From Bugula neritina (Eukaryota; Animalia; Bryozoa), in assembly GCA_964035545.1 (NCBI GenBank), contig OZ037766.1:13506722-13570721 (forward strand): a stretch of 64,000 nt of DNA, in the 5' to 3' direction. The notes under the pieces are model-generated. The model made no database searches, had not been told where the DNA came from, and saw nothing but the letters and a program-made list of their open reading frames with translations. The stretch's first letter is position 1. Every line of letters begins with the position of its first letter. Of this stretch, positions 1-64,000 are shown piece by piece. The translations under genes and the position numbers were made by a program.

Positions 1-390
1 CAACAAGCATAAAGGTTTCTATTAAATAACTGCAATGATTGAAAATCTGTGTGCAAATCAAAGTCATACCTCATATGTTAATTGATTCAGTTTTTAGCAT
101 TTAATCTCATGTACTTGCCATATAACAGGCATTTAAAAAAACTTTTTAAAACACAATCATATGGATTTTAATTTGACAGTGTCACAATTTTGACAAAAAT
201 CACTCAATTATTTAATTATGAGTAAATTAAAATAACTATATTAATTAGGTTTACAGTGCTGATAGCTTTTGCAACTAAAAGTAAATAGTACTATGTTATG
301 ACCTTTAGTATTACATTTAGTGTATAACACTAACAATAACAGCATTTAATGATTATATTTTTGCTTTTAGCTACTTGAGTAATTCCATAT

Positions 391-1135
391 TTACTCGAAC
401 TTACTCGAAGTGATCATCACACTGGACCGCCCTAGAGAGAGGAAAGGGTGTGCCGCATATGAGTAATATGTTGAACAGTCATTGGTCAATAGTCATACAA
501 TTAGTACTGTTTAGACTGTATTTACTGAACAGGAACTTAATTCTGTCTATGTGGAGACCTCTGAATCATTGCTTTGATTGCGACCAATTTTCAGATCTCG
601 GATAGTCCTTGGGAGAAAACTGTTCAGGTACTTTGTGCTGTTAGCACCCATTAATCGGGGCTGTCTCCTCGCTTGGGAGGAAGTCTGTATAGCGCTGTTT
701 GTCGGTTTGTTCAGCAGGTCATCACAGACAGAGCTGAGAGTCAGATGTTGTTCTTTTGCCAGAATCTTCATAAGGAGATTAATACTTCTGGTTCTCCTTC
801 TCTGTTCAAGGGGCTGTAGGTAGAGTTTCTTCACGGCACTTTCCAAATCTTCGCAGCTTTTAATATTACCTATGAATCGCACTGCATTCACTTGTATTTT
901 TCCAAGTCAGAAATATGCTTTTTGCAAGTTGGGTCCCAAGCTGCACTAGCATACTCAAGGTATGGTAGACACAAGGCTTTATATGCAATCAATTGGGCTT
1001 GTTGGGGGGGGGGGGGCAGTAGAGAGCACTTTTAATTATACTGAATTGTTTTCTAGCATTTAGTATTTAATTTGATATAATTATATGTTTGCTGAACCTG
1101 CAATCTGATTGCAGTGCAACACCCAAGTATTTTGT
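391..1135 (-). mobile_element. 5'-truncated, decayed non-LTR retrotransposon (LINE, CR1/L2-group-like): C-terminal end of ORF2 plus 3' UTR
   Basis: The minus strand reads KYLGVALQSDCRFSKHI (~1083-1133), YKALCLPYLEYASAAWDP (~935-985) and NAVRFI...LEQRR...FLPRTIRDL (ORF 547-891), which are typical post-RT motifs of LINE ORF2. The frame is broken, and a G13 run lies at 1004-1016. The short tandem TTACTCGAA(C/G) x2 at 391-410 may be the 3' tail. Confidence 0.8.
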
Positions 1136-2886
1136 AGATGTTGAGTTTTACTGTCCGTGATACTTATACTTATAGTGATACCTAGCTTTTGTTATACTTA
1201 TTTAAAAACTAAAGTTACATCTACAATTAATATCAATAATCAATAAATACCAAGTGGCGAGTAACCACTGAAATGACTAGAAGTAGAACTCAAAAGTTCT
1301 CCCGATTTATTTTTCTTACTTTTAGTTCTTACGTTCTATCTAACCTTTCAACTTTGAAGTGAGTGTAAAACAAACTAGCCACTACTTGAATCCTTCAGTT
1401 TTATCATAGCTATACTAACTTTAATAATAAAAATATAAAATAAATACTTATACTATAAGTATAATATTTTTAACATAAAGACTCTGAGAGCGAGACTCAG
1501 ACTGAGAATATCAGTATCAGTATGACTATGACTATGAGTATGACTATGAGTATAAAAGATAGAATAAACGTTAGAAGTACAAATATCACGGTACGATTCA
1601 GTATGAGCATGAAACTAAAAGACAGAGTCTTTTATATAACAACCTTATATTATGGTCATGATGGTGCCATAGTGATAATCACATAAAATTACAAAAGGAA
1701 ATGAATAAGATTTGCATCGACAGCAATGAGCAATCTGTCATATCGCCATCCTTTTCCACATGTTTTCTCCAAATCTAAACAATCTCCTAACAACTAGCCT
1801 CGCTGACTGCGCGCTATACATTACTATTGGTTAATTTTCTAGACATGCTTTTCTATTGGCCTATCTAGTTATAAACTTTCTTGTTACGAATGAAAGCTAC
1901 GATTGTTATTAAAGACTACTATTCAGCCTATCAGACTGGCTCAGAAATGTTTTTCATTATAAGCTGAAGTACAAGTCTGTTGTGGTGAATTTACATCAAA
2001 GTTGGTTGCTATTTTGCAGAAAAGTAGTACCTGCAGCACAGCCTTTGCTTTTGAGTACAGCCACTTGGCCAAATAAGTGTTAGTGGGTAGATTTAATGCT
2101 TCAAAATGATAATATATATGCAAGTCCTATTCTTTTCTTGCTTTGTTGTATTTACTCCAATTGTATTTTTTGGCCTTTAATTGTTGAACTTCAGTTTTTT
2201 TTGTGAAGTCTTAAAATAATAATTGTAATTCGTTCATGTTAATTATTTTAGTTGTGGCGTCTAAAGGGTCAACCAGCTGCAAATCAAGTGTAAATAATAT
2301 GGTAAAAGATTACACCAGAGAAGAAATGACCTAAACTAATGCACTATAACAGTCATTTCTGACTTGTTGACATTGTAATAATGGTTATCAACAGTGCCTA
2401 ATGCCTAAGTGTGGTTATTGAGGAGCATATTACTACAGATGGAATAGTTACAAATGAATGCTTGTTACACTAGGAATTAGCAAGAAACTACTCAGCATGA
2501 TGTATAATTTCAATGTGCTGTATTCTTAATTATTATGATAGGGCCCTCACCACAAGTAGCGCAAATTTCATAAAAACTAAGATATTAGCTGTTCTACTAA
2601 ATAAAACATCATGTAAAAGACAAAGCATCTTTTCAAAATGCTGTAGAAATAATTGATAAGTTGGTTTGCATATGAGAAAAACCCAATTGAATTTTATAAT
2701 AGAAAAAGTTGTACATGTATATAAAAGTTCTCTCAAAATGTTAGTAAAATTATAAAAATACAAAATTAAAAAACTTTTAAAATGAAGCTGCACTAACAAG
2801 CAAGTGGTTAAATTTTGCGCTCAGCCTTGCTGCACTTTGTCACAATAAGCCATTAATTCACTTGTGGTGCTCATCATCCCTGGTGT

Positions 2887-5800
2887 CTAGAATTTGACTT
2901 TCCCTGGGATGTACTTGTCAATCAGACCTTGGTAATAAGACTTCAGCTCATCTGGGTCTGGCATGTTCTCGGTCTTAGAGTACAAATCAAATGGGCTACA
3001 ATAACAAACGAATATAGCTGACCAAAGGCAAAAATTGTTTGGTTATTTTTTAATAATAATTAATGACATAGTATAACTATCACATGGCTTGTGAATCTGT
3101 AATCATAGTTTAACATATACTTTAAACAAAATAAAATTTTATTAAAATCATACTTTGAAATTTTAAAACTTGAACAGTGTATCAAATCATTTTTCAAAGA
3201 AGTTATTGTTTTCAAAAACTAGAAGTGGTATTACTGAAAACTATACTAAAGATATATAACAAAGACACCCCTAATCATTGTTCTAACGAATTTATAACAA
3301 TGTTGGTTAATTGGCAAGATTTACATGACAAGCATGTGGTTTGCGCTGAAATTATTATACCTGAATTTTTTCACCCACTCAATAGTTTCCACATCCTCAG
3401 GGACACACAGGTCTCTGTACTCATCTGATTTGTGCAATGGGTAGAATGAATGGTAGCGCACACACCAGAGGCCTTCTTTGGGAAGAGTGCAGGCTGGGTG
3501 ATTTTTTAGCACTTGGTACAGATATTCTACAAGAGAAAAATTTTCATTTTTGCACTACACGGCATTGCCCTAAAAGTTTTGCTAGAAAATATTAATTGTT
3601 ATAATAGGATATAATTTGTACACTAAATTTGCAATAATTTCTATAAGCCATAGTTATTTCTTAAAATGTAAAAAGGTGTACTTAAATAATCATAGAAAAC
3701 AACAATAAAATCATTTAGCATAGGTACTTGATGTAATCCTAATAAGCAAATTTTATACTTTTTCAAAATTGAACATCTTAAAAAACAAAAAGCTAAATGT
3801 GTTTTGGAACTTTGTGCAATTGCGAAAATGTTTTTTTTTTAAGTTCTGTTGATATTTTTTAGAAAATAAAACTCGGAAGTAATTTTGTAATTCAAAGATG
3901 TGATATGAAAACATAATATTAAAAGGCGCAATTGCCTGTGATAGTCAACTTCTATTTTATATTAACATTTAACATAACTAGGTTAGTACCAAATATTATG
4001 TACCTATCAAAGTAATAGTCATGCCCACCAGTGACAACAACTCTGAACTATGTTGAGGCCTAACATTTGTAAGCATTGTGTGTGCTGTGCTAATCTAATC
4101 TAGCTTATCAGAGTTGGGCTGAATTCATAAAAAACATACCATCATGCCCCCATGACATCATCACATTATCAAGTCCACAGTTTTCTTTGTACATTCCAAG
4201 TCTTGTGCTAAAATAAAGTACATGATGATTTCTTTATTATTCCATAGTACTATAATAATATAAATAATAATCTCATAAGTTTAATATCACTATACTGCAA
4301 AAACAGTATACTACACTCTGAGCAAAACACAAAAGATTTTATTCCATGCAGTATTACAAAAAAATATTACTTTGATTTTAAAATACAATAATATAATAGG
4401 ATATTGCATATACACATCACGTTATTTTGCATGTTAATTTAGCCGAGTAGAATAGTTTATAGTTATCATTTTACATATATAAAAATAATTGCAATTGGGA
4501 AAATTTAATGAGTGTCTTATTGAGATAATTAAAAATGAAAGATATTCAAAAAAAGTGCATTTTAAAAAATATATATGTACTCGTAATTTACTATTTACAA
4601 TTACAATAATGCTGTATGTTATCAGTATGCAAATGCACTTATTTTTATTGCTAATATTTATTACATATTATATTAAATTATATTATTAAATTTCAAAACC
4701 AGTCAACAGCTGTTTAACTTGGTAACTATAGGCCAGTTTGTTGAAATTTCAAATGAAGGTTTTGGCTTCAACTTTGTAAACATTGAGATATGCCATTACA
4801 TAAAAGCATAACATCAGTATCATGTGAAAAGTGTCATAGTATCATCTTTAATAGTATTTGTGACAACCAGAGTTTTCACATGATATTAGATAATTAGTAA
4901 TAATAGTATTGAGTTTATATAAGACCATTGAAAGCATAATGATAAGTTTTATGTTTAGAAGGTCAAAATGTAAAACATTACCGGTCAAAATGTGGAACAT
5001 GGCAAAAAAGTTTATTCTTTAATTATGGTTGGCACCTGTTTGGGATATTCTAGAAAACATATATTATTACATATAATCTAATTATATGATATAGAATATT
5101 CAATTGGTACATGCAAACTTGTGCACTTTCTGACATAACTTAGGTGTTGCTACAATTTTTTTGGCCTTCTTGCAGCCATCTTATATAGATTCACTTTTAT
5201 AATACATTCTAGCACAAAAGTTCTATAAGCATAAGACAGATTTTGAAAATAATAAATTTACACTTCGTGCAAACTAATGATAATTATAACTGTAATAGTA
5301 AAGTAAAAGAATGTCAAAACAATCTTAATAAATAATTTAAGTTATAACAAATAGATTAAGCCTTCTAAACAGTTCTTTTCTAAATTATACACGCAGGTTA
5401 GTTATATGATGGTAGTGACGTATATTAGCGTAATATTGATATTGTATATCCTTGTTTTTCTTTTGACAATACATATGTATAATGCTTTACTAGGAAGCTC
5501 AAACAATAATTATATTAAAAATGCATTGACAATTATTCTATACCTTTTTCAATTGGGCTATACTAAAAGTTATTAACTACAATGTGAAAAACAGCCATAT
5601 GTTGAATTCAATTTTGTGAAAAGAAATTGACATGAAAAATTTACAATCATAAACTGAAAAAAACATAACATACTGGTTTAAGTTTAGCCAATATATAATA
5701 AGGTTAGGATGCTATTGTTATTATATAGATATATGCCTTACGACAATTCAACCAAAGCTTCCAAACTCCTTGAACAACAACACTCAAGGCCCATTTAAAC

Positions 5801-8800
5801 AGAAGGTGAATATACAGGCTGTGATAATAAGTGGTTTAGATATTATTATTCAACTATTCAATGCAGGTAAATCAAGGTAAACCATTGTTTGAATAGGCCA
5901 TAACAGTTCAGCAGGCCTTTTTAATAATTTTGTAATATGACTTTGGCTAGCTAGCATGACCACACTTTTAGGAAACTGGAGCTATCATAACTAAGTGAGA
6001 GGCATCAATATAAATTGCCAACTTGAAATGTCACTTTGACACTGCTTTGAAAATACATTTTTAAAGTTACTACACAGTAAACAGGAGTTACAAAACTAGT
6101 GGTTGGTCACTTACTTGTATCTGGGATCTTTAACATCTGGACATGCTTCAAAACTTTTGATTCCAAAAACAATGCACTCTCTTGGTGCCAAGCCAACAGG
6201 GTATGTGTCACCCACAGTACACCACTATAACAGGAAAATAATTTGCATATAACTAACAGAATCAAACAGAATAGCTCTTATATAGCACCACATACAGTAT
6301 ATGCCAATAAATATAATATTAAGTATGAATGCTCAAGGATGTATACTATCAGTTTAACAACTACATGTCTACAAGGTCATCCCTAACTGATGCAGGCTTC
6401 CACATAAGTTATACTGTGCTTGTAAAACTGTGAAACTGGGACCTGCAGAGTACCTGAGGTTGCCCGTGCTTCCCCATGACTTTGCCGAGGTCGTGGATGA
6501 GACCAGTGAGATGGAACCAGTCATCATCAGGATATTCGGCTCGGATGGCCTCTGCCGTCTGGTAAGCATGGAAGCTGTTGGCGAATTGAGCATCGGGGTC
6601 TGATTCATCCACAAAGTCAGCCAAATACTCCAAGGCTTCCATTATAGTCAGCTCCACGGTATCAAACTTGCCCCACTTCTCATGCTAACATAAAATCATA
6701 GATGACTTTGCACTTGTTTGTTTCAATACTTCTTGTTATATATGCTTATATAATTATAACACAGTTTTACAATGGAAAATCAAATTATTAAAATTGGACA
6801 TAACATAATATCTAGAAAAAATTTCACAGCTGCATAAATAGTGCTCCATCAATTATTGCCCAGCTTATAGTCCCTGTGCACAGAGTATAATGTAATATAT
6901 GACAGCACCGATTCTAATAATGTACACATTGTAAAGGATCTAACAAAGAAGCATGATAGCCCTTGTTACAAATACCACTAGAACTTTTATTTTTAGCTTT
7001 TAATGGTGATATTTGTTATTATTAGATAGTTCATTCTCCTGTGCAGCAGTCAGCTGCCTAATAATAGGTAAAGCCTAACCGCCACCTTTGTTGAAGCCAG
7101 CTTTTAGGGTTTGACAGGAACTGATCCATCTTCCTTTATGAGGTCATTACATGTGCCCCATAGTTAGCTGACCATAATTATAGCTAAATTTAGATGTAAT
7201 TACCTTTTCTTTGTGATTGCCCTGGTATATAAGGCAGCATTGAAACTCCAAAAAGACAGTCACTCATGTAGCCTAAGCTGAGCTACTTATTTTGTTAAGT
7301 TAAGTGACAAAGAGCTAAATTTTGAAGATATTATAGCAAGCTCGTCAAGAGAATAAAGGTATTTTATTATTATTCTTTGCTATTTTTAACTTGATAATGC
7401 TTTATGTCTTTTATTACAATTTTTATTGCTGTTATATTTTAATATTATATCGTGATGTTTGCTGGTATTTGAACAACTGTATTGTATGAGTTTTAGCACA
7501 CCTATATGTATTCTTTATGTTACTTGTAGTTTTTACGATTTAGAAGAAAATTAATAAAAGTGAGAGATTTGTTAAAACTTCTTCTCAGTCCGTACCAAAA
7601 CCATTTTTGTGGCGAGACCTTGCTCAACAGTAAAAACTTTATCTCAAGTGGTGAAGCAGTAAAGCGCTGCTTCCAAGTGGTGGTGAGAGAATAAAGATTC
7701 CTTTCCAAGTGGTTGTGAGAGTCGGCAGTGAAGTCCTCGTCTCCAACTAGAGATAGCAGTCCGTCAAGTTCCATTTCGCAGCATTTTCCCTACTACCTAC
7801 CCACTCCTTTCCAAGAAGTCGTACCTTCAGCCAAGAGGACAATTTCAGCATTAACATTAACATTTCATTTGGAATTAATTGAAACCTCCATTCATTCCGG
7901 AAGTAGAAGAAGGGGTGAGCAATTATATTCTTAAATACCAGGCAATCTAGGGCTTATAGTAACTTAGTATAGGAGTATTATTTGGTCCCTTTGTTGTATT
8001 GCATGTGATGACCTTGCATTGAGGGTGAGGTCGGTTCCTTGTTAATTGTTGAAATTAATTAGTTGGCATTTTTTGGTGGTGTTAGGTTGATGAATTCATA
8101 GGTTAGGAAAATTGCTTAGTAATTACTTGACAAATTAGTTGTAACGTTTTAAGTGGTGTTTGAAACAAAAATCATGTCTTCTATACATAGTGGTAGCCGT
8201 ATTTCTGAAACTAGGAAAAGTAGCAGAACTAGGGGTTTATCTGAAAAGGCTCAAGAAAATGAGCTGGTAAAAGGATTAAAGTCTGTAAATTCTTGTATCC
8301 GTAAATTTAACAAGCTGTTGAAAAGTCAACCAGTTAATAATCCAGAAAATATTTCTGAGATGCAAAGCGCAGTTTTAGAAGCTCAAACCGAGCTGCATGT
8401 TCTTGGCAATTTACCAACTAGCAGTAGTAGTGAAGATCTTAGTGAGGTAGCTAAGCAAGTAGAAACAATGGCTAAAGTTCTTGAATCTATGCAAAAAAGT
8501 ACTGAAATTGATCAAGGGCAACACAGTGCCTCACCTCCTCTTGAAGTTCAAAGCCCTAAGCATTCAACTAAGGCTAGTAGCATTTCCGCTAAAAGTAATA
8601 GGTCAATTCGAGTGGTTAAGAATAAACTTGCAGCAGCAAATGTTGATATAGAGTTAGAAACTTTAAGAAAGCAAGCACAGTTGAAAGCACAAATAGATGC
8701 AATGCAATTAGAATTGCAAGCTAGCGAATTAGAAGCTAAAAAGCAAAGAATTATGGTTAGGCGTGACGTATTAGAAGAATATGATGTAGATGAGAGGGAG

Positions 8801-11800
8801 GAAATAGAAGACGCTCTTGATGTAATTTCTTTGCATGGCGACCCAATCATTCCTCCTCTCGAAAGAGTAGCTGTAGGTGAAAATTTGAATGTTATAGCAC
8901 CTAGTTTAAACAATGAGCATCCAGCAATAGGTAACGGGCAGTCTTTGAGCAGTAACAATATCAGTGATATACATGTCCTTGCAGATTCTATAACTAAAGC
9001 TATGCATGTAAATCGTCTCCCCATACCTGAACCACCAGTTTTCTGTGGCAACCCTCTTGAGTATGCTGATTGGGAAATTTCCCTTAGAACTCTTATTGAG
9101 AGAACTAATATTCCTGAATCTGATAGAATTCATTATTTGAAAAAATATGTGGGAGGTAGTGCAAGGGAGGCAATTAGTGGATATTTCCTACTAAATTGTG
9201 ATGATGCATATTGTAAGGCAAAGGAAATTTTACGTGAACGTTTTGGTTCTAGCTATACAGTAGCTGAATCCTTTAGAACAAAACTAAATAATTGGCCTAA
9301 GATCAAACCTCATGACAGAATTTCTATTCAGAAATATTCAGATTTCTTGTGCCAATGTGAAGCTGCCATGCTTAGATTTGATGAGTTAAATATTCTCAAT
9401 GATTCCCAGCAAAATAAATTCATGTATGAAAAACTTCCTGACTGGATGTCAAGTAGGTGGAAAAGGAAGTTAACGCAATTTAGAAAGGCAAATGGTGCTT
9501 ATCCAAAGTTTGGCTTGTTTGTAGAGTTTGTAAAAACTGAATCTGATATTATTAATGACCCTGTGACAGCTAGTGTGGACCATGCTGATAGGATAGATGC
9601 TAAAAGACCAATAAGCAGCAGTTATAGTAAACCAGTGGCTAACACACGTGTAACTTCTCTTACATCAAGCAAGCACTGTATATTTTGTGACATGAGTAAC
9701 CACGAAATTGATGAATGCTTCAAGTTTGGCAAGTTGTCAGTACATGAAAGAAAGCAGTATGCAAGTAGATATAGGCTTTGTTTTCAATGCCTTAAGGCAA
9801 ATCACATCAAGGCTCAATGCAACAAAGTATGTATCTGCAAAAAATGCCAAGGCAAGCACCCCACTAGCATGCATTATGGTAGTACACGTGACAATGCAGG
9901 GAATATTGGAAGGTCTCCGTCTAATAGTGGAAGTTATACCCAAAATGATGGTCATTATAGTAGCAAAGTTACTAGCAAAAGCAGTGTAACCAATGATAAA
10001 GGAAATGTAGCATCAAACATAGATAGTGCTAGCAATGCAAACAACTGTAGTACTGTAAGAGCTAATTCTGGCCTGAGTTCCATGGTAGTGCCAGTCTGGC
10101 TGTGTGATGCAAGTGCACCCGAAAAGGAAATCTTGGTATATGCTATGCTTGATACCATGTCTGACACTACCTTTATTACAACTCAAGCAGCAGATTGTTT
10201 AAATGCACCAGGTGAAGCAACCTCATTAAAACTTACAACTATGAATGGCACTAAAAGCTCAAATGAATGCTGTAGGTACAGTGGTTTGATGGTTCGTGGG
10301 TATAACAATGCTGACAAAATAGCTATTCCTTGTGCATATTCAACTAAAGTTATTCCCCTTGACAAGTCACATATTCCATCTGCCAAAGTAGCAAATGCAT
10401 GGCCTCATTTGCAGCAAATAGCACATGAATTCCCAAGTCTTGAAAATGTACCAGTTTCTATGCTAATTGGTTATGATGTGTCTAAAGCACTTATGCCACA
10501 GCAGTTAATAGTAGGATCTCATGACACTGACCCATTTGCTGTTAGAACACCTCTAGGGTGGTGCATTGTGGGAAATACCAGCTACCCTGGCAGTAAGCAA
10601 TTTAACACGTGCTGTAGGACAGTAACCTTGACCAATGAGCATGCATGCAAAAATGAACAGACAGCTGTAACCTTTGATTGTGCTACTGCAAACTCAAGCA
10701 AGCAAATATTGCCTCAAAATGTACTTGAATTGCTACAGCAAGACTTCATGGAAAATCAAACTAGAGCATGCACAACTATGTCACAAGAAGATAAGCTATT
10801 TGTTTCCAAATTAGAAGCAGGTATTGAGCAAAATGAAGGGGGTTATATCACCATGCCTTTGCCATTTAAAACTGATGCCAAGCCCTACCTACCCAATAAC
10901 CGCTTGATGGCTGAAAAGCGACTTGAGTCACTTAAGACTAAACTTAGCAAGAATGAGCACTTGAAGCAGGATTATTTAAAATTCATGAATGACGTAATTG
11001 ATGCTGGTGATGCTGAGCTAGTGCCAGAGTGTGAAAAATCTCAAAACAACAGTACATGGTACATACCACATTTTGGTGTCTATCATCCCAAAAAACCAGG
11101 GAAAATCCGAGTAGTTTTTGATTGTAGTGCTAAATATGCAAACTTGTCTCTCAATGACCATCTTATTCAGGGCCCTGACCTAATGAATAGGCTGGTAGGT
11201 GTTCTACACAGATTTAGAAAAGGCCAAGTAGGGATTATGTGCGACATACAGAAAATGTTCCACATGTTCAAAGTTCACAAAAATGACAGAGACTACCTTC
11301 GGTTTTTATGGTACACTGATGCTAGTTTAACAAAAGTAGCAGAGTACAGGATGACTGTACATTTGTTTGGTGCGACATCTTCACCAGGATGCGCCACCTT
11401 TGGTTTACGTTACTTGGCAAATAAAAATCACGATGCAAACGATGAACACAGTGTTAGAGCTAAAGATTTTATAATCAATGATTTCTATGTTGATGATGGA
11501 TTATTGAGCTTAAATTCAGTAACAGACATGGCCAATGTAATTTCTCAAGCAGTGGATCTTTGCAAAACAGGAAATATTAGGTTGCATAAGTTTGTAAGCA
11601 ACAGTACACAGCTCCTAGATACAATACCAAATTCAGAAAAAGCTGAAACAATTAAGGACTTGAATTTGAACACAGGCAACAGTGTTCTGCCCATGGAAAG
11701 AGCATTAGGCATTAAATGGTGCACGCAGTCTGACAATTTTAAATTCTCAATGAATCTCAAACAAATCGAGCCAGCTACAAAGCGTAGAATTTTGTCAACA

Positions 11801-14800
11801 GTAGCATCTTTATTTGACCCTCTAGGCTTCTTATCTCCTTTCATACTGTGTGGCAAAAAGATTTTGCAATCTATATGTAAAGATGGGACAACATGGGATG
11901 CCCCAGTAAATGAAGATGTTAGTGCTCAGTGGCTCTCCTGGAAACATGAATTTAACATGCTAGACAATGTAGCAATACCTAGATGCATATATCCTGCTAA
12001 TTTTGATACAATTGTGAAAACTGAGCTGCATCACTTTTCAGATGCTAGTACAATAGGTTATGGTCAATGCTCCTATATCAGACTTGTAAACAACCATGGT
12101 GATGTTCATGTTGCTTTGCTTAGCGCTAAATCCAGAGTAATTCCATTGAATAAGTCAGTAACCATTCCTCGGGCTGAACTACAAGCAGCTGTAATGTCTG
12201 CAAAATTGGCTGATTCTCTTAAAGCAGATCTTAAAATTGAAAATATCACAGATGAAATATTTTGGACAGATTCAAAAGTTGTTCTAGGCTACATAACCAA
12301 TGAGGTAAAGAGGTTTCATGTTTATGTTGCAAATAGAGTGCAACAAATTAGAGATCTTAGTACACCTAACCAATGGCAGTACATTAACACACAATCTAAC
12401 CCAGCTGATATAGCATCTAGGGGAATTTCATCTATTGCCAAGTTGCTAGATTCCTGTTGGTTCAATGGGCCTGGCTTTCTACACGAGCCAGATTTGACTC
12501 ACATGCTAACCACTCGGAACAAATTTGATATTGCTAGTGATGACCCAGAGGTCAAAGCCACCACACATGTTGTTGCAGTAAATGACCTCAGTAAATCATG
12601 GAATGAGAAATTCAAAGCTTTCTCTAGCCTCTCATCAGCTGTTAGAGCAATTAGTACACTACAAAAGATAGCTAGGGCTAAATGTAAACAAACCAAAACC
12701 ACAGTTATGTCAGATGTGGCATCAACTGAAAAGGCAAAGATGCAAATTTTAAAATGGGCTCAAATGGAGTTCCTAGCTAATGAATGCAAGGAAATTAAGG
12801 CTGGAAAAGTTACCAAGAGTAACAAAATACTCAAACTTGACCCATTTACTGATAAAAATGATATGCTAAGAGTTGGGGGAAGACTAAAAAATTCAAGCCT
12901 TGCCTATGGTGAAAGCACCCTATTATTTTGCCAAAAAAGTCTCACATCACTAAGTTAGTAGTTGCATGACCACTGTCACAAACAAGTAATGCACCAAGGT
13001 CGAGGGATGACAATTGCTCAAATTCAAAATTCAGGCTATTGGATTTTAGGCTGTAATTCTTTGGTCTCCTCTCAAATAGCTAATTGTGTCACATGTAGGA
13101 AAACACGAAGTGCACCAGAGATTCAAAAAATGGCAGATTTACCATCTAAACGAATAGAACCAACCCCTCCATTCACATATGTAGGCAGTGATTGTTTTGG
13201 CCCATTTGTTGTTAAGGATAACAGAAAAGAATTGAAAAAATATGGGGTTATATTCACATGCATGGCTTCTAGGGCTATTCACATTGAGTTAGTGGACGAT
13301 TTATCTACTGATGCCTTTATAAATGCATTGCGCTGTTTCATAGCTATTAGAGGGCCCATCAGACAATTATACACACTGATAGGGGAACTAATTTTATAGG
13401 TGCTGCTAATGAGCTAGCAAGTGTTGCAAAAGAAGCAACTAGAAAAATTGAAAGCTTTTCTGAAAGTAATAGCTTCGAGTGGGTTACAAACACTCCCCAC
13501 TCAAGTCACATGGGTGGTGTCTGGGAGCGCCACATAAGAACAATCAGGTCTGTCTTAAACTCAATGCTAGCTATAAACAGCACAAGGCTAGATACTAGTA
13601 CACTGCGACTTTATTATATGAGGTAATGGCAATAGTTAACTGCAGGCCACTAATATCTCAAACAGATGAAAGTTACCCAATGCCACTAACTCCCAACCAA
13701 CTATTAACTATGAAGTCCAAAGTAGTGTTGCCTCCTCCTGGTCAATTTGATGAACAAGATGTATACTGTAGAAAACGTTGGAGAGTAGTTCAAGGGTTGG
13801 TAAATCAATTTTGGAAACGTTGGCGCACTCATTATTTGCAACAAATTCAATCCAGGCCAAAATGGTTGAAAAGGGCTGCTAACATTGCTGTGGGAGATGT
13901 AGTACTTTTAGTTAGTGATGACAAAAACAGGCGAGATTGGCCATTAGGCAGAGTAGTGGAAGTATTTCCTAGTGATGACAACTTAGTTAGGAGAGTTAGG
14001 CTTAGCATAGCTGATGCAGAAAAGTTAGACAGAAAGGGTAGAAGAATAAAATCAGAAAAAACAGCTTGAGAGGCCAATTCAAAAACTAATCTTCTTGTTT
14101 AGGCCCTCCTAAATTTGATACGTGCCCTAAATGAATTAGAACCTACTGAAAGTTAATTTTTTTGAATCAGTTTAGTTAATTTCCCTGAGTGAAATTAAAG
14201 GGGGGAGTGTAAAGGATCTAACAAAGAAGCATGATAGCCCTTGTTACAAATACCACTAGAACTTTTATTTTTAGCTTTTAATGGTGATATTTGTTATTAT
14301 TAGATAGTTCATTCTCCTGTGCAGCAGTCAGCTGCCTAATAATAGGTAAAGCCTAACCGCCACCTTTGTTGAAGCCAGCTTTTAGGGTTTGACAGGAACT
14401 GATCCATCTTCCTTTATGAGGTCATTACATGTGCCCCATAGTTAGCTGACCATAATTATAGCTAAATTTAGATGTAATTACCTTTTCTTTGTGATTGCCC
14501 TGGTATATAAGGCAGCATTGAAACTCCAAAAAGACAGTCACTCATGTAGCCTAAGCTGAGCTACTTATTTTGTTAAGTTAAGTGACAAAGAGCTAAATTT
14601 TGAAGATATTATAGCAAGCTCGTCAAGAGAATAAAGGTATTTTATTATTATTCTTTGCTATTTTTAACTTGATAATGCTTTATGTCTTTTATTACAATTT
14701 TTATTGCTGTTATATTTTAATATTATATCGTGATGTTTGCTGGTATTTGAACAACTGTATTGTATGAGTTTTAGCACACCTATATGTATTCTTTATGTTA

Positions 14801-16581
14801 CTTGTAGTTTTTACGATTTAGAAGAAAATTAATAAAAGTGAGAGATTTGTTAAAACTTCTTCTCAGTCCGTACCAAAACCATTTTTGTGGCGAGACCTTG
14901 CTCAACACACATACTGGCTGCAAAATTATCACAACACTAATTACTATAATTCAAAAATGAAATAACAGCAAAGAATGTTGTTTGATTATAGATATTTGGA
15001 ACCCACAAGTTAGAACAACTACATATATGTCATTTCTAACATACATAGAATGTGCTTCAAGAATGCCCGCAAGAGATTTAATTAGCACATCTTTTCATAA
15101 TATTCAGAAAAACTGTGCATTTGGTCAAACATGTACCTGTACATATTATTCTAGTGCCAAAGTCTGATATTATCAAATTGTGAATGACTAACACCAATCT
15201 CACTTGTATTAGACTTGACTTTAAATGTAATAAAATTTACTAAAATGAAACGAATTATCTTTAACAAACTTACTTGAGACTTGACAAACTCCACAGTTTG
15301 GGAAGTATGCATTTTATAGTACGTGTCCTTCACCTTGGCGTCCACTTCATTTGTCGGCTCCTTAAAATAAATCAAAATTATCATGAATAATGCCAATTGA
15401 GTTTGTGAAATGTGAATATCTAAAACCATAAAGAGAACTGTACTTGATCTTCAATTGGTACCATTTTGGTTGGGTATAAAAACATCCATACTATCATATT
15501 CAAATTAACCATAGTGCCTACATTAATTTCAAAGATATTTGCCCTTAGAGTACTATTAAATCTATTGCCATCAATGATTAACCAATGCGTCTTTATAGAC
15601 TTTGAGAGTGACACTTATTCTCGGTCAAATGACATCTGTCTGACATCTATCTGCTAAAAAATGAGAAATCTTATACACTGTACAGTATACATTAACAACA
15701 GTAACAAGCTAATCTGTAGCTACACCCCAGCCCCTTCCTTGCCCTCTCCCTCATTACTTGGAACATGTTCAGACAGACTTGAGGTAGCCTGATAAGTTAA
15801 CAACATTCTCTAAATTGTAATCTTGAACATTTACCAAGGTTTGGTAGGTAGTGCTTGGGTCTGGAGTATTATGACTGTAATAAAACTCATTTGGATACAA
15901 GTTCCTCATTTGGCCAATGCCAAAAATAAACCTTTAAAAACTATACAACCATTAAGTAAACATGTTTATATTATTTTCAGTTAAAGGGTATATTTGAAAG
16001 TGAATAAAAATAGTTTTCGTAAAAACAAAACACTGAGCGCTATAAGTGAATGCCTATTAATAAGTAACTCGATATGTAATACATATAATAAGACTTCAGT
16101 TTGTATTGTGTGAATAAACAAGCGTTATAGCCATTGATAGTTGTGAATATACAGGACTTGAACTACTACTATTGATTAACTTTACATAAAGGTGTTCAGC
16201 AAGAGCAGGCAGTTATTATTAATTACTATTTAGTACACTAGTTGAGTTACATAAAAGAATACCTCATGATACACTCTGTAACCTTTTTCTTTAGCATCAG
16301 CTACCTGTGTCAATGAGCCACCCTCCTAAAATTATAGGTAGCAGTTTGTATCAACACAAATAACAACTGTAAACAACTCAACACCCACTCTTTATATTAT
16401 AGTGCTTACAGCATGACAGCTATACTCACAACTAGACCGAAGCCGGAGGTTACCTTTTCCCTAAATACTGTAGATATAACAAACAAATTTACAATCAACA
16501 GGTAAACTAGTGCTCTGACTAACTTCACAAATCACCACATGTCTAGTTTACTTTCGGTCTTACCTGATTAAGAAGTCTCAT
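2887..16581 (-). CDS. MIOX: myo-inositol oxygenase, 8 coding exons, 283 aa
   Basis: Exons 16564-16581, 16263-16325, 15274-15360, 6454-6684, 6115-6224, 4140-4207, 3361-3526 and 2887-2995. All introns are GT-AG with consistent phases (852 nt total). Motifs: QTVEFV, DESDPD, HAYQTAE, IHDLGK, VGDTYPVG, SWGHDEY, RYHSFYP, FDLYSK; the di-iron ligand residues are present. Confidence 0.95.
6930..7629 (+). repeat. 5' LTR of the BEL/Pao element
   Basis: Direct repeat of 14208-14907 with no difference found by eye. TATATAA at 7226-7232, Inr-like CAGTCA at ~7257, AATAAA at 7352 and 7553. Confidence 0.97.
8174..14112 (+). pseudogene. BEL/Pao Gag-Pol polyprotein, open through Gag/PR/RT/RNase H and frameshifted in the integrase region
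   Basis: ORF 8153-12958 (first ATG 8174) has three BEL-type zinc knuckles (CIFC..H....C, CFQC...H....C, CKKC...HPTSMH), protease LDTMS, RT YVDD and RNase H HHFSDAS. Integrase HHCC, DCFGP, TDRGTNF, GGVWER and the C-terminal WPLGRV / LERPIQKL segments lie in several frames separated by about 5 indels. Confidence 0.93.
14208..14907 (+). repeat. 3' LTR of the BEL/Pao element
   Basis: Direct repeat of 6930-7629, preceded by the PPT and followed by TSD CACAT. Confidence 0.97.
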
Positions 16582-16628
16582 GATGCTTAGAATTGGTTTG
16601 GTCGACAGAAAGAAATACTGAAATAACT

Positions 16629-16672
16629 AACTGAAGTATGTTTCGGAGGTAGAGGAACTGGTTTCTTATATA
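16629..16672 (-). promoter_or_regulatory. Candidate MIOX core promoter (TATA box plus Inr-like motif)
   Basis: TATATAA on the minus strand at 16666-16672 and TCAGTT at 16629-16634, 50-90 bp upstream of the ATG. The spacing is slightly long. Confidence 0.35.
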
Positions 16673-18293
16673 CTAGAACATTTTGAAATGTGATACCAAC
16701 AGAGAACCTGGGATATGAAAAAATTTAGTAATCTAAGAAAGCAGCTAAGCTTGCGTTACACATACTTCAACTCAACCTACATCAACAAATCCAGCTTATT
16801 GTATTATGAATAGCATTTGGCACGATGCCAAAAACTAATGGTAGCATATGATTGGTTAATTAAATCGCATTGCCACTGAATTAGCATGATTATCAATTGT
16901 TGATCCATATTTTGTAGGGTAAATTTACTAGTCATTTCTATTATTCTCCATGCTATAATTCTAAGTACATTGAAGAATAGTAATGCCATTCAACTGCACT
17001 ACTTATCAACAGTTACAGTCACTGTAAGCTCTAAGTACTAGTTAATGTCCCAACTGCAGACAGGAGCACGCAAGTTTACAACTGAGCTAAGAGCGTTTCA
17101 GAACTTTGTAGCATGTGGTGAATTTTTTCTTTACATCCCCAAAGCATTCAAATTATAGAAAAAGAATTACTACCAAGAATTACCGAAGCTGCTGTAGCTC
17201 AATGATAAGAAAAAATAGACGACCCATCGAGATGAGAAGCAACTTTCTAACATAATACCTGTGATTAGAGTTACTAATTGCACAGCTTGGAAGCTGAATA
17301 CCTGGCAGTAAAGTACTTTTGTATTAAACAGCATTTCTCATCTAATAGCTGTCTAAAATAATAATAATAATGATGAATTTTTTTCAATATAAAACAGTTT
17401 GCTGCAGATAGCTGTGATTCAAAATGCTAATGTACCAGCCTATGCAAAAACATTTTTCATGTTCAGTGCAAAATAACAATTAACTTAATCCAGCATTTCC
17501 AATAAGAATGATCCTGCTACAGCACACTGACCCTTTCAATACTGAATAATAGCAAGTGATGGCAACTAAACCCTAGTTATATTACCTGACCATCTATATG
17601 AATTATAATGCACACATCAGAACTTTATGTATCTTGGTATATCATAATAGTTACTGCAAACCAATTAACTGGGCAAGCATACCAGGTTATTGAGCACCCA
17701 GCAAACTATCTAAATTCTAATTGCAAGCCATCTGGTCCTCTTTTCTGGAGGCACAAAAACTAATTACTACAGACTTGAAGATGGGCCAGGCTTCACCGCA
17801 TATGTCTTATAGCAAGGTATAGTGCTGAAATAGCCCTACCATCAGCTCAATTTTCTCAATTTTATTGGATGATTTCAATCTATGTTACAACGCAGCTACA
17901 CAATACCAATGCTGTAATCACAAACCTATAGTTACTAATAATAGTATATAGGTATGTGATTTTTCACATCTTAAAGCAGTTTAATGGGAATAATATTAGA
18001 ATAATTAGAAAGTGAGGCATGAACACATTGTCTTTAGCAAGGTTCTATTATGCATAGATTCTTTGTATAAAAATCTCAACTAAAGGCTAGCAGTAGGGAA
18101 TGATAACTCTTAATATCAAAACAATTCAAGTGTTAATGTTTCCATATCACTCTGAAAACACAAATACACATTTCAATAGAATAATAGAGTTAGCTATGAG
18201 GCGTAATATAGGCCATATAAATTAACTAAAAAACTTGTTTAGTTCTAATAGAAAAAGAACAGGAGTAAAGTTATCAACATTTGAAGTATTCCA

Positions 18294-18410
18294 ACACACA
18301 AGCACACAAGCACACAAACACACAAACACACAAACACACAAACACACAAACACACAAACACACAAACACACAAACACACAAACACACAAACACACAAACA
18401 CACAAACACA
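18294..18410. repeat. (ACACACAA)n octamer microsatellite
   Basis: About 14 near-perfect copies; source of the spurious THKHTNTQ ORFs. Confidence 0.95.
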
Positions 18411-19667
18411 TACAGAGCAGTTGTTTTAAGGTTTGTCCTCTCTATGTAAGTTTATGTTTTACAAAATTGTTACTTATGACTATGTAAATCATTAAACTAT
18501 TCAAATTCAAATTACTTTATTATGTGCAGACGAGTTTCTCAGACAATGTTGAAATTCATAGAAAGGAAGATTAACTATTTTACTATAAAACTGTTGCAGT
18601 CATCTCTCATGCAGCATCTAGACTCTAGAGTGTAAATGATTATTTGAAAACTGAAAGCAAAATAACCAATAATGAGTTTTCATAGTGCGCTAAGAATTTC
18701 TTAAAACTCATGTAGCTTATAAACATTTCATGTATATACCTACACGAGATACATGTATAAAATTTAGTACGAAAATTTCAAATAATTAAACTACGTGTGT
18801 GTTTGCATGCTGGAGCTACCATAAATAGTTGCAATGAATGTGTTCACAAGAAGATGAGCATATTATTCTTCTGGAAAATTCTTGTGATAAATTACTCTTT
18901 CATGCTGTCTCTAAGTATATCAATATAATCATTATAGTGGCATGCATTATTTGAAGTCTGCTAAGTATATAGATGTAATATATTGTCTAAGCTACATATG
19001 CCTAAACTTGTGTTATGTAAGACGGAGCTTAATATAGTTTTTGCATCACATATGCTGGGCTTAAAGAACTGATCAATAGTAATGCTCTCATTTTAAGTGA
19101 CAATGCTATTAAAATATTTTCCTATTACATACCAACATTTCGCAATGATACACGTGTCACATATATGCATACAAGCTTTAAAGGAACTCTCCCTTAGAGT
19201 CAATAACAAGAGTTTAACGGCATTTTCTAGATGTGGTTTGGGCAAATATATATAGGCCAAAAATTGTTGCTTCATACTTTTCCCAATACTAATAAATAAT
19301 GAAAGCTAAGCTATTTTATAATAAAATGTGAATGTCTATTCCAAAGAAATCATCTTATATTGTTATGATTGCTGATTATAAAGGAGTGCATTGTTTATGA
19401 AAATTACATAAAGGTTTTTGAGTAGCACATTAATTTAAACCAAGTTACATATTAATTAAAAATGTGTTTTTCGCCAACATGGAAAGCATTACAATATTTC
19501 CCTTACTTTTGAAGTAGGTTTGAATTTTTGTTGGATTAAAAATACGCGATAGAATTCAAAGTTTAAGCATAACTATGCAAAGAAAGATCCAGTAAAAATT
19601 TTAATGCATTTTAATTATTCATAAAAAGTTGGACTCATGGGGGGAGAAATGCCATCCAATAGCAATT

Positions 19668-19894
19668 TTCCCCTAGACGCACTTTGCCACACCATAGGCC
19701 GTAACGTAAAATGTCAGCCATTTTTACAAATGTCTGAGCTTCCTGTATGTCGCACTGCTTGATTCAAAAAAGTTTCGACGGGCTTATATAGGTCGTGCCC
19801 AATAGCGGACTTTGAGAATTTCAACTCAGACACATTAAAATTGGCCGACATTTTACGTTACGGCCTACGGTGCGGCAAAGTGTTTCTAGGGGAA
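19668..19894. mobile_element. MITE-like element, ~227 bp, with ~55-bp imperfect terminal inverted repeats
   Basis: Left TTCCCCTAGACGCACTTTGCCACACCATAGGCCGTAACGTAAAATGTCAGCCA matches the reverse complement of right TGGCCGACATTTTACGTTACGGCCTACGGTGCGGCAAAGTGTTTCTAGGGGAA. No clear TSD. Confidence 0.75.
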
Positions 19895-20484
19895 TTGAAT
19901 GTGTTTTTGTTTAAAAAGAGATCTAATTACAGTTGATGATAAACTTTTTCACCTTGAAAACTGCTTTTTGTTTGCATTTCTTCAAGATTCACTGTCATAA
20001 TATGTTATAATGTTATAAATATCATTTATACCTCCTAATGTTTATGCAGACCAAATAACCCAATAGTGATCGTAATTACTGTTACCAATAGCCACAATAT
20101 TGAAATAATTGCACATGCAATGAAAACAAATATTATTATACAAAGATAACATAGCATAATACATGTAGTTTCTGAAATAGCTTTCTCTTGTTGATTGGCT
20201 GACTTAATTAGAAATGTATACATGTTTAATGTGAGGGCAAAGATTTATGACCTGCCAGTCAAATAATGATGCCAGTCTAGCTATCAAAACATGATGCAAT
20301 AATTTTAGACCTTTCTTATTCGAATAGTTGAAACAATTTATTAATTACAAGCTTTGCTGACACAAACTCTATTTAATTTCGTAATTGGATTTTATTCACA
20401 AAGTTTGCAGCAGCGTAAAATTAAATAAGGGCTAATTTGTATTTTATTGGCATCCTTAAGTATTTTAGCTGCCAGCACAAATCT

Positions 20485-20514
20485 ATATATAAATGATTTA
20501 TTCAATAGCCAGTC
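20485..20514 (+). promoter_or_regulatory. Candidate TATA/Inr promoter of the GPCR gene
   Basis: TATATATAAA at ~20485-20493 with CCAGTC about 25 nt downstream, ~310 bp before the ATG. Confidence 0.4.
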
Positions 20515-20821
20515 AGCATAAAGCAAACACTCCATAAACCTGTTCATATACTACAAGAATCCAGTAGAAGAAAGGACAAATTACTTTACAGTTTATACAT
20601 TATATAGTAGTCTGCAATATGCTTCATGTATATTGTATGTTTACTTGTATAAGCTGAACCGGTTGAAGAAGTCGCATGCAGTATGCTTAAACAATCAACC
20701 ATTTATTTGAAGAAATAGAATGATATGGAATGGACTCTTTGAACACTGCAGGCATTCAACTACTGATCTGGTAGCACTTGTAATTGCTTTTTGAAGATAG
20801 TCGCTGCTTGTATACTCCACG

Positions 20822-23393
20822 ATGAACTGGACAAATGTTTCTCAGGATTTTAACAATACAACAGACGCGAACATCATCGTAGAGAGCTATGCCACGAAAC
20901 AACTTTTGTTAACAGTTTTACAGAGCTGTATTTTGAGCATTGGCTTGGCTGGAAACATCATGTCTATCGGATGCTTGTGCTGGTCTCATCACAGAAGAAG
21001 GAAACTGACACGAATCTCTTTGTACATCCTGCACATGTGCATAGCAGACGCAATGGTGTCGATATTCAACGTTGCCCCAAACCTCTGTGTAATTACCAAC
21101 TATCCAGCTGCATGTCCATTTCAGTCCAACAGCATTTCCTGCAAAATTACAAACTTTCTCTCGATCACATCCATATATGGATCCACTTATGTTTTAGTGA
21201 TGACATCACTCGATAGATTTTTGGCTATTTGCTACCCATTAGTTGCGCAGCGTTTTACAAAAAGACACGTTCACATAAGCTGCCTGTTTGCCTGGTGTCT
21301 GTCAATAGCTTTTAGTACCCCTCAACTCTCAATTTTTTATTTCAATGAAACTACAGATAACTGTGCCGCAGCATGGAGTGATGTGAAGCACAAACATATC
21401 AAGTATGAAAACAGCTACACTGTCTGGTTTGCCACGGCCATTTGGATTCTGCCTTGTATCATAATTACTGTGTGTTACATCAGTATTACGAGCGTCATTT
21501 GGAAACGACCGGCATATATTCGTAAGAACACAAGGACCAGGCATGGGCTTACTTCCGAAAGAGGGAGAACCAACATATTGATGAAACCAGTGCTGCTGAC
21601 ATTTGCAGTGGTCATTGGCTACGTACTTTGCTGGTCTCCATGGATGATTACCACACTCATCACACAATTTAATAGCGAATTTTTAAACAAACGTAAGTAA
21701 TTTTTTCACATTTATAAAGCAACTTTACTAGAAGTGTGTTAAATCACCAACTTGGCTATTAAGGATTTTAAAAAAACATTATATACAATCCCATTTATAA
21801 TATTGAAATTTAATGATTTCGTGACAGGTTACATTGAATATGTATGTATAAAAGCTACCGAGCACCGTCCAGTAATGCATCTTAACCTAGTAGGAATTAT
21901 ACAACATATTATATGGATGTAAATTTATCAACTTGTTAGACTTTGAAACTATCACTACATTAAAATCTTTTTTGTGCATGACTTCTATATCTCAAGATGT
22001 TGCATTAATCTGCTCAAAAGCTTAGAGGTATTTGCAATAAATGATCTTCAATAGAAATGTTCACAAAGTCATAAATCCTGAGCAATCAGAAGCAACAGTT
22101 GCTGATCACAAACAATATTGTACTGGTATAGGTTATAAAACTTATGTTTCCAAAGTCTAAAAACAGAATAGAAGAATAATCTTTTGCACTTGGTGTCTCG
22201 TTATTTGGCAATTTTTTATTAGAAAGCAAGTTTGCATATTCTGCTTTCACTATTATTTAAGCATCAGCCAGCAGACTTTTATAACATTGATAAGAATGAT
22301 ACATTTATAAAGCTGATATCAGAGTTGAATTAGCAGATCTTCCCCAAATGCTCACCTCTGCTTGTAAAACAGTTGCTCAATTATGCAAATTGGTTTACCT
22401 AACCAATATAGAAACTACCATAGCTTTTCTCGGTCTTTTTATGCTATAATGAAATAATATGTGAAATTATTATACATGCCTGAATGAAAATATTGTTGTA
22501 ACTGTAATATTGTGTAAAGTATATAAAAAGTTAGGCTACGCAATGTTCAGCATTTCATCCATTAATTCAAATATCCTTGTTTGCAAGTGACTCTATGTAA
22601 CAAATAATTGGCTTGTATTGATTCAATCATGCTAATTGTCATGTACAGAGTAATATGCACTATTACAAATGCCTATTTTTTAAATTAATGTGTTAAAACA
22701 CAGAGTCCTGTAATTAATTGTAATTCAAGCATAAAGGGTTTGATTTAAAAATTATTTTATAAACTGAAAATTTGACAGTCTGGAATATAGTTTTAAATAT
22801 TGCCTTGAATAGAGTCTTGAACACTGCTTAAAAACATATGCAGTGTCAAATGTTTGATATATTACAAAAATGAAGATAGATAGCTTTAATGATCATTTAC
22901 AAAGATTATGCAATCTCAAATAAATTACCTTACAAATTTCATTATAAGTTCTTATTGACTATAAGCTCAGACCTTTTTTCCAATTGAAGATGCCAAATCA
23001 AACTGTCTCTGAGCAGAAATAATCTGAAACTGTCATTTTATTCACTGCGAACCTATATTATTATTATTGTTTCTAGGAACGAGGGCGAAAACTGAAACCG
23101 TTTCCATGCTCACTTATTTGATTGGGTTTAATAGTTGTCTAAATCCGTTCATTTATTTGGGCTTCAATTGGAGGAGTATATTTGTTAAATCAAAGAGCAG
23201 AGAAGCCACAAGTATAGTTATGTCTTTGTCACACTACAATAGTACTCAGCAAAGAAAAGCAGCCCACACAGAAGCTGAGGAGCTTGACAATCTCTATCCA
23301 TGCAGTGGGGAGGAGTCCAAGGAAGAATGCTTGAATGCCACAAGTGATTCAATGCTGAATTTACCCGAGTGGAGTCGCTCGGTGCCAGAATGA
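20822..23393 (+). CDS. Rhodopsin-class neuropeptide GPCR, vasopressin/oxytocin (vasotocin/conopressin) receptor-like, 395 aa
   Basis: Exons 20822-21692 and 23077-23393 with a phase-1 GT-AG intron between TM6 and TM7. Motifs: GN (TM1), HMCIADAMV, STYVLVMTSLDRFLAICYPL, FSTPQ, CWSP, NSCLNPFIY; N-terminal N-glycosylation sequons. Confidence 0.88.
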
Positions 23394-23491
23394 TCTAACT
23401 TAACATAGTCAAAACTATCAGACATTTTTGCATGGTTCGTTCATGGTTTTAAATGTCATACACAATTGAGATTATTCATTTGTGTGCACTT

Positions 23492-23586
23492 GTGTGTGTG
23501 TTTGTGTTTATGTATGTTTATGCGTAAGTGTGTTTTTTTCGTGTGTGTGTGTTTGTGTGTTTTTGTGTGTGCTCGTCCGTGTGTGT
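23492..23586. repeat. Degenerate (GT)n microsatellite in the GPCR 3' UTR
   Basis: Interrupted TG repeats. Confidence 0.8.
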
Positions 23587-25840
23587 GACACTAAATTGAC
23601 TACCTTGGTATATTCTAGATTATTGGCATTCAAATTAAGGAAGCCTTTTTAATAACCTCTATCTACTTATAAAAAAGCAATTATAGTTTTGGTGTTTTTT
23701 GGGTGAAGAAACTTATGCGACTCCCAAATGATGTAATTATAGAATAACATAATTTTGCATACTTCGTAGGAAATTTCTATTTCACGTGCAGAAATGTGCA
23801 ATAAACAGTTGCTCTTACATAATATCGGAGAAAAATGTTTTATTTTGAAGTTTTTAATTATCAGTTAGATGTGCTTAATGTAAACAAATAATGCAATATA
23901 AATTAACTATTTGCATATCAAAATAATTTGTTATTATTTTACTTTTGGTTTTATTGGTTGGTATTTACATGATTCAAATTACACTGCAAGTAAAACATAT
24001 AATAATGGACTCATGATATAATAAATTGCCGCAATAAAATATGAAATGATATATGTGGGCACAGAATGAGTAATATGTACATAATATGAAGAGTATCAAA
24101 CACTGGGTAGTACTTTGACTATAATACATGTATGTACAACTTGTAGTAATTGTAGTAAGTGGGTGAAGCAAATACACATGAAATTCATGTAAGAATGTTA
24201 TTTTGAAAGCATATTTTTTGAAAATTTGTAAGTTGTCTCTTACTTATTTATTGTATTTAGAATTGGCAATTTTTCAACAATTAAAACAGCAACAACTTAT
24301 ATCCATCACTTATTAAACTCTAATTCTGACTAAATGGGAGAATAAGTGAAAAATTACATAACAAATAAATTTGAAAAACAAGCCACACTCTGTTTTATCG
24401 CATTGACATTTTAGCTAATCAAAAGCTAGGAGAGAAATTATGCATTAATGAGTTTAAACCTACAATTCAGTAACAGGTGTATGAAAGGCATCAAATAGGG
24501 GGGAGGGAAGTATCGTGCAAATTTCCTAGTTGAACTCAATAAAATTTGCTAACAGCTAGTAGAATAAGCATAGGAGGGGATGCAAAATCAAAATAAGTAG
24601 GAGAAGATATTGACAAATATATAACATTTTCATAGCTATATATAAACATTATTGCTATATTGACTCTCTTAGCAATGCAAGCAGTAGCAAAACACATCTA
24701 TTATACCAAGTTGTTTCGCACTACAAAATTGCTGAGCCTTATTCTAAATTAGATAAGCTCCACAATAAATTAAAACTAAATCAAATTGTTATACAAGTTA
24801 CAGGGAAACATAATTAAATCTAGCTGTTCCTTGTCAGCATGGCTTATTATATCCTTTCACTAGACTACAGCTGCACTGCACAAGTCCTATGCTAGTATAA
24901 TGAATTTTTTTTCAACGTTCACCATTATAAAATTGTAAATAAGTGAGTACCTTGTAAAAATTATCTTAATGAGTAAATAAGCAGGCAATTATGCATTGTT
25001 TACATGTAATTTCTCTAAAAAGCAATTTTGGCTAAATTTATGGTTTTAATTTTTAAGCAATTTTTAAAATAATAAAGATGCTAGGCTAGTTAAGAAATAT
25101 TAAATGTCACAAATTTAGTTATCTTGCCATAAAACTATTTAATTATTTTATCTGACTGTCAGTTGAAGTGCAGATGAAAGGAAGAGATGTAACCTCTTCA
25201 GTTTCTTAGAATGGAGATAAACTTAAGAAATCTATAAGCAGAGTGAATAAATGATTGATTATGAAAGGTTAAGGTACTGTAGATATATGCTGAGGTTTTG
25301 TGTAGAAACTTCAAAACTAAAAAGCATAGCAGTTTCAAAATATGGTTCAAATTGTTATATTGCAAAAATAAGAAAAACAACAACCTTTTCAATTTAAAAG
25401 AAAATTGTTTAAAATAAATAATACCAGCTAAAAACACAAGCAAGCCGAGCCTTTCAAATGCCACTGGTATTACACAGGCATATTGACATGTCTTTGAAAG
25501 CACATTAATCAATAATATAGCTGATGACACTGCTTTGAAATGCAGGCATGTCTATGCATGCAGTCAACACTCCTAACTAATTGAATATTGCTTTCTCTCC
25601 CTTTTACAATAACAAATTAGAAAACTGAAAAAGCCATAATTATAAATTCATGTTCGGCAGTTCTCTTGTTCTCTCTGAATAGACAACTCTATGGCATATG
25701 TCACGGTTAGGACATGGGCTGCAGCTGTAATATGAAGGGCAAGCAAAATTTTTTCGTTAAAACTTAAAGTACTGCTTTCCAGTTTGTTGATTTTATTGTC
25801 CGAAAAAAAACAAAGTTTTGCATGCATTAATTAACCAAAT

Positions 25841-26040
25841 AAAAAACTTACGGAGGTTTATAGTCGCTATCTCTATAAGAAATCTCTGATGGAGAGGGTT
25901 TTTGTTAAATTGGGCTAAGAACTTGTTCAGATGAGGCACAGGAGCAATTATGATTGGATGCTCTTCCTAATATCACCAATGGCTCTTGTTGGGGTCGAAC
26001 CCCTGACTTCGTGTTCACTAAGCAAACGATCTAACCCCTA
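25841..26040 (-). mobile_element. tRNA-derived SINE, possibly MetaSINE-like
   Basis: The minus strand has an A-box-like TAGGGGTTAGATCG, a B box GGTTCGACCCC, then ATTGGTGATATTAGGAAGAGCATCC (resembles the Meta core domain, from memory) and a T-rich 3' end. A related 3'-tail fragment lies at ~57607-57651. Confidence 0.65.
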
Positions 26041-27177
26041 AACTTCACATTATGCTGGTAATATGTTGTTTATATTATATTGTAGCGATCAGACCTCAAG
26101 ATCTACTATTTAGAGTTCTTTTAACTCTACCACACATGATCTTGTAGTGCCTAGTAGCACTAGATGTAAAGATGCTTGATATGATAATAAAATAATGAAG
26201 TTGCATTATTTATAAACTCATGGCTGCTATTCCTTAACCTTAAAAAAGTCTTCACTCTTGAAGCTGTGGAAATTTCAGAATTATGACATTGTTTTTGATT
26301 TCAAGTTTTTTTATATGCTAATTTTTAATTGAATTATTTTTTTCTTTTTACTTACATACTTAAAATTTTCTATTGCATCGTATGACAACTCCAAAATCTG
26401 AGCTAGATTTAATAATTATTGTTTAGACATACTAAATAATATGCTTCTCATAATTTAATTATAATAATACAGGCAATAAAGCTTTAGCTCAATAAAACTT
26501 TTAATAATGTAAACATTAGTTAGAAAGCTGAGTTGTCTTGGTGTTTGCAAGTTATTGTCTTAGACTTGGAGGGTTTGGTGCAAAATACTCTTATATGTGC
26601 TTAATTGTTTTATTACAGCAGCTGCATCATTGTGTTCTTTTTACATTTATATAATTTAATGCTGTTTCAATATATAAGCTTTGTGTACTAACATTTTCGT
26701 AGGTAATAAAAGCAAAATGTTTAAATCAAACAATGGAAGTGGCAAGAAAGGTACTTTTGTTTAATTACCTGTGCCTGCCATTGCATTGACAAACATCACT
26801 TTTTATTAGCAATCAAGACAGAACCAAATCTCCTATGTCCATAAATCATAAAAAAATGAAAGTAGGTAGCTATATTGAAAATAAGGTAACTGCTAACTTT
26901 TTCCACCATCAGTGTAAAACTCATTTGTTATCCAGCTTGTATTTTAGGATACATTATAAAGCTACAATCTCACGAGTTTTAGCAATATAAGTAGCTTTTA
27001 AGCACACAGCTTCCTTCTAAAAGCGGCTGGCTTGTTGTATAAGTGTAGCCACTGTTGCATTTTCACCAGTTTATATGAAGAGAAACAAGCTCTAGGTATA
27101 AAGTTTCGCAAAGAGAAAACAATTTTAGGGCAGACTTCGAAGCAAACTTTTGTTATTTTCTAAACATCCAAAAATAG

Positions 27178-28347
27178 ATGGCTGAGCAGCTAGACGTTAA
27201 ACTTGAGAAGGTGCAACTAGCAGTGCAAGGAGAAGAACTGTTGCTAAAACCAGTCAAGCGATACAGGCCGAGATGTTTCTCCACACTTACCGAAAATGCA
27301 ATATTTACATACTGGAGTTTGTTTAATCCTGAAACTAAGGAAGTAACTTCAACATTTCATGTAAAAGATGAAGATCAATCTATGACCGCATTTGACACAA
27401 ATGGTGTTGCGCTGTTTACTGCCACCAGAGTATCTTCTCTGGCACAGGAAACGACTGTTAGCTGGAGCTCTGGACAGTTTATTGGTAAAGTAGACTTCAA
27501 GGTAATTGAAGGAAGTATCAGAGTTGGAAAGCCACTTACTATAACACAAAAAAATGAGAAAGCGGCAAGCAAAGATAGAATATTTATTGTTCGAGCTAAC
27601 CGAAAGTTTGTAGGTAAGATTTCTCTTCATAAGGGATGTGTGAAAATAATTCTTGCTCAGGATGTGAGCAATCCTGTAAAAAGAGTTTTATTATTAATTA
27701 GTTCTCTTAAACACGGATATGCAAGTTACGGGTTGCACAAAGAGCCATTGCCAATAGCGAAGTGTCCATCTAACGCAAGCTCTGGAAATCAGTGTAGGTT
27801 GATCATTTCTAAGTTCATATTTATTAGAGGTGCTTGGATAGACAGTGAAGGCAAACACTGCTATGAGGTATTCAACTCGACTGGTAGCCTTCAGCTAGTA
27901 TTTACGTGTGGCAAAATTAGTGATAAAGAGGTGTGTTACAAGGCAATGAATGCTCATGGCGTAGATGTTTTTTATGCAAAGTCTACAGAAAGCAGAGTTA
28001 AAGTTTTCTCTGCTACCAACACAGTAGTTGGGCACATAACAGGTCAGTCAATCTTTGATTCAAACAACATAGAAAGGATGAAAGTGTATTCTACTTCCAA
28101 AGGAGCTCAACTCACAATCAGGAGACTAAATTACAGAAACACTGTAGGGATTAGTAAACGCCTGAAAACTATTCACCACATAGTCATAGAAGGTGGCAAC
28201 TCTTTACCTTGGAAGATGCTAATCTTGTCTACTTTTATAAGCAATATTCACTCTTGCACAAATTTACCTGAGTTACCTAAAACTAATGCCTACATTTTTG
28301 CAAACTCTATGAAGTTTGTTACTCCATCGATTATGTCTTTAGTTTAA
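27178..28347 (+). CDS. Intronless 389-aa protein, probably two tandem scramblase/LURP-one/Tubby-C-like beta-barrel domains
   Basis: Long ORF in AT-rich DNA with two parallel halves: AFDTNGVALF / AMNAHGVDVF, GQFIGKV / NTVVGHI, and VGKI...K+hydrophobic helix (VKRVLLLISSL) / VGIS...WKMLILSTFI. Family assignment is by eye only. Confidence 0.7.
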   Translation: MAEQLDVKLEKVQLAVQGEELLLKPVKRYRPRCFSTLTENAIFTYWSLFNPETKEVTSTFHVKDEDQSMTAFDTNGVALFTATRVSSLAQETTVSWSSGQFIGKVDFKVIEGSIRVGKPLTITQKNEKAASKDRIFIVRANRKFVGKISLHKGCVKIILAQDVSNPVKRVLLLISSLKHGYASYGLHKEPLPIAKCPSNASSGNQCRLIISKFIFIRGAWIDSEGKHCYEVFNSTGSLQLVFTCGKISDKEVCYKAMNAHGVDVFYAKSTESRVKVFSATNTVVGHITGQSIFDSNNIERMKVYSTSKGAQLTIRRLNYRNTVGISKRLKTIHHIVIEGGNSLPWKMLILSTFISNIHSCTNLPELPKTNAYIFANSMKFVTPSIMSLV

Positions 28348-29187
28348 TTGTAATTTCCATCATTTCAAACCATTATTTTGAAATTTGCTTATTTAGTGGA
28401 AGTATATAAACAAATATATTATCTTAGTAATACCAAGAGTTGTAACCTTTCGTGCTCTGTTCAAAAGTTTAAATTTTTCCAAACACACCTTTAGTTAGCC
28501 GCCTATAAACCAACCAAAAATCTAAATTATAATGATAAAATGTTCTTTTTGTAAAAGTACTGGTGCATACATACATAAATCCGATAAAAAGCAATATAGA
28601 GCGATATATGTGTAATTATTGATACTCATAGTGCTGCTCTTCATCTGGTAGAAAGAGAATTGTAGACAAATAGAACATGCATGCAATACACTCACACTTC
28701 AGGACCAAAAACTTATGTCAGACACATATTTTTTATTTCCTTGAAAGTTAAAAATTCCCATAAGGGGGAATCACTCTCTTGTAAGGGAAACCCTGTAGAA
28801 TCATATTTAATTTTATCAAACCGGTATTTCAATAGAAATAAATATTATTTTTTAAAAGATGAAGTTAAAGTTAAAATTATGAATACTCTCAACTTAAAAA
28901 AAAGTTTTTATTATCAAATTTTGAAAAAGAGTACAAAGAATTATATTCAAAAAATGTCAATGTATTAATATACAATAAAGTCAAATATCAGATAAATGAT
29001 AAAAAGATTAAGCTGATGCTTCAACTAATTTCTGAAGATGACTAGATCAAGCCAGTACAAATGTTGATTCTTAAATTATACAACAAAAATTGAAGTGCAT
29101 ACGATGTAAACTAGCATTGCAATTTGTAAAAACTGTTTGGCAAATAATTCTGTATGAAAGATGTTAAAAATATTAGAACACATCAGC

Positions 29188-32100
29188 TTACAATGAGATG
29201 TAGTTACGAGAATGGTTGGCCAGGTCAGTAGTATTAAACTGATTACAATTGTACATATTGTCTGAAGAAGTTGACTGTGCTGCACCTAGCCTTAGTAAAT
29301 CTGGCGAAGGCATTGTGGAGGAGGTAGCTTTATGCAGTAAGTTAGATGATTCAACTTCTTGAGCTGTTTTAACTGCAATATTAGCTGCTGGTTGGCAGGA
29401 TTTCATGTCTGATAGTACTATAGTGTGGTAGTTGGACCCAGTTTGCATTGAACAGTAGTAGGACATTGGTATGGCAGACGGCTGCTGTGACGTCTGCACC
29501 TGCTGAGATGGCATTATCTGGTGGGAGGACAACTCTGGTTGAGTTTCTTCCCCATTATAGTCGTAGTTTGGCTGGCCACCATATACGGGTAGTAGAGTGC
29601 TGCTACTAGCTTTCGTGGCCTTACTACCAGCTGCTGCTAATCTTTTCTTCTGCTTTGGCTGCATATTGCTATGCATTCTCTTAAAGTGTTTGTTGACATT
29701 CTCAGAAAAATGGCTTTGGTATGTGCAGCCATCAAATTTACATCTACAGTCAGAAAAAAAGGCATATTATTAGCTAAAAATTGTGCAATATTGAGCACAC
29801 AAAACATAATGTTTACCAGTTAAAGGGTACGTTCCAAATAAATATTTAAAAAAAGTAACATCTTAATAGAAAAATAAAAGTGTCTACAAACTAAGCAGAA
29901 AACCACCTCACCCTGAAGTGTATTTATTAATGTCCTATTAAACAGCAAATGCAACGAACAAGCTGGTCACACGATTAAATTTCAAGTTTCGTTACTTTAC
30001 TCACTTGTATTTCTTTTCATCTAAATGAATCTTCATGTGTCTCTTTAAATACTGTTTACAGTGACTTCTGAATGAGCACTTGGTACAGTGAAAACTAGAG
30101 GAGGTCGAGTGCATGACTGACTCATGCTGCCTTAAGTTATACAATGTCTTAAATTTGCTGCCGCAGTGCGGGCAAACGAATTGTTTATCTTCGGCATGTT
30201 TTGTGGTTATGTGTTTGGAGAGGAGATCCATGCCAAGAGTTGAGAAATTGCATCCTTCCACCTGTGAATGTTATGGAAATATTATAAAGAAGATAATGTG
30301 TGAAGTTCGTGTAGAAAAAACTCCGCCCATGTACATAAATATGCTATATATACACATCTACAAAAGATTTGTATGAAATATATTACCAAAGTTATCTAAA
30401 AAAAATTAGTCAATGCTGACTTAAGCCTTATAAACATGAATGGGTGCAAAAACTAAAAGGAGCCAATTACATAAGCTCACACTGTTTCTATCATCAACAT
30501 GTTATGCATGGAGTATATAGCATACAATAAAATAGCAGATATAAAGCGAGGCACTATGCCATAATGTATAGATGAACAAAGACGTGTCAGTATACAAGGT
30601 AATCACACATGATGTTGTATAAAACAAGGTATCTCGATAATTACACTTGCTGAATATCACAGCACCAGCATATTGAAATATGTTTACCTTACAACTCAGA
30701 ACTGGCCAGTTTTGAATGTTGAGCTGATGCTTTTGATACATGTGATGGACAAGCTCCTTGTTCTCATAGAAATCTTTGCTGCACACATGACAGAGAAAGT
30801 TCCTGACCTGTTCATAGACGGGGTGACATTAGTGTCAAGTATATACAATATTACAGAACACTGTCAACACACGACTAAATAGATTACTCAGCTGATTACA
30901 CACAGTTAATAACAGAGTACGTCATAGGCTAGAGTAAAACACTATTCTTCATAAATAGTGGATGCTAATGTTAATAGTTTCCATGTTTTATAGTCTAAAC
31001 TAGATTAAGTCTTTAGATATAGTATGGACTACTACTTGAGTCTAACATGACACACGCTCCTACCTTATGATGAACTCTCTCTATATGCCGTGCCATGCTC
31101 GCTTCTCCTGAGATCAACTTAGAGCAGAGTTCACATCTCAGCTTTGTAGGTGGCAGAGGGATCTGAAAAAAATAACTATGCAAACTGCGATAGGCTTTCT
31201 ATTCAACATTCCATACAGGACACAATACCTCGATATCACAGAAGGAATGAAAAGTAAAACACATAGAGGCAGATGTAAAACTGACCTTGGTGTGTGGTGA
31301 GATAATGTTATGCTTAGCAAACATGTGTTTTGTTAGGAACCTCTGAAGGACTTGTTTACTGCACACGGGACATGAGACCTTCTGATTAGCTTTGGATTTC
31401 CTTCCGGAATGATTGTATTCAAGATGGCTGCTGAATAGCTTCTCACTACGAAATCACAAGATGACTAGAGACTACTACACTACATACTGCATACCATTGT
31501 ACAGGTAGAATACGGTTATTATGCACCACTTTAATTTTTTTCACAAAGCAGCATAACACATGTATACATATGAAGAAAATTTAAAATTCCACCAAGTGAG
31601 CATAATATTCCAGCACGCGAGTGTCTCTGTAGAATGTATAGATCTACATGTCTGTATGTGTGCATCAATTAATTTGTAGTAACTTGAAAAACAGATTTAA
31701 TTTCAACGAGAGAATTTTTCTTCTAGCTAAACATTACTTACATATCACTAACTTATTTCAAAACTCTCACATCAAAGAGTTTAGAACATGTGAACTAACC
31801 TATGAGAAGTGTAACTGCAGCTGGGACACTCGTATATAGTTATATAGTCTGGTAAACTATCTTTATGTACAGAGTTGAGGTGGAGACACAGCTTCATATA
31901 TCCTTCACTATAGGTAGAGGCTATTTTCACTTTGACGTCACACCGAGGACAAGGTAACACATGATACTGCAAACAACATGACACGTTAAACTTAATCGGC
32001 AGCTAGAGAAAATTAGCATATATGTATTAGATACTCAGACAAGCTTTTTGGCAGCTTTTGCAAAGTGTTCGCATCTAATATTCTCGTCCATTATTGAAAA

Positions 32101-34785
32101 TGCAAGTTGCTATCCCAATATTTTGGTCTATTAGTCTAGCATTCGTAATAAAGCCAAGTAGGTTATTTAGTTTTTCTGTTATTTTGAAGATGGTGTCTTT
32201 ATATATTTAAACAGCAAACCGAAAATTTTGCTGTTGACCTTTTGAATTTACCATTAAATGAGTTCGAGCAAAATATTTCCCAACTTATGTAAATAATTGA
32301 CCATAAAAATCAGGGTAAAAAATATAGAAAAACCAAAGAGAGCACAAAAGCTATTACAATGATAAATCATGAGTATATTAGACACACAATGCACAATCCG
32401 TAAAACAAAGCAACAAAATTAAACTATATTCTAAAAAAAAAATATAACTTTAAACAGGAAAAGAGACAACTTATAATTATTAAAAATAAACACACAGCAG
32501 AACTAACCTTGACTAAAGTTCTCTTTGCTTTCACCTGCAATCGCTTACTGTTCAGAAGTGATTTACCATCTACTACCAGACCATCTTTATGGACACGGCT
32601 TTCATCAAACTCGCAATGCTCAGTCTGTACAACATAACCAGCACACAAAGTATTAGTTCAACCTTGTTACTGTGTCTAGTACTTCAAGTAGAAATATAAT
32701 TAGTATAAAAACCGATAGCTTCTCGTTTATGACCACTGGCACGAATATCCATGACAAAAAGCTCACGCTTACATTTCTATGATATTCAATATCAAACAGT
32801 GAACAAACAACAGTTTCAGAATAATCTCCATTCCTCAAATGATAACAAATTCCAGCTAATTTAAATGAAATGCTACCTGAATGTGTTCTGATAAGAGAGC
32901 CCAGGTGCGAAAAGTATTTTTCTGCTCCTCCACCTCTCCATTTGACTGAGTTGCAGCTATTAAAACATTAAGAGTACAACTTCCAATAATGCTAACAGGG
33001 TATGAAATAAAATGTTTTGAAATTATCAATATTAAATTTTAATAGGGCACTGTAAATCACATAAATAATTGCAAATAGCAAGTTTACCAAAATAACATAA
33101 ATGCAGATTAACATTAAAGAAATTCAAACTCAAGGATGTTATTCAAACATACCAACTAAAAGAACCACATTGAATTCAAATTATTTTGGTGTTCAAAGTT
33201 TAACAAAAAGCACAAGTAATAAAAAAAATAAGGTAAACTCATGAAATAACAAAGCTATTTTAGGACTGGTTTGCATGTATTGAATGTTTTCTAAATTAGG
33301 AATATTCTAATATACTAAGAGACATCTGCTAGGTCCAAAAAGCTGTAGCATTAACTTGTTTTTGACCAAAAAAAATCACCTTTAAATTGAATTTCTTAAA
33401 AATATTGGGATTTACTTTCCAGCATACAAATATTATAAAATCAAGCGTATTTAAAATAGAACTTATATATTTGCGGCAATAACCCTGTCTCTGAAAAGAC
33501 AACTTCTAATAAACACCAAGATCACAATTGCGATTAACTTTGTATGTAGAGCCAACTTTTTAATAGATGAATTTCTCCACTCACTTACAGTCTGGGATGT
33601 GGGTATTGTCATTTGAATTATGCTGCAGTATGTTACACAATATACAGTCTAAACCAGTAGAACTCACACTGCTGCTATCTACAACAGAGTATACAATGCA
33701 ATATGAGCAACCTACAGCTCAACATTATTGGCTATATTTTGATAAACAATTGTAAAATTCGCTCATTCAAGTTAATAAAAAATCAGTATTAAACTGTTAT
33801 TTGAATACGTACACTTTAGGACTGCTCAACGAAATGGAACAGTTTTCAGGTTGGTGTAGTTATGTTTACTGGAAATTTTATACTAGGTTTAGCAGATAAA
33901 ATAGTATATAAATAGCTAACAATGTATCTAGTTTATGGATACTACTAGCAGCTACATAGCCACAATGATATATACTATATATTTTTATTTTAGACATCAA
34001 AATAATCACTGCTCACTTACACAGCAAATGATGACACATATATACTACTCCTGTTTCTTATTGTTCAAAAAAATAGAAAGCAACACCAAGTAAGCTTATA
34101 TGAAAAGTACAACTCCGCCACATACTGTGACCATGTGAAAAAGTGCTGAATGAACAACTAGAGACGAGTGGACTCTTCAACAGAAATTAGACAGATAACT
34201 CTAAATATTTAAATGGTAACCAGAACAAGTGGCATGTGCTTGGGCACACATCTGAATCAACGAACCTGGTAAGTCATATTCATCATCTATATTTTGCTCC
34301 ACTTTTTCTTCACAATTCCCATCATAGACATCATCCTATATTAAGAGTAGCATTTCAATCAATTTAAAAACATCTATCTACAGGTCACTAAAATAAGAAT
34401 TTTATGCAGCATCATACAAAACAGAAGGCAAAAAGAGGCCAATTTAAAATGATACACACGCATGCAGGAAATTTAAAGCAAATAATATAAAAATATAGGA
34501 ATTACAATACAGTTTTCTTCCGTCAATGCTTCATCTTGAGTTTTATTATTCACTGGTATATCTACAAAAAGTAATTTGATTAGTATAAATTATGAGGTGA
34601 CAGCAGAAAATAGTTGTACTGTATAAAAATGAGATTAATAGTAGATTAATACCGATTATTGATGCTTCCAGTAAGGCCTCGTGAAACTGGCTAAACAAAT
34701 GCTGTATTTCAGTATTATGAGTACCAGAAGACAATGAAAGTACACTGGCTTCCAAATCTTTAGCCTTTTTTCTAACATCATCCAT
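29188..34785 (-). CDS. C2H2 zinc-finger protein, 12 coding exons, ~670 aa
   Basis: Exons 34653-34785, 34506-34561, 34266-34335, 33585-33678, 32773-32956, 32508-32624, 31800-31966, 31286-31445, 31064-31162, 30688-30807, 30005-30261 and 29188-29743 are phase-consistent. About 9 C2H2 fingers (e.g. CPHCGSKFKTLYNLRQHESVMH, CTKCSFRSHCKQYLKRHMKIH), an acidic N-terminus and a Q/S-rich tail. The ATG directly follows an acceptor, so upstream exon(s) probably exist. Confidence 0.85.
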
Positions 34786-36176
34786 CTGTATAAAGTTCAT
34801 ACTTGTTAGATTTAGTATGAAAACAGAATAATGCAATTTAACTTGATGTGACTATTACTATTTAGTATTTTTTACTTAGCAAATTAAACAAGAAAAGACA
34901 CTGTAAGGATACAGCATTATTATTACATGCGGATGCCAGAATGTGAAAAAATATAATAGCCCGAATTGTTAGGCTTATTTTCCATAAATATCATTATTCG
35001 CAGTACTACTTATATTGTCTAGTAATAGTAGTTAATTTAACTAAGTGATTACATGAGTGATTAGTAAGTACTAAGTAGGTAGCAATACTATAACTAGACT
35101 ATGCCCATGATCTATGTCTCTATGACTATCAGCGGTATCCTTCATATTGATCATTGATATTGGCCATTAGTATTAGTATTATATTATATTTAATATAAGT
35201 TAAAGTATTGGCACTGCATTAGAAAATTTTAGTCTTAGACTTGGTCTTACCCTTGGATTAGAAGTTAAGACTTATGTCTTAGAGTCTACCCCTACTAGAG
35301 CTACCAGTACACGAAATTTAGTACTGTTACTACTACTAGGTCTGGTAATAGTACAACATTAAGAATAAGTATTACTAGTACTAAAACTGCACTACTAATA
35401 CTAATAGTAATACTATTAAAGAATTGAACATTGGATCAACTACAGCAACCACAGTGCAGTCCCATACTGCACTCTTGCTCCAGACAGACTAAGCAGGCCT
35501 GTTTTGCATTTACTGCATTTATTTTAAATATATCTTTACTGACCATAGGTACATACATGTAACCCATTATTAAAAATGTGGCACACCCTTTCTACTCAGC
35601 ATGGTGGTTTAATGTGAAAAAAAAATTCGACAGGTATGAGGTATCGACAGGCACCATTAGTATTAGCAATAGTATAATTTGTACCAGCTATAACATTACA
35701 TAATGATAATGTAATGCTAATAGTTGATACAAAAATGTAACCATATGATTAAATTTAATTTTATTATATGATTACCTAATTTAGTAACTATTAGTTTTAC
35801 TATTAGTGTTACAGTCAACAGTATTAGTATTACATATATTATTGAATTAGAATTTAGTATAACTATTACTATTAGTATTAGTATTAGTATTAGTATTAGT
35901 ATATAAGTATAACTTTAAGTATAAATAAATACGTATAATTATTAATTATAACTTATAGGTTACAATTATAAGCAATAGTTATATTAAATTAATATTATAT
36001 TTACTTTTAGTGTAAGTATATGAATAGTTCTAGAACTAGAAGTAGAAATAAGTTACTCCAACTCCAAGCAACTGCAAAGTGAAAGAAAAAGGTGATTTTC
36101 TAACTCTTTATAGTTATTGTTATACTTATAGTTATACTTATACTATAAACTTATAGTTAATGTTATACTTATACTA

Positions 36177-36289
36177 TAAATTTGTAATTACTTGCTACTG
36201 ATACTGAATAACTATAAGTATAACTTAATCTTATAGTTATACTTATAGTTATTCACTTTCAGTTTCAGTAGCAAGCAATTACAAATTTA
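36177..36289. repeat. ~113-bp near-perfect inverted repeat (hairpin)
   Basis: Left arm TAAATTTGTAATTACTTGCTACTGATACTGAATAACTATAAGTATAACT pairs with right arm AGTTATACTTATAGTTATTCACTTTCAGTTTCAGTAGCAAGCAATTACAAATTTA. Confidence 0.85.
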
Positions 36290-39169
36290 AATTTGAAGTC
36301 AAATGAATAATAGATAATGGTTAATAGCTATGATAATAAATAGTTATGCTTATAGGCCTTATACTATTATAAATATGTAATACTTGACTACTTGTTATTG
36401 TAATTGTAAAATGTAATTTCTCATCACTCATCACTGTGACCATTGTAATTGAAACCAAGTAGTAAGTTGCTGGAAGCAGCACAGAGTGGGGGTCACTGAG
36501 TGCTTAGTTTTGGGTCTGTTCTGGGTGTTGGTTGTTTTAAGTTCAGATTTAATATAGAAACCTGCACTTAATCACCTCCGACTACTGGCTGCTTCTAGCA
36601 ACACTTAATCGAGTAATTTGCTATCAAAAATAGCATAGGATCTATGAGATTCATTTTCTTCAGAACGCGTCATCACGGCAATGATATTATTATGAAGTTA
36701 ACTTGAACCACTGGACTAGTATTTTCCAGTTCATTGGCTTGAAAATTTTACCGCAAAGGTTAACTTCCTCGAATCCATTTATAGCAAAAGGAAAAACTTA
36801 GCTTTAGGAGATTTTCTAGAAATGAGAATGATTATAATGACTGTAAAATTAAATGCATCTTTACAGTTTATAGTTTTAAGATAATTATTATAAATAATAG
36901 TGTACAGTATTTATAATTACCTAAACGCCTATACTATGTATATATTTATTATATATAGTATTTATTTAGATATTTATTAACTTTAAGTATTAAGTTTAAC
37001 TATACTTCTCTCTCTGACTCTTGCACAAGTTGACTTTGCAGTTGCAGTCAGTGTCCGTCGATGCAACTATCACTATGACTGTTTCATGGATTTGGCTTGA
37101 ATTTGGTTGCAGTTCTCTACGCAACTCTGTTGTCAGTCGCCTGTTGCCAGGAACTTAAGTTGATTGATCCCCACATCTTATTTCCCTTAGCAACATCTTT
37201 AAAGCTGAGTCTAGGCCTCCCTCTAGAGTCGGGATACTCCATAAGCATAACTCATAAGAATAATTCTGAGCCTCCTGTCAGTGTAAAGGTCTCAGACCTT
37301 AGTGTGACTGTGAGTTTCTGCAGCATCCATTTTGATTTACTCTTAGTCTTAGTGATAGTCTTATATCTTTTGAGTTTGAGTTTCACCTAGATCCACCATT
37401 TCCTCTACTTCCTATTCTGATTTTTAAGTATAATATTACTGTTAATTATCATTATGATTATGACAATAGCTAATGAGTATTTTAATGGTGCTTTAATTAA
37501 TCATTATTATTTATAATTGTTGATAATACTAATAGTAATACTAATAGTTCGGTATACTTATCGTTATAGTAATAGTAATACTTATAGGAATTAAAATCAG
37601 TAACAATAACTTTATTTGATTGTTTAATTGTTGAATTAATCTTCTGCGCTGTCTGAGTTTAAAATATTTAAGTAAGATCATTTTCAACTTTAATAAATTT
37701 AAATTAATTATTAATCATTAGCAATTAATTATTAATACTCAATGTCATTATTATTGTAAGTAGGTTATAACTTAACCCGTAAGACAGTGAGTGGTTACTA
37801 TCACTATGAATATTTCTATTAGTATAAGAAGTACTATTAACATGAGAAATACTTTGTCTTGAATCTGATATTAATATTCATAGAGTGTATTTTATGCAAT
37901 TCTAGTCTTAAGCGTATACTTAATCTTATAGTTATTAAGTCATAAGTTATACATCATGACTAATACTTGTTACTTGTGAGTCTGACGTACATAAGCAGCG
38001 TATGTAACAGAAACTACCAATACAACTAAGAGTGATGTGAATTTTATTTTTATACTCATACCCAGTGTTGCTGGTGCTTACAAATTTAGAGTAAGTTACT
38101 AAAAAGCAAGTGCAGTAATTGAGAAAATAGGAAAAGTCTGTTATAGATAAGAAATGTATCATCAAAAAAGCTGATGTTCTAACAAGAGTTAAAACCCATG
38201 TCCAACTAAAATGCATAAAAAACTTAAAGAACTTTGGCTAATAAATTGTTTCTTTTACTGCACTTAGACAGTTACTAATTGACTCTTGTATGGAGTTCAC
38301 ATAGACTCAAAGTTGTACCATCAGTATTACTACTGCTGAACCCATTGTACAGCATTGTATGATGTTAAAGTTTACATCATATTACAAATTATAATCTATT
38401 CACACGAAAGAGCATGCACAGAGATTATTCAATTTGTTTCACTGTAGCAGTTTTAAGCAGGCTAAAGCTTAACTGTTCTACAACTTTAAGGTCCATACAG
38501 GGTTTTGACATTACTGTAACAGATGCAACCGATCCACGGCAAGACAATTTATTTTTTGACATTTTATGTGCTAAAAAATTGCTTTGCAAAATTTAGTTAT
38601 ACTGGTAGGGCTAGCATTAGATGAGCTATTTGCTGGAGTATTATCCATACCTTTTTAAATCTTTTACTTTTTGGTTTTAAATAAATAGCATAATCATGTT
38701 TTACTTCGCAAATTCCTACACTCTTCTTTGTAATAAGTGTTAAAAAGCTGAGTCTGTGTGATCTGGTAAATTCCAGAGTCCACCTAACCTCCCATCTCCC
38801 TTAATGCTTTGGACACATTTTCTAAGTGATAGTCAAATTGAAGTCTTGTTGTATTGGTTTTATTACTTAAGATGTGATAACTTTTTTCCACTTTTCTTTG
38901 GTTAGTAATTGTGAATATCTAAACTACTATAATTATTAAATTTATTAAAAAAAGTATATATAACATATTTGTATAGCTTGACTTCAAAAACAGTAAAGAT
39001 TTTTGCATGTTAAATACCAGCAAGCGTATGCTAATATTTTTTTATAATTCTATATAAAAGTTTTGAAAAATCTATATATATAATTTGTTGTTAGATAAAA
39101 CAATATTTCATTATAACTACAAGCGATTGTTACTAAACAGTTGTATATTCTCTAAACTTGTAGCTAAAA

Positions 39170-42100
39170 ATGCAGGCAAGAACTCTCTGGTCCTTGTCAG
39201 TCAAGGTGAGTCAATAAATTTTCAATTTTGTAATTTTACTCAACTAGTTCTCAAATCTTTTAATGTTTTTATTCAACATTTATATACAGGAAATTTTGAG
39301 TGTTTGCATGAACTCAAGCTTGCATCAGTGTAGTCTGTTGACTTTTTCATTTTATTATTTAGAGTAAAACTGCCACTTCTACAGCTGGTGTCAGTTGTGT
39401 ATGGAATCGTTGCAAAAGGTATGAATTATTTTGAATATATAAAATTTTGGCCTCTCATAAACCTAATTTCTGTGTAAACTCCATAAAATGCTGCACTGGA
39501 GAAGATTTACAGCTTAGCTCACTGCATATATTTATTCTTTTTGATAATACCAATTAGTCAGGGACAACTTCAAAATTTCACATGACATAATTATGAACCT
39601 CATATAATTAAAATCAAGCAGGAGTATAGAGTTTGTAATGTGTTTAATTTATACTACTGCAAATGTTCATACTTGAATAGAGTGTAGTAATTATTATAGT
39701 TATAGCTTTGATGATCACTGTAACCGGAAATTTTTGTTTGGAGTTGCGTATTCTACCAGCAGAGATAGCAGTTGGCTTTTTTCTAAAGAGAATTGTTAAT
39801 TGGAGTGTTTTCCTAACTAGGAAAACGCTCAATTAACTGGCCATATTCCTAGTTACTATGCACATTCATCCTTGCAGAGGTGCCAATTGCAATATCCTCT
39901 AGTAGAGATGCCAATCGCAATTCCTGCTAGTAGGATCTGTGATTCTCCTAGTAACTATGCCGACTCATTCTAGAAGAGATGCCAATTGCATTCTCTCCTA
40001 GTGAAGATTTCAATTGCAATCTCTGCTAGTGGAGATGCCAATTGCAATCTCTCCCAGTAGGATCTGTAATTTTCCTAGTAACTATGCCAAAACATCCTAG
40101 AAGAGATGCCAATTGCATTCTCCCCTAGTGGCGATGCCAATTGGAAACGCAACTAGGAGAATAACTTATATGTGATCAACTTATTTAATTGATTTTGACC
40201 AAAATTATGCAAAGTTTACATCAACTGAGGTGAAAGGAATTTTTTTACCTTGGTTGATTGAAACCAGTTCGATTTCAAAAATAAAACTTGAAAAAAATGT
40301 ATTTTGCTTTCAACATAAATATAAAATAGCGTGTTGCTTATGATTAGTTTAATGGGTATATTTGAGGTTAGTTTTTCTTTACTTAGTGATTTCCTCCACG
40401 AGAGCATCGTGCCCACCGACCACTTTCAAAAAAGTTTACCTCGTCTACCCATTCCTGAATTGGAGAAGACCTGCTCCAGATATCTTGATACACAAAAAGC
40501 ATTCCTGTCAGATGAGAAGTTTCAACAGACTAAGCTGTACACCGAAATGTTTGAAAAAGAGATTGGAAAAGGTAGATATTGTATATACATACATACATAC
40601 GTACATACATACATACATACGTACGTACGTACGTACATATGGCCATTGTATCTTAATTTGTAAAAGTTTGCAAGAACTTATATAGGACAAATTGTGAAAA
40701 AGTCTTGATGTACATCACAATTTCTGTAAAGATGAAAATAAAGTTTTGTTTCTGTAAGGTAATATGAAAGTAGTGTATTTATACTGTTGTGTGCTAGTTG
40801 TACATCTGCTGGGCAGCTTGCTATAATAAGAGATGGTAGCATTGTGATATACACTGTATGTGACTTAAACATAGTAGTCATTGATCTGATGCAGTTGTGG
40901 TTGTTTGTCTGGCCTGCTATGTATGGGCTTATCATTAGTAAGTTATAAAGGATGACTCTATTGCTTACATACCAGTAATACCATATAAGTTTTAGTTTTA
41001 GTAGTTAATTTTCTTTTTTTTATGCAGGTATTATTTTTTTAAGCTAGCATGTAGGTTAAAATGGGATGGCTCAATGAAAAGTTACATTATTTGATCTTTT
41101 CATATATTGACACTCACCTGTGAAAAAGGCACCACTTATAATCCTTTCAAAGATATTTTCCCAAAATTGAATTATTTTTGAGCTTCATTAGGTTTGGCCT
41201 TTTTGTGTTTTAGATTTGCATTCCAAGCTGGTGTCAATTGATAAGAATAATAAACATACAAGCTATATTACAGGTTAGTATGATCTCTTCGTGGTATTAT
41301 CTTCCCTTACTTTTAATAGCAGTGTGTATTGCAAGCTTGTAAATTTTGTTGAAGAGTATCGAATCTCACACTGAATACTCATATATTACCTTTAGCTTAA
41401 GTTTGCGCACTTAAGTTTCTAACTTGCATTCCTATTACTTTCACATAGTATGTACATATTCTTTAGGACACTGGTTTGACATGTATTTAAAGGACAGAAG
41501 GCCTGTGGTGCTCAATCACAACCCATTTATGTCTTTCAAACCATCCCCTAGACCAGAACTCAATGACCAGGTATGAAGTAATAAAATAGAACTTCATCTA
41601 AGTATTGGTCGATTTGCTGCTCCCACTATTGGCATGTACATTACTCAGTCTTAGTCTCTCTATTCTGTTTGTCTCTTTATCATGCAGAACTGAATCATCC
41701 CCACATGGCATGGCCAATCGGAGCTCCTCATTTATCTCCTCTGTGATGGCATTCAGAACTACTAGTGTGTCTATATGTCTATTCACCATGAGCATGTGTT
41801 TTTGTCCAATGTTCATATGATCGTGTGTGGCAGTGTTCTGTGACTATAATATTATGTTTTGTGTGTATTTTTAGTTGATAAGAGCTACGAACATGGTAAC
41901 GTCGTCCCTTAAATACTGCAAGACTCTCAGAGCAAATGTTCTGGAACCAGAGATATTTCACTTAGATCCTAAGGCTAGTGATACGCTAAAGTTCCGGAAA
42001 TTTGTGAGGTTAGCAGGGCATTCTGGGGCTCATTACAGTTTAGTTTGTTGATATCTACTTAACATAAGTTTTAATTATATATTGCATAAATGCAGATTTT

Positions 42101-45100
42101 AATGAAAAGTTTTTATAATGATCTTTTATATCCTAAACTTCATTACAATACTAAATAATAACTCTAGAATTTGTGAAGTAAGGTTATATACTTCTCTCTC
42201 TGTAGACTGCTACCAAAGTCTCTCTCCTTTTACGGTGCTTACTGGTATAAAGCTTTCCCATTGGATATGAGTCAGTTTTCCAGTCTCTTCAACTCCACCA
42301 GGATCCCACAGTAAGGGCTGTATAAATCTTATCCAACTCTTACCAATTCTGTGCAGTTGCTTACCAATGCTATTTTTATTTTATTAGTTATAATTACTTT
42401 AAAATGTATCTTGTAACTTGGAAGAGTTTCCTTTTTTAGACTCAATTTTGCAATATACTTAATATGATTATATATAATTTAGTTTGTCGTTGGATAATAT
42501 ATTTTAGATGATATAACAGTAGATTTAATTTAATGAATTTTTATACCAAGTTTGCTTAAAAGTAGGTAGTTTGTAATGAAACATATTACATCAGTAGGCT
42601 GTTATATTGGCTTACCTTTACAATAGTTGGTTTGTCAAGTAATGCAGTAAATGCAAATAGTTTGTTGCTATTTGAAAATTTTAACTTTCGAAATGCTTTC
42701 AGCATCTTTTTTAATTCAGATTTGTATTAATTACATAGTGAAGTGTAAAGTACTATCAAGCTAAATTAATATATAATTTTTCCTGGAATAAATTTAACTG
42801 TTTTTATTAGCTATCTGTTACTGGTGTTGTCATTTATTAATTATAGTTTGAAAAAATAATGTTTTCAATTTATTAAATTTAAGTCAAGTGTAGCATGGTT
42901 TATCTGAAAATTCACATAAAAAGTAACAGACCCATAGATAGACACTGAGTAACATGCTACGTTATTCTAACATCTTACATCTGTATCTTTTATTTCATAC
43001 CAGGCAAGGCAAAGATAAACTCTACAAGAATGAAAAAGCTAAGCATTTGTTAGTGTTCAGGAATGGTAACATGTATGTCTTTGACTGCCTCAATGATAAT
43101 GGTGAGTCAAGACTTATTGCTTTGGCACATGAGATGTATTACTTACAGTGTATATACTCTATTGTGTGCTCTTTTCAAGCCTATACTCTATTTATGTCTA
43201 TAGTGTTCCAGCATAGATATGTACCTTGGTTGTACATGCTGTGTATATCATACATTGGCTACTTGCAGGAGATATCTTGCCAACGTCACAAATTATGTCT
43301 AACCTCAAGTACATTCTGGAGGACCAATGTGATAGACCCTCTCACCCTATTGGCTACTTGCCAACACAAGATAGAGATGTGTGGGCCCAAGCCAGGCAGC
43401 ATCTGATAGAGAATGGTAAAGTGTTATACGAGTCAGTCAAGGTGTGGCGAGTTAGTCACCATAGATAAAACAGTTCCTGTCCTCATTGCAGAGTGTTATA
43501 CTAGAAACCTGAATATCTTTTATTTTTAGTTTTAGAGAACTTGTTTTTTTCAGTGCATTTTATGGTTTTAGCGGTTATATAAAGTGTTTAAAGTTAAAAT
43601 AAATAAAAATTTAAATGAGCCCATTTTGTGACTCCATTGCACAACACACACCACACTGCACACAATATTTAATTGTTTTGATGATGTGTTACTAGGCAAC
43701 AGCATGGAACTTGATTTGGTGGACACAGCACTGTTTGCTCTATCTCTTGACAATGTACATGCTGACGATCTAGCTGACTTGTCCAAACAGTATCTCTATG
43801 GAGATGCTGCTAATCGGTACGTCATACTTTTATTATGTTGGTCTTTTTGGTCATTTTTATATATGCTTACACCACATGCTAAAGTAGTACTAGCTGTTAG
43901 GTATTATATTTATATTGTATATTCTAATATTCTGTATATGCTATGCTACTGGCTAACACATTGCTACTAATAATTTTACTGTTAGTTGTGTTGCTACTTG
44001 TCTCAGGACTGGACTACATTGCTGCTATTAATACTTACTGTTGCCACATATAACAATAATATCCTGCAACTTGCTATTATACAAGTTGCAGTGGTAGAAT
44101 GTGGTGTACTGCTAGTAGTACTCATATCCTGGAACTTTACCTGTCATATGTGTATTATTACTATTTGCTATATGTTGCTATTGGGTCACTAATACTTTTA
44201 GTTTATTACTATTTTTTGTTATCTAGTTTCTATGCATAACAAAATATAATCACTATTAATAATGCATGTAAGCTACTGCAGAGATACCTGACTGGTTGTA
44301 TGGACAGAAGTTGCTACTTTCTTGCAATCTGTTGGTTTTCCTACCATCACTGCAAATCATTCTTAGCCTCGAGTCCTATTTTACTTAATTAATTATGTAC
44401 TTCACTGGTTATCTAACTATTCAGCCAACCTTAGCATGAATCGAGAACAAAGAACTGAATCTAGCTTCTAAGCTCCGACAGTGATTACTAATCTGAACCT
44501 TGGAACAAACCTTCGCTGGCTTTGATGCACCAAAATCCAGTTCTTATTGCCTTAGTTTTAATATCCTGATTTCTTGTGGTCCTGTTAATGTTAATGATTG
44601 CCCTTCATGGGCTGATTTGGTGCAGGTGGTGTGACAAGAGCCTGTCCCTGCTGATTACCCCTAAGGGGGAGGCTTGTGTGAACTTTGAACACTCCTGGGG
44701 AGACGGAGTAGCTGTCATGAGTTACTTCAATGCTATTTACGCTGACTCTAACGATAACCCAGTCACCAGTTCACACGCTGACGCCAATGCAGCACCTCAA
44801 GTCAAGAAGCTAGGTAAATAGGTTAGACATGTTGTGACATGTCATACGAGGCAATTTTTGAGTTTAAAGAATCTTCCATGGCTAGTGATGAGCAATTGTT
44901 CTCAATTATTTTTTTTAACCTTTTGCTGGTTACCAATCACAGATTTAGGAGTTTTCTACACTTTGTGTTTTCATATGCTGTCTAAGTTCATGTAGATGAA
45001 ATGTAGAGATGTTTTCATGCTGTTCTGTAGAGTTCTCTCTAAATGCCACCAACAAGGCAGACATTGATGCTGCTAAAGCTAAACACGACGAAGCTACCAG

Positions 45101-47637
45101 TAAACTGTGCCTTGACTTTTTGGAGTATGAAGGACTGGGGAAAAACAGCTTGAAGCCTTTGAAGCTGAGCCCTGATTCCATTATGCAATTATCATTTCAG
45201 GTTTGAACAGCCAAGTTTTACATTTTGTTTTGATTAGAGTTAGATAAGTTTTGAGGGGAAGGAAAGATCTGTAGCCCCCCCCCCCCTCCTAATTTGTCTT
45301 CTGATAAGCAGGAACTTTTAAACAGGGCTTGTTTCTATTTAATATTACTAAACTTTTTAAAGCTCAATTATTTTATTGAAAATTATTCTTATCTTTAAAA
45401 CATATAGTGCATTATCTCACCCAATATTTTATCCTTTAAAAGCCCTATATTGTATAGTAATACAATATATTGTATTACTATCTAAACAAGCAAATATTGT
45501 TACTAACAAGCAATAAACTGTGATTTTCATTTGTGACCACTAATATGTTTTGATTTCTGTACATCTTCCTTTTTATATTTTGTTGCTGTATTGCAGCCCT
45601 TTTACTGTAAAACCACAATTTAATTTTTAGACCCTCGTTTTCTCATCTGTTATATTTTTTAATTATGCACATAGTGGAAGGCTGGTTGACATAATTATTC
45701 ACTTTATAAGCTTATAGATAAACAAACTTACTATCTATAAACTTCATGCAATATTGACTAACAGCTCTAACACAAGTTTTATCACACGTTTAATATTGAA
45801 ATTGATATAATAAAACTGTCAAATCAGCAGTCTAAATCATTACAATAGTTTAGTATGGAAAGTTATTATAATTCAACTATCCATTCGAAATTTAAATCAT
45901 TGTAATAGAAATACTCACAACTCATAAATTCTTGCTTTTAGATGGCTTATAAAAAAGCCTACGGATCAACTCCTGCCACGTATGAGTCAAGTAGTACATC
46001 TGCCTTCAAACATGGCCGAACTGAAACAGTGCGCCCCGCTACTCTGGCCACAAATGCGGCCTGTGAGCTGCTGGCCAAAGACTCTTCTAGAGATGAGATT
46101 CTCGCAGCACTGTCTGAATGCTCCAAAGTACACGGCAACTTGACCAGAAATGCTGCTATGGGTTTGTTCTGATTTATTCTGTTTATTACTAGCAACACCA
46201 TGTAAATCTCTAGAGAATTTGAGATACAAACATAGCAATGTAGTCTATTGACCTAAATATGTATGAAAGAAGTTTTTTTGTAAATAATAGTTCTAAAGTT
46301 ATGCCTACCATTCGAGAAGTTTTCCTCAGTGGCTATTTTTTATTATTATCCATACTTTAATATTGTTGAAAGTTTCCATAAAGCAAACAAAGGATTTATA
46401 ATATTCCGTAGTCTTTATATGTTTTGCCTGTGATGCATATGAATTTCAGATTTTCAATAAGTTAGGAAGCATGAACATTGTTATTTTGCTCTTTTCTCTC
46501 TCACTGCATCACATCTTATTTCTCACATGATTTGTTGCTAAGGTCAAGGATGGGACAGACATCTCTTTGCTCTGCGTCTGCTGGCAGAGTCGGAAGGTTT
46601 AGATGTTCCACTATACAGTGATGAGTCATACCGCCAAATCAATACAATCACTCTTTCAACTTCAACTTTGAGTAGCCCTGCAGTAGCTGCCGGTGGTTTT
46701 GCACCAGTAGTACCTCACGGACTTGGAGTTGGTAAGTTATTGTGCTAATTAAGTTCTAATATATCTTTATATGACCATCACATGAAATATCAATTAAAAT
46801 TATTGTTCCGAAGTTTTGCTAAACTGTACTAAAAATTATGAATCATCATCACCTTTAGTTTCAGTGACTCACTCGTTGTACTCTGCTTAAGAAAACAATA
46901 ACATGCTTTGACCAAGTCCTGTGCTGTTTACTGTGAAAGTTATGTGAAATTGACTAACTATTCCACATCTAATATCTTGCGACTGTTATATCATCAATCA
47001 GGTGTAAATAGTGCAGTTCTGATCAGTGATTTCATAAATTTTTAGTCTTCCATTGGAATATTTAGTTTTTTATCAGTTTTTTTTCTAGAAAGTACTATTG
47101 TTAGTTGTCAGCAAGTTTGGCGGGCTATTCACGTTCTCATAGCTTGAGTGGGTGATTAAAATGTTTAATTCCCCTGTAATTGTTACAGTTAGGTGGACCT
47201 TCCTTCTGTTTGTACAGTGGTGTTATTGTGCTCTTTTTCTAAATTGTTGGTAGGCTATGCCTTTTTTGGATTTCTGATAAAATCGATTGCCTCATTGTGT
47301 GTTATAGTGTTTTAAAAAGCTCTATTAAAATTTTCTTTAGACCAGTAGCTTTATTAGCCATCTTTTCCTCATTGTTGCTTGAGCTTCTGTGTTGTTGTTG
47401 TTTCAAAGATGCTAAATTGCTCTCACTCTGTTATCTTAAGTTTCCACTTTATGGCAGTATAGCTATAGTATAGCCATGTAGTACTAATAGTTGGAGTTTT
47501 CCTCTACAGGTTACGGTATACATGATGATAGACTTGGAGCTGTAGTTACTACATACAAGCCACACAACTCACCATCTGATTTCTTGTCAGCTCTTAAAGA
47601 GTCAGTCGAACAACTTCATGCAGTAGTTAAATCCTAA
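39170..47637 (+). CDS. CPT2: Carnitine O-palmitoyltransferase 2, mitochondrial, 15 coding exons
   Basis: Exons 39170-39205, 39363-39418, 40387-40571, 41214-41273, 41467-41570, 41875-42008, 42206-42310, 43004-43101, 43269-43415, 43696-43816, 44626-44813, 45031-45200, 45942-46161, 46543-46731 and 47510-47637. Motifs: [32 protein letters not shown], catalytic [58 protein letters not shown]. The N-terminus resembles a transit peptide. Confidence 0.95.
39742..40154. repeat. Foldback-like / minisatellite element in CPT2 intron 2
   Basis: About 27-bp units (AGAGATGCCAATTGCAATCTCTCCTAGT variants) with a ~127-bp higher-order period, inverted units on the left, an internal palindrome GAGTGTTTTCCTA-AC-TAGGAAAACGCTC, and end motifs AGTTGCGT/ACGCAACT. 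Confidence 0.7.
40586..40638. repeat. (TACA/TACG)n microsatellite in CPT2 intron 3
   Basis: Tetramer repeat visible directly. Confidence 0.9.
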
Positions 47638-48558
47638 CTGACAATCACTAATTTGACTATGTCATCTGAGGGTCGTCACTTTGAAGTTACAGCTTCTTAG
47701 TAATTTTTAAAAAGCTTCTTCATTTTTTTGTTTTGTCAATCGGAAAAATTGTATGTATTGAAAATCTGTTGAATTTAAAGATATTCTTTACAAATTCATT
47801 TTATAATTTATTGTAGAAACAAAACTGAAAGTCTTTAATATCTACATGTTATAATACAATATTCAAGTTATTGATACTACTAAGTCATTGGCATGAGTCA
47901 TGTTCATCACTTGGAATTTTGTTATTTAGTTTTTTTATGATTTGATCTTAGTCTTGATTTTAAATGTCGACTTCCATAGTTTTCTATTACTTAATTTTAA
48001 GGTATTATTCTTTGAATTATCTTATGTGTTTGAAGATAGCCACTATTTTTGCACTTCATCTTCACTGAAAGTTAGAAAAACTCCTGTCTTCTTTTTTTCT
48101 ATGTTATGTGAACAATTATATATTTACTATCTACTAGTAGCTTATCATAGGTTTTCTTCAATGTAAGTTTAATGTTTGCTAACTAATTAGTAATAAATGT
48201 CTACAAATACTTGCATTTTGCTTTAGGATTATGTAAAAATACTGTTGTGTATTACAATACCCTTCCTCCAATTCACCTCTTAAAGAGTAACAATTTAAAA
48301 ATTGTTAAATACCATTCAAATAGAATTATTCTAAACGTAAAGTGAAATTTTTGTAGCACTCCTTTACTCATACATAAAGGCGTTGTGTGTTTATAAACTT
48401 GCAAGAACTGTAGTTATCTAAATTGTAGTCTGCAACAAAGAAAGTATCAATGCACTTGAGTTCAACAATGGTTTATTTCTGCCAGTATTCAGATTGATGA
48501 CTCTAAACTCTAACAGTATTTTCTCTACTCTCTGTTCACAGGATTTGTTTATAACACC

Positions 48559-51500
48559 ATGTCAGGTTCCAACTCAAAACTGTTTGACACGGTGATTAAA
48601 GTGATAGCTAAAAGTGATTCACCAAATAGGTTTAAAACTCTGCAGCGTGAGGCAAAAAAGATTGATCTGAAGAAAACATCTAAATTAGATGCTGAGATAA
48701 ACGAAGATGCCACTGGCACTTCTAGCTTTCTCACCAATGATCAAAGCAAAGGTAAAGGATGAACGGTTTCAGTCTCATTGCAATTCAGTCGTTGTGATTA
48801 CCACTGCTCTCCTCCCCACAAAGTTTTCATTGCTGTGCTGTTTAGTAGTTATACTTTAAACAGTAAAATATGCTGTCATTGTTTGAATTAAAAATTTGCT
48901 TTTTCCAAGATACACAGAAACTACAATGGAAAAGAAGCAATATGGGACATTATATATATGACCGTGAGAACGGAGGTAGACCTTTAACTGTTGGAGATTT
49001 GTCTTCTCCTGGTCCTGCAGACTATGAGCCTGATTATACCAAAAGAAGTCAAATTAAAACTATGCCCAAGTATTCAATTCGCCCTGCTTTTCAAGCTAGT
49101 AAGTAAATTCAAAGCCTATAGGCTATATAGATAAGTCTATAATATATCGTTTGAGAAACAGTGGTTTTTCGTTTCTATTACAGTAACTATGATACTTTTT
49201 GGAAGCAAACGGATATATTTGGCTAGTGATAAGCTAATGACATGGAACTTAGTATCAATGTACTGTGAATTTCTAGGCAATAGGGACTCAGGCTCACCTG
49301 GACCCAAGTATGAGACCTCGCCAGGCGTATTGCAGAAATATCACAAACAAGTCACCATCAAAGGCAGACATCCTACACAGTTTACTCGTAAGTTTTCACA
49401 GTAAGTGCTTATTTTAGATAATATTCTTGCTGAGATGATTCAGGCGCAGTATATTAAGCTGTTACTAATCAGGTCTTGATGGTTAACTACGTTACGTTTT
49501 TAGTCAATCTCATTTGAAGGTAATGGTAACGCTACAAACTTTATGTAAACAGACCGAAGTTGACGATTAAATAATTACAAACTTCAATGTTAGCATCAAT
49601 AGATATTTCATTCGGCATTTTTAAATGTGTAGTCTATTGCAGGACAATAATGCCCCAAGAAGTAGGTTACATAATTGATATCCATTGGTCTGACATTTGT
49701 TCATATGATCACCAATTGTGGACTCTATCACTAGACTTGAAATCTAGGTGATGATAGCTGACTTCATAAGAAACCATTTATCCAAAGTTGTAGAACTTAG
49801 TCTGTTGCAGAAGGTGTTGGCCCTGGGCCTGGTGAATATTTGTCATCATATACTACTGTTGGCTCTAAGCCCAATTATTTAAAAACTACTTTGAAGAAAA
49901 GAATTGATGGCCGCCACAGGGCTGGCTTCAACTCCGTTCTGGAGGAACCAGTTGAGAGTCCAGGTACGTCTTTATAGGTGATTTGTGCGAACAAAAATGT
50001 GGACACTCTTACAGAATGTACAAAATAGACACTGACAATTTGTCAAAAAAGCGAGTGCATCTGTATGTGTGTTTAAAATGTTTTTATATTACAAGTATTT
50101 ACGATTAAGTGATTTCTTATATAGTTTCCAGATATTACTACTCAACTTCTGGTAATCTTGGTTATAAAATTATTTGATTGTTGCTCCTGATTTTTCTGTA
50201 CACAGGATATCTAAATACCCAGGAGCAGTTTTTGATAGACAAAACAGCAAAATCTGTGAGGTTTGGTGATGCACCGAAGTGGACTCTCGTTGGAAAGCCT
50301 ATATGTGCTACAGTTGATGGTCCAGGTATGCAGCTTTCTCTGCTCTGGTTGGTAAACTGAAAATATTAAAAAATGTAACTTGGATATGACAACTTCTTTT
50401 GCCCAAGTGCATTGTAGTGAAAATTGTTTTTACCTCTGCTTTTGCATAGAGTTCTAATATGTTAACTCACTCTGTGGATTTTTCTTACAACACATGAAGC
50501 TATAAGTGAAAATAATTTTCTATTGATTTATAATTTTCTATTCTATTAACACACAAGTAGGACTTATGCTACAATTATCTGCTTAAAAGTCAAATCTAAC
50601 TAAAATTTTTTTTGCAAAATTGCAGCTTTTAGTTATTTATCTTGCATTTACCTGCCATGTAAAGCATTGATGTGGCTTATTAGTAGTATTGTCTAGCCAT
50701 GTTCAGGTTATATTTTTTTCACTTATGTCTATCAAATGAGTAGTCTATAAACTCATTACTTTGTCACTATGAATAAAAATATACCTTGGCGTCTTTGCCA
50801 GACTTTATTTTCTATCATGGTACTTTGGTGAGAAGGAATTTTTTCTGTGACGCTTAGTTAGCCTGTTCCTTATTCGCTCATGTTTTAGACGAACCAGACT
50901 ATGTTAGTGAGTGTAGATTTTGAAGAACGCTAAAGTTCTAAAGCATTGTTTGTTATATAAAAAATAATTAAAGTGAAAAACATCAAAAAATAATATGCTA
51001 AAATAGGACTTTGCAAAAAAACCTTGTGTCTAAGTTTTATTATTTTCTTACTATCAAGTATCAACGACTTTTTTTATTATCCTGAAAACGTTATTTTTTA
51101 ATACCAGAGTTGCAAAGTTTTTTGCTCTCACTTGGAGCTTTTGTACCCATAACTTACTGTTCTTTGTGTTACAGGCCCAGCAGCGTATGGTGTCCCAGCT
51201 GAACCTCACAGAGAGCCCGCCCCGGGAACTTCTATGACCGCCAGACCTCTGCACGGTACAGACTTATTGGTTCTCAGTTTAGCATACATATAAATTAGTA
51301 TTTAGTGGTGATAAGGAAAAACTCTAGCCACAATTCATTTTGTCAAAATAAATTAGTTGCATTAAAATTTAGTTTATGCAACTGCAGTTTTAATTTGTTT
51401 ATTATACTAGAATTTCTAAAGTTTATATCTTCACTGAAAAGTGCACCTTAACAAGATTATGAATTTTCAAAATATTTTGCACACGTTTTGTTTGTGTGCA

Positions 51501-54500
51501 ATATTATGCACACACACAAAATTACAACAGCGCTGCTTTTGCTAGCCCACTCATGTTAATAGTTATCTTATTTATATTTTCTAAAGTCATATTTCAAATA
51601 CATAACAGTCTCTCGCCATTTTGACCTTTTTGTTGTATTTTTGAAATACTGGAGGTTTGCTGATTCATACAATACAGATTCAGTGACTCTCAAGTTTCTT
51701 ATTAACAGGAAAATTTAATAAGAAGATTTTTAAAACTAAGTGGCAATTCTAGTAATAGTTATTTGTTGGAAGTGAAAAAATGCATAAAAAAAAGAAATAC
51801 ATATTTGTGATGCATGTTGCTCACTTTCAAACAAACTGTTTTAGTTTGCTTTTTAGATCAAAATTTTCAGTTGCTTGTGAAAGTCTTTTTACATATTTTT
51901 TATAGCAGAGAAGATTGACATTTTTAAATACAGTTTTTACTTTCATTTTTTACCATTTATTTTTTCCAAAATTTTTTTTGTACATTGCAAAGCAGCAGCT
52001 ATCTAGTTTTCTGTGACTTCATTTACCGGTATGTCAAAACAGGCGAAGAACTTTCTTAATTATTTTATATGAATTTACAAATAACTGAAACTTGATATCA
52101 CCTTAGATTCAGCAGACTTGGAAGATGCTACCCCAGGGCCCAGTGAATACCTACCCTCATTTGCTGACAAACAAAGCAATCCTCGGGCTATAGTCCTACC
52201 AAGGAGAGAGTTGACAACTGGTCAGTCTTTATTTGCTTCAGGCTTGGTTTTATCTGTTATTTTATAAGAATGATATGTGAAATGAATTTAGTCATTACAG
52301 AATGTTATTTTTCTGAAAGTGCTTATAAATTTTTTTTATAAAGTATTGTCTTAGTATAGGCCTAATCACAAACTGTCTTATTTGCTTTGTGTAATTTATG
52401 TTTTAGTATAATTATTTTCATGTACCATACAATAACCATGCCATAACCATTCATAAACCATACAATAACCATACAATAACCATACACCCACACAGTAAAC
52501 TGTAATCTAACATGCATTATATTACACAGGTAGATATGCTCCTGCCCCTAATGAGTACCACATCAATGGACAGTATGATAAGGTTAAAAAATGTTATGAC
52601 TTTAAAGGTCCAAATATAACATATAGACACCACAGTTCCTGTGAAAATGGTAAGCCACAGCTATGTTAATTTGCACTCGAAGTAGGAGTTGTGCTTTCAT
52701 TTCACGTTGATGGTATGAAATAGGATGATATGTACTTGTATATTTATGATAAATTTATTTACTAGTTTTTCAAGCAAAGGAGTTAATTGTTTTTCTTCAT
52801 TTCAAAAGCAGACAGACATACTTGTATAAGTTCACATCTATATTGGCATACTACTACAAGTTTACACCTACATTGACATACTTTTACAAGTTTACACCTA
52901 CATTAACATACTTTACTTGTAAATTGTAGATGCATCACCTGGTCCAAGCAGCTATAATCCACACCACGGATACAAGATCTCAGGTGGAGCTTTCTTCAAC
53001 GGCAACAGAAAGGCACTAACGTGTGCTGACTGTTTGCTGAGCAAAACTAATCTGACTACTACTAAGGCTATACCGGGTGCCTGCACATACTACCCTCAAA
53101 ATCACTGTATCAGCTCAAACTCTAGGCCTAAATACACTTTTGGCACATCTCGAAAGCCTACAAAGTTAAATGGTAATAATCAAATAAATGTTACACAGTG
53201 TTATGAAATATAGATAGATATAGATATAGATAAAATTAATAAAGCCATGCTTGGGATATGTAAGTCTCTTCACATATTGCATGTTTAAATGCAGCTGTTG
53301 ACGATAAATTTATGTCTTTTGGTTAATTTTGCTTCAAAAATATGTAATTTATTGGATGCAAGCAAGTTTATCTTGCACTTTTCTAAATTTTCATCTAGAA
53401 AAACTAAGTTTCTTGTGACCTAGCTTGTTATATATTATAGTATGCATGCCTTACGTACGTCCTAGAAAATAATGTAATTGTTGCTAAATTTTTCACAAGA
53501 ACTGATATAAATCGATAAATGGTTATAATGTAATTTGACTTAATTTGCTTAAATGTTGCTGTCAAAACAGTAGATAAGTTTTTAATCTGCTATGAAATAT
53601 TTGAACTATATTAATAATTCAATTCAATTCTGATTTACATGGTCTCAGTTGGTTGGTATATAACAATAATAATGCTATGTTTTTGTAGATAGACCTGGAC
53701 CAGCCAATTACAGCACTAGAAATCTCACTAAAACTGGCTACTCGCCAGCACCTAAGTTTTCTTTTGGAGGCAGAGGAGTTGCCCATGCTGGTGAGAATAT
53801 TTTGTAGCTAAACAGTTTTTTTATTAAATTATAATAATTGTAATAATATAGCACATGTAATTCGACATTCATGATAATATTAGTTAGAATTTGTACTGAT
53901 TTAAACTGCAAATCTCATGCTGCAATTAGGCTATTTAGGTGTATAGAGTGGAAAGACAACTCCGTCACACACTTTGCCTCTGATATGAAGTATACATGTA
54001 CAAGCTGCAGCTCTCACATGAACAGGGTATAGATATGCTCGGCAATGTGTCAGTATGATATAATGTGGTTTTAACTTTGTTTTATCTGAAAGGAAAGACA
54101 ACTGCTGGTGGAGAATATCACAGCATGCCCTCACCCAGTTATGGCATATCGTACAGCATTCGAGGCCGAAACAGTAAATCTGGTCTCCACACAGGTATGT
54201 AGATAAACAACCGAACTGTCTTGTGAAAATGACATGAGCTAAATGTACTAAATATTAAAGTAGGTTTATAGAGAGTCTATAGATAGATGTTTCTAGGTCA
54301 TACAAGGTCTGTTGGTGTCATTATGTACATGTGTCTATATCACGGGCTTACAACTTGGTTACAGTGCATACTTTGAATCATTTAGGAGGCTCAGCTAATT
54401 TGCCGGGACCACAGTATAACTTGAGAGGTATGACTCACACTGGCAAGTATGCCAAGTGCAATGAAGGTGTGAGTTTAACCAGCAGGTGCTCTCCTCATGT

Positions 54501-54570
54501 GTATTCACCACTGGGCCACCCTGTGAGGTTACAACAATCCTCTGTCCTAACTAACATCCACTTTGGTTAA
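48559..54570 (+). CDS. ODF3/CIMAP1-like SHIPPO (PGP) repeat axonemal/sperm-tail protein, 12 exons, ~570 aa
   Basis: Exons 48559-48751, 48910-49098, 49277-49387, 49811-49963, 50206-50325, 51175-51255, 52107-52220, 52530-52649, 52930-53172, 53689-53790, 54093-54194 and 54386-54570. Repeated PGPxxY...PKYS/FS motifs (SPGPADY, SPGPKY, PGPGEY, PGPAAY, PGPSEY, PGPSSY, PGPANY, PGPQY). Confidence 0.85.
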
Positions 54571-55379
54571 AGCTTATGATAATGTGTTCAACTATTATAA
54601 GATTTTTGAGAAGTTTCAATGAAACGGACAGTTTGCATTGGCAATAAATATTGGATATTACACCTTATTGATCTGAATTCAATTACACAGATAATATCCT
54701 GCTTGCTTGTAGATTTTCTGTATTCTCACTAAACCATGCAAATAAATTTTGAATTTTTACTGATACTATATTCTTGCAAATACTTTTTACAGTTTACCCC
54801 ATAAAGTCTTAAGCCCATAATTCTTATTATTAAGATGTTGAAAACGTGCAAAAGGGTGTAATAAAAATTGATTGTTGCCAGAGTGCTCGAATTTTTATTG
54901 AGTTGAAAATATAATAATACATTCAATAAATATATATAAATCACTTTAAATTTTGTAAATATACAAAACTCATCATGATAGCAAACTACTCAACTTAGCT
55001 ACATATAAACATAGAATATGTTGAAATCATACACCCGCCTTCTATATTTAACATTACCATATTGGTTGGTGCAACAACTTGACGTAACAGTTGAATATAC
55101 ATAGCTAATGTTGAGCTCAACCTGTATGTGCATGAGTTTCTCACCTCTTTTATAACCTAGTGGAATTATACTGGTAACTGCACTTAACTAGACTGGTTTG
55201 TATTTAGTATTCATATTACTACTGTGTTTAGTATAAAGTATTGAACTGAAAATCAAATATAGCGCTTAAATTTACTTTATGCTATCCAGAACTTTTTATT
55301 CTCAAAACTTATATTCTAATATATTTCTATTTTCAACTGTTAGAAACATATGAATAATAGAGTGACATGGTAAAGTGTG

Positions 55380-58300
55380 TTAGTTTTGCTGTGCCCATGG
55401 TCCCCACACACCACCATTCAGTGCTGGGTTACATTGCTGGTACACCGTCATTGGTATAGCATCCAGCACAGTGTTCTGGTATCTCAGGAGATCATCTAGC
55501 AACCCTTCTCTTATACTAGCATATTTTGGGTTTTTAAACTGGTTTATCTGCTCAGTTGGGTCAGTGAGAATGTTATACAGTTCACCATCTTTCTCAGCGT
55601 ATTCTTCAATGCTCGTTGCTCCAATTTTAAACCCTGCACATGCATAACTTTGTTGTTAAAGGACATCAGAACATGAGGTTGCAGACAATTGATAATTTAT
55701 TTAAAAACTAAGGACAGTTCTAAGACAATATCTATTTTTAATTCTCACTTGAATTAGTGAAATAGAATTAGCAACATGTAACACCATATCACCCTAAAAA
55801 TTACCTGTCCTATTCATAGACAATGATTATTCTCTTGCTTTATGCGACATTAACATTTTCTGTACTTACACTGTTCTACTTGTGCTGCTTTATTTACACT
55901 ACTCTACTTACAGTATTCCATTTACACTGTTCTACTTACACTACTATATTTACACAGTTCTACTTAAACTACTATATTTACACAGTTCTACTTACACTAT
56001 ACTATATTTGCACTGTTCTACTTACATTCAGTGTAATTGTCTTTAGGATTTGGGATGTTAACTCCGCCTCTGTTAACTCCAGTCATCAGTTTCCACCCGT
56101 TCTTGTTAACAATGGCAGCCTGAGTATCTAGTGAGAATTCTGTTGCATTTATCCTTTGACGCTGAACTATGTTGTGCAGCACTTCCTGCAATTAGATGTC
56201 ATTACAGCCTTTAGGAAACATTCACCGGCTTTCCATGTACCGATCTCAGATCGATCTTAGCGAGATCGATCCATGGAAAGACGTCAAAGATCGATCTCAG
56301 TCGTTCTGAGCTGGTCGGTCTGTAGAGCTCGAACTCAGATCGATCTCAAAGCAATAAGACCATGGAAAGACGAAAGATCGATCTGAGAAGTGGAAAAATG
56401 ACTGCTCGCTAAAATGTTGTCTGCTAATAAAAATGATAACTTATTGTTAATTACTAAGCAAAGTACTTAATAATTAAGATAGCTATCTTTTCAGGTGGCA
56501 AAACTTTGACTTTCAGTACAATGATTAAGAAAACTTAATTATATGCAGTAGAAGGTAAAAAAAATGGAAGAATTTAAATTGAATTTAAATGACTATTAAA
56601 ACTTAGTTTCATTAGCTATTTTCTTTGTAATTTTAAGCCTAACAGTCCTGTAAGTTTATTAATAATCTGCAAGACAGCCAGTAATTTTATATAAACTGTC
56701 AAGCTAAAAAATTATTATTAATTATTTTAAATTGGCCAAATTACTATACACTGAAAGCTTTGTTGCGTATAGTTTATAGCTGGGATTAAATTTTAGACTA
56801 CGACCATCTCGTTTTCAACAGTAGTAGCTTTAATCACTCAAATAGGTGAACAAATTATACTTTTAAAGTATCCTTCACTTAAGAGGGGGCAACTTCGCGA
56901 GATCGATCTGACACTCGCATGGAAAACCGATCGATCTGAGCACATGTTTCAGATCGATCTCAGCGAGATCGATCTGAGATCGGTACATGGAAAGCCCGTG
57001 ATTGTGAAGCATTTTACTTGCACTAGCCAATCAAGTAAATATAACTGGCTAACTGCTGTTGTGAAACTACAATAGGAGTTAAAAAAAACAATTTGAAAAC
57101 GTAAATTTATATATAGAGTAGTTTGTACTTATTTTATGAATTTTGTTGAATCGTTATTATTTATTGAATCGAAAGGAATTTGATACTTTAAGGCAACACA
57201 TAATGTTGACCAACTTGCAAGTATTTCCAAAATATTATTCAAGTGCCCTTTCTATATATTGAATATATTATGTGCCTAATTCAATACACATTATGATAGA
57301 AAGCTCATTACATAAAACTATGTTATAAATGCTATCTTGTAGAATACTAATAGTAAAATTAGAATACAAACAATAAGAATAAGTAGTGAAAGAATGTTCA
57401 AAGAAAAGGACATCATTAAAACAAAATTATGACTTAAATTTGAAGCTTCAAAGTTATCCTTTCAGTTAATGAATTTGGTAAATTTTCAAAAACTTGCAAA
57501 ACTTGAAAATTAGTAACAACCCAATTGACAGAATAGTGCATTGTACCAAATTATTATTATAATATTTACATATAAATAATTGTGCTTTGAAAAAAACTTT
57601 TTAACGGGATTTCTCAAGGGGATAGTGACTATAAACTATCATGAGTTTTTTCGCTACCTGATCAGGAGATAGTGGCGAAAGGGGAACAATACTGAATAAA
57701 CAAGTGCAGCTTCACACAAGTGGCTAAAATATAATCTCAACTTTAAGCAGAGTAGGCAAACTTAGCAAAAACTTGTAAATCATTAAAATATAATTTTGCT
57801 AAGCATGAACTTTTCAACTCTATTATAACTATAATTCTGTTACCAATACAAATAGACAATTGAATCATTTTTAAAACATATTATTATGTCTACTACATTA
57901 ACATATCATAAGTAGATATCTATTGCATCTAGTAATAAGGAATAATAGTGTTAAAGTGTTCAACCTAAAAATATTTATAGATAGAAAGTATATTCAGCAC
58001 ACAATTATGCCTGTACCTGTATAAAAATGTATACCTTTACAGAGCATACTGTATATATGATATAGTGTACATGATTCACACCTTGTCCCAGTAGACTGCA
58101 CTAGGGCAATAAATGATATAAGGTTGTGCAACATTCTCAGAAGAGAAATATAGCACTCACTGAAGCATGACTAAAACTAGTCAGGTTTTCTTATTTTCTT
58201 CACAAAAAGTTGTGTGTTGCTCAATGCCATCTATGTCTGTAGGTCACCAGTATGTGCTGTAGCTAATTTCCAGCACAAATGAATTAAACTAGTCATATCA

Positions 58301-61300
58301 AACAACATATCTTTAGTGTCTTCTTTAAAAATCTTCTTATAGCACCATAATTTTATTAAAGTTACACAGAAAGCCTTTTAATACAATTATATAGCAAAGT
58401 ATAAAAAATTCTTCAACGTGGAAAGCTTTGATCTATAAAATATTAACTTTCTTCTTACAAATGACTTTTTTTAAAATTATTTTTAGCCCTCAGCCACAAA
58501 ATATCTTTGATTTTAATCTTTGTGCACGCCCATTACGTCTTTTGCCATTAAACTCTGTTTATCAGAACTGTATTATACCGGACTAGCTTACCTGTCTTTG
58601 AGAAGTTTTTCCTTCTTTGATCACATCCCATTGGTTGAATCCGTCAACTTCTATTGAAGTATTATCACCGGCAATATTGACTAAAGTGGGCAACCAATCA
58701 GTGATGTGCATTAAACTCGTAACATTTCGATTCCTCTTTGAAGCTTTTATTAATGGACTAGACACAAGGCCCACAGCTCGCACACCTACAAATTAATACT
58801 AAGATTGCACTCGTTGTAGATATGCACTTCCATCTTGTGTTTGCAACCAAAATTATATAACTTCTCTATAAAGCATAATGTAATTTTGGAGTACATTTTG
58901 CATGACTCAAACCATTAGATACTTTATTCTTGAGGCATTTATTAATTGATATTTGTGGCACTAATTATAAAAATTCATTGAAGTGCAAAAGAACTATGAT
59001 TATATGATACAGTAAAAACAAATCAAAGTTGTGGTCTAGCATAAGCTATATAAAAAAAGAAGTGCATTGGGTACGCATTCCTTACCTCCCTGATAGAATT
59101 CTCCTTTTGATCCTTTTAGCGGGTAGTTACTGGCAAAGGGAGCGAGACCTCCATTATCAGCTGACAGTATTATTACAGTGTTATTATATATCCCAGCATC
59201 CTTCAGTGTCTGTACCACCTGCCCTACGCCATCATCTAGCGCTGAAACATGGTAAACAAAGTTACTCATAAATAATTTATACAAGTTTCTTTCCAATCTA
59301 TTTTCACTAATTACATATCGACCACTGCGCGTAAGTATTTCTTGTTGAAGGATAGAGTTTAGCTCAATGTATTGCAAAAACATGCCATTTAAAACGCTTT
59401 CATTTACAAAAAAATATATTAGAAAACGTAAAATTTACTGAAAAAATTCTATTTGTTTGCATTGATTAATGTTTCATGAGTTTATTAATGTTTAAAAGTG
59501 GGACCTTAAAAGAAGTCATAGTAATAATACAATAGCAGTTCCAACTTTATTACTTAAACTCTTTATACTTGTGATTTAGTTAGCAGGTAGTTTTAGCTAC
59601 AACTAGTATATACCTGTCACCATGGCAGCATATAGCCTTCTTTCTTTTATTGGAATAGACGGCATATACATATCAACATAACTGGTAGGTGCCTGCAAGT
59701 ATATTAAAGTGAAAGCATGATTTTTGTTAACTTTATATTTAAATCATTGTATTTTTTAAAAAAATGTAATTGTGAACTTCAAAAATCAACATTGCAGAAT
59801 TTAAGTAACTGCTCAGCTTAAAACAATAATAGATTGAAACATTTTGTGTTTATACTCTTTGAGTTCTTGATTGCTATCCTGATCTGCTTTGAACTAAAAA
59901 TAGAGTCTGTGACGGGTACATTTTTATATACAACTAATAACATAAGTTACAACACTTTGCAGAGTAGTGAAAGCAACATAGCTCTACATTCTTTCCATCA
60001 CAGCCACACATGCATACATTATATTTGTATTGTGTGTAAGTACTACAACACAAGCCAACTTACTTCTAGAGGGTAGTGTGGAGCCTGATAAGCCAAGTAC
60101 AAGAACATAGGTTGAGTAGTGTTGTGGTCTGTGATGAGCTCTTGAGCTCTTCGGGTGAAAGCGGTAGTCGTGTATTCTCCAAGATCTCCATGATAAGTGT
60201 CCTCATTGTCACGGTAGTCCATGTATTCTATACCAGTAGTGTAAACCCTGAATATGGAAAGTCATTCAGTAAACAGAAATTGATATATTTCTATAGATCA
60301 CCATAATATCTTATAATAAATGGGTGTGTGCGTGCTTGCGTGCGTGCGTGCGTACTTGTGTCCATGCGTGCGTGTGTGTGTGTAATAACAAACAATATTA
60401 GAAAATATTATGTAAATTTACTAGACAAAGGGAATAAATTACTCTTTTTATTTTTCATCCCAAGTTGTATATAAAAACAATTGCGCTATTTTATGCGATG
60501 TAACACAAACAGTAAAAAGCGCCATGTCTGCTTGAGTTGAGAATAAATGCCATATAAGATGTAAATTACAATATTTTTTAGCAAATTTTGGCTCATCTTT
60601 ATTTCACAAAGTTTCAGATTACCCCTATTCCCTCTACTTATAGAATTTGATAGTTTTAAGATATGCATGAGATTTATGGGTCTACAACGACAACTGAAAA
60701 TGACGCTGGCTCATGTGTGTCAACAAGTGAATTCTCACATCTCTCTAGTGTAGTAACTGCTGCTCTGACGTAGCAGATATCCTCGGTAAGTGTCAAACCC
60801 TCGATTAGTTGGAAAATATTCTTTTTTATGAAACCCTCCATGCCATTTGCCTACAAGCATCATATGTCATTTAAATAAAATATTAAGTAGTTTTTAGAAA
60901 GAAGGTAGAACAGGCATATACTTGTATTGATCTAACTAGCTACTTTATTATCCTACCAATCATATGAGTAGCATAGCCCCGGTCTTTCATTTCATTAGCA
61001 ATTGTACGATATTCTAGTGGAACGCCCTCCTTTGTACATTCAGCTAAGTTACTTCCTTGCAGTCCAAGGTGAATAGAATATCGGCCTGAAATAATTTTTT
61101 TTAGTACAGAATATCCTAATATTCCATGGCCATTTGCATGTGTTTAATGTTTGTTAGTAAACCATAACAAAGATGCACTTATTTCTAATATTTACCTATA
61201 GAAGTCATTTATCATGAACATGAACCAATAACATTTTAAACTTGAAGACTTGTCAGACAATATGACTCAAAGTTTTACCATTATGTATTTTTTTTATAAA

Positions 61301-62528
61301 TATGCAACACTGTGCTGCAATACTTGGTTTTCTATGTGTGTGCAAGAACTTTTACAGTAAAAAAAATACTTGATATAGTGTTACAGCAGTGAAAGGATGC
61401 AGCTAACGTAGTGTATTAGACAGATGCCTGTCACTGTAAAGACTATAAGTAAGTGAAATGCAGCTCAAATGGTGTTTAGTTATTAAATGTATTCCTATGA
61501 GGATGCCAGAAAAACTCCTTAACAATTTAGTGCCCATCCAATGCTGCAACATAATAAGATGTTACACTGTGATGAACAATAAGACATATGGTGCTCAAAA
61601 TACCAGTGAGAAATTGGGTCCTAGTTGGGCCACATAGCGGTGCCACGTAATAGTTTTCCAGTCTCACTCCGTCTTTAGCCAACGCATCTATATTAGGAGT
61701 CATTATCTCTCCGTATCCATGATATCCAACATCATTGAAGCCCAAGTCGTCAGCCATGATAAACACTATGTTGGGCTGGCCTGACTGCCCACTCGTAACA
61801 GCTAGTGTTAGTAGGAGAGTAAATGCTACTAACTTTTGCTAAAAAAGAAACAACACCTTAGACATTACTAAAAGCAAAGTTTTGAGAAAATATGTCATTA
61901 CTTGATCTGAATATGTTACAGTTTCAGATTTATACATGAAATTCAAGAGGTTTTTATTATAGGAAAAAGTTTGAATAAGTTAGCAAAAATATGCACAACA
62001 TGGTTATGGAATGCATTGCATATATGCCAAATTATTTTAATCATGAAAACTAAAGGAAGCAGAAATGTTAAAAGTATCTACAGAGCTCTTTTTATCCTTG
62101 TAGGAAAATTTAGTATTACAAACAAAAAATTAAGTCACAAGTGTTTCAATTGATATTCTTGTATTACCTAATAACATTCAATATTATAAATTTTAAATTA
62201 CAGTTTAGATAGAATTCAATAGTGTAATTATGATATTCCCAAATGCTGTTTTATAAAAATATGATTATGTGACTATTTTTAACAATTCTTTTTGGAAAAC
62301 TATGTATATAGCCTTATTTCACTGCTTTTAGTATAAACTCAACATGAATTGCAAACTTAATTTGGGCATAAAAATCTGAATGGCATGAATAAATATATCA
62401 GTTATATAATTATATATAAATAAAATTTTAATTGTCATGTTCTATGGTTCTTTTAGTTGTTTAGATAAGCTCACCTTTAATCTGCAGAGGCTTCCATTTT
62501 TTAAATCCAACTGGAAAGATGTTCCCAT
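55380..62528 (-). CDS. Arylsulfatase B/I/J-like sulfatase, 10 exons, ~518 aa
   Basis: Exons 62475-62528, 61604-61838, 60957-61085, 60739-60850, 60064-60247, 59614-59692, 59086-59241, 58592-58785, 56026-56185 and 55380-55633. Signal-peptide-like stretch, [12 protein letters not shown], formylglycine motif [40 protein letters not shown] and C-terminal GGVWGPW. Confidence 0.92.
55861..56025. repeat. ~26-bp minisatellite abutting the sulfatase exon 9 donor
   Basis: About 6 degenerate units of TATTTACACTGTTCTACTTACACTAC. Confidence 0.8.
56223..57000. mobile_element. Non-autonomous DNA transposon (MITE), 778 bp, with TIRs and a 3-bp TSD
   Basis: TIR CAC(C/G)GGCTTTCCATGTACCGATCTCAGATCGATCT at both ends; ATT flanks both sides (56220-56222, 57001-57003); about 9 subterminal copies of the palindrome (A)GATCGATC(T). 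Confidence 0.9.
57607..57651 (+). mobile_element. 3'-tail fragment of the same SINE family as 25841-26040
   Basis: GGATTTCTCAAGGGGATAGTGACTATAAACTATCATGAGTTTTTT resembles GAGATTTCTTATAGAGATAGCGACTATAAACCTCCGTAAGTTTTTT. Confidence 0.5.
60324..60383. repeat. (GTGC)n/(GT)n microsatellite in a sulfatase intron
   Basis: Visible directly. Confidence 0.85.
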
Positions 62529-62891
62529 TTTAAGATTATAGCTTTATAGTTTAGTAACAGCTTGTGTCTCACCAGGTGTACTCTCTCAACTACGTATACT
62601 GGTTAAGGACGTTGTAGAGGTTGCAGCAGCAAGTTATCCACGTACTAATCATGCGCTGGTTTTTAGGCCCATCCAATAGCTTCTAGTATTATTTGATGAT
62701 GAGCAAACCAGCATATTTATCACTGTACAGACACTGTATCTACACATTTTGCCATTATAATAACTTAACATAAAGAAAATAGGTATGTGGCTGATAAGAA
62801 CCTGCGGAAGAATTGTTATTTGAATACAGTAGGTGTATGCTGGTAAAAGGTGACATGTTTCAGTAAGGTTTGAACTTCTTACTAAACAGTT

Positions 62892-63409
62892 TGTAGAGTT
62901 TTCATAATTACTACCTACCCGTTGTCAAAATTGAAATAGTGAAGCTTAACGAATTGTGAAAATATTAAAGTTATCCTCCTTGACACATTACTTAGGGCTA
63001 TTTTTCTAAATGCTATCATTATAGCTAGGTTCCTGGCGTAACTTTCTAATACTTTAAATACTATAGCCATTGTTGAGCTTTTATAGTAATAAACATAGTT
63101 AATCCCTTTCCCACATTTACAACTTACAACCTTTACGCACTTGGCTGGGTTCAATTTTGCTGATTCGCTTGAACCGACAGTCCACCGAGGTTCCGCTCAC
63201 TGGCTTGCCGAATGCCGGCACACCTTGCCGAACTTCGACTAACTGTCGGTCAAAGGTTTTAGAATCCCTTTGTTTGGATAGTATAAAAAGAGGCACATTT
63301 TGAGCTCCAGTCAGTTGAAGTCAGGAGCTCAGACTAAAAGGATTAACCATACCAATAAAGACTCACAGCACACACTACTCTACAATCTAATCTTATCCCT
63401 TCTCTTACA
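62892..63409 (+). mobile_element. Possible solo LTR or LTR-like promoter cassette
   Basis: GC-rich block (63140-63250), TATAAAA at 63282, hairpin at 63301-63331, AATAAA at 63354, and candidate ends TGTAGAGT (62892) / ACTCTACA (63384) or CTTACA (63409). No TSD found. Confidence 0.4.
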
Positions 63410-64000
63410 AGGAGTTATGTTCTCTGCCTGATTACATTTAAATAACCTACAAGTTACTACATAATCATTATAGCATGTTACTTTCTTTATAATTATTGAT
63501 ATTCTGTTTAGCTCAACAAATCTCCTAGACTGCATGCTTGTGCTGGATCAGCTGAAGAATTACCCATCAAAACTTATAATCTCTTCAATTCCTATGTTAT
63601 TTTAATGTCATGATCACATGCTGTGCTATATTTACTCAAACTTTAAAGTAATATGTATATATTACTTAGTGAGAACTCTATACATGTTATACAAGAAGTG
63701 TCCTTTCGTAAAGGTACCACTAACCAATATAACCAAATTTTGTAGTTATAAAGCTCTTTTATTCTGGTCTATTTTTAGAACATTACTACAAATGAGAAAA
63801 GTCAAAAAACGTTGCTGGAAACAAGAGTATGCGATTCAGCAATGAGTGTTCATTTTGTGCTGTTAAGTTTTCAAAATCAGCTTGATGCTGGAGCAGCTGA
63901 TTGCAAATTTGTTTTTTGTCTCTGATCAAGATTGCTTTCGTGGGTTTACCCTGATTACTAACGATTTACAGTAAGAAAAATATAACTAATTCACAGTGGC

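Follow-up and report, generated by a model that had tools for sequence, protein, structure and literature searches.

A BEL/Pao retrotransposon of the bryozoan Bugula neritina probably primes its minus-strand DNA with its own spliced RNA, as judged from the comparison of sequences. The element lies in a stretch of 64,000 nucleotides (here called the window), and the original prediction made from that stretch held that the partner of the primer-binding site is an exon-exon junction located inside the LTR. This core claim is supported by the co-variation of the two partners, by splice donors that were chosen blind, and by a processed sister copy. The comparisons show that the complement of the primer-binding site is split, that it co-varies with the site, and that its end coincides with the position required for the end of a minus-strand primer.

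The BEL/Pao Element of the Window

The element looks complete and young. Its two LTRs of 700 nt (5′ LTR, 6930-7629; 3′ LTR, 14208-14907; both TG..CA and, like the other features of this element, on the plus strand) are 100% identical and are flanked by the target-site duplication CACAT (6925-6929, repeated after the 3′ LTR at 14908-14912). A polypurine tract (14197-14207) precedes the 3′ LTR, and the same tract is found in front of the 3′ LTRs of sister copies. The gag-pol reading frame (8153-12958, with DUF1759 and Peptidase_A17/Pao) encodes 1601 aa and is followed by an integrase zinc-binding piece (12962-13399) in the same frame and by a DUF5641 piece (13626-14069) in a different one. The window copy is broken by the in-frame stop that ends gag-pol (12956-12958) and by a later frameshift, which is implied by the location of DUF5641 in another frame. 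Three sister copies encode 1984 aa without a stop.

Domain searches of the window polyprotein identified PF05380 (7.9e-48) and PF03564 (4.8e-08), with DUF5641 downstream, and polyprotein relatives of 1900-2100 aa have the same domain set. The element is classified as BEL/Pao (Semotivirus-type) on the basis of Peptidase_A17 and DUF1759 in one polyprotein, paired TG..CA LTRs, the polypurine tract, and a target duplication of 5 bp, where 4-6 bp is the structural criterion. In the 216 Mb genome, the window family comprises about seven full copies, with 99-100% identity, and many solo LTRs; full copies and solo LTRs together span 98-100%. The closest named polyproteins are those of the bryozoan Watersipora subatra, followed by those of many fish.

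A Primer-Binding Site That Matches a Splice Junction

The 5′ LTR contains a TATA box (7226-7232), which is kept in diverged solo LTRs, and an AATAAA polyadenylation signal (7553-7558), both of them present where the original prediction had placed them. Between these two signals lie a predicted exon 1 (7258-7358, its 5′ end set from the TATA box only), an intron of 171 nt (7359-7529, GT..AG, 77% A+T, with a second copy at 14637-14807), and the beginning of exon 2, whose first seven bases (7530-7536) would form the 3′ end of the primer. The predicted cut, between 7536 and 7537, is 17 nt ahead of the AATAAA. The donor AAAG/GTATTT, with the exon ending at 7358, and the acceptor TTGTAG/, with the intron ending at 7529, likewise agree with the sequence. 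The LTR intron has the features of a spliceosomal intron, namely GT..AG ends, donor and acceptor consensus, and a pyrimidine tract. Its GT and AG are kept in diverged solo LTRs of the window family, which are 73-83% alike; as solo LTRs without a primer site, these relatives are informative on GT/AG conservation only.

The 16 bases that follow the 5′ LTR (7630-7645) are those that had been reported; they do not start with TGG, and the first TGG occurs 20 nt further on. Every element of the pairing that had been proposed for them was confirmed. Once the intron is removed, 7353-7358 joined to 7530-7536 is the exact reverse complement of 7630-7642 (13 bp), and one bulged A allows 7349-7351 to pair with 7643-7645, which adds three pairs to the 13. 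Without splicing, the RNA offers nine contiguous pairs (7528-7536 with 7630-7638). The last pair of the duplex is formed by C7536 and G7630, the latter being the base that directly follows the LTR; beyond it, G7537 and A7629, the final base of the LTR, stand opposite each other and cannot pair. Further along the leader, a degenerate tandem repeat of 32 nt (2.3 copies, 7648-7721) partly resembles the primer-site unit.

Among the 30 GT sites upstream of the acceptor, only that at 7359 extends the match, by 6 nt, the next best giving 2 nt. A decoy test of this extension gave p ~0.016, or p 0.14 when the decoys began with CT like the real tail (only six decoys), so that the match of the window element, taken alone, could be due to chance. 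The comparative data remove this doubt: about thirty elements share the architecture while their sequences differ, and chance complementarity in A+T-rich sequence is left with a negligible probability and is effectively refuted.

Contigs from four sequencing runs covered both splice sites in unspliced form and contained no 7358-7530 joint. Three of these runs had been guessed to be RNA, and all four behave like DNA, with a U3 depth 2-5 times the internal depth and with the flanks of other insertions, so that the missing joint does not count against splicing.

Other Families in the Bugula Genome

A protein search of the genome revealed many further BEL/Pao families, with 27-59% identity in the RT. 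The split match was compared in the window family and in families B, E, G, H, and F2, leaving aside the distant families C, I, and J, and the five further families all have it. In family B (L068, minus strand), an exon 1 ending in AAAGAG and an exon 2 starting with TTTTTAC are separated by an intron of 217 nt, and their junction forms 13 pairs with the primer site GTAAAAACTCTTT, followed by a bulged A and three more pairs. Family B differs from the window element by two bases on each strand, and both differences are compensated. The intron of family E (L070) is also 217 nt long, and the junction of ACAAG with TTTTCAC forms 12 pairs with GTGAAAACTTGT; the same number is found in family G (L072), where TAAAG and ATTTCAC flank an intron of 221 nt and the primer site is GTGAAATCTTTA. 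Family H (L079+L077) has 13 pairs between the primer site GTGAAGTCTTTTG and the junction of CAAAAG with ACTTCAC, across an intron of 205 nt, and family F2 (L080+L078) has 11 pairs between GTGAAACTCTT and the junction of AAGAG with TTTCAC, across an intron of 162 nt. Each of these five families has a single outstanding GT site, and the pairing stops at the base that follows the presumed LTR end.

Two additional observations concern repeats and foldbacks. The primer-site unit of family B is present in 4-5 nearly exact tandem copies. In family J, a complement of 24 nt was considered as a primer site and rejected, as it is part of a foldback of about 65 nt.

The diversity of these sites bears on the possibility that a host RNA serves as primer, be it a tRNA, a tRNA half, or another small RNA, for instance by internal tRNA priming as in copia. 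Such priming has a precedent within BEL/Pao, some members of which use a tRNA, such as Achilles with its tRNA-Tyr site (PMC4580426). However, the boundary in the elements studied here has no TGG, and the sites differ among the families of one genome while each of them tracks its own LTR; no host primer could account for the six sites of this genome, which are all different and each fit their own LTR. A scan of the window found no match to a tRNA gene or an Rfam family. The genome contains the 13-mer of the primer site or its complement 62 times, as against 61 times for a reversed control, and seven of these occurrences are the element's own copies; the pattern search covered both strands, so that intronless LTRs of the window family would have matched too. 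We thus regard a host RNA primer as extremely improbable.

Related Elements in Other Animals and in Metagenomes

Co-variation of the split match is seen in about thirty related elements, which come from bryozoans, fish, snails, acorn worms, and metagenome contigs (about 17). In seven elements of other animals, two LTRs fix the boundary. Two of these, both from Watersipora, have 12 (L081) and 10 (L076) contiguous pairs. An element of Danio rerio (L082) has 11 contiguous pairs, a 2-nt bulge, and five more pairs; this zebrafish copy is young, with LTRs that are 99.8% identical. Ten contiguous pairs are found both in Littorina saxatilis (L083), where the intron is 648 nt long, and in Glandiceps talaboti (L084), and 11 in Astatotilapia (L167), which has a weak donor, and in Amphiprion (L168), in which exon 1 ends in TG. 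The assembly contigs L075, L085, and L086 have the split match likewise.

A first metagenome scan with a single protein as query gave no match, and an alignment-based scan of metagenome contigs recovered 80 further loci. Of these, 22 were usable, that is, they had a recognizable acceptor, a primer site, and upstream sequence. The metagenome contigs that were inspected look like DNA assemblies with collapsed LTRs and not like transcripts.

Co-variation of the Junction and the Primer Site

Covariation between the primer-binding site and the junction across BEL families had been set beforehand as a test of the original prediction, and in about thirty elements both halves of the junction were found to co-vary with the primer site. 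Each element has 10-14 contiguous pairs, with differing sequences on both sides, and the pairing always ends at the LTR boundary. In 11 curated elements, a junction and its cognate primer site form 10-13 contiguous pairs (mean 11.5), compared with a mean of 4.0 for non-cognate combinations. These elements have seven different exon 2 starts (6-7-mers) and nine different exon 1 ends (5-6-mers). The junctions were compared piecewise with scripts.

The choice of the donor was evaluated in several ways. Permutation tests in which any GT site could be chosen (17-65 per element) gave p values of 0.02-0.6 (Fisher 0.003) and were replaced, because they are too permissive, by tests with blind donors. 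A blind donor was the GT with the best generic score under an approximate weight matrix, irrespective of the primer site. The matching donor was the top-scoring GT in 7 of the 11 curated elements, or in 9 of the 11 once sites upstream of the TATA box were removed. In the usable metagenome loci, the blind top-scoring donor extended the complement by at least 4 nt (4-7 nt) in 12 of 22 (two identical copies), and with a decoy in which the tail of the primer site was reversed, such an extension was seen in 0 of 22.

The same data address a Tf1-type self-priming by the unspliced transcript, for which a helix of 8-9 bp, formed by the acceptor AG and the start of exon 2, would suffice and the match with exon 1 would be incidental. 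This view can appeal to the minimum-energy fold of the unspliced window RNA, in which the 9-bp helix closes the U5 region, and to the families whose exon 1 ends in AG, which keep 8-9 pairs without splicing. However, the exon 1 ends co-vary with bases 8-13 of the primer site, and an extension of the match by the blind donor was seen in 12 of 22 loci but in none with the decoys. The strongest cases are elements with a non-AG end: exon 1 ends in CG in L154 and L090, in AT in L092 and L113, and in TG in L123, L129, L156, and L168, and the primer site carries the matching bases in each case, as it does in L085, whose exon 1 end is also non-AG (CG, AT, or TG); L092 and L113 are distinguished by two changes that compensate each other. 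With such non-AG ends, unspliced RNA would retain a pairing of only 5-7 bp, against 10-12 for spliced RNA. Self-priming by the unspliced transcript is therefore very unlikely. The exon 1 part of the match is short in some elements, with 3 nt in Watersipora P0005, L086, Glandiceps, L118, and L135, and 4 nt, at the weak donor, in Astatotilapia.

Co-variation demonstrates pairing and not priming, and the pairing could be real but serve splicing control, dimerization, or packaging, with a host RNA as the primer. In most curated elements, a bulge or mismatch occurs after 10-13 pairs, and in several it is followed by 2-5 more pairs. This recurrent bulge is unlike the product expected if a long primer were simply copied into its site and hints at a structured element. 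Against a purpose of this kind stands the position of the duplex. In all nine elements in which two LTRs fix the boundary (those of the window and family B, the two from Watersipora, and those from Danio, Littorina, Glandiceps, Astatotilapia, and Amphiprion), the complement begins at the first base past the LTR, so that the duplex ends exactly at the LTR boundary, as the 3′ end of a primer must and as a regulatory helix has no reason to. In addition, there is no further candidate primer site near the boundary, and the six different sites of one genome and the lack of enrichment of the 13-mer argue against a host primer in this setting too. Pairing for another purpose is unlikely on these grounds, and priming by the spliced junction is the reading that we retain.

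An Intronless Copy in Family F

Family F occurs in two forms: most LTRs have a GT..AG segment of 162 nt, and few are without it. In the element C3:6956099-6964160 (5′ part, L071), both LTRs lack exactly this segment, as do two older LTRs of the family. Exact loss of a GT..AG segment is the trace that splicing and subsequent reverse transcription leave behind, which indicates that the predicted intron was spliced at the predicted sites in replicating RNA. The DNA of family F, the one family from which exact intron removal is known, thus shows that the intron was removed at the exact predicted sites in RNA that became DNA.

Along about 430 nt, C3:6956099-6964160 is identical to an intron-bearing sister, save for the loss of the segment and two substitutions, both of which fall inside the duplex of primer and primer site. 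The first, from C to T in a CpG, affects the last base of the primer and results in a G:U pair. The second, from A to T, lies in the primer site and allows it to pair with exon 1 at a position that is otherwise mismatched. The repaired primer site, a single case, fits a re-copying of the site from the primer and suggests that this can take place. In the intronless copy, the complement is contiguous in the DNA and lies about 20 nt from the predicted start.

Proposed Mechanism

Transcription would begin downstream of the TATA box of the LTR (7226), with a start placed near 7258 from the position of that box. The host spliceosome would then excise the LTR intron of 171 nt and join 7353-7358 to 7530-7536, and the resulting junction would anneal to the 13-16 bases next to the 5′ LTR. 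The RNA would then be cut behind C7536, where the pairing stops, probably by the RNase H of the element by analogy with Tf1, and this would leave a 3′-OH opposite the first base past the LTR. The geometry of the predicted cut fits a cut of the Tf1 type, as the pairing cannot be continued by the next base, which faces the end of the LTR. From this point, the reverse transcriptase would copy U5, yielding a strong-stop DNA that runs from 7629 back to 7537; strand transfer would take place via a short R, from 7537 to the poly(A) site after 7558, and exon 1 and the intron would be recovered from an unspliced 3′ R.

The primer may be either the 5′ end of the copied RNA itself (in cis) or a second spliced, possibly short transcript (in trans). 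In the latter case, a spliced transcript, perhaps ending at the poly(A) site of the 5′ LTR itself, would prime unspliced genomic RNA. The trans variant fits the data equally well as the cis variant and, with a template that is wholly unspliced, spares a difference in splicing between the two ends of one molecule. In both variants, the intron would survive because what is copied, the 3′ R or, in trans, the whole template, is unspliced.

Comparison with Known Priming Systems

Self-priming was described for Tf1/Tf2 of fission yeast and has been reported too for other elements of the Tf1/sushi group of Ty3/gypsy. According to Levin and co-workers, the cut that gives the 3′-OH of the Tf1 primer reportedly needs the RNase H of the element. 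The elements described here resemble Tf1 in several respects: the site beside the 5′ LTR complements the transcript of the element itself (here, its spliced form only) and not a tRNA, the duplex of 11-13 bp ends at the U5 boundary, and a cut is needed after the last paired base. However, the Tf1 complement is an uninterrupted run of DNA, namely the 11 bases with which the transcript begins, whereas that of the BEL/Pao elements is found some 25-150 nt away from the predicted start, is interrupted in the DNA by an intron of 60-650 nt, and is formed only by splicing; in the window element, the distance is about 100 nt and the split 171 nt. Moreover, the Pao-type domains of the window element place it in BEL/Pao and not in the Tf1/sushi lineage of Ty3/gypsy.

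As in tRNA-primed elements and retroviruses, the site is found immediately after U5, and the one processed copy of family F suggests that it may be re-copied from the primer, as occurs with tRNA primers. In contrast to those systems, the elements studied here have neither a TGG nor a tRNA complement, and each family has a site of its own, which follows the LTR of the element. Copia, which is primed by an internal fragment of tRNA-iMet, likewise has a primer site that does not start with TGG and a primer whose 3′ end is made by cleavage, a step that is predicted here. However, the copia site is the same in all its users and matches a host tRNA, while the present site varies with its own LTR. 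Finally, the splice donors in the R region or leader of retroviruses (HTLV/BLV, foamy viruses, the HIV leader) are also spliceosomal sites in or next to the LTR-derived 5′ end of a transcript. The introns that use those donors extend far downstream in the genome and give rise to subgenomic mRNAs, whereas here the whole intron is inside the LTR and the exon junction itself complements the primer site.

Significance

Retroelements are known to draw their primers from the 3′ end of a tRNA, a tRNA fragment, their own 5′ end, target DNA, or a protein. If the mechanism proposed here is correct, it would be a new entry among these sources and the first primer that the host RNA-processing machinery must build. 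In the open full-text literature, no description of BEL/Pao self-priming or of any splicing-made primer was found; subscription papers, such as the early BEL/Suzu descriptions, were outside this search and may hold priority. The priming of BEL/Pao is barely treated in the searchable literature, and the main survey of these elements makes no mention of a primer site, a tRNA, or an intron (PMC3118150). As Achilles uses a tRNA (PMC4580426), the spliced-primer feature would belong to a clade and not to the whole BEL/Pao superfamily. For this clade, the proposed mechanism would provide a simple sequence rule of recognition and would account for the failure of LTR annotation tools to find a tRNA site in such elements. 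The young zebrafish copy makes it directly testable.

More broadly, we think it rather more probable than its contrary that there is a large clade of BEL/Pao, with members at least in bryozoans, teleosts, gastropods, and hemichordates, in which the host spliceosome has to build the primer before the element can replicate. This would tie retrotransposition to splicing, and the primer might even be supplied in trans, by a spliced LTR transcript that is short and separate. Each cycle would write the junction anew into the primer site, which would explain why the co-variation is perfect, and intron-bearing and intronless (Tf1-like) lineages would interconvert, depending on the presence or absence of splicing in the copied 3′ R. 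It is predicted that, in such elements, the efficiency of splicing would be linked to transposition.

Sequence around the predicted cut

Two features recur where the spliced leader would be cut to release its primer, a position predicted in the window to lie between 7536 and 7537. The first concerns the last primer base itself (C7536, opposite G7630), which has changed from C to T at exon 2 base 7 in two other members of the window family, L013 and L021, and likewise at exon 2 base 6 in L071, the intronless copy of family F, another BEL/Pao family of the same genome. The recurrent site lies within a CpG, and the substitution converts the terminal G:C pair to G:U. The second is a G directly 3' of the predicted cut, present in all 11 curated elements (e.g., window 7537-7540) and often followed by GTG (..AC|GGTG); among further loci, a non-G base occupies this position in four from metagenome contigs (L123, L129, L135, and L156). 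This sequence may be a context by which the cut site is recognised.

Downstream of this position, the window carries AATAAA, one base, and then a good donor-like GTGAGA (7560; whole segment 7553-7566). This GTGAGA could be the donor of a second leader intron or, alternatively, a site where U1 reduces polyadenylation within the 5' LTR. No donor-like GTGAGA was seen after AATAAA at the equivalent position in family B, also from this genome, or in family F.

Variation at the primer site

In family B, tandem primer-site units lie directly 3' of the LTR (L068, minus strand, ~1395-1491): three exact 27-nt copies come first, followed by a variant unit of 26 nt and then a degenerate one. At the equivalent position in the window family (7648-7721), the repeat is degenerate, with a 32-nt unit. 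Priming from an inner copy of a repeated unit would give a longer U5, and so may be a route by which such repeats arise or are used.

Between two BEL/Pao loci of Watersipora subatra, L076 and L081, the junction of one family forms 12 pairs with the other family's primer site, against 10 with its own; this better fit could reflect either a recent change of primer site or priming across families.

Rearranged copies and state of the window element

At L002 (C5:5973116-5976906), an inverted 93-nt piece of the LTR 3' end (1369-1461) is separated by 40 nt from a downstream 5' LTR, and a polypurine tract also precedes this LTR; this is a rearranged or nested copy pair. The 5' region of L074, from a distant BEL family, contains an inverted repeat of ~65 nt with a 200-nt spacer (~1700-2040, minus strand), probably an inserted foldback element. 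In the window, the intronless rhodopsin-type GPCR reading frame at 20822-21700 (7tm_1, 1.9e-31) is a host gene near the retrotransposon.

The LTRs of the window copy are identical, yet its coding region has an in-frame stop at 12956-12958 and a later frame change (13399-13626), while three sister copies have a reading frame of 1984 aa. The window copy therefore arose by recent insertion of an RNA that was already defective, and that was presumably mobilised in trans.
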